Below, piece by piece: positions 1 to 64,000 of a stretch of DNA of 64,000 nucleotides. Below the pieces are notes generated by a model. That model saw only the letters and a program-made list of their open reading frames with translations, did not search any database and had not been told where the DNA came from. The translations under genes were made by a program, and so were the position numbers. Origin of the DNA: a phage. The stretch's first letter is position 1. Every line of letters begins with the position of its first letter. Where the stretch lies: the sequence record PZ386969.1; one strand, given 5' to 3'.

Positions 1-459
1 AGTAATGTTATCGAAAGCAAATGGCAGGGTCTCAGCAACCAGTAAGATTTCGTTAGTACGCCAGCAGTTGTCATACCCGTCAGTCATGAACGCCAGGTTG
101 TTGACGTAGCCGGGTTTCTTCAGGCCGCGCGCAGTATCCATCGCCAGTTTCAATGGCTCAACAAAACCAGTACAGCCGGATGGTTGCAGGAAACGGTCGA
201 TCAGTTTGTTCATCTCGCTCAGGTCAGATGCTGCACTAACCTGACGGCCAGCGAACACAGTACCAAAGTCGCCTTTGGAGGAGAAATACAGAACGCTCAC
301 AGTGTCTTCCGGCTTCACCAGGGATGGCAGGTTCTCCTTCAGGTGCTTGCGGACTTCAGGGAGCGCGCGGTACATAGAGCCGGAAATGTCTACAACGATT
401 ACATGGTTGGACGGAGCAGCAGTCGCAACCGCATTCTTAAATTCTAATGATTCAATCAT
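1..459 (-). CDS. von Willebrand factor A (vWA) domain protein; 3' end lies beyond the left window edge
   Basis: Minus-strand ORF from ATG at 457-459 running off the edge; N-terminus MIESLEFKNAVATAAPSNHVIVVDISGSMY carries the MIDAS DxSxS motif; ATGA overlap with upstream 71-aa ORF. Confidence 0.6.
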   Translation of the reverse strand, partial: MIESLEFKNAVATAAPSNHVIVVDISGSMYRALPEVRKHLKENLPSLVKPEDTVSVLYFSSKGDFGTVFAGRQVSAASDLSEMNKLIDRFLQPSGCTGFVEPLKLAMDTARGLKKPGYVNNLAFMTDGYDNCWRTNEILLVAETLPFAFDNIT

Positions 460-667
460 TGTTCTCTTCGCCTTGTGCGTAAGGGTTAAGTTCAGACTCA
501 TCAGCGGCTTCGATGCGCGTCTTTACAGAGTCCAGCATATTGTTGATAAACTCACGAGACTGCTCCAGCTGAGCCAAGAGCACATCCTTTGGAGCATAGT
601 TCTGAATGCAAGCCGGAATACTTTCAGACGTCGCCTTCAGGTCGGTAAAACATTCTTTCAGTATCAT
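452..667 (-). CDS. hypothetical protein (71 aa)
   Basis: ORF in track; stop overlaps vWA start (translational coupling); no recognisable motif. Confidence 0.4.
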   Translation of the reverse strand: MILKECFTDLKATSESIPACIQNYAPKDVLLAQLEQSREFINNMLDSVKTRIEAADESELNPYAQGEENND

Positions 668-735
668 TAGATCTCACTTAACAGAGACGACGCCCTGTTG
701 GGATTTAATAGCGGTCTTCACAGACATCAGGTTTC

Positions 736-762
736 CCTCAAAACAGGGGAGTCTCCTCCCCT
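736..762 (-). terminator. rho-independent terminator after the Nampt-like gene
   Basis: Stem AGGGGAG/CTCCCCT, loop TCTC, followed by TTTTG on the minus strand. Confidence 0.55.
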
Positions 763-769
763 TCGGTTA

Positions 770-2434
770 TCAGATTTGTGATGCCAGTTCTGCTACCAGA
801 GGAGCGGCGCGGACACGCGCATCTTCCAGTGTTTGAGTATTGAAGAACTCGCCATCACGATACACCAGCTGGTGCTGGTTGTCGGCGTCTTGCACCTGAT
901 CAAAGGTGATACCGTCAACCAACACTAGTTTACCCTGAGAGTCTTTAATGACTTTAAGGAAACCACGCGCAGACTTTTTAGTCCCGCCTTTATCGGTCTT
1001 CGGCTCTTTGAAGATCTCACGGAATTCACCGTTCACCTTACCAGCCGTGGCTTTCACTGCCGTGCCAGTACTGTCGCGGGTGTTCATCTGGTAGGTGTAG
1101 GAACCGATACCGAACACCACGTTGATGGAAGCGAAGTTCCGGCCAGCCAGACGGCTAAAGATCTGGTCTTCACGTGCCAGAGTGATGGAGTCACCGTAGA
1201 TCAGACCGATGTGTTCGTCCAACAGGAAGTGGCCAGTTTCAGTCTGGGTTCCACCAAAGATCTCCCACAGGCGCTGGATAGAGCCGACTGCTTCAGAACG
1301 GCTGATGATATTACGGTCATCTGCCATCAGAGAGTTGATCGTGCCTTCGCCTGTGATCAGGTGATAGGTGTTCGTCTCTTCGATGTGAATAACTTCGGTA
1401 CTGCTAGACACGCCGCTGATGTTCAGCGTGGCACGGTCTTTGAACCCCTCGATGCGGTAGCCGCCGACGATGTGCACAGGGTCGCCCGAGTCGGGGCGAA
1501 TCACGACTTTACCATTGCGCGCCATGATAATGTCTTTCAGGCGAGGTAGATAGTCGTCGATGACCTGCCAGTAATCCCACGCATCAGACACGATACTGAC
1601 GATGCCATCAGGATACACGTCCTGCACTAGGCGGCGGAAGGTTTCGAATTCACCATCCTTCGTGCCCATACACATCACCGCATGTTCCGTTGCGGCAACC
1701 GACCCAGCAACGACATAGTCTTCGTCGATGTCTGCGCCATAATACTCTTCTACGAAGTCCAGGGCAGGGTTGGTGTCGGTGCCTTTGAAGAACACCAGAT
1801 GACCGGAACCGGAAGACGCCGCGTCATGCCATCCGCTCATACCACGGAAGGAGAAGTCGTGGCCTTGGTAGTCGATGAACCAATGGTCTGGTGATACTCC
1901 CGTAGCGAGGGCAGCTTTCACCATCAGTGCCTTGTAATGCAGAGCTATGGTGGCGTTCGTCATCGGCTTCCAGATCTCAGAGCTGAACACAGTCTCCAGA
2001 TAGTTGGTCAGCCAGTAGAACTCCGGCAGGGTATTGAACATCACATACACCGGAACACCATACGGGCACATGGTGCCTTCAGGCAGCGCACGGACTTCGA
2101 TAGGCAGGTAGCCGAGGTCATGCAGGGCTTCAATATGCTCTGTGCCGACGCGGCCTGGACCCAGGACTTTGTTCATGCGACGGGCATACTTCTTCAGCAC
2201 CTTGGCCTTCGGGCACTGGAAGAATGCTTCGTCAAACAGTTCGTGGAACCAGGTCATGAAGCCCTGGATGCCCCAGACCACCACGCCGTTCTTCGGCAGG
2301 TGAGAGTTGAACAGTTTGTTAGAGCGCGGAGTTCCGTTGGAGAACACCAGCTCACTGCCTTCAGGGAACTGATAGATGTGCCCCGATTTGTAGAAGTCGA
2401 TTGCATGGATTGGGTCTAAGTGGCGCATGCTCAT
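770..2434 (-). CDS. nadV: nicotinamide phosphoribosyltransferase family protein (NadV/Nampt-like; candidate Namat)
   Basis: 554-aa ORF with ATG start and AGGA RBS; Nampt-like sequence recognised from memory; ATGA overlap with upstream Prs-like gene. Confidence 0.75.
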   Translation of the reverse strand: MSMRHLDPIHAIDFYKSGHIYQFPEGSELVFSNGTPRSNKLFNSHLPKNGVVVWGIQGFMTWFHELFDEAFFQCPKAKVLKKYARRMNKVLGPGRVGTEHIEALHDLGYLPIEVRALPEGTMCPYGVPVYVMFNTLPEFYWLTNYLETVFSSEIWKPMTNATIALHYKALMVKAALATGVSPDHWFIDYQGHDFSFRGMSGWHDAASSGSGHLVFFKGTDTNPALDFVEEYYGADIDEDYVVAGSVAATEHAVMCMGTKDGEFETFRRLVQDVYPDGIVSIVSDAWDYWQVIDDYLPRLKDIIMARNGKVVIRPDSGDPVHIVGGYRIEGFKDRATLNISGVSSSTEVIHIEETNTYHLITGEGTINSLMADDRNIISRSEAVGSIQRLWEIFGGTQTETGHFLLDEHIGLIYGDSITLAREDQIFSRLAGRNFASINVVFGIGSYTYQMNTRDSTGTAVKATAGKVNGEFREIFKEPKTDKGGTKKSARGFLKVIKDSQGKLVLVDGITFDQVQDADNQHQLVYRDGEFFNTQTLEDARVRAAPLVAELASQI

Positions 2435-3285
2435 TTTACACGTCCTGTATTTTCAGTTTTGAAAGGAAGCCCGTCGGCGGTGATGTTCTCCCACCAGACA
2501 GTGTCGGCATACACAGCATCATAGATCCCGTCGAAAACAGAGAGACCTTTGCTGAAGATGCCATGGGTAACGAAGAGCGTCATGTGCTTAGGCTTGTGCT
2601 TCTGAAGCTCTTTGCCTAACTCAACGAAAGTGCGCCCGCCGTCGCAGATATCATCAACCACAACCAGATAGCGGTCTTTGATCAGTTCAGGGTTCGTAAT
2701 ACTCACCCCAATGATCTCACCAGTCTTGGTGTCACGGTTCTTGTGACCGTAGACAACAGGAACACCGTCCAACGACAGGCTGAGGGCTTCGGTCTTCTTA
2801 GCCGCGCCGCCGTCAGGGGCTACCAACACAGCGTTGTTCCCACGGATGAACCAGCCCAGATACTGACGCACGATGTAATCTTGCGGGACAACATGGACGT
2901 TGTTGATCAGAGAAGACACAACATGGCTGTGAGGATCTTTGATCGCCACGCGGTCAAAGTTCATGCTATTGATGAACTCAGCCGCCCACTTCACAGACAG
3001 AGGCTCACCGAAGTCACAATGGCGGTCCTGGCGAGCATACGGGAAGTAAGGGATATACGCATGGAATGTCGTCAGACGGTCCACGTTACCCAGACCACGA
3101 ACGGCATTAACCAGAAGCGCCAGCTCAATGAAGTCGGCTGATGATTTGATGTGAGCATCAATCACCACGTTCTGAACGTGGCCGATAGGGATACCAGACT
3201 TTTGAATCTTGATATGTTCCTCACCACCTGGGAAGGTGAAGTGTTTGTAGAACACATCTTGGTCGTTCAATTTCAAACGAAACAT
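2431..3285 (-). CDS. ribose-phosphate pyrophosphokinase family protein (Prs-like; candidate ADP-ribose pyrophosphokinase Adps)
   Basis: 284 aa; FPYARQDR signature and VVVDDICDGG phosphoribosyl-binding loop; GAGG RBS. Confidence 0.7.
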   Translation of the reverse strand: MFRLKLNDQDVFYKHFTFPGGEEHIKIQKSGIPIGHVQNVVIDAHIKSSADFIELALLVNAVRGLGNVDRLTTFHAYIPYFPYARQDRHCDFGEPLSVKWAAEFINSMNFDRVAIKDPHSHVVSSLINNVHVVPQDYIVRQYLGWFIRGNNAVLVAPDGGAAKKTEALSLSLDGVPVVYGHKNRDTKTGEIIGVSITNPELIKDRYLVVVDDICDGGRTFVELGKELQKHKPKHMTLFVTHGIFSKGLSVFDGIYDAVYADTVWWENITADGLPFKTENTGRVK

Positions 3286-3393
3286 AATGCAGCCTCATGG
3301 TGTATTGTACAACCGTATTATACTGTGATGCACAAATTGAAACGTCCAGCATTTACGCTGGACGTTATTGATATTGAAAAGGTTTTGACAAAC

Positions 3394-3627
3394 TCAGGAT
3401 TTGGAGGAAGCGCCCTTCCATGTCTGACGTTTGTAGTGGGAAGCCATGGCCATCGACCCGGCGTATTGCGTTTCACCCCTGACTACCACAGCCACAACCA
3501 GCTTATGTCGCAACAGGAAGTCTAGACCTGACTTAGACGGGATATCGCCAATGCTCAGTGGACCACGATTGTACAGGGCATACATGGTGTCAAGCGCCGC
3601 CCCGGTAAAGATAATCTCTTTAGACAT
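3394..3627 (-). CDS. hypothetical protein
   Basis: ORF 3394..3732 in track; start moved to internal ATG (MSKEIIF) to remove a 98-nt overlap with the upstream gene. Confidence 0.3.
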   Translation of the reverse strand: MSKEIIFTGAALDTMYALYNRGPLSIGDIPSKSGLDFLLRHKLVVAVVVRGETQYAGSMAMASHYKRQTWKGASSKS

Positions 3628-3634
3628 GGCGGTC

Positions 3635-3940
3635 TCACTTAAACGAGTCAACGATGGATGTAAGAATTTCGGGGGTGGGTTTGGCGTCTTGTGGTTCACG
3701 GAAACCCACCTTTGCGATGCGGCCCAAGACATTGTACACTTCGCGCGGAAGGGTGTCTACGACCGTGTCCGACATGAACGCCACGTCTTCTTGGATGGCG
3801 TTGTATTCGGCCAGTTTAGCCAGTTCTGATTCTACCAGGGACTTCAGCTTTTGCAATGGGTCGTTGCAATAGTTGAGACGGTTGCAGTTGGTGAGCGCCT
3901 GAGTTAAATTCTCAAACGCTTCTTGTATTTCCTTTGACAT
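3635..3940 (-). CDS. hypothetical protein
   Basis: ORF in track; start taken at ATG MSKEIQEAF. Confidence 0.35.
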   Translation of the reverse strand: MSKEIQEAFENLTQALTNCNRLNYCNDPLQKLKSLVESELAKLAEYNAIQEDVAFMSDTVVDTLPREVYNVLGRIAKVGFREPQDAKPTPEILTSIVDSFK

Positions 3941-4322
3941 TGATATGTGCCTCGTATTGTTGACAGACAACAACTACTTTACGGCACATGTCGATATCGA
4001 ACAAGCCAATATGACACTCACGCTTCTTTATCCCCAGCTTATGCGCCAGCCAACTGTAAGCGTCGCTCCTGCTCCTCTCTCCGCTTTTCCACAATGGGTC
4101 AAACGATCTATGGGCTTCCTGCTTAGCAGCACGGAGAGCGGCATTCGCCATCCTTCCCAAAGGTTGTCTGCCGTCGCCATGGGCATGGCAACCGACACGG
4201 GCATCACATGGAGTGCATACCCAGAACTTCAGATTGCGGAGGTCAGGGCGATGAGGGTAGAGAACATCACCACCGACGAATTCGGCTGGGAGGCCACAGT
4301 AATCACATATAACAGGTTTCAT
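3912..4322 (-). CDS. zinc-ribbon protein (four-Cys CxxC...CxxC motif)
   Basis: MKPVICDYCG...CTPCDARVGCHAHGD; start at internal ATG 4322; follows a terminator hairpin at 4341-4360. Confidence 0.45.
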   Translation of the reverse strand: MKPVICDYCGLPAEFVGGDVLYPHRPDLRNLKFWVCTPCDARVGCHAHGDGRQPLGRMANAALRAAKQEAHRSFDPLWKSGERSRSDAYSWLAHKLGIKKRECHIGLFDIDMCRKVVVVCQQYEAHINVKGNTRSV

Positions 4323-4340
4323 ATTCTTTGTCCAAAAGAA

Positions 4341-4360
4341 ACCCCGCACATGGCGGGGTT
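4341..4360 (-). terminator. rho-independent terminator
   Basis: Stem CCCCGC/GCGGGG followed by TTTCTTTT on the minus strand. Confidence 0.55.
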
Positions 4361-4382
4361 GCTCAGGCCGAGGCCAACAGGG

Positions 4383-4754
4383 TTATTTCAGGAGTGCTTC
4401 CAGTTCTTCAACAGATTTGCTTTCCAGCTCTTGCTGTTTCTTACGCTGGATCAGCTCCAGGATAACCTGGTTGTTCGCCTTACGCTCTGCCGCTTCTCTG
4501 CTGTCGTCACGTTCTTTCAGCTTAACGCCGATGATGTGCTTGACAACGTCGAAGCGCAGCTGCAGTTCGGAGTCAACGTTGCTTTTGGTACCAATGAAAT
4601 CTTCTTCATCGGTTTCTGCTGCTTTCACCTGACGGCTCAGACCTTTCGCCATTTCGTTCAGGGCAGTCAGGCTCAGGTCCCAGACCTGCTCAACAGACAG
4701 CAGACCTTTGTTAGACTCGAAGCGCAGTTTCATACGGGTTGCTTTATCAAACAT
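4383..4754 (-). CDS. hypothetical protein (charged, predicted helical)
   Basis: ORF in track; followed by terminator hairpin 4341-4360. Confidence 0.45.
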   Translation of the reverse strand: MFDKATRMKLRFESNKGLLSVEQVWDLSLTALNEMAKGLSRQVKAAETDEEDFIGTKSNVDSELQLRFDVVKHIIGVKLKERDDSREAAERKANNQVILELIQRKKQQELESKSVEELEALLK

Positions 4755-4798
4755 TTTACTATCCTCAATGATGAATGGGTTACAATTTCAAATCAGGT

Positions 4799-6817
4799 TT
4801 AGAACACAACTTTCACAGTGCGGTTGAAAGAACCGCTCACCTTCACGAACACGTGGTTGCGTTGGGTGGTAGAGAAGCCCAGACCGGACAGCTGCTCAGT
4901 GCTTGGCTGTACTTTAATCTTACCACCTAACATTTCAAAAACCTTGCGGTGTTTATCAAGTTCCGGCTTCAGATATTCGTTATAGAAACCACGGGTGCCG
5001 ACAGGGTTAGCACAACCTTCCAGGATGAAGAACACGTGCTTGTTGCCAGTCTGCTCGCCGTCCCAATGGTTTGGTGAGTTCAGAACCAGCTGTACCTTCT
5101 GGAAGACGGAGGTCTTGATGCCCCAGATTTCCTGAGAGCGAGCGTCGTCTTTCAGGGTAGAACGGATGTCTACCACTTGTCCAGCGCGGACATCAATCAC
5201 AACAGCCAGAGTGCGATCTTTGTGCTTCAGGCCAGGATGCGAAAAACGCTTGGTCTGGCCTTTGTATTCAACTTCGATTTCGAAGCCCATATCACAGGTT
5301 TCACGCTGGCTGAAGTTAGTGACATAGAACTCGTACAGACCATCACGCAGCTTGCGTTCATCGCTGAAGAAGATGTTCTCCACCGGACGGCGGTTTGGAT
5401 CAATGCCGTCCATACCGTTCATGTCGATGTCTAGAGTTGCGCCAGTTGTCGAACGACGGTTGTGATAATACACGTGGTTGTGAAGAGGATCGTTCAGGCT
5501 CAGATCCAGGTCGTCGTTGTTATGCCAAGCCAGTGACACACGGAGGAAGCTGTCGACATTGCCGCCTGCGGTCTTCACGCGCTCTTTGATGGAGTCGGCC
5601 ACTTCGCCATTGTACGACCAGCTGAAGCCGTTGTTCCACTTGAACAGGTTAGGAGCGCCTGCGGTGGCCGGAGCGATCAGGGACATCAGGTTGCCAATGT
5701 GAGAGTTTTCGACCAGCACTTCCAGGGAATGCGCCTTTGGCAACAAGTTGGTCAGGAAGTCGTCGATCGTGATCTCTTCAACCTTGTCCAGGGACTTGGT
5801 CGGAGTCTTCACTTCAGACGCCAGCTGAGCAAACGGGTCCATCTTCTTCTGAGCTGCCAGATCGGCGAACAGAACGTTGTTGATGGTCAGATCGTCATAC
5901 ACGGCATAACGGCGACCCAGTGAATCAGTCAGACCCAGCGCTTCGACTTCTTTCTGCGCGTTTTCAATCATCGACTTCGTGACCAGCGCGGTTGGGCGCT
6001 TGTAGTTCGTCGGAGCGACTTTGGCTTCAAAGGACTTCACGGCGGTTTCCAGATCCCGGCCTTCATTGAGGTCTACCAGCAGAGAGCCAATCACGGTATT
6101 ACGAATGCCGTGAGGGGTATGACCGTTTGCACGGTAGCCAGTGCGCCAAGCCCACAGAGCGCGTTTCTCTTCTGCAGTTTGTTCGTACAGGGTCTTGTTC
6201 ACCACGAACGCCTGCACTGCCGCTTTGTGCTCTTCACCGCGATACAGAGAATTCTGGTCAATCAATTCCAGAACGATTTCAGCCGATTCCAGAGACAGTT
6301 CACGCAGGCCGCGCTCAAACACTTCAATCGCCTGGCGGATTTCACCCTTCTTAGAAGCGATGGTATCTGCCCGCAGAACATAGCTGCCCAGCAGGTCGGT
6401 GTGGAAGTGGTTGTAGGTGCGGACAATACCATCTTTCATTTCGTGATTCGACTCAACACCAACTTTCTTGGTGTCGTTGAAGTACACGTCGACGATTGCG
6501 TGCTGCTTAACGTATGCTGACAGCGCCGCAGCGACAACGTCGTATTCGTTACCCAACTGAATGTTATCCCAGATAGAGATCACGTTCAGGTCGGAGTCGA
6601 TGGTGACCACACCGCCGATGTTACGGATGAATTGTTTACAGCAGGTGCAGTCGTGCTCGGTACGCTCACGATAAAGCGGGTTAGTGCCAGCAGGGAAAGA
6701 AGACAGATACAGATCCCACAGAGCATCTTTATCGATGTTGGTCATGAACAGACCAGTTGCTGACATGGCCAGCACGTTATTGTTGACAGCTACTGCGAAG
6801 GGCTTAAAATCTGACAT
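4799..6817 (-). CDS. large hypothetical protein (672 aa) with N-terminal Cys cluster
   Basis: ATG start with AGGAAG RBS; HDCTCCKQF motif; no P-loop or other catalytic motif recognised. Confidence 0.6.
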   Translation of the reverse strand: MSDFKPFAVAVNNNVLAMSATGLFMTNIDKDALWDLYLSSFPAGTNPLYRERTEHDCTCCKQFIRNIGGVVTIDSDLNVISIWDNIQLGNEYDVVAAALSAYVKQHAIVDVYFNDTKKVGVESNHEMKDGIVRTYNHFHTDLLGSYVLRADTIASKKGEIRQAIEVFERGLRELSLESAEIVLELIDQNSLYRGEEHKAAVQAFVVNKTLYEQTAEEKRALWAWRTGYRANGHTPHGIRNTVIGSLLVDLNEGRDLETAVKSFEAKVAPTNYKRPTALVTKSMIENAQKEVEALGLTDSLGRRYAVYDDLTINNVLFADLAAQKKMDPFAQLASEVKTPTKSLDKVEEITIDDFLTNLLPKAHSLEVLVENSHIGNLMSLIAPATAGAPNLFKWNNGFSWSYNGEVADSIKERVKTAGGNVDSFLRVSLAWHNNDDLDLSLNDPLHNHVYYHNRRSTTGATLDIDMNGMDGIDPNRRPVENIFFSDERKLRDGLYEFYVTNFSQRETCDMGFEIEVEYKGQTKRFSHPGLKHKDRTLAVVIDVRAGQVVDIRSTLKDDARSQEIWGIKTSVFQKVQLVLNSPNHWDGEQTGNKHVFFILEGCANPVGTRGFYNEYLKPELDKHRKVFEMLGGKIKVQPSTEQLSGLGFSTTQRNHVFVKVSGSFNRTVKVVF

Positions 6818-6847
6818 GATGTAATCTTCCTGTTTCAGTTCAAATGT

Positions 6848-6868
6848 GCGCCCCGTTTGCCAGGGCGC
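6848..6868 (-). terminator. terminator-like hairpin
   Basis: Stem GCGCCC/GGGCGC; weak U-tract. Confidence 0.35.
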
Positions 6869-6931
6869 TTCGTTTAAGTGAGGTTAATATACGCTGGATT
6901 GAGTTATTGAAGAACGAAGTAAAGGGAATCT

Positions 6932-8155
6932 TTATTCAGGTTTCTTCAAACGGTCCAGCAAATTGACGGAACCACGTTTGAGCACGACTTCATCACAACG
7001 TTGCTTATACGCACTACCATTCCCGTCATACCCCACCTTTCCTCGAGGTTTCTCCCCGCGCATCACTGCCTCAACACAGCGGGTATATTTCTGAAGTTCA
7101 CAGAACATGTTCTCCAGCTGCATAACATTCATGCAACGATCTTCCGGTTCTTCTGCCGACCAAAATTCATTACGTTTATACCCATACTGAGCGAACAATT
7201 GATCTTGATGATCACGAACCCAGAATATGCATTCTTCATGCGTCATGCCGTCCTTGTCCAAAAATAACAGATCGATACCAGCACGGCAACCTGGACCAGC
7301 GATAGTGAAGTGGTTTTCACTGAATGGATATTCATCGATGTATGTAAAATCAACCCAAATCTGGTATGCCAAGAATGGTCCAAGCCCCTCAATGTCGTCA
7401 TACATCGCCTGGTAAACAGAGTCGGGACGGCTAAATTCCCTGAGGCGATCAAAGTAATGAGGGTGTTTGTTGACGAATGCCTTCAGGGAGCGGATGACAC
7501 GCATTGGCATGTACGGTTCCCAACCTTCGATGGTGTAGAAGTCCGGCTCTGCTTCAGCGATGGCCTTGGCTTCCTTGTAATCCATGTTCTGGGTTGAACC
7601 GTCTTTACAGATCAGATTCACCATCATCCCACCGAAGCGCTGCTCCTTGTGGTTGACAACTAGTTCGGGGAAAGCCAGGCATTGTTTCAGACCGCCTGTA
7701 TTAAACGCATTGGTGAAAACTTTGCCACCTTTAGATTCGAATTCCTGAAGAACACTTCGACACCATTCAAGATTTATGTTTCCGAATTCTTCGATCGTCC
7801 ATGGACCACCCAAAGCCTGTATAGGTTCCCACATGTTGTACATGCGGAACAATACACAGTTGAACATTTTGTCAGATAGCGTGAGATCCTGATTGAGGAT
7901 GATATTATTGATCAAATTTCGAGACTGTCTATCGTGCTCTCTCCGCACGTTACAAAACTTGACTTGGCGTAATACCGGATTATCCGTCCATGGCGCTGGA
8001 AGGCATTGCACGTCCTTCTTGACATGTATCGCATAACGATCCCTCATCCATTCATATGCCAGCTGACGGTGGAATGAACTTAACATAGGATGGGCTGATT
8101 TGATTTTGGTTTCACGGACACCGCAATATGGGATGTCATATGGTTTATCTTTCAT
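6932..8155 (-). CDS. hypothetical protein (407 aa)
   Basis: ATG start with AGAGGA RBS; flanked by terminator hairpins 6848-6868 and 8179-8199; function not recognised. Confidence 0.6.
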   Translation of the reverse strand: MKDKPYDIPYCGVRETKIKSAHPMLSSFHRQLAYEWMRDRYAIHVKKDVQCLPAPWTDNPVLRQVKFCNVRREHDRQSRNLINNIILNQDLTLSDKMFNCVLFRMYNMWEPIQALGGPWTIEEFGNINLEWCRSVLQEFESKGGKVFTNAFNTGGLKQCLAFPELVVNHKEQRFGGMMVNLICKDGSTQNMDYKEAKAIAEAEPDFYTIEGWEPYMPMRVIRSLKAFVNKHPHYFDRLREFSRPDSVYQAMYDDIEGLGPFLAYQIWVDFTYIDEYPFSENHFTIAGPGCRAGIDLLFLDKDGMTHEECIFWVRDHQDQLFAQYGYKRNEFWSAEEPEDRCMNVMQLENMFCELQKYTRCVEAVMRGEKPRGKVGYDGNGSAYKQRCDEVVLKRGSVNLLDRLKKPE

Positions 8156-8178
8156 GGTATCCTCTTAGAATACGAAAA

Positions 8179-8199
8179 CAGAGGCCATTATAGCCTCTG
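8179..8199 (-). terminator. rho-independent terminator
   Basis: Stem CAGAGGC/GCCTCTG followed by TTTTCG on the minus strand. Confidence 0.5.
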
Positions 8200-8223
8200 T
8201 TGTTTAGTGAATAACCGTATATC

Positions 8224-9096
8224 TTAATCGATACGGGTCAGTTGGGTGATAGATGATTGCACTGGGCTGGCCACATAGATACGGACGTTGGCTTTCCATT
8301 CACCCCAGATCAACGGTAGAGTTGGGAAGTTGTCTTCATTGAAAACAAACACGGGAATGTAGCTCTCGACTGTTTCGCCAGAGAACGCCTGGAAGCCCAT
8401 CTTGGTGTATCCCATGATCTCGTCAATAAAATCGAACGGAGCGAAGGCAACACCAGCGTGTTCGTTAGAGCCGAGCTGGCCTGGAATGGCCGTACCCGTC
8501 AGAATGATTTCAGTGATCTGGCGCTTAGGCTCGGCAGTCAGCATATCAGAGAAGTCAGGCTCTTTGAAGGTTGCCATGTTCTTCAGGAACTTGCCAGCCG
8601 GGTATTCTTTGCCGTCGACGGTGATGGTGTCTACCACTTTGATGCACGCCTGAGGGAATTCCCCTTCGATGCGCAGACTTTCGCGTGGGAAGCCTTTGTT
8701 GTAGTAGTAATCCAGTGCAGGCACAACTTCACCTTCATTGCGAATGAACTTGCTCATGTTAGACGCATACACGCGCTGTAGGCATTCGTCGCCGTCGAAA
8801 CCAGCAATATGAGCCAAACCGTCGTTGACTGTTGTGATGTCGCCCTGGGCATCCATGATCTGGCGCATGATGCCTTTGATGTCCACAACGGCAGGTTCTT
8901 TCAGGACTCGTGGAGTTGCAGTGAATTCCACCTTCACATCATGGTCAAAGAACACCGCTTCCAGCAGTTCGCGGGTCTCTTCCAGCACCAGTTTCGCCTG
9001 ATTGCGGATCTTACCAAAGTCAGGCGATGTGACGTCGCCCTTTGCATTACCGAAAGCCAGATTCAGATTCACGTTCTTAGAAAATGTAGTTGTCAT
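8224..9096 (-). CDS. hypothetical protein; N-terminal segment weakly resembles MazG/HisE-type pyrophosphohydrolase helices
   Basis: 290 aa; LVLEETRELLEAV segment; GGAG RBS; weak call. Confidence 0.45.
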   Translation of the reverse strand: MTTTFSKNVNLNLAFGNAKGDVTSPDFGKIRNQAKLVLEETRELLEAVFFDHDVKVEFTATPRVLKEPAVVDIKGIMRQIMDAQGDITTVNDGLAHIAGFDGDECLQRVYASNMSKFIRNEGEVVPALDYYYNKGFPRESLRIEGEFPQACIKVVDTITVDGKEYPAGKFLKNMATFKEPDFSDMLTAEPKRQITEIILTGTAIPGQLGSNEHAGVAFAPFDFIDEIMGYTKMGFQAFSGETVESYIPVFVFNEDNFPTLPLIWGEWKANVRIYVASPVQSSITQLTRID

Positions 9097-9112
9097 GATT
9101 TAGCGACTCCAG

Positions 9113-9577
9113 TTATTCGCTCTTGGCCTTCGTAGGCCGGATAATGTATTTTGGGACCAGCTTCCATTCAGGAACCTGATCGTGTTTAACCACTTTAATG
9201 CGTGACATATCGGCGGCTTCGGTGACCTGCTCGGGATGAATGACCTTCACCATGTTCCACTGCTCCAGCAGCTTGATGATGCGGTTCATCCTCAGGACAT
9301 CTTCGCGGTTAAATCCGTTGTAATGCCCGTCCAGCATGAATAGATGCTTAAAGTGGACGATATAATACTTACCACACTTATGAAGAATATGGCAAGTCTG
9401 ATACAGAGTATTCGGCTCTTGGCGCGTGTTTACCCCAATCCGGCTCAGTGTTTCCTTGATCCCCAGGAATATTCCTGGCCGATCTTGGTTCAATTGAACT
9501 TCAACCATACAATCAACGATGCTGGCCTCATCGTTGACGGCTGAAATGTTCAATATGTCTAGCGTATTGCGCGCCAT
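9113..9577 (-). CDS. regA: translational repressor RegA
   Basis: LYQTCHILHKCGKYYIVHFKHL and EWKLVPKY match T4 RegA (LYQSCHILQKKGLYYIVHFKEM, EWKLVPKY); AAGGAG RBS; about 25-aa N-terminal extension relative to T4. Confidence 0.8.
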   Translation of the reverse strand: MARNTLDILNISAVNDEASIVDCMVEVQLNQDRPGIFLGIKETLSRIGVNTRQEPNTLYQTCHILHKCGKYYIVHFKHLFMLDGHYNGFNREDVLRMNRIIKLLEQWNMVKVIHPEQVTEAADMSRIKVVKHDQVPEWKLVPKYIIRPTKAKSE

Positions 9578-9606
9578 GACTCATTCTCCTTTCACAATAG
9601 TTTGAA

Positions 9607-10029
9607 CTACTTAGCCTTGCGCGGTTTCGCTTTGGCGTTCAGCTCAGTGCGTCTCATCTTCTCGCGTATTTCGGCCAGGACTTCCTTCGGCAAGAAACGG
9701 ACGTACTCGGATGCCTTCTCCATGCTGATGTAGAAGTACTCGGAGAGTAACTTCACGTCAGGATCAATCGGACCTTTCTTAGACCATTTGTCGTAGCGTT
9801 TCCGCGCCGGAATGGTGTGAAAGGCATATGACCATTGCATCCATGGAGTAACAGCATGCAGTTTGTTCATCTGCTGAGCGGTCACTAGAGTGTCTTTGCT
9901 CTGAGCTAAACCACGCCGCGTCATAAACGGGTCGAATCCTTTCAACACTTCTGGGTCATCAGTCCGCAGAAGGTTTTCTTTGCTGCTGTTCAGAGCAGAC
10001 AGGTAATCGAACAATCCAAGGGCGGCCAT
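9607..10029 (-). CDS. gp62: clamp loader small subunit (gp62-like)
   Basis: TIPARKRYDKWSKK resembles T4 gp62 AVPRGKRYGKWAKL; position between gp44 and regA as in T4. Confidence 0.7.
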   Translation of the reverse strand: MAALGLFDYLSALNSSKENLLRTDDPEVLKGFDPFMTRRGLAQSKDTLVTAQQMNKLHAVTPWMQWSYAFHTIPARKRYDKWSKKGPIDPDVKLLSEYFYISMEKASEYVRFLPKEVLAEIREKMRRTELNAKAKPRKAK

Positions 10030-10033
10030 AGTA

Positions 10034-11023
10034 TCACTTCCACTTGATGTTGAGCATGACGTTGGTCAGGAAATACACAGCATGCAGCCAGACATCGCCG
10101 ACCTGACGGTGTTCAATCTGAGACTGACCACACACGCATACCAGATCAGGGATAGACTCATTCTGAACCAACATTTGCTTCTCTTTATCCTGTGGTACAC
10201 AGAACTGGAAGAAGCGGGAATAGAAGTCTTCAGTGATATAGTTCTGGTTGTCGGTCACCCACTGCTTCATCCCAGCCCAGTCATTATCCTTCAACATATT
10301 CACCAACATGCCCATATCGGCCGATTTTAACACAGCCAGTGCACGTTCGTCGATCTTGCCGTAAGTGGTGACGTTATCCTGTAGAACACCCATGATGCGG
10401 CGGTTATCAGGGAAATGGCGCTTGACAATAGCAGCCAACACAGGAGGGTCATACTCAACACCTTCGCAGCGAAGGATTTCAGCACAGCGGCGCATGAACT
10501 GAAGTTTTACCTCATCAGCCTCAGCCTCATTCCAGATAAAGTCGATTTCACGGCAACGAGAGCGCAGAGGTTCGTTCACACGTTGCTTGGCGTTGGTGGT
10601 CAGGATGAATGAACAGTTCTTGGAGACCTTCTCCACAATACCCTTCAGCGACTCCTGTGCCGCCATAGACAGACGCTCTACTTCGTCGAGGATAACGACT
10701 TTGCGACCACCGAATACGCTCACACCAGTAGAGTACTGAATCACGCGGTCACGGATAACGTCGATGCTGTTGTCCAGGGATGCGTTGATCATCAGTGGTT
10801 GCTTACAACCGATTTCATTACACACGGCCAGGGCGGAGGTAGTCTTGCCAGTACCAGGCTGAGGGGAGTAGAACAGCATAGACGGGATGTTGCCGTTGCC
10901 GCTGGTGATGTAGCCATGGATTTTAGCGCGGACGTCTTGAGGGATGATAATCTCGTCCAGGTTGTCAGGGCGGTACTTGTTTTCCCATGCGTACTGGTCG
11001 GAAACGATAGTGATATTAGACAT
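10034..11023 (-). CDS. gp44: clamp loader large subunit (gp44-like AAA+ ATPase)
   Basis: ENKYRP and SPQPGTGKTT Walker A match T4 gp44; start moved from track alternative start (11080) to ATG MSNITIV with GAGG RBS. Confidence 0.85.
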   Translation of the reverse strand: MSNITIVSDQYAWENKYRPDNLDEIIIPQDVRAKIHGYITSGNGNIPSMLFYSPQPGTGKTTSALAVCNEIGCKQPLMINASLDNSIDVIRDRVIQYSTGVSVFGGRKVVILDEVERLSMAAQESLKGIVEKVSKNCSFILTTNAKQRVNEPLRSRCREIDFIWNEAEADEVKLQFMRRCAEILRCEGVEYDPPVLAAIVKRHFPDNRRIMGVLQDNVTTYGKIDERALAVLKSADMGMLVNMLKDNDWAGMKQWVTDNQNYITEDFYSRFFQFCVPQDKEKQMLVQNESIPDLVCVCGQSQIEHRQVGDVWLHAVYFLTNVMLNIKWK

Positions 11024-11103
11024 TTCAGCCTCGTGTAGAAGAATCATTTCAAATAGGCGGGGAACGCCCCGCCCACACATTATAGCATCAGGCTGGAGAT
11101 TGA

Positions 11104-11772
11104 TTACTCAATCTGTGCGCCGACGAAGTAATTGATCGTCGCGTCGGATGATTGGAAGTTCACCATCTGTAGATCAGCACAGGCACGCAGAGTGTAGTTG
11201 CCTTCGATCATTTTCAGGTTGGCAACATCCAGCGGCATTACGAAGTCCGGCAGCGCGGTTTCGCCCAGCTCAACAGTGTAGTTGTTGGAGTTGTCCAGGG
11301 TAGTGGTGGTTGCAACCAGGCGAGTTTTGCCACCCTGAGCAACCAGGCGCACAGTCTTGTGTCCGAGGGTAGAACAGGCGCGGGTCAGTTCTTTCATCTT
11401 CTCTGGAGTGATGATCGCTTCAAAGTCGACAGACGGCAGTTCAATGGTGTCAGCCGGAACAACAGTGAGTTCTTTAGCAGAACGCCAGAATTGCAGCTGA
11501 GAGTTTTCGCCTTTCAACAGGATGTAGTCCTGATGGAATTCGGCTTTACCACCTTTGAAGGAAGGCAGGCGCTGGATGGCCAGAAGTTTGGTCAGGTCCA
11601 GGATAGGGAACTCAAACGGGAAGTCTTCTTCGATCTGTGCCACGGCGATAACAGTAGACGAATCGTTAATGCTGCGCAGCATCTTACCCGGTGTCAGGAC
11701 GATAGATGGGTTGATGGTCTCAAAGTTGGCCAGCAACTGAAGTGTACGTTCGGAGAGAGTGATCTCTTGCAT
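11104..11772 (-). CDS. gp45: sliding clamp (gp45-like)
   Basis: N-terminus LQLLANFETINPS resembles T4 gp45 ALLKNFATINSG; 222 aa; GAGGATA RBS. Confidence 0.8.
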   Translation of the reverse strand: MQEITLSERTLQLLANFETINPSIVLTPGKMLRSINDSSTVIAVAQIEEDFPFEFPILDLTKLLAIQRLPSFKGGKAEFHQDYILLKGENSQLQFWRSAKELTVVPADTIELPSVDFEAIITPEKMKELTRACSTLGHKTVRLVAQGGKTRLVATTTTLDNSNNYTVELGETALPDFVMPLDVANLKMIEGNYTLRACADLQMVNFQSSDATINYFVGAQIE

Positions 11773-11904
11773 TTGTATGTATCCTCAAAATATAGTGGGG
11801 GTTCAAGTCATGTTTGACGCAATCTAGTATCGCTGTGTTTTGTTTATAGAACAAGTGGCAAATTGCGCTACGCGTTATTAATAAATGCCTTCGGCATTTA
11901 TGGA

Positions 11905-11951
11905 CTTTATTAAAGATAATAACCTTTATTAAAGATAATAATCTTTATTAA
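11905..11951. repeat. AT-rich tandem direct repeat (19-nt unit CTTTATTAAAGATAATAAY, about 2.5 copies)
   Basis: Direct reading in the gp45 / plus-gene divergent region; hairpin AAATGCC-TTCG-GGCATTT just upstream at 11883-11900. Confidence 0.6.
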
Positions 11952-11980
11952 TCCTATTCGCTTCGCTCATAAAACAAATA

Positions 11981-12008
11981 CTCGTTGTTCGTTAACACTC
12001 ACAACTCG
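11981..12008. repeat. 28-nt motif CTCGTTGTTCGTTAACACTCACAACTCG, second copy at 52651-52678
   Basis: 27 of 28 identical between the two copies. Confidence 0.6.
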
Positions 12009-12014
12009 TATAAT
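11985..12014 (+). promoter_or_regulatory. sigma70-like promoter TTGTTC-N18-TATAAT
   Basis: -35 at 11985-11990, -10 at 12009-12014; about 120 nt upstream of plus gene 12136. Confidence 0.4.
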
Positions 12015-12135
12015 ACCACGCCATTGTTCAACAGGAAAGCAATTTTTTATTCAACAGCAAAATTAATTTAATTTGGTCTAAACATGCATGCGAAATAATA
12101 TGTATGTCAGGTTAACCAACACACGAGAGTAATAT

Positions 12136-12507
12136 ATGAAACAGTTCGTAGGATTATATGCGGTCGGATGCAGTAAGCCAGACGCCATCCTCACCGCAGG
12201 GCAATTTGTCACAGGCACCCCAGTTTATCTGGCACAGCTGGCGTCAGACAAGAACTTACCATCGGAGCCGCGATTTGTCCCTCTTGGCTTGATGACAGGC
12301 CTGAAAGTTGGTCTGTATGTCGGTGTTGTGACGTTTGAAAACGGCATCGAAGCGAAGGTTCTACCATTCAAAATGGGCAGCGAACAAATGCTGAAGGATA
12401 CGATCAGTGAACACCTGAACTCACAATGTCTGGCTTCTCTGGACAAATTGTTCGGCGTAGTATCTGATGAAGGCGAGGCCACCCCCGCCTATGTGAATCA
12501 AGATTAA
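12136..12507 (+). CDS. hypothetical protein (123 aa), plus strand, divergent from gp45
   Basis: ORF in track with ATG; 4-nt convergent overlap with UvsW 3' end; sigma70-like promoter about 125 nt upstream. Confidence 0.5.
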   Translation: MKQFVGLYAVGCSKPDAILTAGQFVTGTPVYLAQLASDKNLPSEPRFVPLGLMTGLKVGLYVGVVTFENGIEAKVLPFKMGSEQMLKDTISEHLNSQCLASLDKLFGVVSDEGEATPAYVNQD

Positions 12508-14012
12508 TCGTGATTACCCAGCGCCACCTTCATGAATTCCACAGGGTGGCGCTCTGCCAGGTAAAACTTGTAACGCTCGTGAGAGTGCCTAAGAGCGTGG
12601 TTCGTGCTGGCGTTGTACGATGCATCATCCACTAAGTCCCATATCCACGCGACGTCCTTAGAGGAGTGCTGACGCATCAGACGACCCAATGTCTGTATGA
12701 CGCGGATATATGACTTGCTCGGGTGTGCCAGTACAAGGTGGTGTAGCTTCTTGATCGACACTCCCTGCTGCATTGTCCCGTATGATGCCAACAGGGTGAT
12801 GTCCTCTCCATCCTCCATCGCTTTCTGTATGCGGCGGCGGTCTTCGATCTTCACTTCCCCGTTGATGACAAACACGTTGGGCTTGACTGCGCTCAGCATA
12901 TCATACACGACCATCATGTGACCATCAATACGTTCGAACATGATGGCCACGTTTCCTTTCAGATTCAGTGCCATCTTGGCGATCAGTTCGTTGCGGGACT
13001 GGTGTGTGATAAGGTATTCTATTTCCTTGGAATAATCCCCGTCTAGACCAACAGCATCCGCCGGAGTGTGCTTCAGCTGAATCATCTTCACTTTGATGTC
13101 AGTGGCGTACCCGAGATTGATAAGATCGCGAGCCGTGATGATCTTATGGTACGCCCCGAAGTGAGCCACCACCTGAAGCCCGGCAACTTTGGTATTCGCC
13201 AGCGTACCTGTAACCCCCAGGCGCTGGTCGGCATAGATGCAGTTGTTTAGGATGTAAGACAGTTTCTCAGACTTGGAGGTGTGCACTTCATCCACCACGA
13301 TATCACCGAACTGGTGGAACCATTCCTTCGGCTGGTCTTGAATACCCTGCCATGTACTGATGACGATTGGTTTGCTGATTTCCTTTGTCGCGCCCTCAAA
13401 GATCAATTGAGTGTTGACAACGGGCTTCCAATCACTGCCGTGTGCGTACTCTTCAAAGTTGTCGTACAGCTGAGTGACCAGGTGAATTGACGGAACCACG
13501 ATAAGCGTCTTCAGAGGACTTTCGAGAGCTTCTCTGCGCTGCCTGTAGTACCGCGCCATGACATACAGAATAAAGGACTTACCGGCACTCGTAGCCAGTT
13601 CACAGACGCATCTGGTTTGACGCATAGCCTTGGCGATGGTGTCGTACTGGTAGTCACGAGTCTCGGCATCGATATATTCGTGATTTTCGGTGCGGATCTT
13701 TGGATGCAGACTGTTGATGAAGTCATGGATTTCTTGGTCTGGGATGTCCTGAATGTACTTCAGAGCCGGATCCAGTTCAATGGTGTAGTTGTTGTTCTTG
13801 CAGAACTTGAACACCTCAAACAGTAGGCCGATATCAATCAGGCCGGATGACTTGGTGAACAAGCGAACAACCCCGTCCCATTTAGAGAAGGGGTTGGGAA
13901 CGAAGTTCGGGTCTTCGAATTTGAAGTAGTCATTCAGTTCTTCCCTGATAGAAAGATCTGCGATGCAACGCATGCGGACTTCGTTAACCTTAACAATCTG
14001 GATGTCTGCCAT
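12504..14012 (-). CDS. uvsW: UvsW-like SF2 DNA helicase
   Basis: ATSAGKS Walker A, DIVVDEVH box, and extended similarity to T4 UvsW (WQGIQDQPKEWFHQFG vs WQTVVKQPKEWFSQFG; KKLHHLVLAHPSKS vs KNLHHVVLAHGVKS); start at ATG MADIQIVKV with GGGAGA RBS. Confidence 0.85.
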   Translation of the reverse strand: MADIQIVKVNEVRMRCIADLSIREELNDYFKFEDPNFVPNPFSKWDGVVRLFTKSSGLIDIGLLFEVFKFCKNNNYTIELDPALKYIQDIPDQEIHDFINSLHPKIRTENHEYIDAETRDYQYDTIAKAMRQTRCVCELATSAGKSFILYVMARYYRQRREALESPLKTLIVVPSIHLVTQLYDNFEEYAHGSDWKPVVNTQLIFEGATKEISKPIVISTWQGIQDQPKEWFHQFGDIVVDEVHTSKSEKLSYILNNCIYADQRLGVTGTLANTKVAGLQVVAHFGAYHKIITARDLINLGYATDIKVKMIQLKHTPADAVGLDGDYSKEIEYLITHQSRNELIAKMALNLKGNVAIMFERIDGHMMVVYDMLSAVKPNVFVINGEVKIEDRRRIQKAMEDGEDITLLASYGTMQQGVSIKKLHHLVLAHPSKSYIRVIQTLGRLMRQHSSKDVAWIWDLVDDASYNASTNHALRHSHERYKFYLAERHPVEFMKVALGNHD

Positions 14013-14015
14013 ACA

Positions 14016-14044
14016 AAATCTCCCAAGAATTATGGGGTATTTAG
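14016..14044 (-). promoter_or_regulatory. late promoter motif CTAAATACCCCAT with imperfect inverted partner TGGGAGATTT upstream of uvsW
   Basis: Minus strand reads CTAAATACCCCATAATTCTTGGGAGATTTTGT then ATG. Confidence 0.5.
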
Positions 14045-14787
14045 TGATCTGGCCAGACTCCGTTCTGTTCTTTATCCATGCGATGGTACAGACGAACACG
14101 CTCAAACATCTTTGTCAGGATGTCATCACGGTTGAACTCAATGACGGTTGGTAGAGGGGAAGACTCGTTGGCGATCACATTGATGAGGCGGGTGATCTTG
14201 ACACCGAACATCTGCTGGAACATGACCGAATATAAGCACAGCTGGATACTGTAGTCCTCGATCATTCCCCGCGTCTTCATGATGTTCGATGTCTTGAAGT
14301 CGATGATAGCAGGTTTACCCTCATAAATCCCAATAAGGTCCACTCGACCTGCAAGACCAAGCACCTCGCTGTATAATGGGATCTCCTGAGCATAGATCTT
14401 TGTCATCTTGTTCAGATAGGGGAACAGCTGCTTGAACATGAACATGTATTCGCCAGCCGCTTCCAACACTTCTTTCATTGGGCGGTTCTTCAAATACAGT
14501 TCGCATGCAAGGTGCAGCTTCTCCCCTCGGTCAGCGCAACGCATGGTCTCAAGGTCGGCGGCCTCTGCACCTAGCTTCTTCCTCCAAGCCTCAAGCCATT
14601 CATGATCACCAGTACGCCCCAGCATAGTCGTGACGGATGTCAGCTTGACGCCAGTCGGCGATACATAATGACGACCGTTTTCCGTCGTCACACACTCCAG
14701 TTCCTTGTAAGGAAGTTCGTACTGCTGGAATGTGTAATGGCGGTTTTCGAAGTCATTCAGCTTGCGTAGATCCTGGAGAGATGCCAT
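14041..14787 (-). CDS. PD-(D/E)xK nuclease-like protein (Cas4/RecB-type motifs)
   Basis: GRVDLIG, IIDFKTS and QLCLY motifs in canonical order. Confidence 0.5.
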   Translation of the reverse strand: MASLQDLRKLNDFENRHYTFQQYELPYKELECVTTENGRHYVSPTGVKLTSVTTMLGRTGDHEWLEAWRKKLGAEAADLETMRCADRGEKLHLACELYLKNRPMKEVLEAAGEYMFMFKQLFPYLNKMTKIYAQEIPLYSEVLGLAGRVDLIGIYEGKPAIIDFKTSNIMKTRGMIEDYSIQLCLYSVMFQQMFGVKITRLINVIANESSPLPTVIEFNRDDILTKMFERVRLYHRMDKEQNGVWPDH

Positions 14788-14802
14788 TATGTGTGATCCT
14801 TG

Positions 14803-15255
14803 TTATACACCATCGAGATACTTTCTCCATTCAATAGCATTTTTCACTTCGTATCCCAGTTTGTTCAGGCGATCCAAACAAGTCTCTATGAACTTGACTT
14901 TTGCTTTTTGTTCTTGTAACAGAACAGACAACTCCACATAGTCATCGTCTGCTTTGACCCATGTATCCAGGTCAGACTTCAGGGGGCGAACCTTCAGGGG
15001 GCGCTCTGCGTAGATGTTCGGGGGTAACTCCCCTGCATAGTAGCGGCGCAAATAGAGATCTATCTGACGGAAGCGCCCATTGAGGAATTCAAGATAACGC
15101 CCCTCGCGCAGATAATGCCGCTGTACAGCCATCCAAGAGTGCCCGATTTTCAGCGAGATCTGGTCAAGGTTCATGTCTTCTGGGTCCACTGTGATCAGTG
15201 GCTCCAGTTCGTTCATGATGTCCTCGGTAGCCATTGTCTGTAGTTGTTCTTTCAT
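14803..15255 (-). CDS. hypothetical protein
   Basis: ORF in track; start moved from GTG (15303) to ATG MKEQLQT. Confidence 0.45.
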   Translation of the reverse strand: MKEQLQTMATEDIMNELEPLITVDPEDMNLDQISLKIGHSWMAVQRHYLREGRYLEFLNGRFRQIDLYLRRYYAGELPPNIYAERPLKVRPLKSDLDTWVKADDDYVELSVLLQEQKAKVKFIETCLDRLNKLGYEVKNAIEWRKYLDGV

Positions 15256-15299
15256 AAAATATCCCAGCTTGTCAATGTCATAGAGAATTATACCGCATT

Positions 15300-16103
15300 T
15301 CACTGATTAGAATCAATCGCCTTCCCACCAGATAGTGGAACCAGCTGTTGGAACTTGAAGGTCACTGTCGTCACCAGCTGAGGTACAGCCGCGTCTACGT
15401 CCACCAGTACGTTGTCCAAAGCAGTCGGGCGGGCTTCCTCCAGCACTAGAGTGAGGCCAATCGGTCGGTTGAGGTTATCCAGCAATTCAATGGTAATGTC
15501 CTTGCTGACAGGCAAATCCTTGCCGACGTTGCTGGTAATCCATTGGTGGATCTGTAACCATGATTTCCAGTCCTCGTCTATAACGAAAGTAAATACGACG
15601 GGATCATAGGTTAAACGTTCTGAAGGAATAGAAACCAGTACGTCTCCTGGCGACGGACCATCGATGCCTTCGGAGTACACCCCTGGTATACTGAAGTCGT
15701 GGATGTTACGGGTTAGGAGTACAAGGTCTCCGATAGTCAGACGCCACTTATCGGACGCCGCGAAATTAGGGTTTTCGTTCTTGAATTGTACGTTGGACAT
15801 AATAGCACCTTTGCTGTGGAGATATTTTGTGACCCTGATGCGCGGGATCAGTAGATTGTTGTTGGCATGCTCGATGCTCTTGTTTACGAGCTGTCGTATC
15901 TTTGTCACGCCAATAATTTCTGTTTCCGAACTCTGGACCCCGGAAGTGCGCACCGTACCTGTGATGTTGTCGGCCAGCGTTCCCACTTGTAACAAGGGTA
16001 TGCTGGACATCATCGTGCAAGAGTTCCAGCCCTTCCAGAAGCTCGTACCTTTAGGTTGCTTTGATGAGAACATGAGCACCCTCAAGCCATACTGGAAGAC
16101 CAC
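15300..16103 (-). CDS. hypothetical protein (start uncertain; internal ATG at 15800 also possible)
   Basis: GTG start with GGAGAGG RBS; C-terminal two thirds look protein-like; N-terminal 100 codons ambiguous against an opposite-strand ORF. Confidence 0.45.
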   Translation of the reverse strand: MVFQYGLRVLMFSSKQPKGTSFWKGWNSCTMMSSIPLLQVGTLADNITGTVRTSGVQSSETEIIGVTKIRQLVNKSIEHANNNLLIPRIRVTKYLHSKGAIMSNVQFKNENPNFAASDKWRLTIGDLVLLTRNIHDFSIPGVYSEGIDGPSPGDVLVSIPSERLTYDPVVFTFVIDEDWKSWLQIHQWITSNVGKDLPVSKDITIELLDNLNRPIGLTLVLEEARPTALDNVLVDVDAAVPQLVTTVTFKFQQLVPLSGGKAIDSNQ

Positions 16104-16479
16104 AATTCCTCTCCTGCGGCGTGGCGATGAAGGGAAGATTCCATACCTTTCAGCCAGTATTTATTACTCTCAGAACAACAGCATCATTATCACTTTTAAT
16201 CCATCATTCTATGCCAAGCTGAAGCAACGCATGGTTGGACGACTGGGTACAACATCGGATATAATCGTGACGTTCAAGATCATGAATGACTCAGATAAAC
16301 CAGTACGAATCGCAACTCAGGGTGTGTTCGTTAACAACGACGCGGTTGGAAATGGGATGAGTATCTTTGAAGTTAACCCAGGGGGAACGATCTTGATCAG
16401 ACTGAGTAATGTGGGTGTGAACTCCCTGCTGTTGGATGGCATCGAACCAGTGGGAGTTCTTCCGGCGCGGGAGCACTGA
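16072..16479 (+). CDS. hypothetical protein (135 aa), plus strand, embedded in minus-strand block
   Basis: 3' part of plus ORF 15664..16479 fills a 376-nt gap with no minus ORF; protein-like composition; weak RBS. Confidence 0.3.
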   Translation: MSTLKPYWKTTIPLLRRGDEGKIPYLSASIYYSQNNSIIITFNPSFYAKLKQRMVGRLGTTSDIIVTFKIMNDSDKPVRIATQGVFVNNDAVGNGMSIFEVNPGGTILIRLSNVGVNSLLLDGIEPVGVLPAREH

Positions 16480-17250
16480 TTACTTCAGTGCGTTCTTCAG
16501 ATTATCGGAACCAATGCTGTTGATGACACCTCCGGCGCAGATATCTTTCGCCCACTCTGAGATCACGTTGGCAAAAGAGAAGTTAAGACACTTACCAACC
16601 ATGTCTTGGATATGGGCTAACTCTGCTGCAATACCGTTCGTGATGTCCTGAGCAATAGAGGCTACTGATGCGACAGCAGTGTCGATGGCCTGAGTAACTT
16701 CAGCAGCCAGTGCCCGAATAGCATCAAGACCAGCACTGACACCCTGAGCTACCAATTCAGCCAACTCATTCATCTTGTTTGTGATAGTTGTGAGAACACT
16801 TTGCATGGTATTGATCCACTGTTTGCCGAGGTTCTGAATAACCCCAAATGCATTATTGATCAGGTCACAGTTGTTCGGTTCTCGACCTATAGACTTCAGA
16901 GCGGACTTATAAGACACAGATGTACCGATGCGGGAATATGCCTCGTTCACTGACTGGTCGCCATAGTTGATCAGCGTGGTGATGCTGGTGTTTGCTGAGT
17001 CGAACATCGCCGTAGATTCGTTGAGTTTGGCTACAGTCAACCCACCTGCCGTCAGCGCTTCCTGAATCTGCGTATTTCCGGTGTTAGCCAGTGACGCTGT
17101 AGTCGCCTTACCACTGGTGATTAACCCCTGTGAGGCGCTGCTGAGGGACGGGAGAGGATTGGTAAAGGCGTTGCCCTGCGATAGGGCGTCATAGATCTGT
17201 GCGTTCATAAGAAAATACCCCCATGGATGATGGGGGTATTTAGGGATCAT
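16480..17250 (-). CDS. hypothetical late protein (Ala-rich, helical); alternative start at 17208
   Basis: ATG at 17250 overlaps the stop of an upstream small ORF (ATGA); second ATG at 17208 lies just after a late-promoter hairpin. Confidence 0.5.
   Translation of the reverse strand: MIPKYPHHPWGYFLMNAQIYDALSQGNAFTNPLPSLSSASQGLITSGKATTASLANTGNTQIQEALTAGGLTVAKLNESTAMFDSANTSITTLINYGDQSVNEAYSRIGTSVSYKSALKSIGREPNNCDLINNAFGVIQNLGKQWINTMQSVLTTITNKMNELAELVAQGVSAGLDAIRALAAEVTQAIDTAVASVASIAQDITNGIAAELAHIQDMVGKCLNFSFANVISEWAKDICAGGVINSIGSDNLKNALK
17213..17243 (-). promoter_or_regulatory. late promoter CTAAATACCCCC as 5' arm of a 10-bp hairpin; 3' arm GGGGGTATTT 9 nt before ATG 17208
   Basis: Perfect inverted repeat AAATACCCCC / GGGGGTATTT with 9-nt loop. 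Confidence 0.55.
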
Positions 17251-17417
17251 GGTAGTTTGTAAACGAAGTTGGACCAGAACTTACGAACAAACTTCTTGAC
17301 ATAAACCATTCGGTTGGCGTATTCCCCATCCTTCAGGTCATTGTAGGTCTCGATCCATACCGCGCCCAAGAAGTACGCCGTGAAGATATAGCAGAACAGA
17401 TTGATGACGACAAACAT
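17247..17417 (-). CDS. small membrane protein (56 aa), absent from ORF track
   Basis: ATG with GGAG RBS; MFVVINLFCYIFTAYFLGAVWI hydrophobic helix; stop overlaps next start. Confidence 0.35.
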   Translation of the reverse strand: MFVVINLFCYIFTAYFLGAVWIETYNDLKDGEYANRMVYVKKFVRKFWSNFVYKLP

Positions 17418-17458
17418 GATGTATCTCCGCTGTGTGTACTCAAATTATTTATGATATG

Positions 17459-17881
17459 TTACAAAAGGCGCTTGGTCTTCGGCTTACCCATTAGAGTGAT
17501 ATCCACAGGGAGGCCAGCTTTCTTGCAACGGTTGATCATGTCCAGGGTGCCAGTGGACGAACCATCCCACATCGCAATCGGATACACTTCCAGCTTGGTC
17601 TGCCTGACGAGATCCAATGCCTTGTCTAACATGTCCTGATTGCGTTTGTTGCCCATCCCGTTCCCATACTTTTCATAATAGCTCGGAGGGATCGGCATGG
17701 GGGTGATATGAACATAATTGATTTCAGCCCAATCACGGCAAATCGTGTCGACACCCGTGGCCTCACCCTCGATCAACGTATAGACTTCATGAGGATCGAG
17801 GAGTTCGTCCAGCTTGGCGAATACCTTATCCCGCTCGGTGATTGAGCGGGAACCCGTAATGAGAACGATATACTTCTTCAT
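17459..17881 (-). CDS. hypothetical protein
   Basis: ORF in track; start moved to ATG MKKYIVLITGSR. Confidence 0.45.
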   Translation of the reverse strand: MKKYIVLITGSRSITERDKVFAKLDELLDPHEVYTLIEGEATGVDTICRDWAEINYVHITPMPIPPSYYEKYGNGMGNKRNQDMLDKALDLVRQTKLEVYPIAMWDGSSTGTLDMINRCKKAGLPVDITLMGKPKTKRLL

Positions 17882-17886
17882 AGAAC

Positions 17887-18231
17887 TCACAGCGCCCCAA
17901 GATTGCCGATTACGTACAGGGAGCACAGAGGAGTGCCTGACGAACGAGGTTCGATCGTCATCCCGCTCAGGCGGATCAGTTCCAGTAAGCCGTCAGTGGT
18001 CTGATACGCGCGTGTCGAACCGTTCGGTCGATATAGTTCCAGCTCAGTTCGCCCTTCCTTTAATGCATTTCGAATGCGCGTGAACACGCTGTGGTCGCCG
18101 AACTTCTGTTTCAGAATATCCAGTTTGGTGACCAGGCGACGCGATTTGCGTGGCTTACGCTCGCTCGGCTTTTCGAATTTGACGATGTGGGGGATCTCCA
18201 CGGATTTGTTCAGTTTGGTGTCTGCTGCCAT
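17887..18231 (-). CDS. hypothetical protein (basic)
   Basis: ORF in track with ATG. Confidence 0.45.
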   Translation of the reverse strand: MAADTKLNKSVEIPHIVKFEKPSERKPRKSRRLVTKLDILKQKFGDHSVFTRIRNALKEGRTELELYRPNGSTRAYQTTDGLLELIRLSGMTIEPRSSGTPLCSLYVIGNLGAL

Positions 18232-18300
18232 GGTAAAGTCCTCTATTTGTAGGGGATAGGGTATGCGGTTAACATACCCTGTTCAAAGGTTTAGAACAAA

Positions 18301-18630
18301 TCACAGATCCTGACACTGATCGCAGTATTCATCGTATGTGAAGGACTCATCACACAGGCCGTCCACGATCATAGCCGCTTTTGCTTCAGAGAAGATCGCG
18401 AGAGTGATATCATTGTCATCCAAGTCTTGACGGATGAACGGTTCATCTTCAGGGCGATTGAAGAAGACTTCAGCAGGTTCGATATAGAACTCCGCTTCAA
18501 GATCCTTTCGGGTTTGATGGCCAGTGATCCCCATCACCCACTGGCGCATTTCAGAGATGGTTTCCAGCTGCGGGTTGCTCAGCACGTTGGTTTTGGTTGC
18601 GTCGAATGCTACAAAGCCTTTAAAAGTCAT
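18301..18630 (-). CDS. hypothetical protein (acidic)
   Basis: ORF in track with ATG; early-type promoter upstream. Confidence 0.45.
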   Translation of the reverse strand: MTFKGFVAFDATKTNVLSNPQLETISEMRQWVMGITGHQTRKDLEAEFYIEPAEVFFNRPEDEPFIRQDLDDNDITLAIFSEAKAAMIVDGLCDESFTYDEYCDQCQDL

Positions 18631-18679
18631 GATATATTTCCTTCATTTCAGAGTCAATGTTGTGCTGCTTATGGAATGA

Positions 18680-18708
18680 AGTATACGGGGTTTATTGAAG
18701 AATTAAAC
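18680..18708 (-). promoter_or_regulatory. early-type promoter GTTTAA-N17-TATACT (minus strand) with AT-rich upstream region
   Basis: T4 early -35 consensus is GTTTAC; element shares about 75 percent identity with 60352-60414. Confidence 0.4.
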
Positions 18709-18714
18709 CCCGTA
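18683..18714. terminator. terminator hairpin overlapping the early-type promoter
   Basis: Stem TACGGGG/CCCCGTA with long loop. Confidence 0.35.
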
Positions 18715-18733
18715 TATTGAATAAATTTAAAAT

Positions 18734-18970
18734 TTATTTGAAGCGGTCGGGAAGGGTGTCGTGAACCTCGGCGCTCAGCACCAGAAACTTACCATCCGTC
18801 GTTGGGAAGCAATAGTCTTTCTTGATGTGTCGCAAGTGTTCAGCTACAGCTGTCACGCAGTCATCTGTCACGTCGGTCTTCTCACCAACCCACATGCTGG
18901 TTTTGGTGTTCAACCTGCCCTGGAATATAGTACCAGTGAGAGGACTTGCGCCGATCTTTTTGATAATCAT
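18734..18970 (-). CDS. hypothetical protein
   Basis: ORF in track with ATG; terminator hairpin downstream. Confidence 0.4.
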   Translation of the reverse strand: MIIKKIGASPLTGTIFQGRLNTKTSMWVGEKTDVTDDCVTAVAEHLRHIKKDYCFPTTDGKFLVLSAEVHDTLPDRFK

Positions 18971-18978
18971 GTTTGACC

Positions 18979-19422
18979 TCAGTTGTTAATGCGGAACAGT
19001 TGTGGATAACCACCTGGATGCCCTTCTCCGGTCACGAAGACCTCGTACCGGGCACCTTTAACCAAACCGGGCAAATTGCCTGAGTCGAGAAGATAGCGGA
19101 TTTTATCCATAGTGTCCATCCAGGACTTAGCAGGTTCAGCTTCAGCCTCTCCACGATTGAGGACGAGTTCACCTTCAGAATAATACTTCCCGCTGTCCTT
19201 CATGTAGTACAGCTTGATATGGATATACTGAGGGGATGGGACCAAACGCCAGCCGTCATCAATCAGATCCTGGCGATCATTATCCAGGGACTGGTAATCG
19301 ATCTCACCAGACGCCAGACCATAGCTGCGCATGTAGCGGAACTTCTCAACACGGTCTTTCACGTCAGAGATGAAGAACTCCTTCGTGGCTGGACTGATAA
19401 AAATGTATTTCTCTTTTGACAT
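18979..19422 (-). CDS. hypothetical protein
   Basis: ORF in track; start moved to ATG MSKEKYIF. Confidence 0.45.
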   Translation of the reverse strand: MSKEKYIFISPATKEFFISDVKDRVEKFRYMRSYGLASGEIDYQSLDNDRQDLIDDGWRLVPSPQYIHIKLYYMKDSGKYYSEGELVLNRGEAEAEPAKSWMDTMDKIRYLLDSGNLPGLVKGARYEVFVTGEGHPGGYPQLFRINN

Positions 19423-19439
19423 GATATAGTTCCTTCCTT

Positions 19440-19664
19440 TCAAAGAATGATGTGTTTGTCGATATCGGACTGCGTTGCAATCTCCCAGCGGACGATGTTC
19501 TCGGTTGTGATGAAATCACGGTTCAGGTGAGAGGCTGGCACATACACCAATGTGTTGACCATGAAGTAGCGCTGCTCATTGTTCCAGGAGTCAACATAAG
19601 CCTCAATAAGGCACACTTCGATCACTTCGCCTTTCGGCTTCTTCACAGTCTTTTTCAGGTACAT
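19440..19664 (-). CDS. hypothetical protein
   Basis: ORF in track; start moved to ATG MYLKKTVKK. Confidence 0.4.
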   Translation of the reverse strand: MYLKKTVKKPKGEVIEVCLIEAYVDSWNNEQRYFMVNTLVYVPASHLNRDFITTENIVRWEIATQSDIDKHIIL

Positions 19665-19724
19665 GGCACAACCCTCGGATAGTAGACGGGGCAATAATAC
19701 CTCTCGCCCCGTTATTGAAAACTG

Positions 19725-19925
19725 TTATCCTTCTTGTTCTTCCCAACCCCATTCATCTTCCCAAGACTGGCGAGGGGTCTTGCCTGCTTCGTAATCATCA
19801 CGCCAGGCGTCGGCGTCGGCGGCTGAACCGCCCTGGCTTTTCGCGACTTTGCACAATACGTCGTGCCACTCACGGAAAGTGGAGTTGGCGACTGTGGTGT
19901 TTACAGAATCTTCTTTCAGGCTCAT
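19725..19925 (-). CDS. hypothetical protein (66 aa, acidic, Trp-rich)
   Basis: ORF in track with ATG. Confidence 0.35.
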   Translation of the reverse strand: MSLKEDSVNTTVANSTFREWHDVLCKVAKSQGGSAADADAWRDDYEAGKTPRQSWEDEWGWEEQEG

Positions 19926-19977
19926 ACACGTTATCTCCGGTTAAGTTTGGCACATCATATAACGAATCCCCAAAATG

Positions 19978-20003
19978 AAAAACCCCGCCGAAGCGGGGTT
20001 TGT
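19978..20003 (-). terminator. strong terminator after the major capsid gene
   Basis: AACCCCGCCGAAGCGGGGTT flanked by A/T runs. Confidence 0.65.
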
Positions 20004-20026
20004 CAGGGTTAAGGACAACTATTCGA

Positions 20027-21361
20027 TTAGAAAAGTCCCTTAATTAACCCTTTGCGGAAATACACGTTGGTGTCCTTGGCGATACCATCCGCAGTCACAT
20101 AGACCTGTGGATCCTGGTTCGCTGGGATCTGAACGAACGGGTTGGCACAAATCCCGTAGCGGGTCTTGAACGCCATGCGTGGAGCGAAGGTGGTTTCACC
20201 CTGGGTGCGGTACATCTCCAGCGGAACGTATGGGGCGAAGAAGATACCAGCATCCAGCGCGGTTGCGCCTTTGTATGCCAGGGTGATGTACTCTGCTACT
20301 GCATACGGGTCGATGTAGACACGCATACCATTAGACAGCACACCAGCGAAGGTCTGGCCAGTCGGATCAATCGCCAGCTTGGTGTTTTCCTGCAGCGCCG
20401 GAGCATAATCCAGCATGCCGGACATCGCCAGAGCGGATGCTACGTTCGGGGAGCACAGAACACGGTTGCCTTTACCACGACGGGTGTCAACACCGATGCC
20501 GTTCGCTTCGACTTCCAGCATGAAAGTCATGTACTTCCATTTTTCCAGCGCCCAACGACCGGAGATGTCAGTGGAGATATCTACGATACCGTTGGTGCCG
20601 AATTTTTTGAAGCGTACTGCGCTGAAGTTCATGGTGCGGATAAACTCACGGTTCATCTCTGCCTGAATTTCAGTTACCATCACGTCGGACAGGATGCTGT
20701 CAACGTCTTCGCCGTGGATCGCCATCATGTCCTGGCGCAGTTCATGGCTGTAGTCAGCGTACAGGCCGCGAGACTTCGCAGTCACGGTTGCTTTCTGAAC
20801 GGTGATACCAACACGTGCCCATGGGTTAGTGGTGGTGCCCAGCAGTTCAGCGTCGGAAGTTGACATGCCTTTACCGATGGTGGTGGTGGCAGCGCCGGAA
20901 CCTTCGATCTCAGTCTGGGTAAAGCCAGATGGGTCGCCAGCCTGAGCAGTGTCGTCACCAGAGTAGCCAGAATCAGCTTCCTGCATGAACAGTTCTTTAC
21001 GGGAATGTTGGGTGTTGGATCCGCCGTCTGAAATGCCCTGGCGAGCACGCAGAGCAAAGATCTGACCGTCAGGACCAGACAGCGGCTGAACGCCGAAGAA
21101 GTCCATCGCGATGTTGACCGGAGCCAGACGTTTGGCCATGTCGATCAGGACTGGCTGCCATTTGCCCACAGAGGCGTTCACGGAGCCAGGAGCGTCGGAT
21201 TCGCCCAGGTTTTTGGCGTTCCACTCAGCCTGGTTTTGCAGCAGACGGACGGCAACGTTTTCGGCAGAAAGCGGCTGGATGCTTTCAGATTCTTTCTGAA
21301 GAACTGGCAGCCACTGCTCGCGCATTTGTTCGGTAACAAGTTTCTTAGCCATGATGGTCAT
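20027..21361 (-). CDS. gp23: major capsid protein (gp23-like)
   Basis: FGVQPLSGPDGQIFALRA, FAGVLSNGMRVYIDPYA and C-terminal FRKGLIKGLF match T4 gp23; strong terminator hairpin immediately downstream. Confidence 0.9.
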   Translation of the reverse strand: MTIMAKKLVTEQMREQWLPVLQKESESIQPLSAENVAVRLLQNQAEWNAKNLGESDAPGSVNASVGKWQPVLIDMAKRLAPVNIAMDFFGVQPLSGPDGQIFALRARQGISDGGSNTQHSRKELFMQEADSGYSGDDTAQAGDPSGFTQTEIEGSGAATTTIGKGMSTSDAELLGTTTNPWARVGITVQKATVTAKSRGLYADYSHELRQDMMAIHGEDVDSILSDVMVTEIQAEMNREFIRTMNFSAVRFKKFGTNGIVDISTDISGRWALEKWKYMTFMLEVEANGIGVDTRRGKGNRVLCSPNVASALAMSGMLDYAPALQENTKLAIDPTGQTFAGVLSNGMRVYIDPYAVAEYITLAYKGATALDAGIFFAPYVPLEMYRTQGETTFAPRMAFKTRYGICANPFVQIPANQDPQVYVTADGIAKDTNVYFRKGLIKGLF

Positions 21362-21412
21362 TCCTTACATTGATATTCAGTTAAGTTGAAATTACTTAGT
21401 AGTTCAAAATCA

Positions 21413-21430
21413 AGCCCCCTTTCGAGGGCT
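21413..21430 (-). terminator. terminator-like hairpin between scaffold C-part and MCP
   Basis: Stem AGCCC/GGGCT followed by TGATTTTG on the minus strand. Confidence 0.4.
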
Positions 21431-21443
21431 GTGGCTGCTAAAA

Positions 21444-21776
21444 TTAGCCGTTGATGCCGAAGCGACGATTATAGTCGGCCAACTGACGCTTGATAGATTC
21501 TTTCAGCTCTTTGTCTGTTTCATCTTCATCGTCATCTTCATCGCCTTCTTTCTTAGGCTTTTTGCCTTCGGCTTTAACATCTTTGTTGTCGTCATCGCCG
21601 TCTTTTCCGCCGACTTTGTCTTGGAAGTCATCGTCATCGTCATCGCCTTCTTTCTTCACGGACTTACCTTCTACCAGGTTGCGGAAGGTGTGTACGCGGG
21701 AAGCGAATTCGCTTTCGGTGGTGAACTGCACAGCTTCCAGCAGATTGACAACCGTTGCTTTCTTGGTGTCGACCAT
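21444..21776 (-). CDS. acidic protein; probable C-terminal part of the scaffold (gp22-like) gene in a shifted frame
   Basis: VVNLLEAVQFTTESEFASRV resembles T4 gp22 VSALVEGMDYSDAFSSKLSAIV; poly-Asp/Glu tail; overlaps the 3' end of the upstream ORF by 106 nt. Confidence 0.5.
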   Translation of the reverse strand: MVDTKKATVVNLLEAVQFTTESEFASRVHTFRNLVEGKSVKKEGDDDDDDFQDKVGGKDGDDDNKDVKAEGKKPKKEGDEDDDEDETDKELKESIKRQLADYNRRFGING

Positions 21777-22294
21777 ACCTCACAGATACGGGCGATCACA
21801 GAGTCACGCAGAGTCGCATTCGCGGCTTCTTTGATTTGACGGTTTTCGCTTTCGGCAATCGCAGCACGTCGTTCTGCTTCGGTCAGGCGGGCAGTCAGCG
21901 CAGCGATCTGGCCGTTTTCGTCGGTGGCAAAGTTGATACCAGCTTCTTTCAGAACACCAGTCAGGCCAGCCAGCAGATTTTCAGCCGCTTCACGTTTGAT
22001 CTGAGCGTCGATGGCAGGAGCGTTCTTGTTAGCCCACTCTTCTACAACCGCGTTCAGGAAGCCATCGACTTTGGTCGCAATTTCCATCAAGTGAGACTCT
22101 TTCAGCTGAGCAATCTCAGCCTGATGAGCTTCAACCAGACGCAGGCGCTCAATATTGGCAGCGTTTTCGGTTTCTTGAATAGCGGTCAGGCGAGCGGCTT
22201 CTACTTTAGATTCCAGCAGACCAGACACTTTATCCAGGAAGTCGGTGCTGAGGCCGTTAACGCCCTCAAACAGTTTTTGCAATTCAGGTTTCAT
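21671..22294 (-). CDS. gp22: prohead scaffold protein (gp22-like), N-terminal part; 3' tail probably out of frame
   Basis: Helical Ala/Glu-rich sequence similar to T4 gp22; last 35 codons Cys/Trp-rich and atypical; late motif ACTAAATA 27 nt upstream; AGGAAA RBS. Confidence 0.65.
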   Translation of the reverse strand: MKPELQKLFEGVNGLSTDFLDKVSGLLESKVEAARLTAIQETENAANIERLRLVEAHQAEIAQLKESHLMEIATKVDGFLNAVVEEWANKNAPAIDAQIKREAAENLLAGLTGVLKEAGINFATDENGQIAALTARLTEAERRAAIAESENRQIKEAANATLRDSVIARICEVWSTPRKQRLSICWKLCSSPPKANSLPAYTPSATW

Positions 22295-22319
22295 GATTGT
22301 TTCCTTCTGAACGATTTTC

Positions 22320-22330
22320 AGTATTTAGTG
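22320..22330 (-). promoter_or_regulatory. late promoter motif ACTAAATACTG upstream of scaffold gene
   Basis: T4 late consensus is TATAAATA; motif 27 nt before ATG. Confidence 0.45.
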
Positions 22331-22339
22331 AGGCTGAAT

Positions 22340-23008
22340 TCAGCCCAGATGTTTCAATGCGATATCGAGGCGGCGCAGGAAGTCGTCTTCTAACTGAATA
22401 TTGGTTTTCACCAATGAATCGACCACATGCCCCTTAATGTCCTTAGGAACCCAGATTCCTGAAGATTCATCAAGCTGCCATTCCACAGATTCGCTCACAG
22501 CCTTTACATAACAAACTTGTCCAGAAGGACGGTCGACTGCATCAACAGCAGTGAGCATAAAGCCGGGTTGAACGTCATCATAGCCGTTCACTGACTTGGT
22601 CTCACCAAGGCCACGTGTAGACACGGCCAGGTTGAAGTCTGCTTCAGCCAGAGCACGAATGATCTGACCTTTCGGTGTATTCAGGATCCGCGCTCGACCG
22701 ATAGCGTTGGTGCCTTCCCAGCGCAAAGATTCGGTTTTGAGTGCAGCGTGTTCGATATCGGGGAAAGGATAATCCGGATGCTTGAGTTCACCGATTGCAC
22801 GACGATCCTGGATATACTCTTTGTCGTATGCTTCGACAGCAGGGATACCCACCTTTTGGAGATCGTAGTTGCGACCATTACGGTTCACCTGGTTACACAT
22901 CACGAATGGACCTTCGATGTACATGGCTTTGCCGCCAGTAGCCGTGGCCGCTTCACCAATCTGAAGGTCTTTCCCTATCGCAGTGATCTCACGCAACAGT
23001 TTCATCAT
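22340..23008 (-). CDS. gp21: prohead core protease (gp21-like)
   Basis: YIEGPF..NRNGRNY, GELKHP and STRGLG resemble T4 gp21. Confidence 0.8.
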   Translation of the reverse strand: MMKLLREITAIGKDLQIGEAATATGGKAMYIEGPFVMCNQVNRNGRNYDLQKVGIPAVEAYDKEYIQDRRAIGELKHPDYPFPDIEHAALKTESLRWEGTNAIGRARILNTPKGQIIRALAEADFNLAVSTRGLGETKSVNGYDDVQPGFMLTAVDAVDRPSGQVCYVKAVSESVEWQLDESSGIWVPKDIKGHVVDSLVKTNIQLEDDFLRRLDIALKHLG

Positions 23009-23015
23009 TCGCTCC

Positions 23016-23321
23016 TTAACTCAGCCCCATCATACGACGGAACTTCATTGCTTTTTTCTTACGACGCTCGATTTTGCGTTGGTATCCCATACCCATGCGT
23101 TTCTTGGCTCGGATCGCCTTGCGGTTGCCCAGCTTGCGGGTACGGCGCTCACTGGCGACCATCACCTCACAACGGGAACCATCCGCAGACAGTTTGAAAC
23201 CAGGAGCACACTGCAGACGGCGACGGCGTTTGCCTTTTGCGTTCACCTTGTCAATGACTTTCTGCTCATCCATGCGGGAAGCCAGGAAATCAGCGAACGT
23301 TGCAACTTCTTCGATTTCCAT
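23016..23321 (-). CDS. basic prohead core / internal protein (gp68 position)
   Basis: 101 aa, Lys/Arg-rich; synteny between portal and protease. Confidence 0.45.
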   Translation of the reverse strand: MEIEEVATFADFLASRMDEQKVIDKVNAKGKRRRRLQCAPGFKLSADGSRCEVMVASERRTRKLGNRKAIRAKKRMGMGYQRKIERRKKKAMKFRRMMGLS

Positions 23322-23333
23322 GATACATTCCTC

Positions 23334-23504
23334 TTACTGGTCGTCGCCGAAAGGACCCATGTCTTGGCTCAGGGAGTTCAAGACATATTCAGTACCCTGC
23401 TGGACCAGTTCTTGGGCGCGAGCGGACAGCTCCATTTCGCATTCAGCAGCAGCGGCATCAGTATCACCAGCGATGATTGCTTTTACCAGATCGATAGCAG
23501 CCAT
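23334..23504 (-). CDS. small prohead core protein (gp67 position)
   Basis: Track ORF starts at GTG 23555; moved to ATG MAAIDLV with AGAGGA RBS; variant motif CTAAGTA upstream. Confidence 0.35.
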   Translation of the reverse strand: MAAIDLVKAIIAGDTDAAAAECEMELSARAQELVQQGTEYVLNSLSQDMGPFGDDQ

Positions 23505-23541
23505 GTTCATATCCTCTAAATGTTTTCTATACTTAGTCGAA

Positions 23542-25236
23542 TTATTCTTCACCACCAGGAGGGTTAGTCGCTGGGATGACGTTAGGTCTGAATTTCAGTG
23601 GACTGACTTCCCCGCTGCCGAAGCCGCCGGACTCATCTGCCTGCACTTCAGGGTATTTGCCTTCTTTCTTCTCTTTCGCGATCTTCTCTTGCTGGTCTTT
23701 GATGTCTTCATCGGACATACGCAGCAAATTGCGTTGAGCAAAATCGATAGAGAAGAGAGTGCCGATATATGGTTCGATCTGACCGAGAGCCGCCATACGC
23801 TGTGACAAGATTTCGTTCTCTTGTTGTTCACGGATGAAGCTGTCAGAAGTGAATTCGAACTTGACGAACGGCTTGATCTTCTCATTCCAGTCAGCCTGAT
23901 CTGTAATGCCTTTCAATATCAGTTGACGGCGCAGAAGTTCCAGGAAGATACCAGAAGAATAACGACGGCGCAGGCTCGCACAGAACTTGTTGAAGCGCAG
24001 TTCTTCCTGGGTGATTTCAGCAAGATTGGAACCACCAATGTTGATGGAACCTTCCTCTTGTAGACGGCTCTTAGGGATCATCAGAGCCTCGTAGAGCTTC
24101 TCGCGGAAGTATACCACATGATCCATTTGACCCAGTTGATCGCCACCGCCTACGTTGGAGATCTCGGTTGCGTTCTGCCCTTCGCGACGTGGTAGCCAGT
24201 AGTCCTCAGCGATACCCATCAAATGAGTGTTGCCAGCCACCTTACCAGTGGTGCGATCATACGCCAGACGGTTCTTGAATTTACCCATCATGGCTTGCAT
24301 GTATTCTTCGGCCGACTTCTTACCCAGCGTACCCACGTCGAGATAGAACGCTCGCTTCTCAGGAGCACGTGTGATCGCATAGATCACAGTTGCATCTTCA
24401 GTTGTAACAAGGTTGTTCAGGGGACGGATAGCTGGGTTCAGCAGGCTTGGTACAACCCCATTCGCCAGAGGCTCTTCACCACTGTCCAGATACACGATGC
24501 TCTCATCGTCGAACACCAGCTCTTGCTGTGACGGTTGGAAGTTCTGAGACGTACCGGACTGGCCAGTGAATTGGTTGCGGTTGTAGTTCGGGTTGTAGTA
24601 GTATTGAAGTTTTACGTCATTGATGACTTCGATACCGTCGCGCATCGCCTTTTGAACGATGTACACTGGGCGGATACAGCGTGAGTCCATCATGATGAGT
24701 TTGGCGATACCCGCTTTCTTGTTCTTCGGGTCCACTACAACGTGGAATGCCTGACGGCCTTCAATATACCATTTGCGGATCTTCTGATACGCCGTGTTGT
24801 CAAAGTCAAGGAGATGCATGATCTCTTTGAATGCTTCAGTGATCTTCTCTTTGACTTCGTTTGTGATGCCATCTACCTTTTCCAGGTTGATGGTTACAGG
24901 AGTCTCGTCCTCTTCACAGGTGACGATGTCGTTGACAATGATATCCACAGCCTTACGAATCTCAGGCTGCTGAGCCATAGACTGGTACTCTTCGACCAGC
25001 TGTTTGACGTTGAGCAACTCATTCTCAACACCAACGAAATTGAATGTGTTCGCGCCGCCCTGGAGGATGATCGAACCATCCTGAGAATCGTCCAGCGCAA
25101 CAACAGTCGCTTTTGAAAGCAACTTCTCTTCTTGGTTCGTGACCATCTTGTCGGTATCAATCGGCGCTTCTACTTTGCCGCCTCTGCCGAACAAGCCGAA
25201 GAACCCATTTCCGAATGCACCATTACCGAATGCCAT
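23542..25236 (-). CDS. gp20: portal protein (gp20-like)
   Basis: ITRAPEKRAFYLDVGTLGKKSAEEYMQ and EDYWLPRREGQ match T4 gp20 RITRAPDRRVWYVDTGNM and EDYWLQRRDGK. Confidence 0.85.
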   Translation of the reverse strand: MAFGNGAFGNGFFGLFGRGGKVEAPIDTDKMVTNQEEKLLSKATVVALDDSQDGSIILQGGANTFNFVGVENELLNVKQLVEEYQSMAQQPEIRKAVDIIVNDIVTCEEDETPVTINLEKVDGITNEVKEKITEAFKEIMHLLDFDNTAYQKIRKWYIEGRQAFHVVVDPKNKKAGIAKLIMMDSRCIRPVYIVQKAMRDGIEVINDVKLQYYYNPNYNRNQFTGQSGTSQNFQPSQQELVFDDESIVYLDSGEEPLANGVVPSLLNPAIRPLNNLVTTEDATVIYAITRAPEKRAFYLDVGTLGKKSAEEYMQAMMGKFKNRLAYDRTTGKVAGNTHLMGIAEDYWLPRREGQNATEISNVGGGDQLGQMDHVVYFREKLYEALMIPKSRLQEEGSINIGGSNLAEITQEELRFNKFCASLRRRYSSGIFLELLRRQLILKGITDQADWNEKIKPFVKFEFTSDSFIREQQENEILSQRMAALGQIEPYIGTLFSIDFAQRNLLRMSDEDIKDQQEKIAKEKKEGKYPEVQADESGGFGSGEVSPLKFRPNVIPATNPPGGEE

Positions 25237-25302
25237 GATTAAGTCCTCAACATTTTCTTGTAATTAGTGAGGGGGAATATAGATCCCCCAGCACTGAGGA
25301 CA

Positions 25303-25836
25303 TTAGAGAGACTTGTCTGAAATGGCCTGGAAGTAACGCAGGTCAACAGTGAACTGAGTATAAGAGTCCATTGCAGACATGTCCAGTTCCAGCTGACCGA
25401 GGTTCTGAGGCCAGGCGCCCTGAAGGGTCCAGGTCTTGGTGACATTGTCATTCGCATCCAGCAGTTCCATGATTACATCACGGAAATAATCATCTGGGTT
25501 AGCAGACGCACGGTTGTTGTTGCTGCCGTTGATGTACTGCTGCCAGACTTCGAATGCGTTGTACGGGGCGTTGTCCACAACGTTGATAAACGTTACAGGC
25601 AGAGCCTCAAAACGACGGTCACCTGGGAATGGAAGTTCACGACCACCCCATGGGACGAGTATCTCCCCGAGCTGGCCTGTTGGGGTATTTGTGGTCACCG
25701 CCAACAGCGAAACATCACGGATGGTATCGCTTCCAGCCACGAAGGAAGGGAAGTTAACAGTCACACGCCAACGGTGTTGGCGCTGAACGCCACCCCCGCG
25801 TGACATAGCTGCTCTGAATTCATTAACTGTAGCCAT
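25303..25836 (-). CDS. gp19: tail tube protein (gp19-like)
   Basis: 177 aa; position and C-terminal similarity to T4 gp19; late motif ACTAAATATTT and GAGGAGAA RBS. Confidence 0.75.
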   Translation of the reverse strand: MATVNEFRAAMSRGGGVQRQHRWRVTVNFPSFVAGSDTIRDVSLLAVTTNTPTGQLGEILVPWGGRELPFPGDRRFEALPVTFINVVDNAPYNAFEVWQQYINGSNNNRASANPDDYFRDVIMELLDANDNVTKTWTLQGAWPQNLGQLELDMSAMDSYTQFTVDLRYFQAISDKSL

Positions 25837-25860
25837 GGTCGTTCTCCTCTGAATAGTGTA

Positions 25861-25871
25861 AATATTTAGTT
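25861..25871 (-). promoter_or_regulatory. late promoter motif ACTAAATATTT upstream of tail tube gene
   Basis: Motif about 25 nt before ATG. Confidence 0.45.
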
Positions 25872-25917
25872 TTGAAATAAATGGGGGTTAAAATACTCCA
25901 AAGTGAGGATATTTATT

Positions 25918-27702
25918 ATGCCATTCCCCGATAAAAATTGTTTATGCTGCCACAAACCGTTCACCCCAACCAGGAAGGCTGCGTTGTATTGTAGTGACGA
26001 ATGTAAATCATTCATGCTGGGAACGATGAAACGTAATCCGGGTTTGTTGGATGACATCCCGACGACCGAAACCGAATGCCGCTCTTGGGTTGATAGTAAA
26101 CTCAGGAAGAAAGATGGTTCGTTGAACTACAAACTTATCTCTCATCCCCTACTCACGGCCCATACTGGGGTTGATGTTGTTGGATACGTGGTGTCACACA
26201 ACGACCTATTAGAAGAACCACAAGCGATAACTGCTTGGCTGTACGATATTCCGAAGTCGCAGTGTGCCACTTGCGGTGCTGACGTCGGCTTAGAAATGGA
26301 AGTCCAACCACCTAGATACAAAAAGTTTTGTTCCGAAGAATGCCAACGAGAATCAATGAAGGTGGGAGGCTCAGAACGGGCCAACCTAGAAAACGCCATA
26401 ACAGAGAAATATGGCGTAGCCAACATATTCCAACTGGAAGAAGTAAAACAAAAGTCACGGGAAACTGCCCTTAAGAAATATGGGGTCGACCACCCTATGA
26501 AGTCTGATGTTATAAAGGACAGAGTGGCTGCTTCCGTCATGGAACGCTATGGCGTATCACACGTCATGAAAATGCCAGAAGTGAGGGAAAGGGTGATTGA
26601 GACTTGGAGGAAGATCTATGGTGTGGATCATCCAATGTTCCTCAATTCCATTATAGAAAAGAGAAAGAAAACATGCGTCTTAAAATATGGGGTTGATTAT
26701 CCGTTGAAGGTAAAGGCTATATGGGATAGAAGCCAGGCCAATATCAGGATCATTTCAAAAGAAAAATACGGCGTACCTCACTATTTCTCTTCTGAAGAAT
26801 ATAGGAACTCTTTCACATACCCCAGCAGTCAAAGCCAAACACAGCCAGAAATAGAAATATGTTCATACCTGGATTCATTGGGCGTCGTTTATGAATCTGG
26901 TAATTTCTCCGTCCTCAGAGGTAAAATGTTCGACGGGAGGGCGACCACACGCCAGATAGACATATACTGCCCAGAACATAAGTTGGCAATAGAATTTAAT
27001 GGGTTGTATTGGCATTCGGAGAAACATCGATACAAAGACTACCATCTTGAAAAGACCATGCACTGTGAATCACAGGGTATTCAATTAATCCATATCTGGG
27101 AAGATGAGTGGCGTGACAAACAGGAAGTGGTTAAATCACTCCTTAAAGCAAAATTGGGGATAGGGAAACCATTGTCATACGCTCGCCAACATACCATTTT
27201 GGAAGGCTCCTATAGGACGTCCAAGGACTTTCTCGACCGATTCCATATACAAGGCGGTGTGGTGGCGACAGATTATATACACCTTGTAGACAAAACTGGG
27301 AATATCCAGGCGGTGATGTTGTTTACCAAACGAGTGCATGGTATTGAATTGGTGAGATTTGCTTCTAACAATTGCCATGGCGCATTCTCACGCTTGCTGA
27401 AATATTATATCGCTCGACATCGGGGTGAGACAGTATATTCTTTTGGTGATCGTTGTGTTGTCAGTCGTCTGAAAAATGTTTACCTGAATAACGGATTTGT
27501 TGAAAAGGAAATCCTTCCCCCTGATTACAAATATGTGACACCAGACTATAGCTTACGTATACACAAATTCAATTTCAGGAAAGAGAAATTCCTTAAACTT
27601 GGATATGATATAGAAGGTAAAACAGAGGATATGCTGTCGGTAGAAGCTGGGTTGGGGCGTATCTGGGGGTGTGGTCTCATCCGGTATGAACTGGAAAACT
27701 AA
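25918..27702 (+). CDS. free-standing nuclease, probable homing endonuclease (zinc ribbon + five KYGV repeats + PD-(D/E)xK Vsr/DUF559-like domain)
   Basis: Plus-strand ORF between minus-strand sheath and tube genes; RQIDIYCPEHKLAIEFNGLYWHSE...IWEDEW nuclease motif; start moved from GTG 25903 to ATG with GTGAGGA RBS. Confidence 0.7.
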   Translation: MPFPDKNCLCCHKPFTPTRKAALYCSDECKSFMLGTMKRNPGLLDDIPTTETECRSWVDSKLRKKDGSLNYKLISHPLLTAHTGVDVVGYVVSHNDLLEEPQAITAWLYDIPKSQCATCGADVGLEMEVQPPRYKKFCSEECQRESMKVGGSERANLENAITEKYGVANIFQLEEVKQKSRETALKKYGVDHPMKSDVIKDRVAASVMERYGVSHVMKMPEVRERVIETWRKIYGVDHPMFLNSIIEKRKKTCVLKYGVDYPLKVKAIWDRSQANIRIISKEKYGVPHYFSSEEYRNSFTYPSSQSQTQPEIEICSYLDSLGVVYESGNFSVLRGKMFDGRATTRQIDIYCPEHKLAIEFNGLYWHSEKHRYKDYHLEKTMHCESQGIQLIHIWEDEWRDKQEVVKSLLKAKLGIGKPLSYARQHTILEGSYRTSKDFLDRFHIQGGVVATDYIHLVDKTGNIQAVMLFTKRVHGIELVRFASNNCHGAFSRLLKYYIARHRGETVYSFGDRCVVSRLKNVYLNNGFVEKEILPPDYKYVTPDYSLRIHKFNFRKEKFLKLGYDIEGKTEDMLSVEAGLGRIWGCGLIRYELEN

Positions 27703-27728
27703 AACCCCGCCGAAGCGGGGTTTGTTTT
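27703..27728. terminator. bidirectional terminator between nuclease gene (+) and sheath gene (-)
   Basis: AACCCCGCCGAAGCGGGGTT with T-runs on both sides. Confidence 0.65.
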
Positions 27729-29622
27729 AAGAGGCTGCAACGATACCACCGCCGGATTCGATCTCACTGAATTCCATGTCTGGTCGAACGGAAGCAAAAT
27801 CCAAAAATATCCAATTTATTGAGTATTCCGGCTTGAGCCAAATGCCCGCGACCATGGTGTTGGCTGCGATAACTTCCGCAGTATTGTTGTCCTCATCACA
27901 CTTCACCATCCCGTCATAGATCGCGCCCATGTTGGCCAACTGGCGGATATATGGGCGGACAGCGTTGCTGAACAACCCACGAGTGAATGCATCGTTGTTC
28001 TCACCAAGGTAGTATTTGGCGATGGCTGCGATGTTTTGCTCTGCCATAATGAACAGACCACGAACGTTGATGCGGTCGAACGCAGATGGGCGGGTCAGGC
28101 CAGTCTTGTCGCCGTACAACACGATGCCTTCGTTGGAGAAGGTGACAATGCTGTTGATCTGGTTGCGATACAGCACAGCACGCTCATCAGAAGACGCAGA
28201 CCACGCCATTCGATTATAGTTGTTGTATTTACCACGGTTGTGGAACGCCGGAGATTTGTAGATACCCGCGATTTCAATGCTTCGCGCCCAAACACCTGCG
28301 GTGCCGCCACAAGCCGGAATCCAACGCATTTTGTCGTTGTACTTGTCGTACACATACGCCCAGTTGTCATCCATGAAGAAGTAGGAGGAGTCGCGAACAA
28401 GGCTTTCACGCCAGGCCACAACATCATCCATCTCACGACCACGGTTCCCGACGACCGCATCGCGAAGAGGAGACACGAAGGACACGGTGTCTTTACGCTC
28501 AGTGGACAGGTCGATCAGCGCCTGCTGCTCAATCAGTTCTTCACAGAAACCGAACACTGGCTTGGCATCATATGCTTCGGCGTTGTTCAGTGCCTGGATA
28601 GCCGCAACACGGTTCCCAGTGTAATCGTCTACACCACCTTCGAGTTCAATGACACCAGCAGCCAGGGTAGTGGCGAAGGTGTACACCCAATTTGAGGTGC
28701 CGTTGATCACGTCTTTGAAGTACGCATTGGATCCATCAGATTTCTTAGAACCCTGAGCGGTCTGCACCAGTTCATACTTCTCGATGATCGTACCGGAAGC
28801 ACCAACAGTGGTGACGGCAGCGGTAGCAGTCAGACCATTCGCGTCTGGAACAATCGCAGTCGCAGCCTGAGGACCGATTGCTTTGTGAGTGACGGTGACG
28901 GTGTTGGACTTCACAACAACAGAAGAATATACTTCAGACAGCTCCGTCAGCGCAGTTCCGATCTTGGTCGCCAGAGTCGCCGGGGTGTCAGCGTCAGTGT
29001 ACGCCACGGCTTTACCAGCAACAGAGATGGAACCAGCAGCGGTGGCAGTACCGGATACAGAGATACGATCAACCTGACTAACAGCGCCAGAAGAGTCGGT
29101 AATGCGCCCTACTTTGTCAACGATGGCGATATGGTACTCGCCATCCTGCGGAGCATATGCGAAGTTGTTACGGAATTCCCAGGTCGGGAACAGCGTAGCA
29201 TCACAGATGTTCACAGCAATGTCGTTACCCAGAGAGCCAGCATAGCGGCCTGTCCAGGTAATAGACGCAGATGGGGACGCGGTTTCGAAGTCTAGTTTGT
29301 TGCGGATAAGGATTGCAGTCTGACCTTTGGTTACAGCGTTGCGTGCCGCCGGACCGACCACACGGGTCACCCATGCAACAGAGCTGTAAGACAGGAAGTC
29401 AGCAATCACTAAGAAGTCGGTGGCAGTTGCATCGTTTGGCTTGAAGAATTTCTTCACCAGACCAGTTTCACCACCAGTGACCAACACAGGGAGTTCTGCC
29501 TCACCCCATTGGAATTTGCCGACAGTCGCACCCTGAACAACAACGGATGGAGACGTCTGAAGCGTGGCATCACGCTCAGTCCACTGTACGGACGGCGCAA
29601 CGCTGAAGCTTTGAGTTGCCAT
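27727..29622 (-). CDS. gp18: tail sheath protein (gp18-like)
   Basis: GKFQWG near N-terminus as in T4 gp18; 631 aa; late motif CTAAATATC about 35 nt upstream; start moved to ATG MATQSF. Confidence 0.9.
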   Translation of the reverse strand: MATQSFSVAPSVQWTERDATLQTSPSVVVQGATVGKFQWGEAELPVLVTGGETGLVKKFFKPNDATATDFLVIADFLSYSSVAWVTRVVGPAARNAVTKGQTAILIRNKLDFETASPSASITWTGRYAGSLGNDIAVNICDATLFPTWEFRNNFAYAPQDGEYHIAIVDKVGRITDSSGAVSQVDRISVSGTATAAGSISVAGKAVAYTDADTPATLATKIGTALTELSEVYSSVVVKSNTVTVTHKAIGPQAATAIVPDANGLTATAAVTTVGASGTIIEKYELVQTAQGSKKSDGSNAYFKDVINGTSNWVYTFATTLAAGVIELEGGVDDYTGNRVAAIQALNNAEAYDAKPVFGFCEELIEQQALIDLSTERKDTVSFVSPLRDAVVGNRGREMDDVVAWRESLVRDSSYFFMDDNWAYVYDKYNDKMRWIPACGGTAGVWARSIEIAGIYKSPAFHNRGKYNNYNRMAWSASSDERAVLYRNQINSIVTFSNEGIVLYGDKTGLTRPSAFDRINVRGLFIMAEQNIAAIAKYYLGENNDAFTRGLFSNAVRPYIRQLANMGAIYDGMVKCDEDNNTAEVIAANTMVAGIWLKPEYSINWIFLDFASVRPDMEFSEIESGGGIVAAS

Positions 29623-29662
29623 AATCTTATTCCTTCTCTGTAGAGTTTCGCTCAATTTGAAA

Positions 29663-29673
29663 GATATTTAGTG
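29663..29673 (-). promoter_or_regulatory. late promoter motif CACTAAATATC upstream of sheath gene
   Basis: Motif about 40 nt before ATG 29622. Confidence 0.45.
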
Positions 29674-29674
29674 A

Positions 29675-31885
29675 TCACCGTCTCAGCCATTCTTCCATAG
29701 ACATACCAGAGCGTTCATCATAAACCTGAATTCCACCGAACCCTGGGATGTTCTCCACAGAGTGAGGATCTGGCGTCGACATCATACCCCCAAATGGTAG
29801 CATCTGAGATTCTTCCATCGCAGACAACCGTCCTCTCATGTCGACTGAGATACTGGAGTTGGTGAGGTCACTAAACCATTCTTGTTTCACCGCCCATGCA
29901 TACAGCACAAGAGGCATTACACAGTCATCATGACAACCATCATCGGCTTCATACCTTGTTCCAGTCCATACGAATGTACTGAGTTCATCTATCGTGTCCT
30001 GGTCATCTATCACCAGCATTTCACGTTCAATCAGGGCTTTCAGGTTGGCACAGCCGTTTGTGCGCACCTTCTTGTTGGTATTGATACCAGGCTCAGGGCG
30101 GCGACCACCGATTCTCTTGCCTGTGCCCTTGGTATCTGTTGTAGTGAAGATGATCTCGGGATATTCAATTTCCTGGTATAGAATTGTGATCACCTGACCA
30201 CCCACGTCGTTGTTAGTCTCGACTAGCATCGGGCACGTTCCATACTTCTCGCCCATATCGGCGATTGTGTACGCGTACATCATTGGAGGTATCGTGTTAT
30301 TTCGATACTTGGCTGCGATCTTGTGAGGATAGTCTGTGATGTCGATAATGGTCAGCACAGAATAATCCCCTTCGACACCCTTGCCTGTATCTGCGATACC
30401 CATATAGATGCGCTTAGGATCGTAGTCGTGATAAATCTTGGTGAACTCGTTCGGCTCCTGATACAGCTTCGAGGTCATCTTGTCCAGACACTTGGCAGGT
30501 ATCAGTGATCCCACAGAACCACGGAACTTAATGCCAAATTCTTGATCGAAACGTGCATCACCCAGCTTCGCCCTTTGTTTGGATTCCCAGTCTGGATCTT
30601 TGGTGTACGTTGGAACACGATACCATGGGACCTCGGTGAGTTTGAAGTCGTTGTATTGTGGGTGTTCTGGGTTCGCCTTGGTGACGATGTCGTAGAACAA
30701 CCCGCGCTGACCTTTCGGCGTACTGGTCAGAATACAACGTGAAGTCTCTGCAGATGCAATCGCCGGGAATGTAGACTCCCAGAATTCAAAGTCGTTTTCA
30801 ATGAACGCCACTTCGTCCACATACAGGAGCGATACGGATCGACCACGGATGGAGTCGGAAGATGTCGCATAGGCGTAGATCTTTGATCCGTTTTCGAACT
30901 CGATCAGCGTGGAACCGAACTTCTCACAACCCTGTTGGAGGAAGAATGGCAAATCTTGATATGCTTTGCGAATACGATCTAGGATTTCAATCGCCTGCTT
31001 CTCTTTGTTCGCCAGTACTGCGATCTCTTTGTCGGAGTGGAACATCGCATACCAGAGCAGGAACGCTGCCACGACTGTCGTGTTGTGGCTGAGGAAGCCG
31101 TTGGTGTAGTAGCGCTGATCACTAGATTTCACCTGTAGGTCATACATGTGATGTGTCTCACCAGTCTGCCAAATCTCACGGATTTCTTCTGGACCTTCTG
31201 ACGTCATGATGTATGACCCAGAATTCAGGTCTTTGGCAAATATCTCCTTCATTTCCGGAGTGAAGAATATATGTTCGTCGGCCACGTTAATTCGCCGCCC
31301 AGTAACAGTCACAATAACGAATTCCGCATATTTCTTCGTCTTATGCGCTGCGATAACCGGAACCCAACCACTATCGGATTGCACAAAGTAACGTTTGCCG
31401 AAGCGGCTGTCCACGAACTTGTCATGGTTGCCAATGGTATTCAGCGGCACAGCGTGGTTGACGTCCTCGAAGCGGCTGTGAAGCTCCCCTATGGTCAGGA
31501 GCAACTGCTCTTGGCTGAGAGTATCGTAAACTGTGACAAGCGTGTCACCTTTTACACATTTCCCAGACTGACGAGCCTGGACGACCGCATTGAATCGATA
31601 GTCCTGGAAGTCATGGAACAACTGCTTCTGGTAATCGTGCATGTCAAAGAGGATGAAGCCTTTATCGATGGTCGTGATCTTGTAGTAGTTGGCGGCGAAG
31701 TAATGGGCGTCCATCGCGCACTCGACGAACTCCGATTCCTGCTCATCTGTTAGCATCAACTCCACACGAGGAGCGCGCACAGACGGCTTGCGCATGAACG
31801 TTTGGTCCATACGCAGTCTGACGTCTTCTGTCTTAAACCCCGTCTTGAGTGGGGCGTATTCTACATCACGCTTCTGATACGCCAT
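29675..31885 (-). CDS. terL: terminase large subunit (gp17-like) containing a mini-intein
   Basis: ARQSGK...TTVVAAFLLWYAMFHSDKEIAVLA matches T4 gp17 [30 protein letters not shown] once the insert is removed; C-terminal HDDCVMPLV; start at ATG with AAGGTG RBS. Confidence 0.9.
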   Translation of the reverse strand: MAYQKRDVEYAPLKTGFKTEDVRLRMDQTFMRKPSVRAPRVELMLTDEQESEFVECAMDAHYFAANYYKITTIDKGFILFDMHDYQKQLFHDFQDYRFNAVVQARQSGKCVKGDTLVTVYDTLSQEQLLLTIGELHSRFEDVNHAVPLNTIGNHDKFVDSRFGKRYFVQSDSGWVPVIAAHKTKKYAEFVIVTVTGRRINVADEHIFFTPEMKEIFAKDLNSGSYIMTSEGPEEIREIWQTGETHHMYDLQVKSSDQRYYTNGFLSHNTTVVAAFLLWYAMFHSDKEIAVLANKEKQAIEILDRIRKAYQDLPFFLQQGCEKFGSTLIEFENGSKIYAYATSSDSIRGRSVSLLYVDEVAFIENDFEFWESTFPAIASAETSRCILTSTPKGQRGLFYDIVTKANPEHPQYNDFKLTEVPWYRVPTYTKDPDWESKQRAKLGDARFDQEFGIKFRGSVGSLIPAKCLDKMTSKLYQEPNEFTKIYHDYDPKRIYMGIADTGKGVEGDYSVLTIIDITDYPHKIAAKYRNNTIPPMMYAYTIADMGEKYGTCPMLVETNNDVGGQVITILYQEIEYPEIIFTTTDTKGTGKRIGGRRPEPGINTNKKVRTNGCANLKALIEREMLVIDDQDTIDELSTFVWTGTRYEADDGCHDDCVMPLVLYAWAVKQEWFSDLTNSSISVDMRGRLSAMEESQMLPFGGMMSTPDPHSVENIPGFGGIQVYDERSGMSMEEWLRR
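31082..31558 (-). mobile_element. mini-intein (159 aa) in the TerL Walker A motif
   Basis: Insert begins CVKGDTLV right after SGK and ends SHN followed by Thr; no endonuclease domain. Confidence 0.8.
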
Positions 31886-32588
31886 TGTCTTCACCTTCTT
31901 CCTTCGGCTGCGGCTCGGCCTGAACGTCGATTACATCTTCTTCGGGATCAGGTCCTTTGGACGCAGCTTTCGCTGCAGCACGTTCTTCAGCACGTTTACG
32001 GGCGTCTTCGATGGTCTTCAGTAGATCACGGGAAGACCTGGCCTGTTTACCGACGTTGACCGTGGTTGTGCCATCAGGGGACGTGGTGACCTCGACGGTT
32101 GTTTCATCTCCAGGAGGTGGCTCTCTGTCGCCCGTGACTGCCTTGATAGTTTTCTGGTTCTCCATCAGGTCTTTGTTCAGACCGCGCATGAGTTCACCCA
32201 ACTCTTTAAAGACTGTGAAGGCACGGGGTGCTTCAGTCGTCGTCGCAAGTTTGGCTGCCTGTCCCATCATGAACATCGTGGCTTCCTGCATGGCATAAGT
32301 CGTGTCACGGATGCGTTTGTAGTCGGTGGTGGCATCAGTGTCTTCGAAGTCTGGAACCTTAGACTCCTTGGGCTTCAGCTCTTCTGGGTCCAATGAAGGA
32401 GGAAACACCACAGGCTCATACCCCGCAGACTCATACCCCGCAGGCTTTTCACCCAACCATTCACCTGTATCCGGATCGTAATCTTTTCCAGCCACAGGCG
32501 AGGTCTTCTCCATGACTTCTTGAGCGACCTCATCTCGCGCTTGGATAGCACTGAGGGTGGATAATAGGCGTTCTGACATAGCACTCAT
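31866..32588 (-). CDS. terS: terminase small subunit (gp16-like)
   Basis: Central region resembles T4 gp16; overlaps terL start by 20 nt; start moved from TTG to ATG with GGAG RBS. Confidence 0.6.
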   Translation of the reverse strand: MSAMSERLLSTLSAIQARDEVAQEVMEKTSPVAGKDYDPDTGEWLGEKPAGYESAGYEPVVFPPSLDPEELKPKESKVPDFEDTDATTDYKRIRDTTYAMQEATMFMMGQAAKLATTTEAPRAFTVFKELGELMRGLNKDLMENQKTIKAVTGDREPPPGDETTVEVTTSPDGTTTVNVGKQARSSRDLLKTIEDARKRAEERAAAKAASKGPDPEEDVIDVQAEPQPKEEGEDNGVSEA

Positions 32589-32590
32589 AA

Positions 32591-33286
32591 TCAATCTCCA
32601 GGATGATGTACACCGTCTTTGTCAACACGGAACCACTCTGGCAGTTCCGTCCACGGTGTTTTCAAATCATTAGACATTTCGATAATTATCTCTTTGATCC
32701 CGTTAGGATCCCCACCTCCACCGTTGTCCACCCAATAGTCATACCCGTAGATGAAGCCACTCAGCTGGAACATGAAGGAGCAGTCGACGTGTGGTGAATC
32801 AGAAGCATCCCCTTCCCAGTTATCGGACATCTGGTGGCTAACCAGTTGGATCTTGATCTTCTGGTCTTGCTGTAGTGTATCGTTGTCCTTGATACCACAG
32901 TCTAGAGAGGGAGTGAATACCGAATAAACCTGCTCTAGCACCTGTAACATCTCAACCAATTTCTTGGTTCGGATATTGTACTCAAAATCGATAATCAGGG
33001 GGATTCGCTGCTTCGCCCCTGCTGTTGGTGTCGATTGTCGATTGTGGTACGTCTTCGTCACCTGTTTGTTGATCTCAAACTGACCAAAAGAGAAAGTCGC
33101 AAATGGAAGCATGTTGGACGGCACGTTCCTGTTGAGGTCATTGCGTCTCCCGATGGCCATGTGTAATGGGACTTCCATAAGTCCACGCTCTGTGTTCACC
33201 TTCAGGTCAGACATAATGGTGGCAAACAGATTGATGTATTTCATCAATGAATCATGGTAGAAGTAATTTTCAAATGGTCTGGCCAT
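32591..33286 (-). CDS. tail sheath stabiliser / tail completion protein (gp15 position)
   Basis: Synteny between gp14 and terS; weak resemblance to T4 gp15. Confidence 0.5.
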   Translation of the reverse strand: MARPFENYFYHDSLMKYINLFATIMSDLKVNTERGLMEVPLHMAIGRRNDLNRNVPSNMLPFATFSFGQFEINKQVTKTYHNRQSTPTAGAKQRIPLIIDFEYNIRTKKLVEMLQVLEQVYSVFTPSLDCGIKDNDTLQQDQKIKIQLVSHQMSDNWEGDASDSPHVDCSFMFQLSGFIYGYDYWVDNGGGGDPNGIKEIIIEMSNDLKTPWTELPEWFRVDKDGVHHPGD

Positions 33287-33288
33287 GA

Positions 33289-33939
33289 TTATTCTCCAAA
33301 GTCGATCTTCATCTTGTCTGTTGCAAGTCCCTTCTCAAGAACATCTGCTAAAGCATTGTCGGTCTGTAGAGAAGAATCCTTGTACACGTCCGGTTCGTTC
33401 TCTTCGTCCAAGATGGACAGACGTTTGTCGATATCGTCGATCTCCGGAACGCCCGTATCGAAGTTTTCGTTGCCGTACTGGAACAACGTGCACGGTAGAG
33501 AGAACGTATACCATTTGCCAAATTGCATGAAGTCTTCATCGTTGTTCGGGTTGTTGACCTTGAAGATCTTGTTCGCCAGTGGTAGATAGATCAGGTCACC
33601 TTCCTGAGGTTGTTGTTCAAACCCAACACCGTTGCCTATCACCTCAGCAAATCGGCGGCGCGAGATAGAGAACGTCACTTCGTCTTGCAATTGGATACCC
33701 CCAAACTTCTCCCACATCTGGGTGTTGAAGCCCTGGTAATCCTGCATGTATGCTTCGATGTCGAACGCCTGGTCGAATCTGTGGTTAGCATCGTTGGTGA
33801 TAGGAAATTTTTCAACGATGGAACGGGGTATATACTTGATGTCTATCCCGCGCAACTCAATCATTTCCTGTACCAAATCTTCAATCAGCTTCTGTGTGCC
33901 TTGGTGATTGGTGGCGTTGAAATATTTAGAAGTGGCCAT
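33289..33939 (-). CDS. neck protein (gp14 position)
   Basis: Synteny; late motif GACTAAATACC about 25 nt upstream. Confidence 0.5.
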   Translation of the reverse strand: MATSKYFNATNHQGTQKLIEDLVQEMIELRGIDIKYIPRSIVEKFPITNDANHRFDQAFDIEAYMQDYQGFNTQMWEKFGGIQLQDEVTFSISRRRFAEVIGNGVGFEQQPQEGDLIYLPLANKIFKVNNPNNDEDFMQFGKWYTFSLPCTLFQYGNENFDTGVPEIDDIDKRLSILDEENEPDVYKDSSLQTDNALADVLEKGLATDKMKIDFGE

Positions 33940-33960
33940 ATCGATACCCTCAATTTTGAA

Positions 33961-33971
33961 GGTATTTAGTC
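33961..33971 (-). promoter_or_regulatory. late promoter motif GACTAAATACC upstream of gp14-position gene
   Basis: Motif about 25 nt before ATG 33939. Confidence 0.45.
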
Positions 33972-33998
33972 GAAGTTTATTCTTTTGAGGAATAGCTC

Positions 33999-34211
33999 AT
34001 GCAAGTGGAAGACATCAAAGAAGTTCGCAGCGGTCGTCGCGTCCGAATCATCTGTGTAGACGCCAAGATTGGAGGTGGTGATTACGACATCGTCGGTCTG
34101 GTGAAAGAAGTAGATGGCACAGACTTCATTGAGTGGTGGAACTCCAAAGACAAGACAGAAGACGGTCTGCTGCGTGGTAGTGGCAACGGAAACCTGGATT
34201 TGAAAATCTAA
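33999..34211 (+). CDS. hypothetical protein (70 aa), plus strand inside the neck module
   Basis: ATG with GAGGAA RBS; bidirectional terminator hairpin downstream. Confidence 0.4.
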   Translation: MQVEDIKEVRSGRRVRIICVDAKIGGGDYDIVGLVKEVDGTDFIEWWNSKDKTEDGLLRGSGNGNLDLKI

Positions 34212-34217
34212 AAGAAG

Positions 34218-34240
34218 GGCGGGTAATCCCGCCTTTCCTT
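34218..34240. terminator. bidirectional terminator
   Basis: Stem GGCGGG/CCCGCC, loop TAAT, T-runs on both strands. Confidence 0.55.
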
Positions 34241-34997
34241 ATCCCATGTAGAAGTCGATAGGGTACTGCTGACCAGTACGCAATTCTTCCTCTAAACGCT
34301 CGATCTCCGCTTCAGCCTCACTGAACATACTATCGCCATCCAGCTCGATACCGCCAGGGAGACGGATGCCTCTTGCCTTCTTGAGCACTTCTGCCCAGCG
34401 GCGCTTGACCAACGCAGTTGCATATGCCTTCAGCCACATATCATTCCATGCTTCTTCATTACCCTCAACCTCTGGGTCGATGTTCTGGAAGCATTTGAAC
34501 GCCAACACCTCGTCCTTTATCAGGGCGAATTGTGGGTAGAGTTTGCGCTGGAATTTCTTGTAAACGAAGGTGCGCTTCACGTTCAGCACACTGGTTATGT
34601 CAGACAAACGCTGTTGCATTGAAACATAGTCGACCAAGCGGATGGAAACGAGGGCGGCCTTTGGTACCAACATGGCTTGGGCCATCTGCCATTGAGGGGT
34701 TGCCCAGTTACCGATCGATTCAATCGGAGGGCCAACGATGACTTCAACCACGTCGTCGATGTCTTTGGGGAATTCGATGTAACCGTTGGTGATAGTTTCT
34801 TCAGTCACCTGGTGAACAAAGAATGCGTCCTGACTGCCATCACGATGATACTCCCAAAACTTCTGTAGAGCATCGTCTACAGCATCCGAAACTTGCGTTG
34901 GGTCAAGGTTGATCTGAATTACAGGTGCCCCCAATTTCTTGAGAATGTAATTCATAAATCCTTTACGATCAACAATAGAATTAACGGCCATTGCCAT
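34239..34997 (-). CDS. gp13: neck protein (gp13-like)
   Basis: KKLGAPVIQINLDPTQVSDAVDDAL matches T4 gp13 [25 protein letters not shown]; C-terminal LPGGIELDG. Confidence 0.8.
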   Translation of the reverse strand: MAMAVNSIVDRKGFMNYILKKLGAPVIQINLDPTQVSDAVDDALQKFWEYHRDGSQDAFFVHQVTEETITNGYIEFPKDIDDVVEVIVGPPIESIGNWATPQWQMAQAMLVPKAALVSIRLVDYVSMQQRLSDITSVLNVKRTFVYKKFQRKLYPQFALIKDEVLAFKCFQNIDPEVEGNEEAWNDMWLKAYATALVKRRWAEVLKKARGIRLPGGIELDGDSMFSEAEAEIERLEEELRTGQQYPIDFYMG

Positions 34998-35343
34998 TCC
35001 CCTTGTTGCTCTGGATATCAGCGACGGTGATACGTAAAGTGCGAACGTCGTCAGATAGACTGTTGCTATTGAGTTTCAACTCAGCAACGTTCTGCTTAAC
35101 GTAGTTGACGTCTGTGTTTAACACAGCAATCTTCTCATTCATATCGTTCACCTTGGTGAGGATTAGGTCGACCTTGTTGGAGTCACGCTCAACCACATCA
35201 AGGCGATTCTCAAATTTACCCATCATCCAAACAACCGAGCCAACAGAGACTATCGTCGCCGTCAGCACCCCGGTGAGGATCGCTTTCACATCGATCACAG
35301 TGTCAGTTTGGGTTGCCATCTTGGCCTCCTGACGGGAGTTCAA
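34981..35343 (-). CDS. membrane-anchored coiled-coil protein
   Basis: Hydrophobic helix ILTGVLTATIVSVGSVVWMMG followed by heptad-like segment. Confidence 0.45.
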   Translation of the reverse strand: MNSRQEAKMATQTDTVIDVKAILTGVLTATIVSVGSVVWMMGKFENRLDVVERDSNKVDLILTKVNDMNEKIAVLNTDVNYVKQNVAELKLNSNSLSDDVRTLRITVADIQSNKGNGNGR

Positions 35344-35551
35344 TCCCGAGGTGTTCTGCCATGAGTTGTACCATCGCTGTCAGTTGATCTATTTGCGCTG
35401 CCTGCGCTGCAATAGTTCTGTCCTTTTCTTCCTGATTTCGACGAGCGTTCAATGCTGCCAAACCGGCAGCATTGTCTGTGCAGATGATAGCCCCAGGGCA
35501 AGAGCTACTTCTCATCATCGATGCATGCCCTTGTACTTTTACACCACGCAT
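35303..35551 (-). CDS. hypothetical protein (82 aa)
   Basis: ORF in track with ATG; overlaps downstream gene by 41 nt. Confidence 0.35.
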   Translation of the reverse strand: MRGVKVQGHASMMRSSSCPGAIICTDNAAGLAALNARRNQEEKDRTIAAQAAQIDQLTAMVQLMAEHLGIELPSGGQDGNPN

Positions 35552-35600
35552 GATAATATCCTCTGTTAATGGCGGGGCAACCCCGCCTTGTTAATACTAC

Positions 35601-38600
35601 TTATGCCAGAGCAATCAAACGGAAATCTTTGAATGACGGCGGTGCTATGCGGTTGCCTCTGACCAGCAGGCGGATCTTCAGGCCAACGAAAGGATTGGTG
35701 CTGTCTACAGTCTTGTCATACTCATATTCGAAGAATGTAGAACCGTCATTGACCAGAGGGGATGTCGGTGCCACAGTTTCCCATGCCACATTATCCATCT
35801 CCTGGCCTGCGCGCAGCAGTTTAACCTGCACAGTCATTGAAGACTGAGAAGGTAGCATCGCGCCGAAGTATTGCTTCAGAGTGGTGCAAGGGTTATCGAA
35901 TCCGATATCCTTGGTCACATAGCTGAACACATCTTCAAACGGATCCACACCGTAGGTGTTGAAGATGATAGTGAAATCATCACCGTCGATCATTGGAGCC
36001 GTGTAGACATTACTCTCGTTGCGAGTCATGGTTGCACGAACCTGGAAGTCGCCCACCTGACGATAGATACCTTCTGTCTCCAGAGACACGTCCGTGTCGG
36101 ATTCGAACTCAACCCAATCAGAGAATGAGTTGGAGGTCGCATCGCGATAGCGGTATTCCAGTTTCAATACAGATCCTTCTAGGGCTGAATTGGTGACGCT
36201 TGCGTAGAACATGTCTACCAAGTAGTTGCCTAGGAAAGAAGCCGCTTCACCACCAATCTGACCGTCGGAGTCGGCGTTGGAACTCAGAACGAATTTGAAC
36301 GTCGTGAACGTCGCATCAGTCACAGTGTGTTGAGCGTTCAGTTGCTCAGGAGTGAAACCGCAACCACCCGTCAACCCAGACAGAGTAACACTTTCACCCG
36401 CAGTCAGGCCATGCCCCGGAGCGTACACAGTAACAGTTGAAGAACCGTTGACACATTTCACGGTGTTCAGACCCAGAGGGCGGATCTTCGGACCGACTTT
36501 AGCATCGAAGGTCACGATGTTTGAACCAGCGGAGAAGTTACAGCGATACACACGGAACTTCATATCGGCAGTCTGGTTTGGAGTCCAGGTCGTACCATTT
36601 GAAGATGTGAAGAACACGCCAGTGTACGGCTGTTTGGCAATGAACTCGTTGGTCAGCAAGTTCTTCTTACCCATCTCTGCGATGTATGCGTTGTAGTCCT
36701 GAGTGTTGGCCAAGAGAACAATCGCGAACTCAGTCTGCGCCTGCAGATACACAGGATAATCAAACTTGAACATCGTCGGCACAGAAGAGTCTGTGGAGAT
36801 GGAAACTTCTGATGGATTCAGAGTCTTACGAGTGACGACAGTCGTCGCTGGCAGACCATTGCTCATCTCACGGATTTCCAGAGTGATCGGGATATCACGG
36901 GACTTGGTAGAGAAGAACACTTCAATACCTTCGATGTATTCGCCGCCGATATTGGTGGCAACCATGAAGGACTGGGCGATAGGATCTTTCCACTTCGCGA
37001 CTTCAACCGTCTCTGTTTTGTTTTCCGTAGACTTGGTCGCAGTGTATCCCAGGACGCGAGTGTTGACATAAGTCTTCTGGATGCCCTGTTTCTTGCCGAA
37101 GGACTTATGAACAGCCTCGGCATTGGTCAGGGTATCATCAGCAGACTTGCTATCCACAGGACTGTCAGTCAGACGGAAGACGTTGTCGCCCGTGTTAAAC
37201 TTGATAGTCTCGTTCTGAGGAACCGCAAACACACCTTTGATGTTGCCGTTGGCATCAGTGTTCAACGCACCACCCAGTACACCACCGTTTGGGGTACAGT
37301 ACGCGCTCACATCACGTCCAGAGAAGAACGGATACACACGAGTGAACGGACGTAGACCTGTGGCTTCGAAGTTGATATTCGTTTTGCGCATGTATGGGAT
37401 TACCTGCGTTTCAACGATCTGCTCGCCAGTCAGGGTAGTGGTCGTCTTGTCGGTGTACGTGTACGTGGTGACGTCACGGGTAGACACAGTCGTGCGGTAG
37501 CGATAGCCCCACCATACACCACCTGCACCATGCGGTTCCCACACACGCTCAGACACAGACACAGTACGCCATGTGCCATACACAGAACCTTCTTTGATCG
37601 CACCACGGGTGTTGATCGTTTCGTTGATCACACGTGGGGTGACATAGTAGTTCTCAAACCAGTAATCAGTAGTCGGGTTCAGCTTCAAGAAGCCTTCCCA
37701 GTTGAACACCGCATACGGGTTCACGTTGATGGTCGTGGTTGCATAGTCCTGGCGGACAGAGATCTCACGGGTGTAGTTGCATACAACCATGCCATCCTGA
37801 ACGTTGTTCCAACCGACTGGCGTCAGGTCAATCGCGTTCTGCTGAACAAACGGGCGTAGGCGACCATTGTCAGTGTCGATTGAACCCACCCAGTCTGCAG
37901 ACAAATCGTCGATCAGACGGAAGTCTTTGAACGGGTCTGCTGCGATACCGTTCTTGAAGCGCGGGTTACCAGTAATTGGATCGAACACCTGTTGTGACAT
38001 CGCCGAGGATTCCAGCTGAGACAGTGAGGTGTAATATTCGACATTGGAGATACGGGTCTCCAGTTTACCGATATCGCGCATCGTGTAGCGGCGGTTGTCG
38101 ATAGTACGAATCTGGATGTCGTCAATGTTGGCCGTGTATGGTGGGATCATCAATTCATACAGGCGCATGCCGTTGTCTGGGATCGCAGGGGAAGCCAGGT
38201 TGTTGGAACTCACACCACGAGCAACGTTGAACACGCCGTTGTCTGCCAGATACACAGCATCAATACGAGGCAGATAGTACTCTGCATCTAGGATGATCGC
38301 GGTGTTCGGACGAACCATGTCCGTGTCAGACGCTCCGCTGGTGATCTTGGGACGGAAATCCAGACTGTCGGCCAATCCATACACAGTACCAGAACTGGAT
38401 GAAACATAGTTCGGGATGTCTGGGTAGTTGATGGACGAATAGGAGTCCGCTGTGAAGAAATCACCAGAGCTGTGAGCGAAATACTGATACACCACCGTGA
38501 ACGTCCCTGAAATGGCTCCTGTGGACGATATGAGGTTAGAAAGGTAGTATGCCGCATCGCGTTGACCACCGTCCAGAGTGAAGTTCGAGGTGACGTCAGC

Positions 38601-40439
38601 GCCATTTGCGTTCTTCACGCTGATCAGCTTGTAACCATCATGGTTCCCAAGTTGTGCGCTGGCCGCCGCAGTAAACGTCACAGTCTCGGTGGCTTCGGTA
38701 ACAGTCTTGGTCTTGATCGTCGCTGTGGTGCGGACCATCAATGCCAACAGGTTGATAGACTGGTTGGCATACCCCGCACCCAGGGAAATCTGCAGTGCTG
38801 AACCAACCGGAGTACCAGCCAGGGACAGTCCCGAAGAGATATCAAACTGAGCTGCAGTGCCATCTGCCTTCGCTGCGGAGTACAGTGAAAACTCAGGGCT
38901 GAAGCTGTAACCCAGAGGAGCAGAGATTGAGCCTGCACCAGCGGCGTTCAACGTGATCTTGTTTGACCGCAGGACGGTGTAGTTGATGTCGATGGTGCCT
39001 GTAGGTGCTAGAGTCTTCACACCAAATACAGGCAGAGGGAAGATCAGGTCAATTGCTGAACTCTGGCTGAACTGATTGGACTCCAGTTCGCAGGAGAACA
39101 TGGTTGTGCCGCTTTCTTCGTATGCAACTTTGGTAACAGTACCCATGTCCCCAGTCACAACCAGGTCGCGCATATACAGACGGAATTCAGTACCGGAGCG
39201 CTCTGCCGAAATCAGCAGGGCGGTGGCCTGCACATCGCTGGATGCGTTCAGGAACTTGTAGCGGATTGTGCGGGAGACAACCGGAACCCCTTTGGAGTTC
39301 TTGGACACCAGATAGTTGCCAGTCGAAACAGCCACAGGGTTGTTGTTCAGGATATCAGTGTCACGGGCTTTGTCAATTATGACCAGCTCTTCGCCGAGGT
39401 TTTCGATACGACGACCACGAACGTAGGAAATGCCTGGCTTCATAACAGCCACGAATTTGCTTTCATCACCACCTTCAGCCGGAGTGTATACGCCACCGTT
39501 GTTGTTCTGTTTCAGATGTTCGCGTAGGTCGATCTGGTGAGTAGAGACGTTGTAGTCACCATTGGTCTCATAGGTACGCTGAGCCATGGCGTCTTCGAGG
39601 ATGTTGTATGTTGACTGGGTGACCATGGACTGAATGCGACCGTCTTTCACCTTCGCCAGTTCGACGAAGTCGGCCACTTCTTCATCATAACCGTAGCGAG
39701 ACAACACGAGGTCGACGCGCAGGCGATGCGCACCAGGGGCTTTAGAGTTCGGAGTACCCTGAGCATTGGAGAACAGACTTTCATCTTCTGCTTCAGTCAC
39801 GATTGTTTCTGTAACTTTGAAGCCAATGCGGTGAGATGTAGAGTTCGATGCGTTGTCTACGATCAAAGTGGTTGGTTCAACATCCAGGAACATACCACGA
39901 ACGAAATAAACACCCTTTGTCATGCGAGCGACAATCGAACCGCCAACAGTATCGGCCACACCATAGCCGACACGGATGAAGTTATCGTTCACGTCATAGG
40001 TGTTGAAGTATAGATTGTCACCAGCTTCGAAACCGTCTGAACTACCACTCTCAGTCATCTCTAAGATGGCATACATTGTATCCGGCTCAGCTGGATAACG
40101 TTCCAAGGACAGGACGCGTGCTTTCGCATTGTTGTCCTTGCCCAGAACATAGAGTTCGGAGATACCTTCCAGATCAGTGAACTCACTACCGCCAGCCAGA
40201 GTGAACTTCATGGACACAGCAGTGTTGGTGATCGTTAGGCCGCCGGGGATAACCATTGAACCGTCTTTGAACAGATGGTTGCCAAGTTTCTCCAGTTGAT
40301 CCTGGAAGATGGTCTGCATCTGGTTCAGTTCACGCGTCTGAACTTTGATAGGTGCCGGACGGAATAGGATGCGCGAAAAACGCTTCTCTGGATTCCAGTC
40401 ATCCCAATATGGGCGGCGGTTGAGGTTCATTTCTTGCAT
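35601..40439 (-). CDS. giant virion structural protein (1612 aa), function unknown
   Basis: Continuous ORF; start moved from TTG 40487 to ATG MQEMNLN with GGAG RBS; late motif ACTAAATATC upstream; Ser/Thr/Asn/Gly-rich. Confidence 0.7.
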   Translation of the reverse strand: MQEMNLNRRPYWDDWNPEKRFSRILFRPAPIKVQTRELNQMQTIFQDQLEKLGNHLFKDGSMVIPGGLTITNTAVSMKFTLAGGSEFTDLEGISELYVLGKDNNAKARVLSLERYPAEPDTMYAILEMTESGSSDGFEAGDNLYFNTYDVNDNFIRVGYGVADTVGGSIVARMTKGVYFVRGMFLDVEPTTLIVDNASNSTSHRIGFKVTETIVTEAEDESLFSNAQGTPNSKAPGAHRLRVDLVLSRYGYDEEVADFVELAKVKDGRIQSMVTQSTYNILEDAMAQRTYETNGDYNVSTHQIDLREHLKQNNNGGVYTPAEGGDESKFVAVMKPGISYVRGRRIENLGEELVIIDKARDTDILNNNPVAVSTGNYLVSKNSKGVPVVSRTIRYKFLNASSDVQATALLISAERSGTEFRLYMRDLVVTGDMGTVTKVAYEESGTTMFSCELESNQFSQSSAIDLIFPLPVFGVKTLAPTGTIDINYTVLRSNKITLNAAGAGSISAPLGYSFSPEFSLYSAAKADGTAAQFDISSGLSLAGTPVGSALQISLGAGYANQSINLLALMVRTTATIKTKTVTEATETVTFTAAASAQLGNHDGYKLISVKNANGADVTSNFTLDGGQRDAAYYLSNLISSTGAISGTFTVVYQYFAHSSGDFFTADSYSSINYPDIPNYVSSSSGTVYGLADSLDFRPKITSGASDTDMVRPNTAIILDAEYYLPRIDAVYLADNGVFNVARGVSSNNLASPAIPDNGMRLYELMIPPYTANIDDIQIRTIDNRRYTMRDIGKLETRISNVEYYTSLSQLESSAMSQQVFDPITGNPRFKNGIAADPFKDFRLIDDLSADWVGSIDTDNGRLRPFVQQNAIDLTPVGWNNVQDGMVVCNYTREISVRQDYATTTINVNPYAVFNWEGFLKLNPTTDYWFENYYVTPRVINETINTRGAIKEGSVYGTWRTVSVSERVWEPHGAGGVWWGYRYRTTVSTRDVTTYTYTDKTTTTLTGEQIVETQVIPYMRKTNINFEATGLRPFTRVYPFFSGRDVSAYCTPNGGVLGGALNTDANGNIKGVFAVPQNETIKFNTGDNVFRLTDSPVDSKSADDTLTNAEAVHKSFGKKQGIQKTYVNTRVLGYTATKSTENKTETVEVAKWKDPIAQSFMVATNIGGEYIEGIEVFFSTKSRDIPITLEIREMSNGLPATTVVTRKTLNPSEVSISTDSSVPTMFKFDYPVYLQAQTEFAIVLLANTQDYNAYIAEMGKKNLLTNEFIAKQPYTGVFFTSSNGTTWTPNQTADMKFRVYRCNFSAGSNIVTFDAKVGPKIRPLGLNTVKCVNGSSTVTVYAPGHGLTAGESVTLSGLTGGCGFTPEQLNAQHTVTDATFTTFKFVLSSNADSDGQIGGEAASFLGNYLVDMFYASVTNSALEGSVLKLEYRYRDATSNSFSDWVEFESDTDVSLETEGIYRQVGDFQVRATMTRNESNVYTAPMIDGDDFTIIFNTYGVDPFEDVFSYVTKDIGFDNPCTTLKQYFGAMLPSQSSMTVQVKLLRAGQEMDNVAWETVAPTSPLVNDGSTFFEYEYDKTVDSTNPFVGLKIRLLVRGNRIAPPSFKDFRLIALA

Positions 40440-40481
40440 TTTGATGCTCCATCGATAGGTGCCATTATAGAGATATTTAGT

Positions 40482-40492
40482 ATACAACCAAC
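40482..40492 (-). promoter_or_regulatory. late promoter motif ACTAAATATCT upstream of giant structural gene
   Basis: Motif about 45 nt before ATG 40439. Confidence 0.45.
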
Positions 40493-40643
40493 CGAGGAAT
40501 AGAAAGAAATAAGCCCGAAGGGGCTTTGATTATCTTTCTGTGGTTATGGTCATGGATTCGAGACCTCTGCCATTCATGGTAGATGGTATTCAATTAGGTA
40601 TGTTTAATATATCAGGTCAGACTATTACCTTAACTGCTGTATC

Positions 40644-40681
40644 GATTAGGGTAATGCAAACAGTAAACTCTATATAAAAAG
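40644..40681. repeat. 3'-flank repeat shared by tailspike cassettes (copy 1)
   Basis: AGGGTAATGCAAACAGTAAACTCTATATAA aligns with 45503-45535. Confidence 0.55.
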
Positions 40682-40696
40682 TATTATTAATAAGTA

Positions 40697-40727
40697 AAAA
40701 CAACCCCATAGAAGTGGGGTTGTTTTT
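40697..40727 (-). terminator. terminator after tailspike 1
   Basis: Stem CAACCCCA/TGGGGTTG followed by T5. Confidence 0.6.
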
Positions 40728-40740
40728 AAGTGATTATTAC

Positions 40741-42657
40741 TTACATAACAACTGCGGCAGATATGTATCCTGAATCTTGATACGATCCAGAAAGGTCAAA
40801 AACTTCTAAGTTAAAAGAGTCAGGGGATGTACTTACGACATTAATTACTAATTTCCCTCCGCTAGTGGTATTGCCAACACTGCATAAAACAGCATAAGCA
40901 GAGGAGGGCATAGTATTAGATAGGTTGACGGTATATTTACCGGTCCCGGTTTTAGTTACAGTTGCTCCATCCGCATACACTGACGACCCCGAAATTCCAT
41001 TAAAATTGATCATTGCCCGTGTACATGCACTCGACCTTTTTGCGACGGTAGACCCAATAAATGCGTATTCTTGGGCCTTGTTAATATAAATCTTATTAAC
41101 AGAAGTGTCAGGTACTTGTAAGACGTTATCTATAACAACATTACAGGCTGTTGCTCCAGATACGGTAGAGCATCTATCTATCTCATAATTGTCGATATTA
41201 ATAGCCCTTACAAAACCTATACCCCCAAATGCTGACCAGTTTTGTTTAACAAGAACACCGGAAATACCGGACAGGAAAATAAGATCGCCTGTCGTATCTT
41301 TGCTAAACGTGTTGTTGGTTATTGAAACAGAAGAAGAACGCGGTGAGTGACTATCATCTGCAACATATACCCTGGCTAAAGAAGAAGCAGTATTCTCTTC
41401 AAAGTAGTTACCATCTACCAGTAACTGCTGTGCACCCCCGGCGACAACACCTACGTCATAGCCCGTGTTTGCTTCAAATAGAGAGTCTCTGACTATGAAA
41501 TTTCGTACACTACTTGCAGTACCTGAGTCTCCGATAAGAACACCGTTAACACCATCAAAGAAAGTACAATTATCAACTTTAACTACGTTGATATCTACTT
41601 TTGACGTTTTTACACCATTTGCACATTTAGCGAAATAGCATGAAGTTAGCTCAGCCACCCCGGAAAAATAGTCTGGGGCGTCGTAATGTAAATAAACACC
41701 GTACCGGGCGTTTCTGACAACGCAATCTTGAAGTTTTAGGTACCAAGCCCCTCCGAAATCAAAACCATCAGACGATGAGTCCTGAATATCCAAGAAAAGT
41801 CCAGAAATCTTAGCTCCTATCGCACCACCTTGAACCCGAATGGCGGGTGACGCTAACCCGGTAAACTTAATTACTGAACCTGTTGTTTGGTCATTAACAT
41901 GTCCAAAACTATTACCAACAATACATAGACTATCAGTGGCAGTTATGATTAAAGTAGAGCTTATAAGATAAATACCATCCGGTATGTATAAACTCTTTTT
42001 CGAATCTATTGCTGCCTGAAACGCGGCGGTATCATCGGTCACACCGTCGCCAACAGCCCCGAAGTCCTTGACTGACACCAGGTCTTTATTTTTATCATGT
42101 AGTGTTCGCTTAATGGAGTTGGCCAGAGGTGACTTAAATCCGACCAGACCAGCGCCATCATCAGATGCAAGATTGATTCTCAAGGCTGCATCACCAACAC
42201 TAACCCACTTGTCTAACCCAGTACCTCCAGCACTTTCAGGAGTTGAGCCAGAAGAAACGGTTTTAGGTAACTCACCATCCCAGCGATACTTACCTGTTGT
42301 ATGGGTAAGCAATTCATTTTTAACATTAAGTGTAGCACCATTGTCAAACGACCCAGACAATGTAACGTATTCTTCACGAGATACGGCTAATTCCCCAAGA
42401 TCTACGGAACCAGCTGAATGTACAAGTACGGCATTAGTACCAAGACTTACAGCAGTCACCCCCGAACCAATGTCAGCAGGCAAGGAATAGGCACGCTGAG
42501 TAGCCTTATCATAAATTACTTTGTAACCACCTAAGTCTACACCTACAGCAAAGTAGACTACCTCATTCTGTTTAACACCAAACTTACGGGCAATGGCTTG
42601 CTTATTGGTAAGAATACCAGTAGAGCCTTTACCACCTTGTGAGAACATTTCGTTCAT
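40741..42657 (-). CDS. tailspike-like protein 1 (638 aa)
   Basis: Gly/Ser/Thr/Asn-rich repetitive body; N-proximal module shared with the other two spikes; own terminator. Confidence 0.7.
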   Translation of the reverse strand: MNEMFSQGGKGSTGILTNKQAIARKFGVKQNEVVYFAVGVDLGGYKVIYDKATQRAYSLPADIGSGVTAVSLGTNAVLVHSAGSVDLGELAVSREEYVTLSGSFDNGATLNVKNELLTHTTGKYRWDGELPKTVSSGSTPESAGGTGLDKWVSVGDAALRINLASDDGAGLVGFKSPLANSIKRTLHDKNKDLVSVKDFGAVGDGVTDDTAAFQAAIDSKKSLYIPDGIYLISSTLIITATDSLCIVGNSFGHVNDQTTGSVIKFTGLASPAIRVQGGAIGAKISGLFLDIQDSSSDGFDFGGAWYLKLQDCVVRNARYGVYLHYDAPDYFSGVAELTSCYFAKCANGVKTSKVDINVVKVDNCTFFDGVNGVLIGDSGTASSVRNFIVRDSLFEANTGYDVGVVAGGAQQLLVDGNYFEENTASSLARVYVADDSHSPRSSSVSITNNTFSKDTTGDLIFLSGISGVLVKQNWSAFGGIGFVRAINIDNYEIDRCSTVSGATACNVVIDNVLQVPDTSVNKIYINKAQEYAFIGSTVAKRSSACTRAMINFNGISGSSVYADGATVTKTGTGKYTVNLSNTMPSSAYAVLCSVGNTTSGGKLVINVVSTSPDSFNLEVFDLSGSYQDSGYISAAVVM

Positions 42658-42681
42658 AACGACCTCTTTGTTTTTCTAAGA

Positions 42682-42705
42682 AACCCCGCCGAAGCGGGGT
42701 TAGTT
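42682..42705 (-). terminator. terminator after tailspike 2
   Basis: AACCCCGCCGAAGCGGGGTT, same sequence as at 19981 and 27703. Confidence 0.6.
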
Positions 42706-45210
42706 TTACGAGTAAGCACTCTCGAACTTACAAAACCAGGTTGCTCCTTCATCAGTTGTTGACAACCTAAAAACTTGTGTTCCAGCTGCTGTCAAAGATG
42801 GGGTATTGCTTGCTAATTTAACATTTGCACCAAATGTTATTGTTTTAGATGTTGTTGAACAGACAGCCAAAAGAACCTCAACATAACCAATTAGTGTATT
42901 TGTTAATACTGCTGGAGTTATTGTTACATCTCCTGTAACTGTAGCTGCGATGTAAGATGCGTCTGAAAAGTCAGGCGCATAACTTGCTGTTGGCGTCTCG
43001 AACTTTGGATTTCTTACCAATACAGGAACTCCAACATTTTTCCTGAAAATTGTACTATTGCAAACCATATCATACTCTATACCAACAAAATTCTTAGCTG
43101 CAAGTATGTTAGTAAATGTCTGGTCCGCAGAGTAAATATGAGTTATCAGCCTTGCCACCCATGCTGGTGAGTTTGAGTTTTCACACTCAATGAATGAACA
43201 GTTGATACTACCAACGGCGAATGGCATTAGTGATGCCGTATATGAAGATAGCCCTGCGTCATTAAACGCATTCATATTCACAAACGTCTGGCATTGAGAG
43301 AACGTATTACCGGTGGCTCCACCATCAATAAAAAAGCCAATCCCGCCGTTAATATAACCATCTACAGGATCTAAATTAGCTTTCGCGTAGTCCCATTTTG
43401 ATGGAGAATCTGCAAAACATTGATTGAAGGAATTGTTTATTGAGTTCTGTACAACAAAGCAGCATTTCATCCTTGAGTTCTGGTCAGTGACTGTATCGTC
43501 ATACATGCCCCAGTTGTGCACCTTACTAATTCTGTTATTGCCACCACCACGAACCCAGGTACCAAATCGGAAATAACGACCTTCACCCATACTAACCTGA
43601 TGATCGCTACCTTCAACAATGTGGGCTGTGCTGAGTGGATTAGTTGGTTTTAATACACCAACAGCATAAAACTTCAATAGGTGCACACCCATACCGCCAG
43701 CAATATGGATGCCATGACCATCAATATTGGCTACGTAAATGCCATCTAACTTGTTGGCATAACCATCAGATATTTTAAATCCATTAACAGTTTTTGCACG
43801 GGCATCAATTAAAAGATTGCTAATGTGCCCAGCGTATTGATTACCTGTACCTTTATCACACTTTACAGCATAACCAGATGAGTCTGCTATGAAGTCATCT
43901 GTCAGGTATACCCCACCGAAACCAGCATCAATGCTAACATCTCCGTGAATGTGTAGTGTCGTACTGATAGGATATTTCTTCCCATTCAGCCTGATAACTT
44001 TGCTTACAGTGTTAGGTTGTAGCCAGTCAGGATGGTTAGCAGCACTACTTGGTGCATGTTCTAAACCTGTTAAAGCTGCCGCAGCATCAATCGCATCCTG
44101 TAATGATGGATACATATCCGGGTTGACATTTATAATTTTCTTAAGCGCATTGCCAACAGTACCAGTTTCGTAATCAATTGACTTATCAAAACCTGAAAAA
44201 CCTGCTCCTGTAGGTTTAGCCAATTCTGACTTCAATGAAGCATCACCAACACTAACCCATGCACCTGTTCCAACACCACCGGTTGATGTAGTGGTTGAGT
44301 CAGCGGGGACAACTTTAGGTAGTGCACCCTCCCACGTATAGCACTGACCACCAGCGATGTGCCAAACAGCATCCGTTTCACTATTAACTGTTGCACCTTC
44401 TTCAAAGCTACCAGCAACGAGAGATAAACCTGCTTCTGCAAGTAAACGTCTCCACAATTCTCTGGTATTCGACTCTTGATGAGTAGGTAACAAAGTAACA
44501 GTAATATTACCTGGATTGTACGTTAACTGCCCATTACTAACGGATGAGATGTATATGTTAGAGGGTAATGAAGGTAACCCATATGACTTCTGCTCACTAA
44601 CAGAGTAGACAATCTTTTTACCATTCAATAATTGCGTAGTGTCAGTGCTAAGAATTACTTCACTGTCCTTAACGTTAGTTGCACGAGCGATTTCTTGAAT
44701 ACTTCGGTCAAACAACGGACTGATATTCGGTTGTTTAACAGACATTTCAGCGACTACCCAAACGCCTGCAGTCAGCGCAGTTTGTAAAGACACTTTCCCT
44801 GTCGTGCTGTCATAGGAATATTCAATTTCGGGTGTTTTGTACTCACCACCGATATAAAGAGATTGGACTCCATAATATGTGTAATCAGGAGTGAACTCGG
44901 TTTCACCTCCTATAGCCTGAAACTTATAGATTCGAACCCCGGTTTTATAATCTTCTGGAGACAGAATCTTATCAAACAGACAGAACACAACGTCACCTTT
45001 GGATAATGCGCGTCCGAGATTCAACGTATTTCCATCGATTTCAAAGTTGTCTAACGGAACTTGCATGCCACCGTTGATTGTGACTATACCAGTGACAGGG
45101 TAGAAAGGGAGGGAGATAAACTTCTCTCCACCCGTTGCTGTGTAAGTGTATGGAATCTGGTGCGGAGCTGTTACGACCGCTCCAAAGATGCTCTCGACGT
45201 TTCTGGTCAT
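42706..45210 (-). CDS. tailspike-like protein 2 (834 aa)
   Basis: Shared NVKD[ST]EV ... GGVGxGAW.SVGDA module; start moved to ATG MTRNVE after a late-promoter hairpin. Confidence 0.7.
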   Translation of the reverse strand: MTRNVESIFGAVVTAPHQIPYTYTATGGEKFISLPFYPVTGIVTINGGMQVPLDNFEIDGNTLNLGRALSKGDVVFCLFDKILSPEDYKTGVRIYKFQAIGGETEFTPDYTYYGVQSLYIGGEYKTPEIEYSYDSTTGKVSLQTALTAGVWVVAEMSVKQPNISPLFDRSIQEIARATNVKDSEVILSTDTTQLLNGKKIVYSVSEQKSYGLPSLPSNIYISSVSNGQLTYNPGNITVTLLPTHQESNTRELWRRLLAEAGLSLVAGSFEEGATVNSETDAVWHIAGGQCYTWEGALPKVVPADSTTTSTGGVGTGAWVSVGDASLKSELAKPTGAGFSGFDKSIDYETGTVGNALKKIINVNPDMYPSLQDAIDAAAALTGLEHAPSSAANHPDWLQPNTVSKVIRLNGKKYPISTTLHIHGDVSIDAGFGGVYLTDDFIADSSGYAVKCDKGTGNQYAGHISNLLIDARAKTVNGFKISDGYANKLDGIYVANIDGHGIHIAGGMGVHLLKFYAVGVLKPTNPLSTAHIVEGSDHQVSMGEGRYFRFGTWVRGGGNNRISKVHNWGMYDDTVTDQNSRMKCCFVVQNSINNSFNQCFADSPSKWDYAKANLDPVDGYINGGIGFFIDGGATGNTFSQCQTFVNMNAFNDAGLSSYTASLMPFAVGSINCSFIECENSNSPAWVARLITHIYSADQTFTNILAAKNFVGIEYDMVCNSTIFRKNVGVPVLVRNPKFETPTASYAPDFSDASYIAATVTGDVTITPAVLTNTLIGYVEVLLAVCSTTSKTITFGANVKLASNTPSLTAAGTQVFRLSTTDEGATWFCKFESAYS

Positions 45211-45216
45211 TTGAAG

Positions 45217-45253
45217 ATACCCCATAGAGGATTTGCCAATATGGGGTATTTAG
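45217..45253 (-). promoter_or_regulatory. late promoter CTAAATACCCCAT as 5' arm of hairpin; 3' arm ATGGGGTAT 6 nt before ATG 45210
   Basis: Inverted repeat ATACCCCAT / ATGGGGTAT with 15-nt loop. Confidence 0.55.
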
Positions 45254-45290
45254 TCTGAACTAATAAATTTATGAACAAAGGTATAACAAG

Positions 45291-45314
45291 AACCCCGCCA
45301 AAGCGGGGTTTGAC
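45291..45314 (-). terminator. terminator
   Basis: AACCCCGCCAAAGCGGGGTT followed by TG-rich tract. Confidence 0.5.
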
Positions 45315-45318
45315 ACTC

Positions 45319-45474
45319 CTATTCCAGACACATTTCAAAATGTATACCAACATCACCCCACCCATCATAAACAGACGACCCCGATATTCTTGATCCATCT
45401 ATGTTGGCGAAATAAAAATACGCTGACCCATCATTGATATCACCTATAAAGTTCTTATACCCGTTTGATGACAA
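45319..45474 (-). pseudogene. possible remnant of a tailspike C-terminus (51 codons, TTG start only)
   Basis: Frame reads ...ANIDGSRISGSSVYDGWGDVGIHFEMCLE stop, resembling the C-terminal end of spike 1; lies between a 3'-flank repeat and a terminator. Confidence 0.3.
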
Positions 45475-45490
45475 CCCGAGAGAGAGCCAA

Positions 45491-45540
45491 CAGCATTATC
45501 AATCAGGGTAATGAAAACAGTAAACTCTATATAATAAAAG
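45491..45540. repeat. 3'-flank repeat shared by tailspike cassettes (copy 2)
   Basis: AGGGTAATGAAAACAGTAAACTCTATATAA. Confidence 0.55.
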
Positions 45541-45562
45541 CCCCCAAAATTGGGGGCTTTTT
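45536..45562 (-). terminator. terminator after tailspike 3
   Basis: Stem AGCCCCC/GGGGGCT flanked by A/T runs. Confidence 0.6.
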
Positions 45563-45568
45563 ATTATA

Positions 45569-48500
45569 CTACCAGTAATACCAATCACCTTTTTTACTTC
45601 TGACTAGAATAGAACAATCGGTAACAGCTACTGTAGACACCCCACCAATCCTTATCTCATACAGTTTACTAGGCAATCTTTTCTTAGTTAGAGAGACTTT
45701 AAAATCTGTACCAGTTACAGTGATATATTCCGTCCCATCCTCACTATCTATCTGTAAATCTAGGCCGCTGGGACTTGCTGGGAGCTTAACATAAAGCTGT
45801 TGTTCTGCTGTACTACCAGCAAAATGACCGATAACTGTAGATGTCCACTCACTTAAAGTCAACCCTGAACGCACAAAGTCTACATTGAGCGGTTCCTTAA
45901 TAAGTGCAGCAGGTGCATTGTAATTATGCCCGTTAAGTACATAGTAGTTGCTGCTACCAACCTCTACTGTGTCTGCTGTGCAGTAAGAGTGGAAGGTTTT
46001 TGCGTTATCAAAGCGATATAGACTTCTGATTAGCACACGCTCTTGATTGCTTCTGGTTAAAATGCCACAACCTGCGGAAAGGTGGAGTGTGGAGATGGTA
46101 AGCGTATGACTTTCACTGTTGGCCTTGGATGACAGCAATGACACCTTGGGTTCACCCTCTTGAGTAAAGTCTTTACTATTACCCTCACAGTACATGACCC
46201 CAATGTCCCACGCAGCAGGGTCCATTGTTACTACCCCAGCACCTGCCGTATTCTCAGAGCAAATCACACCAACACTGGTAGACAAACCACGACCTAAGAT
46301 AATACCAGCACCTATTGTATATTTACTCGCATCATCCGTGATTGGGTCATAACCTAGTCCCGTAGACTTATCAGTACCCCATGCACTAATGTGAGGGAAG
46401 TGTGTAGCATTCACATAGGTATCCCCTTGCTCACCTTCTGTTGAATAACCTAATGCCATACCCCTTGCACAGTTGTTTGCATGGAGAGTGCCCATTTGAA
46501 AATACCAGCAAGCAAACATTACAATGCCATATCTATTAGCATTATATGCATAGATGCTACCCATCTCAGATTCTGCACACAGAAGACGTGCATAAAAACC
46601 ATATGATGCAATATCTGCACAGTCTACGTTTAAGCTACCGATTAAGCGTAATCCTCGCACTTGATTCTCTGTATTAGCCACATCCACTGTTGCTGTACCG
46701 ACAGGAAATTTACTAACGCGTACAACAGCTTTTAACGTAGGCCATACGGAGCCAATTGCTTTAATTGTTGCCCCGTTTAGATTCCCACGTAAGTAAGAAG
46801 GTATAACAACCTCATCCGTTACGTGGTAGGTAGAATTCCCATTCAGATTTAATGTACCTGTGGCTATAGCTAGTTTTATAGCAGGTAAACAGTCAAAACT
46901 AGGGTCATTGGGGATTGCACCAAAATTCTCAGGTGAGTGTTCATTAAACCCTGTTAGCTTACCAACGTTAGTCCAAGAAGAGTCTGGGGCAGCACCATAA
47001 CTAACAGGTAGTGTCCCATTGTACTTGTACCAGAACCCATCTGAATGTAGAACAACCTGATATTTATCGGATACATTCCCACCATCACCGAATACACCGC
47101 TCTTTTTGTAAAGAGACAGACTACCGGAATCAATAAGAGAAGAACCTTTCCAGGAGGCTAAACGTTGCTCTAATCCAACAACACCAACTACAAGCCATGC
47201 CCCTGGACCAACACCTCCTGTACCCAATGGGGTAGATTCTGGAGGGACTACTTTGGGTACAGAACCATCCCAACGATATTTAATATCGTTACTCACAACC
47301 AACTCATTCTTGGTATTAACAGTTACACCTGTATCGAATGAACCAGGTAAGGTCACATACTCCTCACGAGATACGGCTAATGCGCCCAGATCAACACTAC
47401 CAGCAGAATGCACAAGTACAGCCGAAGAACTAAGGCTGACTGCCGTGGTTCCAGTCGGTAGCTCTGGAATAAAATATGATCTCTGTGTTACTTTATCATA
47501 GATAACTTTATACCCGCTTAGCACAGCACCAACACTAAAATAAACGACCTCTGTATCTTTAACATTGGTTACACGAGCCACTTCCCGCAAAGTATGATCA
47601 ATTTGATTATAGATGTTTGGTGTTCCATTGATAATTACAACAACTTCATCTTCTGGTTCCAGTTCTTGCGCCAGAGTGATTTTACTGGTTAATGGATCGA
47701 ATGTGAATCCCAGATTTTTATACTGACGACTTCCGTTTATATCAATGGCCGGAACATCATCAACAACGACGTCCAACGTGATTTCGGTTTCACCGCCAAT
47801 CGCTGAACCCCCATTATAGACCCAAGTAATCGTAGAAGAACTAGAACCACCGCCATTACCCAATTGAATAGGAGTATATTCAATCACCTGAAGTTCTGTG
47901 CTGGCTGGCAAAGAAGGACTGAAAGTGATTACATTCCCATCTAGTGAATATTTGGATTCCGCAAGGCGTTTTCCGTCAGCATACACGTCCACGATTGTTG
48001 GTGGAGTATTGAGAGTGACAGTACTTGTTTCAGACGCCAAAATTTTTGTAAAGATTTCACGACTGTAGACACGGCCTTGGCCAAGACCGACGCCGGATGT
48101 AATAATCCAACCTTGTTCAGGTCCAGACCAAGTGAACGTTGCTGATACGTTATCAGTTGTTATAGCCATGTCTTCAGTGGAGCCATACAAATTATTTCCA
48201 GAAGGAGACACGGTCAATGGGTAAGTGGCAAATTTCCCATAAGCATCACAAATAGTAACGGAATCCCCAATACGCGTAGGGGAAGGGAGAACCACTGTAG
48301 ATGCCCCTGTGGTATTATTAATGAGATAGCCTCGCCCTTCAGTGAGCGTTGCCGTAGAGGCATGCGGAAGGACTTCCCAGCGGATGCCACCGCCACCCAG
48401 CGGCAACCAACCACCATTTTCGTAATAACCTTCGAATTCGTCGGAGTCGGCATTGTAGCGAACGGAAGACGGGAGTCCTGCGCTGGCATTACCCTCGGGT

Positions 48501-48622
48501 AAAGTCAGGACAGCATCTGGTCCATGCTCAATCGTACCCGTGTTGAGGACACCAGCCAAAGTAGACTGCTCTTCAGCCGCCAGACCGAGAGGGAAAACAG
48601 GCTGTGTTGGTTTATTAGCCAT
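45569..48622 (-). CDS. tailspike-like protein 3 (1017 aa) with extended N-terminal region
   Basis: Shared module in mid-protein; start moved to ATG MANKPTQ after a late-promoter hairpin. Confidence 0.7.
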   Translation of the reverse strand: MANKPTQPVFPLGLAAEEQSTLAGVLNTGTIEHGPDAVLTLPEGNASAGLPSSVRYNADSDEFEGYYENGGWLPLGGGGIRWEVLPHASTATLTEGRGYLINNTTGASTVVLPSPTRIGDSVTICDAYGKFATYPLTVSPSGNNLYGSTEDMAITTDNVSATFTWSGPEQGWIITSGVGLGQGRVYSREIFTKILASETSTVTLNTPPTIVDVYADGKRLAESKYSLDGNVITFSPSLPASTELQVIEYTPIQLGNGGGSSSSTITWVYNGGSAIGGETEITLDVVVDDVPAIDINGSRQYKNLGFTFDPLTSKITLAQELEPEDEVVVIINGTPNIYNQIDHTLREVARVTNVKDTEVVYFSVGAVLSGYKVIYDKVTQRSYFIPELPTGTTAVSLSSSAVLVHSAGSVDLGALAVSREEYVTLPGSFDTGVTVNTKNELVVSNDIKYRWDGSVPKVVPPESTPLGTGGVGPGAWLVVGVVGLEQRLASWKGSSLIDSGSLSLYKKSGVFGDGGNVSDKYQVVLHSDGFWYKYNGTLPVSYGAAPDSSWTNVGKLTGFNEHSPENFGAIPNDPSFDCLPAIKLAIATGTLNLNGNSTYHVTDEVVIPSYLRGNLNGATIKAIGSVWPTLKAVVRVSKFPVGTATVDVANTENQVRGLRLIGSLNVDCADIASYGFYARLLCAESEMGSIYAYNANRYGIVMFACWYFQMGTLHANNCARGMALGYSTEGEQGDTYVNATHFPHISAWGTDKSTGLGYDPITDDASKYTIGAGIILGRGLSTSVGVICSENTAGAGVVTMDPAAWDIGVMYCEGNSKDFTQEGEPKVSLLSSKANSESHTLTISTLHLSAGCGILTRSNQERVLIRSLYRFDNAKTFHSYCTADTVEVGSSNYYVLNGHNYNAPAALIKEPLNVDFVRSGLTLSEWTSTVIGHFAGSTAEQQLYVKLPASPSGLDLQIDSEDGTEYITVTGTDFKVSLTKKRLPSKLYEIRIGGVSTVAVTDCSILVRSKKGDWYYW

Positions 48623-48625
48623 TTC

Positions 48626-48666
48626 AAATACCCCTAAATGTGTTCGTTTCATCTAGGGGTATTTAG
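48626..48666 (-). promoter_or_regulatory. late promoter CTAAATACCCCTA as 5' arm of hairpin; 3' arm TAGGGGTATTT 3 nt before ATG 48622
   Basis: Inverted repeat AAATACCCCTA / TAGGGGTATTT with 17-nt loop. Confidence 0.55.
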
Positions 48667-48668
48667 TT

Positions 48669-49859
48669 TTAGAAAGAAGCTACAATAGAATAATCGACCG
48701 AACAAGCAGTTGTTGTATTCGCATTAACAACGGAAACTCTCAATTTACCACCCACCACAGCCCCTGTGAACGTCACTGTACCGCTCGTACTTTTCTGAAC
48801 CAACAACTCCGACTTGATAGTTCCGTCGCGAGTTATGGTTACTCGATATGTATCAACAACGTTACCTGTTCCCCATTGCGCGGTCACCAGTATTTGACAA
48901 AGGTTCACCAAATCAAAATCTGGAAGAGCCGTCGTCCCAGAAGCCGAAACCGTGTAAGAAGACAAATTCGTTTTGGTACGATAAACGGCGTTCCCTAAAC
49001 TATTGTCGACAGAGGTCATCTTGGCATTATACGTTGATACGCTAACTTTATCACTGGAAAGAGAACTGATGCTGTTATCCAGAGATGACATCTTCGTGTT
49101 GTACGTGCTAACCTCGACTTTATTACCCAGAGACGTATTGATATTGGAGATACTCAAATCCAATGACGCCATCTTCGTGTTGTAAGTCGAGGTGTTAACT
49201 TTCCCGTTTAACGATGTGTTGATGTTATTGATTCGGGACTCTAGACTCAGCATATCTGCGTCATACGCTGTCGTTGTCACATATCCATTAAATCGGTTAT
49301 CTGCAAACAACGCATCAAAAAATGCAGTCATTGTCCAATAACGCGCTCCAGAATCTGTTTGTACTGGAATTGAAGTTGGCATCGTTGATCCGGTATACGC
49401 AGACAATCTGGTGAAATCCAAATTGAATTTGTAATATCCGGATGTCAACAACTCCCCAGCCAAACCAGAACCAGGTGGGGTAGTGTCTTCACTGACACCA
49501 TGCTTTCTCAACATGCTCAGGTTAACACCATCTGTCGCTATCGTAGGCTCATCCACGATAGACAGTTTCTTCCCAGCCGGAACAGTCAGGCCGCCGTTGG
49601 CGGTCAACAACGCAACAAAAGTCTTGCTCCCATTGATCGTTTGTTCACCACCGTCGGTGCGGATCACTTTGTTTTTCAGTGTGTCGTAGATATTATCCAC
49701 AGAACGCTTCAGCTCGTATGTCAGATGAGCTGAAGGAGGGAACAACGGATCATCAACAGCGAAATCGTTGACAACATCAGTCTTGCTTATTTTATCGTCA
49801 ACAGAAGAAAGGATTGCATCAATCTGCTGACCTGTGTATCGACTCAGAAAATCGGCCAT
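48669..49859 (-). CDS. tail fibre protein with tandem 20-aa repeats
   Basis: Repeats of the STYNTKM..SISNINTSLGNKVEV type; AAGGAG RBS. Confidence 0.6.
   Translation of the reverse strand: MADFLSRYTGQQIDAILSSVDDKISKTDVVNDFAVDDPLFPPSAHLTYELKRSVDNIYDTLKNKVIRTDGGEQTINGSKTFVALLTANGGLTVPAGKKLSIVDEPTIATDGVNLSMLRKHGVSEDTTPPGSGLAGELLTSGYYKFNLDFTRLSAYTGSTMPTSIPVQTDSGARYWTMTAFFDALFADNRFNGYVTTTAYDADMLSLESRINNINTSLNGKVNTSTYNTKMASLDLSISNINTSLGNKVEVSTYNTKMSSLDNSISSLSSDKVSVSTYNAKMTSVDNSLGNAVYRTKTNLSSYTVSASGTTALPDFDLVNLCQILVTAQWGTGNVVDTYRVTITRDGTIKSELLVQKSTSGTVTFTGAVVGGKLRVSVVNANTTTACSVDYSIVASF
48990..49245 (-). repeat. in-frame tandem repeats (about 60-nt unit, 4 copies) inside the tail fibre gene
   Basis: Protein-level repeats of the STYNTKM..SISNINTSLGNKVEV type. 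Confidence 0.55.
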
Positions 49860-49860
49860 T

Positions 49861-50715
49861 TTAACTCCTTGAACTTTCTAGGAATACAGTAAACCCAGCA
49901 GGATGGAAATGCTGACGGAAGACGCGATCAAACACACCTTCAAAATCAGATACGTTGCCAGGAACTCTTATCACATACGTGAATTCATCATAGTAGTAAT
50001 CGTCACGCATTCCTGTCGCGCCGTCACATTCAAAGTTGTCATCCAGGCCACCAATTTCTTCCTTGGGATAATACACACTCACTGGGCAACCAAAGTAAAT
50101 CCAGAAGAACAATTCAATCGCTTTCTTCGTCCCGCGAATGCGATAAATGTGTTTAAGTAACTTCAACCAGCGTACATGGTCCAGTGTCCGGCGTTCAGTT
50201 CCCTCGACATACACAGAGAGAGTGTCTCCGTCTGAAGTCACCAAACTGTCCGAACCAACTGGCACAAACTTCCCGAACTCCAGGAAGGACTTATCAACCG
50301 TTCTCTGGAATCCAAAATCAGCATACCAATCGTCGATGCGTTCGTTCTTGTCTTCCATTGAGATTAATGGCCGACCGTCCACGTCCAGCAAATCTTCGAA
50401 GTCTAGCGCCATCATGTTCTCAAACGTGCGCGTCAGGAACTTGTCTTCCAAGAAGTCTTTGGCCTCAGTACCTGGCGTCTTGCGCTTCTTGATGTCAATC
50501 AACTGCTCAATAGGAGACTGATCCGTATTTGGGTTCACCCAGCCACCAGTGTCTGCCAGATACGCCAAGATCTCCTCTTCGGTGAATCCCTGCTGGCGGT
50601 ACAACCAGTTGAAGAACGTATCCATAAACTCGATGAATACTGGGAATTCATTCTGGTAAAACAATGGGGTTTCATATTTCACCCCATTGTGTCCGTTATT
50701 AAGATCTTTGGACAT
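49861..50715 (-). CDS. baseplate wedge protein (putative)
   Basis: GGAGG RBS; directly downstream of and overlapping the gp6-like gene; assignment by position only. Confidence 0.45.
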   Translation of the reverse strand: MSKDLNNGHNGVKYETPLFYQNEFPVFIEFMDTFFNWLYRQQGFTEEEILAYLADTGGWVNPNTDQSPIEQLIDIKKRKTPGTEAKDFLEDKFLTRTFENMMALDFEDLLDVDGRPLISMEDKNERIDDWYADFGFQRTVDKSFLEFGKFVPVGSDSLVTSDGDTLSVYVEGTERRTLDHVRWLKLLKHIYRIRGTKKAIELFFWIYFGCPVSVYYPKEEIGGLDDNFECDGATGMRDDYYYDEFTYVIRVPGNVSDFEGVFDRVFRQHFHPAGFTVFLESSRS

Positions 50716-52477
50716 AACGCACCTCCGGCTCCACAGTCACAGCACCGATGCGGAGCACCTGATTCTGTGTGGCCTGAATGTTCTGGTCAAGACCGTCTGG
50801 AGACACAATTATTGTCACACCCTCAGTGTTGTAGTTGGATACTATGATACGCTGGAGTTCAACAACGCCAGTCACATAATCAACCATTCCAACAGCTTGT
50901 ACCAGATATTCCTTGGTCGTGTCTGTTGTACTCACCTTGTACATATTCAGGACACCACTGACGTCGCGTATGTAGTAAGTGAATTCGACCTCGGCCGGAA
51001 GCGGCTTAAACCCACTGATACGCACAGAACCAGACGCAATCGAGCGCCCATAATCGAATGTGAAGCTGTCCAGTACCCCATAGTCTGGCTTGAAATGGCG
51101 CTTATACTTCACAGAAGTGATGTTTGACACTATCGATCTGTCCATGTCGGTGATGGCCGACTGCAACTGCTCTTTATCGAACAGTTCGTCGAATCCTTCT
51201 AGGTTCCCCAAGCCCCAGTTGACAACACCGTTCTTCACGACTGTCTTCAACTGCTCTTCGGTATAGGACGTGGAAGTCGGATCCCAGAACACGCGGGTGG
51301 TGACATCAACATAAGTCAGTTCAGCGTCGACAATCTTGGGTGTGATCGTGCCCACATTGTACTTGTCTAACGTCGCCACGATATCTGCCTTCTCAGCGTC
51401 CGAGAGCGCCTCACCAACAGAAGGTATCACAGCAATGTAAACGTATCCGGAGTCAGGCGGAGAGAGCGTGTCGCCGCCATATGCTTTGGCGCGGGAGACG
51501 TTGGAGAACAGACGCTCGGTCAACACAGCATAATCGACTTCGGCCACTGCCGCACCCTCAGCCTGATAAGCCAGCGGAGCAAGGCGCTTGATGTCCTCAA
51601 TGCTCTCTGGGTCCGCACCGCCGGAAGAACGTTCTGACACCAGCTCAACATCCACAAGGTTGAATCCCCCGATGGAAGACGCGGAGGACAAGGTAGTGAT
51701 GTCATTGCCGTCTGCACCAGCTGTCTCCAGATACTGGAGGTACACGACGTTCCCGTCTTCTACTCGCTTACAGATATACCCATCACCGAATTCGAACGTG
51801 TACATCCCGTCCAACCCCAGCTCAACGAAGTAGAGTTGCGCATACTGGCTCAAATCGAACGGGCTGACATATCGTGAGAAGGTAGACCGCACGTCAGATG
51901 TCTCAGATTCCTGCACCTGCACCACCATATGGTCGATGTCCACGGAAGAAGATGGGATCACATAGGTAGAGATCGCGCTACCTTCCACATCATAGGACTT
52001 GTACAGCCAGTTACCCTGTATGAGTTTGATGTTCTCGAACTTGTAAGAGCCGTCTACAAGAGAGGCGCTCACAGGTTGGTCAACCGTGAAGTTGTAGGAT
52101 TTGCCATCCTTCGCCCCAATGAACATCGCGCGGCGATCCATTATAATCGTGTCCGGAGCCGTGCTGGCGTCATATGGAGTGACTGTGACGTTTGCGTACA
52201 GGTACGCCGCCTGGTAGTTGTGAGGGGTGTACGACAAGAACCCGGCCGCAAGACCGACATTAGAACGCTGTTGAGCAGAGTGAAGATGGCTTTCGCCATT
52301 CAGCATGTTCTGCATGAACCCGATAGAGTTGGCATCCGAGGCCAAGATACGCACGATTGCACTGAGACCAGAACCTTCAAAGTCATAATCCTTGAAAGTT
52401 GGATCAGCTTTCATGCGCTTCTTGATAAGATACTCGAAAGCCCTGACATCGAGTGAAGGGACTGTTTGCGTGGCCAT
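50699..52477 (-). CDS. baseplate wedge protein (gp6 / J-like, putative)
   Basis: 592 aa; start moved from TTG 52528 to ATG MATQTV with GGAGA RBS; late motif GCTAAATATC upstream. Confidence 0.55.
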   Translation of the reverse strand: MATQTVPSLDVRAFEYLIKKRMKADPTFKDYDFEGSGLSAIVRILASDANSIGFMQNMLNGESHLHSAQQRSNVGLAAGFLSYTPHNYQAAYLYANVTVTPYDASTAPDTIIMDRRAMFIGAKDGKSYNFTVDQPVSASLVDGSYKFENIKLIQGNWLYKSYDVEGSAISTYVIPSSSVDIDHMVVQVQESETSDVRSTFSRYVSPFDLSQYAQLYFVELGLDGMYTFEFGDGYICKRVEDGNVVYLQYLETAGADGNDITTLSSASSIGGFNLVDVELVSERSSGGADPESIEDIKRLAPLAYQAEGAAVAEVDYAVLTERLFSNVSRAKAYGGDTLSPPDSGYVYIAVIPSVGEALSDAEKADIVATLDKYNVGTITPKIVDAELTYVDVTTRVFWDPTSTSYTEEQLKTVVKNGVVNWGLGNLEGFDELFDKEQLQSAITDMDRSIVSNITSVKYKRHFKPDYGVLDSFTFDYGRSIASGSVRISGFKPLPAEVEFTYYIRDVSGVLNMYKVSTTDTTKEYLVQAVGMVDYVTGVVELQRIIVSNYNTEGVTIIVSPDGLDQNIQATQNQVLRIGAVTVEPEVRYVQRS

Positions 52478-52515
52478 GATAATCTCCATCACCTGAGTTT
52501 GAATATGGTGTTGAA

Positions 52516-52526
52516 GATATTTAGCC
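52516..52526 (-). promoter_or_regulatory. late promoter motif GCTAAATATCT upstream of gp6-like gene
   Basis: Motif about 40 nt before ATG 52477. Confidence 0.45.
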
Positions 52527-52650
52527 AACGGGAATCAAAACGCTCGCGCGCGTTTAATTTATTCGAATATAACTCGCGAGGGGGCTGACGCCCTCGCTCG
52601 TAACACCGCCCTATGCGGGCAGCACCATTCCACAGCCATGGAGGCTGCTT

Positions 52651-52678
52651 CTCGTTGTTCGTTGACACTCACAACTCG
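52651..52678. repeat. 28-nt motif CTCGTTGTTCGTTGACACTCACAACTCG, copy of 11981-12008
   Basis: Located in the strand-switch region between the baseplate block and the plus-strand block. Confidence 0.6.
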
Positions 52679-52842
52679 AAGGGCACTGCGTTAGGATACA
52701 GTTTCTTGATGTTGTAGAAAAGTAGTTTTTACCTATTAATAATCACTGTCATTATTTTATTGGTCATTCCTGTGTTTATATTCAATAAACATACTCCCAA
52801 TATAATAACGGAGACATTTAATCAATCCAGTGAGGCTCCGGA

Positions 52843-53412
52843 ATGCACATTAACACAGCAATCATGAAACACATTATTCCTTTGTTAGCAAAATACGAAG
52901 GGGAACGCGCCGCGAAAATCCCTTTTGGAACAATTACCGAAGAAGTGAAACGCCTGACAGGTAAAAGTATCAATTTCCGTCGCGTTATTGAATCTGCCTT
53001 AGAGTTGGCTCGTTCTGATTTACGAAATCCAACATTTTCATTTAATATTGACATAACTTCTTCGCTTCGACAAGAAATGGAAGAATCATCACAAGCGCGG
53101 CGCAATCGTTTCCGTCATTTATATGTTCGTAACGAATTCTCTGAAGGTCGTGTTGGTATGAAACTGGAGTCTATTCGTTCTGACATTTGCTTCACTGTCA
53201 ACTATGTTTTAGAGCCAGAAAGCGGGCGCATTTATTTTGGCGCGATTATCGGTTTCTATGGGAACTCCATTAATGGTTGGGCAGAACGCGTTGGATTAAA
53301 AGAAACCCAGAACACTCATTCCACACCTTCTACCCATTATATGACGCATGAAGCTGCTGGCGAATATGTTTACCTTCTGCGTCGTGTTGTGAAGTTAGAA
53401 GTGTTAAAATAA
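52843..53412 (+). CDS. hypothetical protein (189 aa)
   Basis: ATG with GAGG RBS; first gene of the plus-strand block. Confidence 0.5.
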   Translation: MHINTAIMKHIIPLLAKYEGERAAKIPFGTITEEVKRLTGKSINFRRVIESALELARSDLRNPTFSFNIDITSSLRQEMEESSQARRNRFRHLYVRNEFSEGRVGMKLESIRSDICFTVNYVLEPESGRIYFGAIIGFYGNSINGWAERVGLKETQNTHSTPSTHYMTHEAAGEYVYLLRRVVKLEVLK

Positions 53413-53469
53413 CGCTTTATTCAATAAATAATTGCAGTAAAGTTATTTGCATGGAAGGGAGGGAACACT

Positions 53470-53616
53470 ATGTTTTACATGATGTTACTCCTCATCCTTC
53501 TGATCGGGATTACCTTTACTCTCCTGGGTCTACTCGATCAGTCCGGTAAACAGACGCCCACTTCGGCGCATCCGGTTTTGTGTGAAGGTTCGTCCGCACT
53601 GCTGTGGGCAGTGTAG
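53470..53616 (+). CDS. small hydrophobic protein (48 aa), absent from ORF track
   Basis: ATG preceded by AAGGGAGGG RBS; MFYMMLLLILLIGITFTLLGLL transmembrane-like segment. Confidence 0.4.
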   Translation: MFYMMLLLILLIGITFTLLGLLDQSGKQTPTSAHPVLCEGSSALLWAV

Positions 53617-55444
53617 CACAAAGAGGAGAGGACTTTTCAAATTAGCTTGGCTGTAGTAAAGTATTAAACACGAGGCGAATAGCGCGGTGGTAGTAGGGCT
53701 GGAACCCGAAACCAGGAAAGCCCAGTCTCAGGGCACCGTGACGAATAGAGGCGTAATATCAACCTCGCTGGTGTCGGTGGACGCACTGACCGTCGGAGAA
53801 CGAAACTCCCTGTTGTAGCGTGATTAGCTCAGAGAAGAGAGCGCCCCGTTGGCGAGTCGACACCAACACATAGGGGAGGTCGGGTCTGCCAAAATCCATC
53901 ACGCCGACAACATTATGAGTCTTCCATAGAGGGTTCATAATGTTGCGTCAAAGGGCAACACAAAGGTTCCTGTTGGTTGAATTAACTTGATTCATAGTTC
54001 CTACTGATCTTCCCGGATTCGAAGGATCACCAACAGGCGAGGCCGGATGCGTAAGTTCCGGTAAATCGATGGTGACGCCCTCGCAAACAAAAATAAAAGG
54101 TTTTATCAATAACGGGTTACAAAGTATAGTTAACCCACTGAACGGCAAGCTGTTTGAGTCCTGGCCACTCATAGTGTTGTGAGACCAAGACAGGTACGTT
54201 TAGGACTCAAACAGGTTTTCGTTTTCGTTGTGCGTGACTTTGCGGGTTTTTAGAAACTGACCAAGCAAATAACTGCTAATGATTCCGAAGTTCTGATGGC
54301 GGCGTAACAGCCTATAAGTCAGTGAGGTCTTCCGATTCCTCATCACCAAATTCGGCGCACTAAAATAGACGGGAGGGTGTGATTAATAAGCTCCCGTCGA
54401 CAATGCCGTTATATCTGACTGTCCAAAGGGGATAAGCTCCTGAGTAAGCAGAGGTGGGTTGCCTAAGTCAGATGGGATGTAAGGTCAGCGCTGGCCAAGC
54501 ATTTGGGTTCGACTCCTAAAAACGGCTCCACATCTTTGAGGATATTCTCACGAGTATCTTGAAAGATGTGAGCGAAGTCTTGCCATCAGCCCTGATCCCT
54601 GGCAGGTGAAGGGCACACAAATCGAAGTGCCTTGACAATTTATCTTAAACCCAAAGGTTGATCTACAAATTTGGGCGGCCAATCCGGTGGACGATAACAG
54701 CATATTGGGCCATACTGTTGAGTCAGGGCACTTCGATTTGTGAACTTTAGAGAGCATTGGGTGAAATAGACCATGCCTTGCAGATTGCGATGCCTACACA
54801 TTCCGGACACTGGTGGGCACCAAGAAGAACTCAGTAGCAGACGAGCCATCAGGGTTAGCTACCCGGCGCGGCGAGGACTGGGAGGCCGAACTAAGGGGAA
54901 ACCCGAGACAGGCGTAGTATTCTCAAGTTCACAAAATGAAGAGCATTTAAAGAGTTCGATTCTCTTTCAGGCCATTCGTGGTGTGATGTGAGTCATGAAT
55001 GTTCTTCATCTTTGGGTGATTCTATGTTGTCGGGCTATCAACCCATGCTTGCTGGAGCAACCAGCGGCTCTGAATCAACCAGCCAGCCTCGTTTGGTCCG
55101 AGCGTTAGAGGACAAGTTGCTTCTACATGGAAGCTGCGAGTTGCGACATTGGTTGCAACTTTGATGGCTCTGGATTTTATAAACCATGTCTATGGGTGAC
55201 GCGGGATCTTTAGTACCAGAGCTATCAAAGTTGTGTCCAACCCGATCTTACAAGCCCGTATCCCGGTCTGGTTAAGACTTGTAAGTGGAAAGCCCTGGAA
55301 AAATAAACGCCTGTGGCGAGGCTATGGTGCAAGCCAAAGACCCACAGAAGCGCGTTGCCGTGAGGCGCACAAACAGGCATGCATGAACTGATCATGCACA
55401 AACGGGATAAAGGGTTGACAGTCCTTGGTTGGTCACAATAATTT

Positions 55445-55521
55445 GGTCCTGTAGCTCAGTCGGTTAGAGCAGTGAACTCATAATTCATTGGTCATTGGTT
55501 CAAACCCAATCAGGATCACCA
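55445..55521 (+). tRNA. tRNA-Met (CAU)
   Basis: Manual cloverleaf: acceptor GGTCCTG/CAGGATC, D-arm GCTC-AGTCGGTTA-GAGC, anticodon loop CTCATAA, T-arm ATTGG-TTCAAAC-CCAAT, encoded CCA. Confidence 0.8.
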
Positions 55522-55655
55522 TATTGAGGGGCGATAGTTTAATGGATAGCTGTCCGGACAGTGAATCCTCATAGAGAACGGCTGGGCGGCCAAACCCAGC
55601 AGGTGAGGTGAAAAGCCTCAGACCCCGCCAATACAGTTTGTTGTAAAATAAATGT

Positions 55656-55683
55656 TTGTTCAATAAACTTTATATGGTATAGT
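55656..55683 (+). promoter_or_regulatory. sigma70-like promoter TTGTTC-N16-TATAGT upstream of tRNA-Asn
   Basis: -10 ends 9 nt before tRNA 5' end. Confidence 0.4.
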
Positions 55684-55692
55684 GATTTGCAA

Positions 55693-55768
55693 GACGATGT
55701 AGTTCAGTCGGTAGAACGGCGGTCTGTTAAACCGTATGTCGCAGGTTCAAGTCCTGCCATCGTCGCCA
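55693..55768 (+). tRNA. tRNA-Asn (GUU)
   Basis: Acceptor GACGATG/CATCGTC, anticodon loop CTGTTAA, T-arm GCAGG-TTCAAGT-CCTGC, encoded CCA. Confidence 0.8.
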
Positions 55769-56025
55769 GACAATGGGTGTGAACGAAAGTGAATAGGCAT
55801 AAAGTACGCGACCGACAAGCTCCAAGCCTCTGTCCAATAGCCGAACGGAATCCGAAGACGACGATAGTAGCGCCCACCAAATTCAGAGTGTAGAGGCTAC
55901 AGTAGTGCGCACCTCACGGGTTGCTACACCGGACACTCTGATACAAATCTACCGCCGCGTGGATTAGCTGAGGAAGGATGGCCGATGTCCTCGAGCGTGG
56001 CCCAGCACGCAGCGGCAGACCAAAT

Positions 56026-56109
56026 GTGAGTGTGGCAGAGCGGTCGAATGCAGGAGACTGTAAATCTCCCCGTAACAGCGCGGTGGTTCGAATCCATCCA
56101 CTCACACCA
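56026..56109 (+). tRNA. tRNA-Tyr (GUA), long variable arm
   Basis: Acceptor GTGAGTG/CACTCAC, anticodon loop CTGTAAA, T-arm GGTGG-TTCGAAT-CCATC, encoded CCA. Confidence 0.75.
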
Positions 56110-56329
56110 AACACAGTAAGCGTTGCAGCCAGCTGTGTATAAAATGGGGTGACTCCACATCGGAAACGATGCCCCAACTTCCAGAAATGGTCGGGCGCAA
56201 AGTCTGTAAAGTTCCAGGAGATCGAACCAGAAGGCACTGGTCGCCAGTTAACCAATCGGCGCTGAGAAGCGCGGGGAGTTGGGCTACGGCAGATCAAATG
56301 CTCAATCGGGTGTGAAGCCCGTCCAAATT

Positions 56330-56418
56330 GGAAGGTTGCCCGAGAGGTTTAAGGGACTCGACTGCTAATCGAGTGGGGCTTTTAGCCCCCGAAGGTTCGA
56401 ATCCTTCACCTTCCGCCA
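56330..56418 (+). tRNA. tRNA-Ser (GCU), long variable arm
   Basis: Acceptor GGAAGGT/ACCTTCC, anticodon loop CTGCTAA, variable-arm hairpin GGGGC/GCCCC, T-arm GAAGG-TTCGAAT-CCTTC, encoded CCA. Confidence 0.8.
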
Positions 56419-56634
56419 AATTACGGGCGTGACTTCCTGAAGAGTTAGAAGATGTGCATGTCGACTCTCTCGTAATCGGGTGTTTAGGAAGTTAAGAAAA
56501 TCGCGGCGAGGATAGTGAAATGCAAATAGCTTTCTCTACGTCGACGACTTCAGGTTCGACTCCTGACGCGCTCTCCCATAGGGTAGTACCAGTGCAAGCG
56601 TGTAGTCTTTCAACCCATCCCATCGATGTGGTGT

Positions 56635-56665
56635 AGCCGGATATCCTATCCGGCTTTCTTTTTAT
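56635..56665 (+). terminator. rho-independent terminator closing the tRNA cluster
   Basis: Stem AGCCGG/CCGGCT followed by TTCTTTTTAT. Confidence 0.65.
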
Positions 56666-56787
56666 CCCTGTCTTATTATCTTCTTATCGACCCAAGCATG
56701 TCCTCCTTTATCGTAGTTTGTTCAATGATACAAAGGGGGTTTAAAATTTAACCGTTAACCCCCTATCATAGATTTGAGGATACACTA

Positions 56788-57444
56788 ATGCGTAATGTTT
56801 CTATCTGGGAATTGAACGAAGTGATTTCCCGTGACACCCCTCCAATTGTCAGACTCTTCCGATACAAGGGTGTCAAGCGTACTCTGAATGAGTTCCTGTC
56901 GCCTGTTTACGTCTACCGTGATGGCGGGTTCTTCCGCCGCGATAAAAACATCCCGAACCTTGGTATGACGTTTGATTTGAGTATCAAAGGCCAGGTTGTA
57001 TTGATGGGTTATGATAGCCTGGAACAATCTGAGAAAGGCCAGGGCGCTCCACTTATGGTCTTCGGTTCGTTTGAACAAGCCGTGCACTGGCTGATCAGAA
57101 ACGGATATGATTTCTATGGCGAAGAAAGCGCCAATTGGCGTCGTCGCAAGGTCAAGTCTGTTGATCTGGTGGATTTGAATCTGATGTACCAGGCCATGGC
57201 TCGCGAGTACGAAAAGAATCTCGTCAAGCCTGTCGCCCAGGAGAACAATGTTGTTAACGACGCAACTGAGTCTTCTCATCATGACGTGAACATCGTTCCA
57301 GCCTGTGAAACGAAAGCGCCGACACCGCCCACTCCTCCGGCCAGTCGTGTTCTGAATGATCAGGGTGCTCCAGTAAAACAAAAGGTCAAAAAGCCAACTT
57401 TCATGGATAACATGATGAAGTTCCTTCGTCTGTTCAAGAAGTAA
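56788..57444 (+). CDS. hypothetical protein (218 aa)
   Basis: ATG with GAGGA RBS; follows the tRNA-cluster terminator. Confidence 0.5.
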   Translation: MRNVSIWELNEVISRDTPPIVRLFRYKGVKRTLNEFLSPVYVYRDGGFFRRDKNIPNLGMTFDLSIKGQVVLMGYDSLEQSEKGQGAPLMVFGSFEQAVHWLIRNGYDFYGEESANWRRRKVKSVDLVDLNLMYQAMAREYEKNLVKPVAQENNVVNDATESSHHDVNIVPACETKAPTPPTPPASRVLNDQGAPVKQKVKKPTFMDNMMKFLRLFKK

Positions 57445-57513
57445 TCCGAGATTCTCCTTTTCTATATTCCTGTAGATACGCTATGATAAGCCAATGTCTA
57501 CAGGAGAAATAGA

Positions 57514-58707
57514 ATGAACAAGACCATCTTCGATACCCTTTCCCTCGACCGCAACCTGGTCCATTGGGAAGATTATCTCTACAAGCACACCCCGTGCGAA
57601 CTTGTCGTCAACCCCGAAACCAACCAGCAGGTCTGGTTCAAGCGTGAAGATTATTTTGCGCCGCTGTCTAACTATGCCAACGCCAAGCAGGGCATCAATG
57701 GCAGCAAACTCCGCCAGGCCATCTGGTTGATGGTTGAGCACCTCAAGGCCGGAGGCTCCCCTGACATCATCCATGGTACTGTCGTTGGTAGTCCGCAGTC
57801 CCCTATGGCGACAGCAGTCTCTCGGCACTTCGGCGGCAAGACAACCACTGTACTCGGAGCGACCAAACCCACCACCTGTATGAACCACGACATGGTGGCA
57901 ATGTCAGCCTGGTTTGGTAGTGAGTTCAACTTCGTCGGCTCGGGTTACAACAGCACGATCCAGCCGCGCTGTAAGAAGTTGATCGAACAACAGAATCCAA
58001 AGGCGTATTATCTGGAGTATGGTATCACCCTCGACCATACAACCCACTCCCCTGAGCGCATTGCTGGGTTCCATATGCTGGGTGGCGAGCAGGTTGCCAA
58101 CATCCCTGACCATATTACCGATCTGATTATCCCTGCTGGATCCTGCAACTCGTGCACAAGCATCCTGACCGGGCTGGCAATGCATCCGAAGCCTAATCTG
58201 AAGCGTGTGTATCTGATCGGCATCGGTCCGAACCGCCTGGACTTCATTGAGAGCCGTCTGCGCATCATCGGCAAACATGCCAATCTACCGCACATTGTCG
58301 ACTTCACCCGTCGCTATCACGACAACCCAGACTATGTACACGGCAAGAAGGAGCTTCAGCATGCCTCTAAGAGCGTTTCGCTGGCTGGCCTCCTGAGTGG
58401 TATCAGGCAGAAGGAAGAGCCAGAGGTCGTGCTTCCTCGCTTTGAGGTACACCATTGGGATCTTCATACCACTAATTGGGTTCGTTATAATGACCTGATG
58501 GAATATCAGTGGGGTGATATTGAGTTGCATCCTCGCTATGAAGGCAAGGTCATGACCTGGGTTCAGCAACACAAGCCCGAGTTGCTCAATGAGAACACTC
58601 TGTTCTGGATTGTGGGTAGCAAGCCGTACATTGAGCCAATGAAGGCTGCATGCCCTGAACTGGCTATCCCTGAAACAGTTCCTGTAAACGACTTCACCCC
58701 TTCCTGA
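57514..58707 (+). CDS. PLP-dependent enzyme, fold type II (ACC deaminase / D-cysteine desulfhydrase family)
   Basis: TPCELV...FKREDY...NGSKLRQ (PLP-lysine region) and IIPAGSCNSCTSILTGL Gly-rich loop align with E. coli DcyD motifs KRDD, GGNKLRK, VVASGSAGTHAGL. Confidence 0.7.
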   Translation: MNKTIFDTLSLDRNLVHWEDYLYKHTPCELVVNPETNQQVWFKREDYFAPLSNYANAKQGINGSKLRQAIWLMVEHLKAGGSPDIIHGTVVGSPQSPMATAVSRHFGGKTTTVLGATKPTTCMNHDMVAMSAWFGSEFNFVGSGYNSTIQPRCKKLIEQQNPKAYYLEYGITLDHTTHSPERIAGFHMLGGEQVANIPDHITDLIIPAGSCNSCTSILTGLAMHPKPNLKRVYLIGIGPNRLDFIESRLRIIGKHANLPHIVDFTRRYHDNPDYVHGKKELQHASKSVSLAGLLSGIRQKEEPEVVLPRFEVHHWDLHTTNWVRYNDLMEYQWGDIELHPRYEGKVMTWVQQHKPELLNENTLFWIVGSKPYIEPMKAACPELAIPETVPVNDFTPS

Positions 58708-58713
58708 TCCATC

Positions 58714-58747
58714 CTAAATACCCCATACAAACCAGTGTGGGGTATTT
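58714..58747 (+). promoter_or_regulatory. late promoter CTAAATACCCCAT as 5' arm of hairpin; 3' arm TGGGGTATTT abuts ATG 58748
   Basis: Inverted repeat AAATACCCCA / TGGGGTATTT with 11-nt loop. Confidence 0.55.
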
Positions 58748-59212
58748 ATGAAAACCTTTCTTGAATATCTTAAAGAGGCGTCTGAGGCTGAACCCAAGTT
58801 CGATAACATGCGCCTCTTTCACGGCTCCAACGTAGAATTCGATGTCTTCGACTTTGAGCGCTTCGGTCAGACCGACTGTGGTACGATGGGACCTGGGTTC
58901 TATCTGACAGGCAACGAAGAAGAGGCACAGCGCTATGCAGAGAATGCCGTCCGCTACCGCCAGAGTGGTGAACCCCATGTTCTGGTGTTTAACGTCAGTG
59001 TTAAGAAGCCCCTCGAACTTGACTCTAACAATGTCTCGGCCTGGGAAGACGCTATGCGTGAACTTGGTATCGAACCGGGTAAGATCCATGAGAACGCCGC
59101 CGAGCTAATTGCTCAGGGCTATGACTCCACCATCGTGCTGGACCGCTTTGGGTTGCCTATGGTACGTGAGATCGTCCTGTACAAACCAGGCCTGGCAGTG
59201 CGGGAAGCCTAA
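58748..59212 (+). CDS. PARP-like (H-Y-E class) ADP-ribosyltransferase domain protein (154 aa)
   Basis: LFHGSNVEF ... GPGFYLTGNEEEAQRYA ... REIVLY parallels the PARP catalytic signature LWHGS ... GKGIYFADMVSKSANY ... NEYIVY; late-promoter hairpin immediately upstream. Confidence 0.5.
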   Translation: MKTFLEYLKEASEAEPKFDNMRLFHGSNVEFDVFDFERFGQTDCGTMGPGFYLTGNEEEAQRYAENAVRYRQSGEPHVLVFNVSVKKPLELDSNNVSAWEDAMRELGIEPGKIHENAAELIAQGYDSTIVLDRFGLPMVREIVLYKPGLAVREA

Positions 59213-59221
59213 ATACCCCCA
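59209..59221 (+). promoter_or_regulatory. late promoter motif CTAAATACCCCC upstream of acidic protein gene
   Basis: Motif 28 nt before ATG 59249. Confidence 0.45.
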
Positions 59222-59248
59222 TATGGCTAACCCACTGAGGAACCTAAC

Positions 59249-59707
59249 ATGCCAACCTCCAAATTGTTTGAATCAGAATACACCAATGACATCCCTGTAT
59301 GGACTGGTGTTCAAGACGGTATCACGATTGAGCTGTTTAATCGTGAAGAGACAGGCGCGGAAGAGATCTATGCAGGCGTTGAAGGCACTGATGTTGTCCG
59401 CGCCGCCGTAGCACTTGCTACCTTCCTGGAAGATGCACCGATTGATGGTGTGCCGTTCGAGGCGCACGTAGATCCCAAGGATCCGACCTCTATCATCATT
59501 ACAGTGAATGGGGTGCCATACACTTCGTACAGTATCGAGACGGACGAAGAGGGAAGCGGAGCGCTGTATATTGCCACCGACCTGCAGCTGGAAGACGATG
59601 AGATGGATTATCTGATTCAGAACGGGGTGCTGCCACCGTTTACCGATGAAGAACTGGACACGGAACTGGCTGCTGTCGGGGACGACGAAGACTTCTGGGA
59701 AGAATAA
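59249..59707 (+). CDS. acidic hypothetical protein (152 aa)
   Basis: ATG with GAGGAA RBS; CTAAATACCCCC motif upstream; Asp/Glu-rich. Confidence 0.5.
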   Translation: MPTSKLFESEYTNDIPVWTGVQDGITIELFNREETGAEEIYAGVEGTDVVRAAVALATFLEDAPIDGVPFEAHVDPKDPTSIIITVNGVPYTSYSIETDEEGSGALYIATDLQLEDDEMDYLIQNGVLPPFTDEELDTELAAVGDDEDFWEE

Positions 59708-59709
59708 GA

Positions 59710-59740
59710 AAAGGGGCGTTAAGCCCCTTTCTTATTTCTT
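59710..59740. terminator. bidirectional terminator between convergent genes
   Basis: Stem AAGGGGC/GCCCCTT with T-rich flanks on both strands. Confidence 0.6.
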
Positions 59741-59744
59741 CACA

Positions 59745-60302
59745 TTAAAGGCGGGAATCCAGCCAGGCGTTCTTTTCGTTCTGCCACTCCCAAGCGGCCT
59801 GACCGCCTGCCATGATCACTTCCAGGGAAGGAGTATTGTCATCCTCGCCACCGTGAAGGTCAGGGTCGAAGCCGTCATCTTCAGGATCGTCTTCGCATTC
59901 ATTCTGATAAGCGGAATATTCGATGTAATGGGCTTCAGCATCGCAATCCATGTCACCCAGAGCAGCCTCAAGAGTCATTTTACCTTCGGCAATCAGCTCG
60001 GCAGTCGCATCGTCCAGGCCTGCGTCTTTCGCTTCAACGAACAGTTCGTGACGTTTCTGGAAAAGGAAGAAGTTCATGGCTTCAATGCGTGAGTCGAAGT
60101 ACTCTTTGCGGGGAATCATGATTTCACGACCATCGACTTTGCTTACCATCAGCAGGCATGAACCGTATTCAACCAGGTAGCGACCGCCTTTCACTGGGTT
60201 GGAACCGTCAATTGTTCCCAGAGTGGTGATTGCGCGGCCTTCTTCAGTTCCGTACATTACAGTTTTACCAGATTTGGATTGAGTGATAATTTCGATTGCC
60301 AT
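59745..60302 (-). CDS. hypothetical protein
   Basis: Track ORF starts at TTG 60389; moved to ATG MAIEIITQ with AAGGAA RBS; early-type promoter upstream. Confidence 0.45.
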   Translation of the reverse strand: MAIEIITQSKSGKTVMYGTEEGRAITTLGTIDGSNPVKGGRYLVEYGSCLLMVSKVDGREIMIPRKEYFDSRIEAMNFFLFQKRHELFVEAKDAGLDDATAELIAEGKMTLEAALGDMDCDAEAHYIEYSAYQNECEDDPEDDGFDPDLHGGEDDNTPSLEVIMAGGQAAWEWQNEKNAWLDSRL

Positions 60303-60351
60303 GATGTATTTCCTTCTCTTCAGATTGTTGTTTGTTCGTACTACAATTAGA

Positions 60352-60380
60352 AGTATACGCCAGTTATTGAAGAAGTAAAC
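60352..60380 (-). promoter_or_regulatory. early-type promoter GTTTAC-N17-TATACT (minus strand)
   Basis: Exact T4-like -35 GTTTAC; AT-rich upstream block; drives gene 59745..60302. Confidence 0.45.
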
Positions 60381-60397
60381 TTTATTCAATAAATATT

Positions 60398-60610
60398 TTA
60401 ATAAATTTTGAACTCTGCTCCCCTGTACGTCGCCTTCCCTCGTTCTATGAGGCCGTCAGGGACAATTACCTTTGTCGGCCAACCACCATCTGGAGCCTTA
60501 ACAGTCAGGCGCGTCTTGTGATCGCCTAGCTGTGTTTGTTCATAAATCCTTCCGCGCACTATCGTCGCCCCGCCTTGGGTGACAAGCAATCTCTTGTTTA
60601 CCACATTCAT
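60398..60610 (-). CDS. hypothetical protein (70 aa)
   Basis: ORF in track with ATG. Confidence 0.4.
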   Translation of the reverse strand: MNVVNKRLLVTQGGATIVRGRIYEQTQLGDHKTRLTVKAPDGGWPTKVIVPDGLIERGKATYRGAEFKIY

Positions 60611-60652
60611 TCCCTAAACACCAAAAGAAAGGGGAGTTTCCTCCCCTTGAAC

Positions 60653-61225
60653 TTATTTCTTCAGATCAGGCCACGCACCAGAGGTCGCAGTAGACCCAGC
60701 TGGGGGAGCAGACTCAAGATCGGGAGCACCCGACTGAGTAACAACAGTGGGATCTTTCTGTACGACCCGAACCCCAAATTGCTTGAGAGCATCCATAGCT
60801 TGGGCTTTTCGCCTGTTGCTTTTGTAGTGGTTGTAGCCTTTGATACCGAATGATGCACTAATTGCTGTCAATAACGAATAGGTATACCATTCAGGTGCGG
60901 TATCTAGTGCCTGAAGGCCACCGATTACTGCTTTGATGAAATCCCCTTTATGATACTCACCAGGGAACAGAAACAGTTCCACAACCGGAGCAGTCATGAC
61001 GAGGATGGCGGGTATGGCCAACACGATAGTCCAGAATTCGTCTTTCCAAGACCCGCCGACTTCGGTAATCTTAGACAGCTCCCAATCTGAGGAGGACTTG
61101 ATGGCCTCCAGCTTGACGTCGTGTTTGGCCTGTACAACTTCCCGCTTATATTGGATCAAATCAGTCCCGAGGTTCCAGAGTTGCTTGAGCGCCCCTGGGA
61201 TCATACCAACGAGGGGGATTGCCAT
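60653..61225 (-). CDS. membrane protein (two hydrophobic segments)
   Basis: Start moved to ATG MAIPLVGM with AAGGAG RBS; segment FWTIVLAIPAILVMTAPVV. Confidence 0.45.
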   Translation of the reverse strand: MAIPLVGMIPGALKQLWNLGTDLIQYKREVVQAKHDVKLEAIKSSSDWELSKITEVGGSWKDEFWTIVLAIPAILVMTAPVVELFLFPGEYHKGDFIKAVIGGLQALDTAPEWYTYSLLTAISASFGIKGYNHYKSNRRKAQAMDALKQFGVRVVQKDPTVVTQSGAPDLESAPPAGSTATSGAWPDLKK

Positions 61226-61304
61226 AATAAACTCCTTGGTCAATGAATGGCTCTATGGTTAAATATGCCCACGTGCTAACGGCACGGATAACCTGGAGAA
61301 TTAC

Positions 61305-64000
61305 ATGACCGTTTTCTATACGAACGTTGCCCGCAGGGGCAATGACCTGTTGATTCGAATTGCAGATGACATGGGTAATCGCCGTCTGTTGAAAAAGAAA
61401 TTCGAACCCACTCTCTATTTACCCACGGCTGACTATTCAAATGTTGAAAAGGTCGGCCTTCTCAATGAACCCCTGGTAGCCAAGCAGTTCCCTTCCATGC
61501 GTGACGCTGATAACTATCTTGAAGAGTACAAGGAAGTCCAGGGTGCTGCCATTTACGGGCAGACCGATTATGCATACCAGTTCATCGCCCATAGCTTTCC
61601 TGGAAAGATTGAGCCGGATTATTCCAACATCCATATTGCTAACCTCGATATCGAAGTGTTCTCCGCCGGGTGGAAAGATGGAAAGATGACCAAAGGTCCA
61701 TTCCCTCACCCAACCATTGAGCAGCAGACGTTCAAAGGGAATGAGGCGCGCATTCGCCGCTTCCATCAGCAGGTACTGGCCAACCATGACTTCATCCGTG
61801 AGCACTTTCCCAGTTCCTTTATCAGCAACAACGTCACTGATAAGTTCCCTATCATTGACAGCAACGGCAAGATCACCCAAGACATGAATGCGGCGTTCCC
61901 CATTACCCTGATCCAGCTTCAGGACATGGCGACCAATAAGTTCATGGTGTGGGGTATGCCGTGCGCGAAGGATCGTGCGAAGTTCAGATACGATCCAGAA
62001 GACGCGGAGATCGGTGGACTTGAGGTGGAGTACAAGGAGTTTGTCACCGAGCAGGATCTGCTGCGATCTTTCCTTGACTTCTGGTCACAGCGTCAGTTCG
62101 ACGGCTGGACAGGTTGGAACATTGAGACGTTTGATAGTCCTTATCTTGTTGAGCGCATGAATCAGGTTCTGGGTGAGGCTGAAACGTCGCGCCTCAGTCC
62201 TTGGGGCATCATTAAGAAGCGCATCATCCGTGATAAGAAGGGTGACATCACGACGTATCAGTTCGTGGGTTGCCCTATGCTCGATTATATGCAGATCTAC
62301 AAGAAGCACACGTACACCACCCGTGAACGCTACTCTCTTGACTGGATTGCTTACTGTGAGCTGGGTGAGAAGAAGATGGACTACAGTGAGAGCAAGTCGC
62401 TCTTTGATCTGTACTTCAACGACTACTGCAAACACACCCGATATGGTATCAAAGACGTTAAGCTGGTATGGCGACTTGAACAGAAGCTGCGCCTGCTCCA
62501 GCTGATGTTCGTCCTGGCCTACCGCACCAAGTCCAACTATGAAGACGGTCTGGGCACTGTGGCTCCGTGGCTGGCCATGTGCTACTATCGCCTGTACGAG
62601 AAGGGGATAGTGCCTAAGATCCAGCGTGTATACGATGGTCCGACCGAATTTGAGGGTGCATACGTCATGGATGTGACACCAGGAATCTACTTCTGGGTCT
62701 TCTCGGAAGATTTGAACTCCCTGTATCCTCACATCATTCAGCAGTACAACCTCGGTCCTGAGACTATCGTTGGCGACAAACACCAGCGCCGTGAGATCAT
62801 TGAGGCTATGTGTGAAGAGCTTGCTGCTCAGATGAATAACATGGCAACGCCGATGCACAAACGTCGGTTGATGAAAGCCCTTCACGACAAGCTGTTGCGT
62901 GCGGTTGACGAACGCCTGCAGGTTGTTGATGAGTTGGTTGCCCTGGGTGAGTTCCACTTTGAAACCCTGCGCCGCTACAACGTGTCGTTCACGCCGAACG
63001 TTCAATTCTTCAGCAACGAGAAGATGTCGTTCCTGTCTGAAATCATGCGTGGTATCTACAGCGACCGTAAAGTAGAGAAAGCCAAGGGTCTGAAGTATGA
63101 GCAGTGGGCTGGTTGGTGTAAAGAGATGTCGAAGGGCGACTTCCATCTTGAGTCTGCCATGAAGTCTCGCTACTATGACCCAGAGTGGTATGAAGAGCAC
63201 AAGAACATTGATCTTGATGCCCTGACCGAAGTGATGAAGAAGTGGGAAGATCTGGGTGTTGCTCAAGATACCCTTCAGCAAGGTCTGAAGATCTTGATGA
63301 ACGCAGGTTATGGCGCGATCTCAAACGTCTGGTTCAAAGAGTACTTCAACCTCAACATTGCCGAAGCCATCACCACATCCGGTCAGCTGATCAACAAGTG
63401 GAACAAGCGTTACACTGATGACTATCTGAACAAGCTGTGTGGTACAACAGGCCAGGACTTCGTCATCGCAGGGGATACCGACTCCAACTACATCTGTATT
63501 GAGCGTCTTGTCAAGCAGTTGTGGCCTGATGTTACTGACCATCATGCTATGGTTGATAATATCGACCAATGGATCAAAGACAACTACCAGCCGAAGACCA
63601 ATGAGTGGGCACAGCTTCTGTGTAACACCATGAACGGATTTGAACAGCGTATGGTATGGGAGCGTGAGGTCATTGCGTCAGCCGCTGTCTGGCGAGCCAA
63701 GAAGATGTATGCCATGGCCGTGTACGACAGTGAGGGTATCAAGTATGAGAAGCCGAAGATCAAGTTCAAAGGTCTGGAAGCCCGCAAGTCCACCACGCCG
63801 GAATGGTGTCGTGAGCGCCTTGTCAAGTGCTATGAGAAGATCCTACTCGGCACCGAAGAGGAAGTACAGACGCTCATCTCCCAGTACAAAGAGGAGTATA
63901 TGAAACTCTCTGTAGACGATATCGCCAAGGCGTCAGGCGTGTCCGACATAGAGAAGTGTGTGGCTGCTGACGGATCGTTTATATCTGGTGCTCATTTTGC
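61305..64000 (+). CDS. gp43: DNA polymerase, family B (gp43-like); 3' end beyond right window edge
   Basis: Open frame from ATG 61305 with GGAG RBS to the window end; exo I ANLDIEVF, motif A DLNSLYPHII, motif C IAGDTDSNYI; N-terminus resembles T4 gp43. Confidence 0.9.
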   Translation, partial: MTVFYTNVARRGNDLLIRIADDMGNRRLLKKKFEPTLYLPTADYSNVEKVGLLNEPLVAKQFPSMRDADNYLEEYKEVQGAAIYGQTDYAYQFIAHSFPGKIEPDYSNIHIANLDIEVFSAGWKDGKMTKGPFPHPTIEQQTFKGNEARIRRFHQQVLANHDFIREHFPSSFISNNVTDKFPIIDSNGKITQDMNAAFPITLIQLQDMATNKFMVWGMPCAKDRAKFRYDPEDAEIGGLEVEYKEFVTEQDLLRSFLDFWSQRQFDGWTGWNIETFDSPYLVERMNQVLGEAETSRLSPWGIIKKRIIRDKKGDITTYQFVGCPMLDYMQIYKKHTYTTRERYSLDWIAYCELGEKKMDYSESKSLFDLYFNDYCKHTRYGIKDVKLVWRLEQKLRLLQLMFVLAYRTKSNYEDGLGTVAPWLAMCYYRLYEKGIVPKIQRVYDGPTEFEGAYVMDVTPGIYFWVFSEDLNSLYPHIIQQYNLGPETIVGDKHQRREIIEAMCEELAAQMNNMATPMHKRRLMKALHDKLLRAVDERLQVVDELVALGEFHFETLRRYNVSFTPNVQFFSNEKMSFLSEIMRGIYSDRKVEKAKGLKYEQWAGWCKEMSKGDFHLESAMKSRYYDPEWYEEHKNIDLDALTEVMKKWEDLGVAQDTLQQGLKILMNAGYGAISNVWFKEYFNLNIAEAITTSGQLINKWNKRYTDDYLNKLCGTTGQDFVIAGDTDSNYICIERLVKQLWPDVTDHHAMVDNIDQWIKDNYQPKTNEWAQLLCNTMNGFEQRMVWEREVIASAAVWRAKKMYAMAVYDSEGIKYEKPKIKFKGLEARKSTTPEWCRERLVKCYEKILLGTEEEVQTLISQYKEEYMKLSVDDIAKASGVSDIEKCVAADGSFISGAHF

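Follow-up and report, generated by a model that had tools for sequence, protein, structure and literature searches.

A phage RNA family with a tmRNA-like tag frame and an arm complementary to host tmRNA in a gene-free block upstream of tRNA genes

Non-coding content of the block upstream of the tRNA genes

The window analysed here, a 64-kb stretch of phage DNA (64,000 nucleotides), carries a block without genes (53617-55444) between a 48-aa gene assigned to phrog_8415 (53470-53616) and tRNA genes for Met (55445), Asn (55693), Tyr (56026) and Ser (56330), which are the sole calls made by ARAGORN and, at gathering score, by Rfam. The longest open reading frame within the block is 74 aa and the eight longest have no match in Pfam or PHROGs, in keeping with the preliminary description of this DNA, which had seen no convincing ORF here; a hidden or frameshifted protein gene, the alternative raised there, was rejected on the same searches. 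The block is 75-95% conserved in ~210 Ackermannviridae records, largely without annotation, and a consensus fold with some compensatory changes was obtained for every sub-block, while individual modules have been gained and lost between relatives. It is a non-coding mosaic of hairpin-rich modules, variably present among Ackermannviridae, and forms a non-coding part of the phage's stable-RNA region. The block is probably transcribed on the + strand, on which all features below are given, and cut into small structured RNAs.

The tRNA model (RF00005) has no match at E ≤ 10 within 53300-55444, and before ARAGORN makes any tRNA call in the block its setting must be relaxed to -ps80 or -ps70, which gives implausible folds or introns. 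Models of large phage RNAs (group I intron, RNase P RNA, GOLLD, ROOL and others) give nothing at gathering score in the 64-kb window and nothing at E ≤ 10 within 53300-57000. The self-splicing element proposed in the preliminary description is not supported, the group I intron model being without a match even at E ≤ 10, and the same holds for RNase P or a complete tmRNA. The T-arm-like elements listed there are all present, with GGATTCGAAGG at 54016-54026 and ACCA at 54029-54032 for the first (54015-54032), TTGGG-TTCGACT-CCTAA at 54503-54519 followed by AAACGGC-T-CCA at 54520-54530 for the second, and AAGAG-TTCGATT-CTCTT at 54950-54966 for the third. They fail cloverleaf folding, as had been stated, since relaxed ARAGORN and Rfam give no decodable tRNA; by the same searches no element of the block is a permuted tRNA either. 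Their supposedly regular spacing (~490 and ~450 nt) is not meaningful because they sit in different modules that are gained and lost independently.

An analogy with the small RNAs of T4 had also been drawn, and it stands as far as position is concerned, in that conserved structured non-coding RNAs adjoin tRNA genes. T4 species 1/2 (rnaC, rnaD) and prophage sRNAs such as STnc100 (RF02076) are likewise stable non-coding RNAs of tRNA-gene or lambdoid late-leader regions, but the window has no sequence or structure match to them at any threshold, and STnc100 gives only a sub-threshold match in the homologous region of phage Ag3. We know of no report that relates the T4 small stable RNAs to tmRNA.

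The block opens with modules A and B (53617-54090), which are 85-90% conserved, including in Yersinia phage CAU_YEP3, and whose consensus folds contain 8-9 pairs with double changes and a perfect 15-bp hairpin (~53909-53947). Also in this interval (54004-54085) lies a hairpin, GAUCUUCC[CGGAUUC]GAAGGAUC, followed by ACCA and then by GCGAGG...CCUCGC. Relative to Ag3, SKML-39, S8 and RCIP0012, ~57 nt with a T-arm (TGTGG TTCGATT CCACA) are missing from the window at ~54075. The suspicion of a degenerate tRNA holds in part: the element at 54016-54085 is what a deletion has left of a longer one, which bears a T-arm and is intact in these four phages. It is not a decodable tRNA, and the longer Ag3 version receives no call from ARAGORN or the Rfam tRNA model. 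Next comes a promoter-like site, TTATCA-16-TATAGT (54103-54130; 9/12 in a consensus scan), whose putative function is read from the consensus; it sits inside the motif TCAATAA-N12-TATAGT, which has two copies in the 64-kb window (54106 and 55660) against 0 expected. A long leading hairpin, CUGUUUGAGUCC...GGACUCAAACAG (54150-54214), is predicted by folding and by covariation of its stem, GAGUCC/GGACUC here being replaced by GGGCAC/GUGCUC in Ag3, SKML-39 and RCIP0012.

Downstream of the tag module described below, and adjoining it, lies a 126-nt RNA (54405-54530) with the shape of a tRNA. Its predicted fold comprises an acceptor stem (GCCGUUA/AAACGGC), a long arm, a second arm and a T-arm (UUGGG-UUCGACU-CCUAA), with discriminator U, an encoded CCA and C-G at 3:70, and with neither an anticodon arm nor a 7-nt anticodon loop; the Rfam tRNA model does not detect it. 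The element at 54503-54530 turns out to be the T-arm, acceptor strand and CCA of this RNA, as compensatory changes in the divergent copy of GEC_vB_GOT indicate: one turns U-A into C-G in its acceptor stem, and its long arm has another two. Conservation reaches 95-99% in ~190 Ackermannviridae records, against 75-85% in the flanks.

The remainder of the block is built largely from stalks. An 'empty' stalk hairpin, CACAUCUUUGAGGAUA[10 nt]UAUCUUGAAAGAUGUG (54530-54572), has an equivalent in phage S8 that carries a 57-nt cargo with a T-arm, and a ~20-bp stalk, CACAAAUCGAAGUGCCUUGAC / GUCAGGGCACUUCGAUUUGUG (54617-54743), encloses ~85 nt of cargo in a consensus fold of seq­uences, 7 in number, with double changes in 6 pairs. 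The GNRA-type hairpin noted earlier is found as GGG-GAAA-CCC within 54893-54907, as part of block G, where two sequences were compared. Another stalk module, AUGAAGAGCAUU...AAUGUUCUUCAU (54931-55015), is predicted to carry the T-arm-like AAGAG-UUCGAUU-CUCUU (54950-54966) as its cargo, and its stalk is similar in sequence to GGUAAGAGCAUU...AGUGCUCUUUCC, a type of stalk found on either side of the tag module in loci of lambdoid phages and siphoviruses. Modules H and I (55080-55444) have consensus folds with 9 and 5 pairs showing double changes, H including a long hairpin (~55140-55240) and I ending in a promoter-like TTGACA-16-AATAAT (55415-55442; 11/12 in the scan) directly before tRNA-Met. The T-arm-bearing stalk modules and the tRNA-shaped RNA are real conserved structures, and may act as decoys for tRNA- or tmRNA-binding factors. 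The arm (54215-54253) and tag frame (54275-54307) treated next, which tell more than anything else in the block, lie between the elements listed in the preliminary description and were missed there.

Fold, tag frame and distribution of the tag module

The tag module (54215-54398, ~185 nt) consists of an antisense 5′ arm, an AUA-containing leader, a 10-codon tag frame, a helix-5-like hairpin and two pseudoknots. In an alignment of 36 distinct homologues its fold has 96.6% of cells paired and double changes in 17 of the 29 pairs; none of 500 shuffles was as good, and slid controls gave 31-47%. The covariance model built for the family has a single match in the window, at 169.6 bits. The last tag codons lie inside the helix-5-like hairpin (54293-54322), whose loop contains the stop codon and whose outer helix is 100% paired, as CUGA/UCAG in 18 variants and CUGG/CCAG in the other 18. 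It is followed by hairpin UGAGG/CCUCA and pseudoknot A (54323-54355), in which loop CCGA (54332-54335) pairs with UCGG (54352-54355); 98-99% of cells are paired and each helix has 3 pairs with double changes (for the pseudoknot, for example, CCAG:CUGG and CCAA:UUGG). In pseudoknot B (54356-54398), CGCAC (54356-54360) pairs with GUGUG (54377-54381), which sits in the conserved 15-nt loop of hairpin 54368-54375/54391-54398. This helix too is 100% paired, with CGCAU:AUGUG in variant L075, a G-U to A-U change in the SSU5-like copy and GGAGU:ACUCU in Bue1, and its linker varies in length in step with the stem.

The single-stranded, A-rich leader (54254-54274) has ATA at -6 to -4 before the resume codon in 35 of the 36 variants; AUA is likewise found there in E. 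coli tmRNA, in which these positions (U85, A86) set the reading frame. The tag frame itself (54275-54307) reads GCT AAT GAT TCC GAA GTT CTG ATG GCG GCG TAA, and its product, ANDSEVLMAA, is also the tag reported by relaxed ARAGORN. All 36 variants have 10 codons followed by UAA, and their 13 distinct tags are free of frameshifts and premature stops. Codons 1-3 and 10 differ between variants at the third position alone, position 6 is always hydrophobic (V, F, Y or M) by way of different codons, and all tags conform to AN[DE]xxx[LK]x[AV]A, near the host tag ANDENYALAA. Conventional translation of the tag was considered and rejected, as a conserved start codon or upstream in-frame AUG is absent from the sequences inspected. 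Over the tag, the Rfam model tmRNA_permuted (RF04321) scores 19.8 bits in the window and 29.8 bits in Ag3, below its gathering score of 47, and the alpha_tmRNA model likewise gives a sub-threshold match.

Compared with one-piece tmRNA (RF00023), the module has the whole set of mRNA-like features: an A-rich leader with AUA at -6 to -4, a GCN resume codon, a short degron-like tag of 10 residues (AND...AA), a stop codon in a helix-5-like loop and downstream pseudoknots. It differs in having no tRNA-like domain (no G3-U70 acceptor stem, T-arm or CCA), in size (~185 nt and two pseudoknots, against 363 nt and four) and in bearing a 5′ arm antisense to tmRNA itself. ARAGORN reports no tmRNA at default settings, its relaxed candidates have unconvincing acceptor strands, and RF00023 gives 6.6 bits over a T-loop only, below gathering score; nor does the HK620 leader or the DS8 gap contain any T-arm or acceptor close to the tag module. 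We rejected the complete or permuted tmRNAs proposed by relaxed ARAGORN at 54149-54530 and 54219-54526 because their 5′ strand, GCUGUUU, belongs to a local hairpin that covaries, because the tRNA-shaped RNA has a 5′ strand of its own to close on (GCCGUUA, with a compensatory change in GOT), and because Ag3, SKML-39 and KN2-1 carry the tag module without the 126-nt tRNA-shaped RNA. A two-piece tmRNA (RF04321, RF01849-51) was rejected as well: scores are sub-threshold, no acceptor piece consistently co-occurs, and in siphoviral copies a sigma-70-like promoter lies directly upstream, 3-5 nt before the arm.

Members of the family were found in 416 phage records from several unrelated lineages, never annotated as RNA. 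At least five phage lineages have kept it, and so have prophages, those of E. coli included, and phage-plasmids; it lies between Q and holin in lambdoid prophages and upstream of a tRNA cluster in phage-plasmids. Its usual neighbours are tRNA genes, and in 15 of 51 loci they follow 0.3-1.8 kb downstream on the same strand. A 26-base pattern derived from the window had one match in species-representative genomes, in Pseudocitrobacter, so the family is rare in such genomes. Our literature search found no match for six of the tag peptides and no description of an anti-tmRNA or a TLD-less phage tmRNA, and the tag modules form a widespread, undescribed phage RNA family.

Complementarity of the 5′ arm to host tmRNA

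The 5′ arm, GGUUUUCGUUUUCGUUGUGCGUGACUUUGCGGGUUUUUAG (54215-54253), is antisense to nt 67-107 of host tmRNA, comprising the 3′ strand of PK1, the A-rich linker, the resume codon and tag codons 1-6, and is collinear with the reverse complement of ssrA 63-110. The complementary blocks are UAGUUUUCGU with 97-106, GCGAC with 87-91, UUUGCGG with 75-81 and CUUUUUA with 68-74. In RNAduplex the arm of the window is predicted to pair at -37.1 kcal/mol with E. coli ssrA 61-112, against -19.8 with the module's own tag region, and the means over the 36 variants are -34.6 and -17.2 kcal/mol respectively. With whole tmRNA the first 60 nt of the module give -49.9, compared with -35.6 ± 3.5 for shuffles, and z was about -4 to -8 in 4 of the 5 variants tested, the window included. 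The arm duplex of the SSU5-like copy is indistinguishable from shuffles; in this lineage another set of blocks is kept (95-104 and 82-91).

Across the 36 variants the pairing blocks change little or not at all, whereas the spacer between them varies in length, and the target region is identical in the tmRNAs of E. coli and Pantoea (the latter located via SmpB) except for one extra A. The predicted duplex is interrupted by a 5-nt A-rich bulge and the variable spacer, with a C-A mismatch in Vi01 and Bue1, and the leading hairpin may tie up part of the window's arm, the first GUUUUCG copy, at its base. In its 3′ part the module shows only 7-8-nt runs of complementarity to tmRNA, for example loop UGUGAUUA with nt 85-92, which may be due to chance, and long unconstrained RNAduplex outputs were set aside as meaningless. 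The arm's complementarity could have been left behind when a fragment of ssrA was duplicated in inverted orientation, with no selected interaction in trans, but in that case the invariance of the pairing blocks is hard to reconcile with the divergence of the module's own tag region. Being extended, conserved, above chance and directed at an accessible region, the complementarity points to a trans-acting antisense RNA against tmRNA, the class that we propose for the module.

Possible action on trans-translation and alternative explanations

We consider it fairly probable that the tag module is a phage anti-tmRNA RNA that would block host trans-translation and may also re-programme it. The family comprises two tmRNA-derived halves, the antisense 5′ arm and a diverged sense copy of the mRNA-like domain. 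Once transcribed, the arm would base-pair in vivo with nt 67-107 of host tmRNA and mask the host tag template, and the sense copy (leader, 10-codon degron-like tag, helix-5 stop and two pseudoknots) has mutated away from complementarity to its own arm. As the 3′ end of the arm is predicted to pair beside PK1, the phage frame would leave the hybrid at the normal start of the host frame, and the phage RNA could thus act as a surrogate template on host tmRNA. Phages in general benefit from trans-translation (lambda-immP22, Mu), so that simple inhibition is less obvious as a purpose. Two further observations count against this explanation: the phage tags still resemble ClpXP degrons, so the benefit of a tag swap is not evident, and some Ackermannviridae (LIMEstone1 and CAU_YEP3) are without the module. 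There is an artificial parallel in antisense oligonucleotides to the tag-coding sequence of tmRNA, which block trans-translation in E. coli extracts (ribosome display; PMC2373887); the arm shares their target, but they are man-made DNA, bear no reading frame that could serve as a surrogate, and have no reported equivalent in nature.

A stronger form of the anti-tmRNA explanation, in no contradiction with it, is that host tmRNA and phage RNA together make a natural two-piece tmRNA, a proposal that we regard as tentative and rather unlikely. The alanyl-tRNA-like domain and the binding of SmpB would come from host tmRNA, ribosomes that had stalled would take up translation again on the phage frame, and rescued proteins would receive the phage tag instead of ANDENYALAA. 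Constraint of an apparently coding type speaks for it (third-position-only changes in codons 1-3 and 10, fixed length, a hydrophobic position 6), as do the AUA kept at -6 to -4, the stop codon placed within the helix-5 loop as in tmRNA, the predicted pairing of the arm's 3′ end with nt 68-81 beside PK1, which would let the phage frame exit the duplex where the host frame begins, and the escape of the module's own tag region from self-pairing (-17 vs -35 kcal/mol); for a pure inhibitor a tag frame would be superfluous. Yet no case is known of a ribosome resuming on a template tied to tmRNA by an upstream duplex alone, a ~35-bp interrupted duplex might impede loading into the mRNA channel, disruption of PK1 may harm tmRNA function, and the fate of proteins with phage tags is not obviously different from that with the host tag. 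It is similarly doubtful, if conceivable, that a surrogate message acting in trans has spread through many lineages of enterobacterial phages and docks on host tmRNA beside PK1; the T-arm mini-RNAs and stalk cassettes would then be a further toolkit against the host tRNA and tmRNA machinery.

In the two-piece tmRNAs of alpha- and beta-proteobacteria and cyanobacteria, too, the tag template and the aminoacylated piece are separate and held by base-pairing, but both pieces come from one gene and join via the acceptor stem and helix 2. The putative partner here is an intact host tmRNA, whose tag template the pairing would cover. A circularly permuted two-piece tmRNA family has been described (PMC11915505). 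Mycobacteriophage DS6A, like the phages of this study, carries a partial tmRNA; it encodes a TLD-only molecule, and a similar TLD-only molecule strongly inhibits tmRNA (PMC4131195, PMC11915505). DS6A keeps only the tRNA-like half, thought to titrate SmpB, whereas the present family has the message-like half and an antisense arm.

Trans-translation by tmRNA and SmpB is the main ribosome-rescue pathway of bacteria and an antibiotic target. In the literature searched, no natural RNA is reported to base-pair with tmRNA, and the only phage interference reported is the TLD-only tmRNA mimic. If the proposed action holds, viruses manipulate ribosome rescue directly, and a natural precedent would exist for a tag template provided in trans, for an inter-molecular two-piece tmRNA and for the re-programming of trans-translation by a virus. 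It would also offer a testable link between phage tRNA clusters and the control of ribosome stalling, and explain a conserved 'gene desert' that is blank or filled with mis-called hypothetical proteins in the annotations of hundreds of phages, prophages and phage-plasmids, therapeutic Ackermannviridae candidates among them. The covariance model now permits annotation of the tag-module family.

Two other explanations were weighed. It is improbable that the module is a decoy for proteins, mimicking the message and pseudoknots of tmRNA to titrate S1, RNase R or a tmRNA-recognising defence nuclease, with an incidental pairing to tmRNA and with neighbouring tRNA-shaped RNAs titrating tRNA- or SmpB-binding factors. 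The tmRNA-like message, helix 5 and pseudoknots would suit such a role, the invariance of the 15-nt loop GGUGUGAUUAAUAAN hints at a ligand that recognises its sequence, many tRNA-like RNAs with a T-arm but no decoding capacity cluster with the module, and a TLD-only mimic of the kind encoded by DS6A inhibits tmRNA, perhaps by titrating SmpB (PMC4131195), but neither the antisense (not sense) orientation of the arm nor the coding-like constraint on the tag would be explained. Least probable of all, the whole block, tag module included, could be what remains, without function, of tRNA and tmRNA genes once captured, its conservation due solely to recent shared descent and to horizontal transfer along with tRNA clusters: this would agree with the patchwork of deletions (such as the 57 nt at ~54075 relative to Ag3), the empty stalks and homing-endonuclease insertions of the region, the several T-arm elements that fail all tRNA tests and the Ackermannviridae that lack the tag module, but debris should not show compensatory changes in every tag-module helix across otherwise unrelated lineages, 13 tag variants all free of frameshifts and premature stops, invariant arm blocks beside variable spacers, a tRNA-shaped RNA so much better conserved than its flanks, and a module kept in at least five phage lineages as well as in prophages and phage-plasmids.

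A phage RNA family with a tmRNA-like message

The key content of the ORF-poor block at 53617-55444 is probably, on the comparisons made here, a hitherto undescribed phage RNA family that is related to host tmRNA, the ssrA RNA of trans-translation, and directed against it. The window comes from an Ackermannviridae-type myovirus with Enterobacter phage fGh-Ecl02 and Escherichia phage A221 as nearest records. To the left of the block is the gene for a small conserved membrane protein (53470-53616, phrog_8415), and to its right are four + strand tRNA genes (Met 55445, Asn 55693, Tyr 56026, Ser 56330); the block is 75-95% conserved in about 210 relatives, where annotation is mostly absent. All T-arm-like elements and the GNRA-type hairpin named in the preliminary description were found in place, and its claim of no convincing ORF held, the longest being 74 aa and none of the eight longest having a Pfam or PHROGs match. 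Rfam gave nothing beyond the four tRNAs at gathering score, and at E<=10 there was no further convincing hit, whether to an intron, to RNase P or to a large phage RNA. The observation is confirmed and its interpretation accepted in part: structured RNAs do lie beside the tRNAs, while a self-splicing element found no support.

Alignment shows a conserved structured RNA family, here called the tag module (54215-54398), whose 3′ part resembles a tmRNA message. At about 54221-54389 the window unexpectedly matched unrelated phages, namely 47-kb siphoviruses (DS8, Bas77-81), the P22-like HK620 and Erwinia phage Bue1, whose copies hold a mini reading frame resembling a tmRNA tag; relaxed ARAGORN placed the tag ANDSEVLMAA* at 54275-54307 of the window. 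A viral contig scan and BLAST yielded 51 loci with 36 distinct sequences. The frame comprises exactly 10 codons plus UAA in 36/36, and its 13 distinct peptides fit AN[DE]xxx[LK]x[AV]A; in the host, the tag reads ANDENYALAA. Codons 1-3 and 10 vary at third positions only across the 36 sequences, and 35 of them have ATA at -6 to -4 relative to the resume codon, a placement shared with E. coli tmRNA. A helix-5-like hairpin holds the last codons of the tag together with the stop, and is followed 3′ by a hairpin with a loop-to-downstream pseudoknot and then by a second, H-type pseudoknot, in which CGCAC pairs with GUGUG inside a 15-nt loop that is otherwise invariant. In the 36-sequence alignment this fold has 96.6% of cells paired and double changes in 17 of 29 pairs; none of 500 shuffles was as good, and slid controls were paired at 31-47%. 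The derived covariance model found a single window copy (54218-54400, 169.6 bits) and no match in LIMEstone1 or the Yersinia phage.

Default ARAGORN called no tmRNA on the window, Rfam tmRNA models score far under threshold, and neither the HK620 late leader nor the DS8 non-coding gap contains a T-arm. In siphoviral copies a near-consensus sigma-70 promoter lies so close upstream of the conserved GUUUUCG that the RNA must start 3-5 nt before it. Relaxed ARAGORN models linking the window tag to the T-arm at 54503-54530 were rejected as not credible: their 5′ strand GCUGUUU is taken up by a covarying local hairpin, the tRNA-shaped RNA that bears the T-arm pairs with a 5′ strand of its own (GCCGUUA), with a compensatory change in phage GOT, and Ag3, SKML-39 and KN2-1 carry the tag module but lack that RNA.

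Copies of the tag module are present in 416 phage records, among them Ackermannviridae, siphoviruses and lambdoids of 41-62 kb, ~70 kb phages and Felix-O1-size phages, and at 141 places in E. coli chromosomes, the two inspected sitting between Q and holin. A divergent form with the tag ANEEVYLAVA is carried by 219 E. coli plasmids of ~94-117 kb that are presumably SSU5-like phage-plasmids; in pRM9131-1 (L134 2468-2629), the plasmid inspected, it lies in a gap upstream of a tRNA-Asn/Tyr/Thr/Ser cluster, where PGAP placed no annotation. The tag module is rare among species-representative bacterial genomes, and the records never annotate it as RNA.

Complementarity of the 5′ arm to host tmRNA

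Comparison with E. coli ssrA from RefSeq shows the 5′ arm (54215-54253) to be complementary in sequence to the single-stranded stretch where the message of host tmRNA starts. Its conserved blocks GUUUUCGU, GCGAC, UUUGCGG and CUUUUUA have no pairing partner within the tag module; in tmRNA their reverse complements lie in collinear order at nt 97-106, 87-91, 75-81 and 68-74, a stretch that runs from the 3′ strand of pseudoknot 1 (PK1) through the A-rich linker and resume codon to tag codon 6. Over the 36 variants, the mean predicted duplex is -34.6 kcal/mol for arm and tmRNA versus -17.2 for the arm and its own tag region. The first 60 nt lie about 4 to 8 standard deviations below shuffles in four of five variants tested; the SSU5-like copy is within noise (-33.4 versus -30.1 +/- 3.0). 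The SSU5-like phage-plasmid lineage retains a different subset of blocks (95-104 and 82-91), which argues for selection on pairing and not shared ancestry alone. The module leader (CCACAAAGAUAAAU-GCA) copies tmRNA 75-92 (CCGCAAAAAAUAGUC-GCA) in the sense orientation, with divergence, and codons 3-6 are unlike the host's, so that the arm would tell host from self. The target region is identical in E. coli and Pantoea tmRNA but for one extra A, in keeping with an arm that does not vary among phages of Escherichia, Salmonella, Klebsiella and Erwinia.

We consider an anti-tmRNA role, taken as a whole, somewhat likelier to be right than wrong. The tag-module RNA would have a promoter of its own or be part of a tRNA-region or late-leader transcript, and would anneal to tmRNA and mask its template, whereby normal tagging would be inhibited. 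Antisense oligonucleotides to the tag-coding sequence are a standard means of blocking tmRNA in extracts (PMC2373887). Phages known to encode a complete tmRNA are mycobacteriophages and Bacillus phage G; the mycobacteriophage DS6A has a form consisting of the tRNA-like domain only, and a similar molecule strongly inhibits tmRNA (PMC4131195). The literature searched makes no mention of the six tags checked, of an anti-tmRNA RNA or of a phage tmRNA without a tRNA-like domain.

Because the 3′ end of the arm pairs beside PK1, the phage leader and frame would exit the hybrid where the host frame normally starts; given this exit point and the coding-type constraint on the frame, the tag module may be a surrogate template in an inter-molecular, two-piece tmRNA. 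Within the anti-tmRNA role, actual use of the phage tag seems unlikely to us. The antisense orientation, self-avoidance and covariation fit less well with a decoy for proteins or with functionless relics.

Modular organization of the block

BLAST against a dozen relatives resolved the block into a mosaic of sharply bordered modules (borders ~54082, 54214, 54402, 54550-54614, 55082 and 55218) that are kept, missing or swapped independently from genus to genus. The consensus fold of every module has compensatory changes, and several modules are 13-21 bp long stems around variable 'cargo'. Ahead of the tag module (54103-54130) and directly before tRNA-Met (55415-55442) there are promoter-like sites, and the sole terminator-like site on the + strand (56635-56655) follows the last tRNA; the picture is of stable RNAs encoded on the + strand in one run with the tRNA cluster. 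The motif TCAATAA-N11-12-TATAGT, with two copies in the 64-kb window (0 expected), precedes the tag module (54106-54130) and tRNA-Asn (55660-55683) and may be a phage-specific promoter for stable RNAs. By eye, the homologous region of Erwinia phage Bue1 has resembling motifs, …TTCAATAAG… and CAGTATAGTTA….

The spacers between and after the tRNA genes (55522-55692, 55769-56025, 56110-56329 and 56419-56787) are likewise ORF-poor conserved modules, so the non-coding array runs through the tRNA cluster to the terminator. A further T-arm-like element, TCAGG-TTCGACT-CCTGA, lies at 56550. Some relatives have HNH homing-endonuclease genes inserted in the array (Klebsiella phage 0507-KN2-1, L005 2650-3210; PMBT18; FrontPhageNews; locus L103); L103 has an ORF in place of the arm and tag but retains the terminal pseudoknot hairpin.

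tRNA-shaped RNAs and stalks

In the 126-nt tRNA-shaped RNA at 54405-54530, an acceptor stem with C-G at 3:70 is combined with two arms and a canonical T-arm; the discriminator is U, the CCA is encoded, and there is no anticodon loop. Conservation of this RNA across about 190 Ackermannviridae records is 95-99%, above that of its flanks, and one divergent copy has three compensatory changes; any decoy function towards tRNA- or SmpB-binding factors is conjectural. Between it and the tag module, Salmonella phage S8 (L012 2668-2736) and RCIP0012 have an extra tRNA-shaped RNA of ~68 nt that combines a GNRA-capped arm with a T-arm and encodes its CCA.

The element at 54016-54085 is a remnant, shortened by deletion, of a longer T-arm-bearing element whose intact version in relatives is not a recognisable tRNA. 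Relative to Shigella phage Ag3 (L007 ~2250-2306), SKML-39, S8 and RCIP0012, a ~57-nt deletion at 54075 takes out the T-arm TGTGG TTCGATT CCACA; what remains is GCGAGG...CCUCGC, brought together about a small hairpin. The stalk module 54931-55015 carries the T-arm-like hairpin at 54950 as cargo, and its stalk is similar to those that flank the tag module at lambdoid and siphoviral loci.

Such stalk cassettes, built on conserved stems of 13-21 bp (e.g. CACAACAGGUAAGAGCAUU...AGUGCUCUUUCCGUUGUGG) that look like RNase III-type processing stalks, occur at the lambdoid and siphoviral loci L001, L003, L102 and others, and in the window at 54931-55015, 54617-54743 and 54530-54572; the last is empty here and holds T-arm cargo in S8 (L012 2863-2952). 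The cargo is hypervariable (26-89 nt, 33 distinct in 51 loci) and often ends in a T-arm-like hairpin. Ag3 (L007 3165-3274) has a sub-threshold match to STnc100, a Salmonella sRNA family (RF02076; 33.7 bits, E 4e-5), with no such match in the window; in lambdoid loci, the stalks are followed by GUGGUGAAUGCGC...GCCGGCCACCAC elements that look akin to this Ag3 element.

What the first reader, a model, noticed from the sequence alone, without database searches (positions are those of the whole stretch)
55445..56665. tRNA cluster (Met, Asn, Tyr, Ser) with long spacers and a tRNA-like fragment
Four canonical tRNAs with encoded CCA are separated by spacers of about 170-260 nt, longer than needed for processing, and the cluster ends with a strong terminator at 56635-56665. 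The spacer before the terminator holds a perfect T-arm TCAGG-TTCGACT-CCTGA (56550-56566) without a matching 5' half. Spacers may encode additional small RNAs; tRNA-Asn has its own sigma70-like promoter.
Basis: seen in the sequence. Interest (0 to 1): 0.4.

Follow-up and report, generated by a model that had tools for sequence, protein, structure and literature searches.

The report
Phage tRNA island with tRNA-like RNAs
The four tRNA genes are real and already annotated in related phages, but the long "spacers" between them are conserved, folded, unannotated small RNAs (one a 154-base tRNA look-alike), similar in kind to the two phage T4 RNAs whose function has been unknown for 50 years.

Summary
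The window is an Ackermannviridae phage, 99.4% identical to Escherichia phage AV101 over the cluster. ARAGORN and Rfam confirm four tRNAs at the stated coordinates, and the terminator and T-arm are there.

Three points of the reading need correcting:
- The "Met" tRNA most resembles E. coli tRNA-Ile(CAU).
- The "orphan" T-arm does have a 5' partner, 125 nt upstream. Together they close a 154-nt tRNA-like RNA (S4, 56425-56578) whose helices covary (98% of cells paired against 41-49% in slid controls; 11 compensatory pairs).
- The cluster is the 3' third of a roughly 3-kb non-coding island (53620-56635) found in all 17 Ackermannviridae regions compared.

Where present, most spacer modules are more conserved than the flanking protein genes. 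They persist where tRNAs are missing, and come and go as cassettes bounded by ACCAAA(T). A 57-nt motif (M3) is shared with T5-like and N4-like phages, covaries, has no Rfam match and was not found in bacterial genomes.

Best reading: tRNA-derived structured RNAs, co-transcribed and processed with the tRNAs, analogous to T4 RNAC and RNAD. Expression and function are untested.

The parts
53620..55414 (+). Upstream part of the non-coding island. It holds M1 (54405-54530), M2 (54614-55137) and U7 (55223-55414), with many covarying helices.
   Evidence: No credible ORF. It is conserved in 12-16 of 16 relatives. Compensatory pairs are seen in each block; for example, M2a has 14 of 73 pairs, including a 20-bp helix 54616-36/54722-42. 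Rfam gives nothing.
54405..54530 (+). M1: a 126-nt tRNA-like RNA. Acceptor GCCGTTA/AAACGGC; T-arm TTGGG-TTCGACT-CCTAA (54503-54519); 3' end U-CCA.
   Evidence: Sequence. It is 94-98% identical across genera while its flanks are unrelated. The architecture matches S4. It is too conserved to show covariation (0 compensatory pairs).
55415..55442 (+). Sigma70-like promoter match, TTGACA-16-AATAAT (11 of 12).
   Evidence: The predicted start falls about 3-5 nt inside the tRNA that follows. In LIMEstone1 the same block directly abuts S1.
55445..55521 (+). tRNA with anticodon CAT and encoded CCA. ARAGORN calls it Met; it is probably tRNA-Ile2 (AUA).
   Evidence: Best E. coli match is annotated tRNA-Ile. 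Annotated tRNA-Ile in fGh-Ecl02.
55528..55630 (+). S1: a cloverleaf-like, tRNA-derived RNA. Its 5' end GGGGCGATAGTTTAATGGATAGC resembles a tRNA acceptor and D-arm. It has three hairpins and ends in GCCA.
   Evidence: 28 predicted pairs, 6 with compensatory changes (moderate support; some come from a single sequence). It is retained in LIMEstone1 next to the promoter block, without the adjacent tRNA.
55644..55691 (+). Promoter-like block before tRNA-Asn (extended -10 TGgTATAGT at 55675-55683). It repeats the motif at 53405-53451.
   Evidence: (D3). Not listed by the consensus scan. Present in about 6-8 of 16 relatives.
55693..55768 (+). tRNA-Asn(GTT), CCA encoded.
55775..55879 (+). S2a: a conserved 105-nt unit with closing stem GGGTGT/GCGCCC and 3' end A-CCA. 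No supported internal structure.
   Evidence: Present in 9 of the 10 relatives tabulated, at 72-100% identity. 0 compensatory pairs and MFE z = +0.3. Indels break the reading frames.
55884..55940 (+). M3: a 57-nt three-way-junction RNA motif (P1 of 6-8 bp, P2 of 4 bp, P3 of 3 bp, possible GUAG:CUAC loop-loop contact). Shared by Ackermannviridae, T5-like and N4-like phages.
   Evidence: Structure test: 100% of cells paired against 30-49% in slid controls, and 5 compensatory pairs. The covariance model finds one copy per genome. No exact match to the conserved-core pattern in 185,579 bacterial and archaeal genomes. No Rfam match.
55952..56022 (+). M4: a 71-nt tRNA-sized unit. Closing stem CCGCCGC/GCGGCAG, two hairpins, 3' end A-CCA. 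Its core is shared with the N4-like phage PBM-3.
   Evidence: The hairpin GAGGA/TCCTC becomes GTGGA/TCCAC in PBM-3 (compensatory). 89-99% identity within the family.
56026..56109 (+). tRNA-Tyr(GTA), CCA encoded.
   Evidence: Precisely absent in L009 and L015, between ACCAAA repeats.
56110..56325 (+). S3: a 216-nt highly conserved spacer RNA with several hairpins, ending CGGG-TGTGAAG-CCCG-T-CCA.
   Evidence: 93-99% identity across genera where the whole unit is present. MFE z = -2.2 on +, -0.95 on -. Only 2 compensatory pairs because it barely varies.
56330..56418 (+). tRNA-Ser(GCT), CCA encoded.
   Evidence: In Magnus and L037 a tRNA-Gln lies within the block aligned to this stretch.
56425..56578 (+). 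S4: a 154-nt tRNA-like RNA.
- Acceptor stem 56425-31/56567-73.
- Long D-position stem 56433-38/56486-91 with a 47-nt insert.
- Long anticodon-position stem 56501-08/56539-47 with a 30-nt loop holding the near-invariant GTGAAATGCAAATAGCTTTC (56515-56534).
- T-arm 56550-56566.
- Tail T-CCC-A.
   Evidence: Structure test on 12 sequences: 98.4% of cells paired against 41-49% in slid controls, 11 pairs changed on both sides, 0 of 500 shuffles reach the observed value. 13.7% of cells are G-U, so the fold is specific to the + strand. Not called by ARAGORN or by the Rfam tRNA model.
56635..56665 (+). Intrinsic terminator closing the island (9-bp stem AGCCGGATA/TATCCGGCT plus T-run).

Best explanation
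The cluster is the 3' part of a roughly 3-kb non-coding 'RNA island' (53620-56635, + strand) conserved in Ackermannviridae. Canonical tRNA genes (Ile2-type CAU, Asn, Tyr, Ser) are interleaved with tRNA-derived and tRNA-sized structured RNAs.

The units:
- Two long tRNA-like RNAs keep an acceptor stem and a T-arm but have enlarged D- and anticodon-position domains: S4 (154 nt) and M1 (126 nt).
- S1 is cloverleaf-like.
- M3 is a compact three-way junction.
- M4, S2a and S3 end in N-CCA.

Proposed mechanism. The island is transcribed from sigma70-like promoters as polycistronic precursors that end at the 56635 terminator. The host tRNA maturation machinery cuts the units apart:
- RNase P at acceptor/T-arm modules;
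- RNase E in the A/U-rich CCA-AAU linkers;
- 3' exonucleases trimming back to CCA.

The tRNA-like ends would make the products stable small RNAs, as for T4 RNAC and RNAD.

Proposed function. The units are accessory cassettes that are gained and lost between ACCAAA(T) repeats. I take them to be tRNA mimics or tRNA-scaffolded effectors acting during infection. The most likely role is engaging host factors that bind or attack tRNAs.

What is shown and what is inferred. Shown: conservation, + strand RNA structure and modularity. Inferred: transcription, processing, stability and function.
For: Non-coding status:
- No credible ORF lies between 53616 and 56788.
- Only the 48-aa peptide at 53470-53616 hits a phage protein family.
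- Indels break the reading frames.

Conservation compared with the neighbouring genes:
- Where present, M1 is 94-98% identical, S3 93-99%, M4 89-99% and U7 83-95%.
- In divergent genera the pA gene is about 69% identical and the pB gene 65-75% over partial coverage. pB is 47-53% identical at the protein level in most Kuttervirus and Taipeivirus relatives.
- S4 is the exception at 70-79%.

RNA structure:
- S4: 98.4% of cells paired against 41-49% in slid controls, 11 compensatory pairs, 0 of 500 shuffles. 13.7% G-U cells make the fold + strand specific.
- M3: 100% paired against 30-49%, 5 compensatory pairs across three phage families.
- S1: 6 compensatory pairs. U7: 7. M2a: 14.

Modules behave independently of the tRNAs:
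- LIMEstone1 has one tRNA but keeps U7, S1, S2a, M3, M4 and parts of S3.
- tRNA-Tyr is precisely absent in L009 and L015, and M3+M4 in L004, between ACCAAA(T) repeats.
- CCAAAT is about 6-fold enriched in the island (5 against 0.79 expected).

Cross-family sharing:
- M3 occurs in 358 phage records from three families, almost never annotated.
- The M4 core occurs in an N4-like phage, with a compensatory change.

Precedent:
- T4 RNAC and RNAD lie in the T4 tRNA cluster.
- RNAC has a T-arm, and tRNA-Arg and RNAD end in ACCAAAT.
- They are expressed, and their function is unknown (PMC3014915, PMC9697503).

Promoter-like sites and a terminator bracket the island.
Against: - No expression, end-mapping or stability data were available, and no Ackermannviridae transcriptome was found in the library.
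- MFE z-scores are modest (-0.8 to -2.9), and S2a shows no structure signal.
- S3, M1 and M4 are too conserved to test by covariation.
- S4 lacks a canonical N-CCA (its tail is T-CCC-A).
- The strongest promoter match predicts a start inside the CAT tRNA.
- Much of the covariation comes from a few lineages. M2a is essentially two alleles, so the number of independent events is smaller than the cell counts suggest.
- Modules are dispensable in some close relatives (L004 lacks M3 and M4), so none is essential.
- The proposed function has no direct support.
Confidence: 0.65

Rival explanations
1. The spacers are decaying tRNA pseudogenes and neutral filler left by tRNA gain and loss. The T-arm is a relic.
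For: - Several units look tRNA-derived. S1's 5' end resembles an acceptor plus D-arm. M4 contains GATTAGCTGAGG. Many units end in N-CCA.
- Relatives carry annotated pseudo-tRNAs next to tRNA-Ser.
- tRNA content varies from 1 to 7 among relatives.
- S2a has no structure signal.
Against: - Where present, most units are more conserved than the adjacent protein genes.
- Non-tRNA helices are maintained by compensatory changes.
- Units persist in a lineage that has lost nearly all its tRNAs.
- M3 and M4 are shared across phage families.
Confidence: 0.1
2. The conserved blocks work at the DNA level. They could be promoters, terminators, targets or recombination scaffolds for homing endonucleases, or a replication origin.
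For: - Promoter-like and terminator-like sites are present.
- HNH homing endonuclease genes sit in this island in SS9, Marshall and Maynard.
- Cassette boundaries are short direct repeats.
- The cumulative GC-skew minimum is at about 52 kb, close by.
- M3 carries 8-nt palindromes.
Against: - Covariation preserves base pairing rather than sequence.
- In S4, 13.7% of paired cells are G-U, which would be mismatches on the other strand or irrelevant in duplex DNA.
- The units have tRNA-like acceptor and T-arm architecture, which has meaning only as RNA.
- The skew minimum coincides with the switch of transcription direction, not with the island itself.
Confidence: 0.1
3. The spacers encode small proteins, as several GenBank records annotate ('hypothetical protein').
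For: Automated annotations place ORFs of 30-70 aa here. The window has ORFs of 34-127 aa.
Against: - None of 9 candidate ORFs hits a phage protein family. The genuine 48-aa peptide upstream does.
- The largest ORF (127 aa, - strand) overlaps the whole of tRNA-Tyr.
- 1- and 2-nt indels among relatives break the frames.
- Different annotators call different ORFs on different strands.
Confidence: 0.03
4. S4 (and M1) is a genuine decoding tRNA with introns or insertions, or a small tmRNA-like molecule.
For: It has a 7-bp acceptor stem, a canonical T-arm and T-loop, and the D / anticodon / T order of domains. Det7 annotates a pseudo-tRNA 'with possible intron' nearby.
Against: - There is no 7-nt anticodon loop. 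S4 has a 30-nt loop and M1 a tetraloop.
- There is no tRNA or tmRNA call from ARAGORN or Rfam, even at E<=10.
- There is no G3-U70 pair and no tag reading frame.
- By established knowledge, the tRNA introns described in bacteria and their phages are group I introns, and Rfam finds none here.
Confidence: 0.03

Closest known systems
Phage T4 RNAC (species 1, 139 nt) and RNAD (species 2, 119 nt)
   Same: - Small non-tRNA RNAs encoded head-to-tail with tRNAs in a phage tRNA cluster.
- RNAC has a canonical T-arm and a domain order like S4 and M1: large first domain, second hairpin, T-arm, acceptor 3' strand.
- T4 tRNA-Arg and RNAD end in ACCAAAT, like the units here.
- Function unknown (PMC3014915, PMC9697503).
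   Different: - No detectable sequence homology beyond the T-loop.
- Here there are many more units over about 3 kb.
- The units behave as exchangeable cassettes.
- One motif (M3) crosses phage families.
Canonical tRNAs and annotated phage pseudo-tRNAs ('tRNA-OTHER')
   Same: Acceptor stem, T-arm and CCA-type ends. They probably arose from tRNA gene duplicates.
   Different: S4 and M1 have no anticodon loop, are twice the length of a tRNA and fail the tRNA models. Unlike pseudogenes, they are under structural constraint.
Theta (minimal HDV-like) ribozymes next to phage tRNAs (PMC10879173)
   Same: A small structured RNA immediately 3' of phage tRNAs. M3 follows tRNA-Lys by about 5 nt in T5-like phages.
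   Different: - M3's 5' and 3' ends pair with each other in a three-way junction, not in the nested double pseudoknot of HDV-like ribozymes.
- Rfam finds no ribozyme match.
- Theta ribozymes are reported from gut phages of Bacteroidota and Bacillota.
tmRNA tRNA-like domain, and Y-RNA-like YrlA (tRNA mimics; recalled from memory)
   Same: They use an acceptor/T-arm module as a tRNA mimic within a larger RNA.
   Different: - No tag ORF, no pseudoknots and no G3-U70 pair.
- ARAGORN finds no tmRNA.
- The only Rfam hits are a T-loop fragment and a sub-threshold 'permuted tmRNA' hit (19.8 bits against a cut-off of 47).
- In YrlA the RNA ends form the Ro-binding stem, not the acceptor stem.
GOLLD and ROOL large ornate RNAs of phages, often near tRNA genes (recalled from memory)
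   Same: Large conserved structured non-coding RNA next to phage tRNAs. M2 (524 nt) in the upstream part of the island is the candidate for comparison.
   Different: No Rfam match to GOLLD, ROOL or any other large RNA family at E<=10.
Engineered 'tRNA scaffold' for stable RNA expression in E. coli (recalled from memory)
   Same: S4 and M1 look like natural versions: acceptor and T-arm are kept, and the anticodon arm is replaced by a long stem carrying a payload loop.
   Different: These are natural and conserved. The payload function is unknown.

Membership tests
Canonical tRNA (the four genes) | Cloverleaf recognised by tRNA detectors, with a 7-nt anticodon loop | tested here: met
   ARAGORN. 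Rfam tRNA model, 56-76 bits against a cut-off of 29.
Canonical tRNA (the CAT gene as elongator or initiator tRNA-Met) | Closest cellular homologue is a tRNA-Met | tested here: not met
   The best full-length E. coli matches are annotated tRNA-Ile (77.9% identity). Relatives annotate it as tRNA-Ile. Lysidine modification itself cannot be tested here.
Canonical tRNA (S4 and M1) | Matches the tRNA model; 7-nt anticodon loop; about 76-90 nt | tested here: not met
   No ARAGORN or Rfam tRNA hit at E<=10. They are 154 and 126 nt long. The anticodon-position loop is 30 nt in S4 and a tetraloop in M1.
Canonical tRNA (S4 and M1) | 7-bp acceptor stem plus a 5-bp T-stem with a TTCRANY loop | tested here: met
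   S4: both helices are 100% paired, with compensatory changes. M1: 6 of 7 acceptor pairs and a 5-bp T-stem.
T4 RNAC/RNAD-type stable RNAs of phage tRNA clusters | Non-tRNA RNA gene embedded among tRNA genes on the same strand | tested here: met
T4 RNAC/RNAD-type stable RNAs of phage tRNA clusters | Sequence homology to T4 rnaC or rnaD | tested here: not met
   blastn finds only T-loop matches of 11-17 nt. The M3 model finds nothing in the T4 locus.
T4 RNAC/RNAD-type stable RNAs of phage tRNA clusters | Accumulates as a discrete stable RNA processed from tRNA precursors | not testable with these tools
   No transcriptome data are available. Needs a Northern blot or small-RNA sequencing.
tmRNA | tRNA-like domain with G3-U70, a tag reading frame and pseudoknots | tested here: not met
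   ARAGORN finds no tmRNA. The S4 acceptor has G2-U71 or A2-U71 and G3-C70. The Rfam tmRNA hits are far below threshold.
Theta / HDV-like ribozyme (M3) | Nested double-pseudoknot topology with the P1 5' strand at the cleavage site and a catalytic C in J4/2 | tested here: not met
   The covariation-supported P1 joins the two ends of M3. No Rfam ribozyme hit.
tRNA pseudogene | Evolves without constraint on structure | tested here: not met
   Compensatory changes and high conservation relative to the neighbouring genes. The test is inconclusive for S2a.

The most novel reading that the evidence does not exclude
Virulent enterobacterial phages of at least three families (Ackermannviridae, T5-like Demerecviridae, N4-like Schitoviridae) carry and exchange a toolkit of tRNA-mimic RNA cassettes inside their tRNA islands. 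These RNAs use acceptor/T-arm or compact junction folds to be processed and stabilised like tRNAs. They then act as decoys, sponges or scaffolds against host tRNA-directed factors such as anticodon nucleases, tRNA-modifying or CCA-targeting immune enzymes. M3 may also multimerise through its palindromic loop. If so, this would be an RNA-based counter-defence layer, and a functional explanation for T4 RNAC and RNAD.
Probability: 0.2. Interest if true: 0.85.

Novelty: new variant of a known kind. Interest (0 to 1): 0.6.

Why it matters
Phage tRNA clusters are usually annotated as tRNAs plus 'spacers' or spurious small ORFs. Here the spacers are mostly better conserved than the neighbouring protein genes, and the variable ones fold with compensatory changes.

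This gives several undescribed RNA families: S4/M1-type long tRNA-like RNAs, and the M3 motif present in 358 phage genome records. It also provides many natural sequence variants with which to study a class known only from T4 RNAC and RNAD, whose role has been open since the 1970s.

The findings also correct annotation. The CAT tRNA is probably Ile2, and the 'hypothetical proteins' called in this region are probably not genes.

The cassette-like turnover of these units, in the same locus as tRNAs that are now linked to escape from tRNA-targeting defences, suggests experiments on phage-host conflict.

Tried and rejected
- Rfam at gathering threshold on the whole window, and at E<=10 on 53400-57000. 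Only the four tRNAs are significant. The miRNA, plastid and 'permuted tmRNA' hits are sub-threshold chance or tRNA-antisense matches.
- Theta/HDV-like ribozyme reading of M3. Rejected on topology.
- Hammerhead, twister and pistol ribozymes for M3. No Rfam hit and no core motifs.
- Sequence homology of any module to T4 rnaC or rnaD. None found.
- Internal repeat families within the island. Only hairpins and one promoter-like repeat were found.
- A naive scan for '7-bp closing stem + NCCA' units. It gives only about twice the shuffled count, too noisy to use alone.
- An antisense target for the conserved S4 loop in the window. None at up to 3 mismatches. The 14-nt complement at 53439-53452 lies in a promoter and is probably chance.
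- Small-protein reading. No phage protein family hits.
- Replication-origin reading. GC skew is uninformative.
- M3 in bacterial and archaeal genomes. No exact match to the conserved-core pattern.
- Ten literature searches found no description of these Ackermannviridae RNAs and no transcriptome for the family. Two of them were poorly targeted and uninformative.
- Thermodynamic z-scores alone do not discriminate the units.
Full report
**1. What the window is**

The region 53400-56800 matches 292 phage records, nearly all Ackermannviridae (Kuttervirus, Agtrevirus, Taipeivirus, Limestonevirus). The tRNA cluster is 99.4% identical to Escherichia phage AV101. In those records the cluster is annotated only as tRNAs, with or without short 'hypothetical proteins'.

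**2. Checking the observation**

- ARAGORN finds exactly four tRNAs at the stated coordinates: Met(cat) 55445-55521, Asn(gtt) 55693-55768, Tyr(gta) 56026-56109 and Ser(gct) 56330-56418.
- Rfam's tRNA model scores them 56-76 bits, and nothing else in the 64 kb reaches a gathering score.
- All four encode CCA. The spacers are 171, 257 and 220 nt, with 216 nt before the terminator.
- The terminator 56635-56655 plus T-run is detected.
- The T-arm TCAGG-TTCGACT-CCTGA is at 56550-56566.

Corrections:

- The CAT tRNA's best full-length E. coli matches are annotated tRNA-Ile. Several relatives annotate it as tRNA-Ile. It is most likely an Ile2-type tRNA that reads AUA.
- AUA runs at 7.1 per thousand codons in the window's long ORFs. 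Asn codons run at 52 per thousand and Tyr codons at 40. From memory these exceed E. coli usage; AGY Ser codons, at 18.8, do not.
- The promoter claimed for tRNA-Asn was not listed by the consensus scan. An extended -10, TGgTATAGT (55675-55683), is visible, in a block that repeats 53405-53451.
- The best sigma70 match (55415-55442, 11 of 12) lies so close to the CAT tRNA that the predicted start falls inside it.

**3. The 'orphan' T-arm belongs to a complete tRNA-like RNA (S4)**

Alignment of 12 distinct homologues shows the following:

- GGGCGTG (56425-56431) pairs with CGCGCTC (56567-56573) as a 7-bp acceptor stem.
- A long stem sits at the D position (56433-38/56486-91), enclosing a structured 47-nt insert.
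- An 8-9-bp stem sits at the anticodon position (56501-08/56539-47). It closes a 30-nt loop containing the near-invariant GTGAAATGCAAATAGCTTTC.
- The T-arm follows.

The counting test gives 98.4% of cells paired, against 41-49% when the partners are slid by 1-3 columns. Eleven pairs change on both sides, against 1-4 in the slid controls, and 0 of 500 shuffles reach the observed value. G-U pairs make up 13.7% of cells, so the fold exists only on the + strand.

S4 is not a tRNA by ARAGORN or Rfam. It has no anticodon loop and ends T-CCC-A.

M1 (54405-54530) has the same architecture: acceptor GCCGTTA/AAACGGC, a large D-position domain, a hairpin, the same TTCGACT T-loop and U-CCA. It is 94-98% identical across genera while its flanks are unrelated.

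**4. The other spacers**

- **S1 (55528-55630).** It starts like a tRNA (GGGGCGATAGTTTAATGGATAGC). It folds into a closing stem plus three hairpins, with 6 compensatory pairs. Support is moderate.
- **S2a (55775-55879).** It is conserved and ends GCGCCC-A-CCA, but shows no structure signal. It remains unexplained.
- **M3 (55884-55940).**
  - *Structure.* It is a 57-nt three-way junction. In a ten-sequence alignment spanning Ackermannviridae, T5-like and N4-like phages, 100% of cells pair (30-49% when slid), with 5 compensatory pairs.
  - *Distribution.* A covariance model finds one copy per genome. It occurs in 358 phage records, almost always unannotated. Its conserved-core pattern has no exact match in 185,579 bacterial and archaeal genomes. 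In T5-like phages it starts about 5 nt after the CCA of a tRNA-Lys.
- **M4 (55952-56022).** It is tRNA-sized, with a closing stem and A-CCA. Its core recurs in the N4-like phage PBM-3, with a compensatory change (GAGGA/TCCTC to GTGGA/TCCAC).
- **S3 (56110-56325).** It is 93-99% identical across genera where the whole unit is present. That is too conserved for covariation testing. MFE z is -2.2 on the + strand.

**5. Context: a 3-kb RNA island**

- Between the 48-aa peptide gene (53470-53616, phrog_8415) and the gene at 56788 there is no credible ORF.
- The equivalent interval is 3.0-5.2 kb in the 17 Ackermannviridae regions compared, the window among them. They carry 1-7 tRNAs.
- The upstream 2 kb is also full of covarying helices. 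U7 has 7 compensatory pairs. M2a has 14, including a 20-bp helix at 54616-36/54722-42. M2a is essentially two alleles.
- Where present, most modules are better conserved than the flanking genes. In divergent genera the pA gene is about 69% identical. The pB gene is 65-75% identical over partial coverage, and pB is 47-53% identical at the protein level in most Kuttervirus and Taipeivirus relatives. S4, at 70-79%, is the exception.

**6. Modularity**

- LIMEstone1 has a single tRNA yet keeps U7, S1, S2a, M3, M4 and parts of S3. There the promoter block abuts S1 directly.
- tRNA-Tyr is precisely absent in L009 and L015, and M3+M4 in L004. In both cases the deletion lies between ACCAAA(T) repeats.
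- In Magnus a tRNA-Gln lies within the block aligned to the window's tRNA-Ser region.
- CCAAAT occurs 5 times in the island against 0.79 expected. Four of the five mark unit ends in the cluster.
- T4 tRNA-Arg and RNAD end the same way.

**7. Mechanism**

Shown: conserved, + strand-specific RNA folds arranged head-to-tail with tRNAs between promoter-like sites and a terminator.

Inferred from established knowledge of tRNA maturation (RNase P recognition of acceptor/T-arm/CCA, RNase E cleavage downstream of CCA in polycistronic precursors, and exonucleolytic trimming): the units are cut out and stabilised like tRNAs.

Function is not shown. Because the units are accessory, exchangeable and tRNA-like, I favour tRNA mimicry or a natural tRNA-scaffold role in phage-host conflict.

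**8. Comparison with known systems**

- The closest known case is T4 RNAC and RNAD. They share the genomic setting and RNAC's domain order, and their function is unknown. There is no sequence homology.
- These RNAs are not tmRNA, not theta/HDV-like ribozymes and not any Rfam family.
- The pseudogene, small-protein and DNA-element readings are each contradicted by conservation, frame-breaking indels and G-U-containing covariation.

**9. Verdict**

The tRNAs themselves are ordinary and already annotated. The 'spacers' are the finding: several undescribed structured RNA families of a kind known only from T4. Expression and function are untested.

Interest 0.6. Novelty: new variant of a known kind.

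Noticed in passing
window 53620-55414: About 1.8 kb upstream of the cluster is also non-coding and full of covarying helices. It includes M2 (54614-55137, 524 nt), which is 96% identical to the Klebsiella phage Magnus although the flanking protein pB is only about 50% identical. This may be a large structured RNA. Rfam has no match.
   Followed up: partly
window 53470-53616 (+): A 48-aa hydrophobic peptide with a strong ribosome-binding site matches phrog_8415 (E=1.5e-30). It is the only convincing coding sequence between 53412 and 56788.
   Followed up: partly
window 55415-55450: The best sigma70-like promoter (TTGACA-16-AATAAT) predicts a start 3-5 nt inside the CAT tRNA. In LIMEstone1 the same block directly precedes S1. 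The tRNA therefore looks inserted between the promoter and S1.
   Followed up: partly
window 55905-55912 (M3 P2 loop): The loop carries an 8-nt self-complementary sequence in both sequence variants: GUGCGCAC in Ackermannviridae and GGUGCACC in T5-like and N4-like phages. This hints at kissing-loop dimerisation. It could also be a trivial result of deleting the central GC.
   Followed up: no
window 56520-56533 vs 53439-53452: The S4 loop AUGCAAAUAGCUUU is complementary (14 bp including one G-U) to the -10/start region of the promoter of the 48-aa peptide gene. This is probably chance. No other target exists in the window at up to 3 mismatches.
   Followed up: partly
L011 (ViI) 1320-1462; L007 (PBM-3) 1458-1577: Two further units of 120-143 nt with a perfect 7-bp closing stem plus T-arm, in other phages. 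They may be additional long tRNA-like RNAs.
   Followed up: no
Relatives SS9, Marshall, Maynard: HNH homing endonuclease genes are inserted inside the homologous tRNA island. They could drive cassette exchange.
   Followed up: no
window 40000-48000: GC drops to 0.42 with strongly negative GC skew across the large - strand ORFs. This suggests a horizontally exchanged module, possibly tailspike genes.
   Followed up: no
window 54156-54307: Weak Rfam 'permuted tmRNA' hit (19.8 bits, against a gathering score of 47). Judged not significant.
   Followed up: partly
L005 (Sepoy) 1193-1366 and similar T5-like records: A 57-aa 'hypothetical protein' is annotated over the M3 motif and over the 3' end of tRNA-Lys. 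It is probably a mis-annotation of a non-coding RNA.
   Followed up: no

Follow-up and report, generated by a model that had tools for sequence, protein, structure and literature searches.

The window analysed here, the whole 64-kb stretch of DNA, belongs to an Agtrevirus-like member of the Ackermannviridae (ViI-like phages). It is collinear with the genome of Escherichia phage AV101 and 92 to 99% identical to it, three gaps aside (19.7 to 20.7 kb, 25.8 to 27.7 kb, and the tailspike region at ∼40.5 to 49.6 kb). ViI, AV101, and the window have a common gene order of tRNA cluster, orf224 homologue, PLP gene, three to four small ORFs, and polA; the DNA polymerase gene lies ∼2.6 kb downstream of the PLP gene stop. 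The following features frame the locus:

57514 to 58707, plus strand: coding sequence (397 aa plus stop, ATG start) of a predicted PLP-dependent DNA O-serinylthymidine decarboxylase, the orthologue of ViI gp226 (Vi01_182).
57460 to 57514, plus strand: leader hairpin in the MFE fold, with a 6-bp stem (57460-65/57509-14) and a 12-bp stem (57467-78/57495-506).
57482 to 57487, plus strand: TATGAT, a hexamer resembling a −10 element, within the loop of the hairpin (T, A .. A, T invariant in alignment A2).
58715 to 58748, plus strand: perfect 14-bp hairpin between the PLP gene stop and the next gene (dG −21.9 kcal/mol, z = −5.15).
6932 to 8155, minus strand: orthologue of ViI gp160, an aGPT-Pplase clade 1 paralogue (tblastn, 79% over 407 aa; Pfam PF18723, 280 bits).

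An AGGAG at 57502 to 57506 stands seven nucleotides upstream of the PLP gene ATG. The start at 57480 given in an earlier, sequence-only reading falls in the leader, the ORF itself beginning at 57514. By BLASTP, the protein is identical to ViI gp226 (= Vi01_182 = YP_004327553) at 362 of 394 residues (92%), ungapped, with an E value of 0, and it matches PHROG 3650 over its whole length (E = 6e-239). The Pfam PALP family (PF00291) aligned with residues 26 to 249 (E = 3.4e-7) at 30.3 bits, below the gathering cut-off of 35, and among the homologues some have precomputed Pfam hits and others do not. NCBIfam gave no family match to the 397-aa protein at E ≤ 1, and no equivalog. Given a Pfam score under the cut-off and no NCBIfam model, the curated sequence libraries leave the protein unnamed. 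A single-sequence phmmer search of PDB sequences returned nothing at E ≤ 1, so a family profile was needed. Database and GenBank labels of the homologues include “threonine ammonia lyase,” “threonine dehydratase,” and “hypothetical protein,” and the AV101 copy is a truncated call. On sequence and position, the gene is a full-length and syntenic orthologue of ViI gp226; since this 92%-identical counterpart has already been characterised, the gene is real but already explained. Nor is such an enzyme unusual in a phage replication/late region, as had been supposed: it is conserved throughout the Ackermannviridae and was described previously.

A profile search of PDB sequences returned only ACC deaminases and DcyD, which bears out the initial assignment to the fold-type II PLP enzymes of the ACC deaminase/D-cysteine desulfhydrase lineage. 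The AlphaFold model (pLDDT 90.5) has a two-domain fold of the tryptophan-synthase-beta-like kind, in which the lysine is N-terminal and the phosphate loop Gly-rich, and the nearest solved folds in Foldseek, DcyD and ACC deaminase, agree with fold-type II; the closest neighbours in structure and in profile thus belong to the same family. The motifs TPCELV (T26-V31), FKREDY (F42-Y47), NGSKLRQ (K65), and IIPAGSCNSCTSILTGL (I205-L221) are all present as first read. Their proposed alignment with E. coli DcyD also stood when run directly: the motifs pair, although BLASTP against the K-12 protein is weak (21% identity over 217 aa, E = 0.032). The BLASTP pairs are FKRED/IKRDD, NGSKLRQ/GGNKLRK, and IIPAGSCNS/VVASGSAGT, with HPRYEGK/DPVYTGK in a separate weak segment (E = 0.62); hhalign of the family profile against DcyD (probability 87%, E = 4e-6) paired TPCE/TPLE as well. 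Within the coding sequence, these comparisons mark five elements:

57706 to 57708, plus strand: K65, the predicted PLP Schiff-base lysine (= ViI gp226 K92, M6 gp52 K36, ACC deaminase K51), invariant in the alignments.
57790 to 57798, plus strand: invariant loop S93-P94-Q95, set against the S78-N79-Q80 substrate loop of ACC deaminase in the HMM alignment to 1rqx.
58126 to 58161, plus strand: I205-S216 (IIPAGSCNSCTS), a Gly/Ser-rich loop, the expected binding site of the PLP phosphate, aligned with VVASGSAGTHAG of DcyD.
58261 to 58518, plus strand: family-specific insertion, about residues 250 to 335, absent from both ACC deaminase and DcyD.
58528 to 58548, plus strand: H339-K345 (HPRYEGK), the counterpart of DPVYEGK (ACC deaminase) and DPVYTGK (DcyD), aligned to 1rqx, 1f2d, and DcyD.

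The catalytic lysine, whose loss would have spoken against the assignment, is retained: K65 is the equivalent of ViI K92, aligns with the GGNK lysine of ACC deaminase in the profile search and with M6 gp52 K36, and is invariant in 52 homologues with identities down to 42%. Together with S93, Y342, and E343 it forms a set of invariant counterparts of ACC deaminase K51, S78, Y294, and E295, Y342/E343 corresponding to Y294/E295. The numbering and catalytic roles of K51, S78, Y294, and E295/T we take to be those of the ACC deaminase literature. H339, P340, and K345 are also invariant, and position 343 is Glu, as in ACC deaminase, and not the Thr of DcyD. In the I205-S216 loop, G209 and N212 are invariant and P207, S210, S213, and S216 nearly so. 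Only ∼270 of the 397 residues superpose on 1j0a or 4d97, which leaves over the insertion of ∼85 residues. It combines a loop of low confidence in the pLDDT profile (residues 279 to 288) with a conserved aromatic-rich block (HWDLHTTNWVRYNDL...), and its D316, L317, H318, and Y325 are conserved. The insertion may have a role in DNA or nucleobase recognition; for it, for E343, and for S93-P94-Q95, we infer functional roles from these comparisons.

The biochemistry of the family comes from ViI. Purified gp226 is yellow and absorbs at 410 to 425 nm (Lee et al. 2021, PMC8989533); acting on O-serinyl-thymidine in DNA as a decarboxylase, it gives 5-NeOmdU, the 301-u nucleoside, with the loss of exactly one labelled carbon, and K92 was proposed as its Schiff-base lysine (PMC8989533). 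When gp226 was left out of the lysate mix, a +44 u intermediate stayed (PMC8989533; Lee et al. 2018, PMC5889632). We conclude that the gene product is very probably the PLP-dependent decarboxylase of the Ackermannviridae, the enzyme that completes the making of 5-NeOmdU (5-(2-aminoethoxy)methyl-2'-deoxyuridine) on phage DNA as its final step. The function first suggested from the sequence, DNA base hypermodification as in ViI-like phages, was exactly right, as the 92%-identical syntenic orthologue attests; the host metabolite manipulation offered beside it was considered and dropped for want of supporting context. A substrate screen with D-Cys, ACC, Ser, and Thr, as then proposed, would probably miss the real substrate.

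[quoted passage not shown] The PLP decarboxylase would then strip the serine carboxylate as CO2 to leave the aminoethoxy group, and the present phage presumably makes 5-NeOmdU in this way. In the proposed mechanism, PLP would be held by K65 as an internal aldimine until the free alpha-amine of the DNA-tethered serine displaced K65 by transaldimination; CO2 would depart, the carbanion being stabilised by the cofactor with its pyridine nitrogen probably facing the invariant E343, and C-alpha would be reprotonated before release of the product amine. The scaffold would be that of fold-type II (tryptophan-synthase-beta-like), closest to ACC deaminase/D-cysteine desulfhydrase, with the added insertion possibly contacting DNA. 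Because decarboxylases of fold-type II are atypical, the detailed mechanism has no solved structure behind it, and the PDB copies searched yielded no structure of any DNA amino-acid decarboxylase.

Genomic context points the same way. ViI gp160 is one of five ViI genes pooled in the lysate reconstitution of 5-NeOmdU, and its orthologue is the only other gene of that set within the window. In AV101, each of the six ViI pathway genes has an orthologue; its dUMP hydroxymethylase, 5-hmdU DNA kinase(s), and serine:DNA transferase (aGPT-Pplase2) are 75 to 90% identical to those of ViI. Its kinase and serine transferase genes lie 7.7 to 10.5 kb downstream of the PLP gene, which corresponds to just past the window's end. 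Since the kinase, serine transferase, and hydroxymethylase genes fall outside the 64 kb, completeness of the pathway rests on this close relative. In viral contigs from outside the Ackermannviridae, a homologue of the PLP gene lies within ∼1.5 kb of an aGPT-Pplase2 homologue in ∼47 of 55 cases, usually directly adjacent. According to reviews, the pathway genes are kept family-wide in the Ackermannviridae, and 5-NeOmdU was confirmed by LC-MS in one Taipeivirus (PMC11721090; bioRxiv 10.64898/2026.05.19.726188), in addition to the Kuttervirus measurements (ViI, CBA120). For Agtrevirus, our literature search found no 5-NeOmdU measurement or nucleoside analysis, and no experiment on any member's copy of the PLP protein.

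Many GenBank records would instead make the protein a small-molecule enzyme acting on free host metabolites, namely a threonine/serine ammonia-lyase, an ACC deaminase, or a D-cysteine desulfhydrase. DcyD and ACC deaminase are indeed the nearest solved folds, the counterparts of K51, S78, Y294, and E295 are conserved, and labels in the databases, “threonine ammonia lyase” and “threonine dehydratase” among them, say as much. Those labels, however, are automatic transfers; identity to DcyD is just 21% (E = 0.032), no NCBIfam equivalog matches, and the metabolic enzymes are without the ∼85-aa insertion. The 92%-identical ViI protein, moreover, is a decarboxylase of DNA-borne serine (PMC8989533), and the homologues adjoin amino-acid:DNA transferase genes in most of the unrelated phage contigs, so that we give this explanation almost no credence. 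It is also improbable, if to a lesser degree, that family and pathway are the same and the Agtrevirus-like lineage uses another DNA-tethered amino acid or ends at a base other than 5-NeOmdU. Members of the family are combined with differing transferases, radical SAM enzymes, and FAD enzymes (PMC8989533), the N-terminus differs from that of ViI by a 27-aa deletion, and the literature offered no Agtrevirus nucleoside analysis to set against the idea. Yet identity to ViI gp226 is 92%, none of the family-invariant residues has been lost, and N-terminal length varies freely within one phage genus. The AV101 serine transferase is, in addition, 90% identical to ViI gp247, with no additional modification genes seen adjoining it. 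The serine decarboxylase of 5-NeOmdU synthesis stands as our preferred identification.

The 70-nt leader is the most conserved nucleotide stretch of the locus across the Kuttervirus, Agtrevirus, and Taipeivirus loci sampled: positions 57445 to 57513 are 93 to 100% identical in 19 related phages, compared to 78 to 94% for the coding sequence just downstream. Its hairpin, 18 bp in two stems, pairs the whole AGGAG (57502-06) and the A of the ATG, and contains the perfect 8-bp inverted repeat CCTGTAGA (57469-57476)/TCTACAGG (57497-57504). The folding energy of −25.5 kcal/mol (z = −5.0) was equalled by 0 of 200 shuffles; in raw terms it is in the top 3.9%, no higher, of all 70-nt windows in the 64-kb sequence. 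The sequence-only reading had reported an 8-bp hairpin at about 57461 to 57494; the hairpin is real, but the coordinates were ∼8 to 10 nt off and the stem is larger, at 6 + 12 bp. Its further remark that the 3' arm overlaps the AGGAG RBS holds, the 12-bp stem taking in the entire AGGAG. In the main lineage the leader is nearly invariant: one change, from C-G to U-G, is compatible with the stem, and another, the natural variant T57497C, breaks a pair and is uncompensated. Divergent lineages have different sequences with SD-occluding hairpins in different register, and in the phiMAM1-like and phiEa2809-like lineages the aligned hexamer is TACAAT. An Rfam search of the leader gave noise only (E values of 2.6 to 8.4, all far under the gathering scores). 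A consensus scan called no terminator-like site between the two genes. On Ackermannviridae transcription starts or promoters, the literature search yielded nothing usable.

The leader could be a dedicated expression switch for the decarboxylase gene, a possibility we regard as rather doubtful. In read-through transcripts from upstream, the 18-bp hairpin would bury the Shine-Dalgarno sequence and start codon, and a promoter with its −10 TATGAT in the loop would yield a translatable transcript without the 5' arm; decarboxylase synthesis would thereby be delayed until after replication and the transfer of serine, much as in the case of T4 gene e. A different account, to which we give somewhat under an even chance, is that conservation of 57445 to 57513 reflects a DNA-level promoter/operator (TATGAT plus the upstream TTCTCCTT) or a processing/termination signal of the upstream gene, the hairpin being incidental and no translational switch existing. 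The three divergent lineages share a TAyrAT hexamer and a CTCCTT block, their hairpin arms being out of register, and T57497C disrupts one stem pair with no compensating change. From an alignment of 10 leaders, RNAalifold retained no more than a 7-bp CUCCU:AGGAG helix and found no compensatory pairs, so structure-level selection was not demonstrated. Against this account, a consensus sigma-70 scan called no promoter in the leader, for lack of a good −35 (the one present is weak); the hairpin has no T-run after it and is thus not an intrinsic terminator. Nor does the motif recur elsewhere: GATTCTCCTTTTCTATA occurs once in the 64 kb at up to 3 mismatches, and none of the leader's 9- or 10-mers recurs there beyond chance. 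An SD-occluding hairpin, finally, is found in three of three lineages despite their sequence differences.

Right after codons 2-3 of the PLP gene, in-frame indels of 0 to 58 aa occur, and in one relative (L017) a 535-aa homing-endonuclease-like ORF has captured the PLP gene leader. A related reading of these sequences is that the site just after codons 2-3 may be a recurrent insertion point. That the N-terminal extensions are remnants of the L017 ORF was rejected, because they have no significant similarity to each other or to it. At the other end of the gene, the 3' arm of the 14-bp hairpin ends on the A of the next gene's ATG (58748). This hairpin is 82 to 92% conserved in the 16 Kuttervirus/Agtrevirus-type loci compared and was not found in L028, L029, or CRW-SP2 (32 to 35% matched).

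Enzymes of this class are among the few PLP enzymes known to act on a nucleobase inside polymeric DNA, and the resulting modification blocks many restriction enzymes. The class was established for ViI in 2018 to 2021 and the gene recognised as conserved in the Ackermannviridae, so the present copy adds just an Agtrevirus-like orthologue. Its practical use is to correct the labels “threonine ammonia lyase” and “hypothetical protein” and the truncated AV101 call. Given that the PDB copies searched lack a DNA amino-acid decarboxylase, the ACC-deaminase-like scaffold and motifs (Y-E-G-K with Glu) are a useful start for structural work.

Four known systems bear comparison with the locus. In T4 gene e (lysozyme), as McPheeters and colleagues are said to have described in 1986, a hairpin hides the RBS in read-through early transcripts, and late transcripts starting inside the hairpin are translated. 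Here, too, a stable hairpin would bury the SD and start codon, and a transcript begun at the −10-like hexamer in its loop would be without the 5' arm. The leader, however, has no covariation support, and the T4-type late promoter TATAAATA occurs nowhere in the 64-kb window; we treat the resemblance as a lead, not as demonstrated membership.

For the enzyme, the remote relative is gp52 of Pseudomonas phage M6 (YP_001294560), a PLP-dependent C-alpha-glycinylthymidine decarboxylase of the 5-NedU pathway. The two have in common the fold class, the reaction class (decarboxylation of a thymine-tethered amino acid in DNA), and the aligned lysines K36/K65 (PMC8989533). Similarity is low (hhalign probability 24%, E = 8e-4, 22% identity over 177 columns), and M6 gp52 has only 278 aa and a substrate that requires prior radical-SAM isomerisation. 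As the alignment stops at its residue 185, nothing in M6 gp52 aligns with the C-terminal insertion or the HPRYEGK region. ACC deaminase and D-cysteine desulfhydrase (PDB 1j0a, 1rqx, 1f2d, 4d8t/4d97, 7ysk; E. coli DcyD) are 12 to 18% identical, with aligned motifs FKRED, G-x-K-L-R, the S-x-Q loop, the Gly/Ser phosphate loop, and (D/H)P-x-Y-(E/T)-G-K. The present protein differs in its ∼85-aa insertion before YEGK and in having SPQ for SNQ/SNH in the substrate loop. These enzymes catalyse ring-opening deamination or beta-elimination of a free amino acid, whereas the ViI orthologue decarboxylates on polymeric DNA; since its substrate is DNA-bound serine (PMC8989533), the likeness is one of scaffold and not of functional membership. 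Relative to ViI gp226 itself, the present copy is Agtrevirus-like where ViI is a Kuttervirus, and it is missing a 27-residue segment that ViI has right after Met-Asn. The two are nevertheless 92% identical over 394 aligned residues, occupy the same genomic position behind an identical 5' leader, and, judging from the close relative AV101, have the same pathway partners.

All four motifs quoted in the sequence-only reading were found in the protein: TPCELV (residues 26 to 31), FKREDY (42 to 47), NGSKLRQ, whose lysine is K65 (codon 57706-57708), and IIPAGSCNSCTSILTGL (205 to 221). The gene that carries them is as follows.

57514-58707, + strand: PLP-enzyme ORF, 397 aa, ATG start, AGGAG 7 nt upstream

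Sequence libraries answered the identity of this enzyme only in part. Its single Pfam match was PALP (PF00291; E = 3.4e-7), which scored 30.3 bits where the gathering cut-off is 35, an NCBIfam search gave no match, and in PHROGs the entire protein fell into phrog_3650 (E = 6e-239), labeled "unknown function." Many public records mislabel the protein as "threonine ammonia lyase," "threonine dehydratase," or "hypothetical protein." In Escherichia phage AV101, the counterpart of window 57481-58707 lies at OQ973471 2267-3493 (loci L002/L005), where a truncated CDS (2591-3493) and a spurious antisense ORF (2267-2560) erroneously replace the full gene.

In phage ViI, the syntenic position is occupied by Vi01_182 (orf00226; YP_004327553), which is preceded by a tRNA cluster and orf224 and followed by a few small ORFs and then polA. 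The two proteins are identical at 362 of 394 positions (92%) without a gap, and Lee et al. (2021) entered this accession as "ViI gp226, PLP-dependent decarboxylase" (PMC8989533). In that study, purified gp226 was yellow and absorbed at 410-425 nm, converted O-serinylthymidine (O-SerT) in DNA to the 301-u nucleoside 5-NeOmdU, and took exactly one carbon off 13C3,15N-labeled O-SerT, while reconstitution without it gave a product of +44 u (PMC8989533). The 2018 paper had already counted gp226 among five ViI genes that together suffice to make 5-NeOmdU in lysates (PMC5889632). The earlier suggestion of ViI-type DNA hypermodification was therefore borne out in the form of a close syntenic counterpart, and by orthology we assign the enzyme to the gp226-type DNA amino-acid decarboxylases; the gene in itself is already known and nothing new. 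The proposed Schiff-base lysine of gp226 is K92, from a Phyre2 model on template 1j0a (PMC8989533). Because gp226 has 27 additional residues right after Met-Asn, K92 corresponds to K65 here.

The site of that difference is an indel hotspot. Right after Met-Asn(-Lys), at window 57514-57525 and at the equivalent point in related loci L006-L025, in-frame additions of 0, 13, 27, 44, or ~58 residues occur; these extensions are unrelated among themselves, with the leader and the core from K-T/S-I-F onward conserved. In one such locus, L017 (IMGVR_UViG_2595698455_000001, 8389-9996), a 535-aa homing-endonuclease-like ORF (DUF7487, with a weak Vsr-like REase_MTES_1575 match) is inserted directly after codon 3. 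The insert uses the PLP gene's conserved leader and ATG, and a new ATG that overlaps the end of the insert now starts the PLP gene itself. The window has a paralogue of the inserted ORF at 25903-27702(+), flanked by the genes for tail tube and tail sheath; the segment that holds it is missing from AV101.

A megablast search with the locus returned 267 phage records, all but two with enterobacterial host names, led by Enterobacter phage fGh-Ecl02 (96.9%) and AV101 (95.6%). Among these matches, the inspected records ViI, AV101, and CRW-SP2 belong to the Ackermannviridae, i.e., the ViI-like phages; AV101 is placed in the subfamily Aglimvirinae and termed an agtrevirus in PMC11721090. The window is collinear with AV101 at 92-99% identity outside three gaps (19.7-20.7 kb, 25.8-27.7 kb, and the tailspike region at ~40.5-49.6 kb, with just two short matching blocks). 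The comparison with ViI-like phages in the sequence-only reading was thus literally true, since these matches and this collinearity make the window itself a ViI-like phage. Four tRNA genes, Met(CAT), Asn(GTT), Tyr(GTA), and Ser(GCT), lie at 55445-56418(+), ~1.1 kb upstream of the PLP gene, and AV101 is annotated with the same four in the same order upstream of its own.

Only one other member of the five-gene reconstitution set is found in the window, which ends within polA.

6932-8155, - strand: gp160 orthologue, 79% identical to gp160; Pfam PF18723, 280 bits

AV101 has its orthologues of gp243 (5-hmdU DNA kinase) and gp247 (serine:DNA transferase) downstream of its PLP gene, at a distance of 7.7-10.5 kb that corresponds to just beyond the window's end, and it also carries orthologues of the kinase gp67 and of the dUMP hydroxymethylase (thyA-like). 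We surveyed 79 viral contigs with a PLP homologue, 55 of them outside the Ackermannviridae. In ~47 of these 55, an aGPT-Pplase2 homologue lay within ~1.5 kb, mostly adjoining, so the association with an amino-acid:DNA transferase holds family-wide. According to a review (PMC11721090), all Ackermannviridae conserve the modification genes, and in a Taipeivirus with the same gene set a 2026 preprint confirmed 5-NeOmdU by LC-MS (bioRxiv 10.64898/2026.05.19.726188). Adjoining the gp160 orthologue is the counterpart (8227-9096, - strand) of a ViI gene annotated "MazG-like pyrophosphatase"; it is 59% identical to the ViI gene and had no Pfam match at E <= 0.01.

The 8-bp leader hairpin of the sequence-only reading exists, as a perfect repeat at 57469-57476 and 57497-57504, but was under-described. 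In the minimum-energy fold, a 12-bp stem (57467-57478 with 57495-57506) stands upon a 6-bp stem (57460-57465 with 57509-57514), pairing the entire AGGAG plus the A of the ATG (dG -25.5 kcal/mol; z = -5.0). None of 200 shuffles folded equally well, and the raw energy was in the top 3.9% among 70-nt windows of the window sequence. The leader (57445-57513) keeps 93-100% identity in the 19 loci compared (Kuttervirus, Agtrevirus, Taipeivirus, and CRW-SP2), against 78-94% for the CDS just after it; the last part of the gene before it often cannot be aligned. The phiMAM1-like and phiEa2809-like phages have other leader sequences, yet these also form SD-occluding hairpins; Vibrio-type relatives had none in their leaders.

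These data are compatible with a translational switch like that of T4 gene e, with a promoter inside the hairpin. They would also fit a promoter or operator acting at the DNA level, the hairpin being incidental. The positions invariant across lineages are the CTCCTT block and a TAyrAT hexamer in the loop (TATGAT, 57482-57487); RNAalifold on the leaders retained only the CUCCU:AGGAG helix, with no compensatory pair. A consensus scan called no complete sigma-70 promoter in the leader, its motifs did not recur elsewhere in the 64 kb, and it had no Rfam match.

The T4 late-promoter octamer TATAAATA has zero occurrences on both strands of the 64-kb window, which holds mostly late structural genes, even though late transcription factors of the gp55 and gp33 kinds are encoded by its relatives ViI and AV101. 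After the PLP gene, the spacer at 58715-58748(+) forms a perfect 14-bp hairpin (dG -21.9 kcal/mol, z -5.15) that ends at the A of the next gene's ATG and buries GGGG, the would-be ribosome-binding site of that gene. With the leader hairpin, strong hairpins abutting start codons thus stand on both sides of the PLP gene. The 154-aa product of the next gene (58748-59212, + strand) carries an ART-PolyVal ADP-ribosyltransferase domain, scoring 41.6 bits in Pfam (PF18760; cut-off 31.2); records of related phages call it hypothetical only.

We aligned 52 homologues of the enzyme, down to 42% identity. Invariant residues include K43, R44, D46, N62, G63, K65, R67, S93, P94, Q95, H105, G209, N212, H339, P340, Y342, E343, and K345. 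The predicted Schiff-base lysine, whose loss on alignment had been named as a refuting result, is retained. The HMM search proposed earlier, run with this alignment against all PDB sequences, matched only ACC deaminases (1rqx, E = 1.5e-6; 1f2d, 1j0c/e, and 1j0a) and Salmonella D-cysteine desulfhydrase (4d8t, E = 1e-3). K65 pairs with the ACC-deaminase GGNK lysine, S93-P94-Q95 with S-N-Q, and HPtYEGK with DPVYEGK. The AlphaFold model was confident (pLDDT 90.5, pTM 0.89), with pLDDT below 50 only at residues 279-288, and DcyD and ACC deaminase structures took the top 31 Foldseek places. Approximately 270 of 397 residues superpose on 1j0a or 4d97; what remains is the N-terminal ~20 residues plus an insertion (~250-335) ahead of the YEGK motif.

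ViI gp226 binds PLP and removes CO2 from a serine of duplex DNA, ether-linked via its side chain to the thymine 5-methyl carbon, leaving an aminoethoxy side chain (PMC8989533). By extension, K65 would hold PLP as an internal aldimine, the free alpha-amine of the DNA-tethered serine would displace it by transaldimination, and CO2 departure would precede reprotonation of C-alpha. The invariant E343 may help to stabilize the carbanion; the ACC-deaminase residue aligned with it faces the pyridine nitrogen. In most fold-type II enzymes this position is Ser/Thr, and Glu would suit a decarboxylase more. More speculatively, the invariant SPQ, replacing the SNQ/SNH substrate-carboxylate loop, is a candidate for re-orienting the carboxylate, and the aromatic-rich block of the insertion, with D316, L317, H318, and Y325 conserved, might bind DNA or a flipped-out base.

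The motif-by-motif pairing with DcyD was right. Profile comparison supports it solidly (hhalign probability 87%, E = 4e-6), but pairwise similarity to E. coli K-12 DcyD is weak (21% identity, E = 0.032). Although scaffold and motifs are alike, the chemistry of the orthologue gp226 differs from that of ACC deaminase and DcyD; because of this, and because curated models miss the protein, it should not be filed under either name. M6 gp52, the other characterized DNA amino-acid decarboxylase, is only remotely similar (hhalign probability 24%, E = 8e-4), with its K36 aligned to K65.
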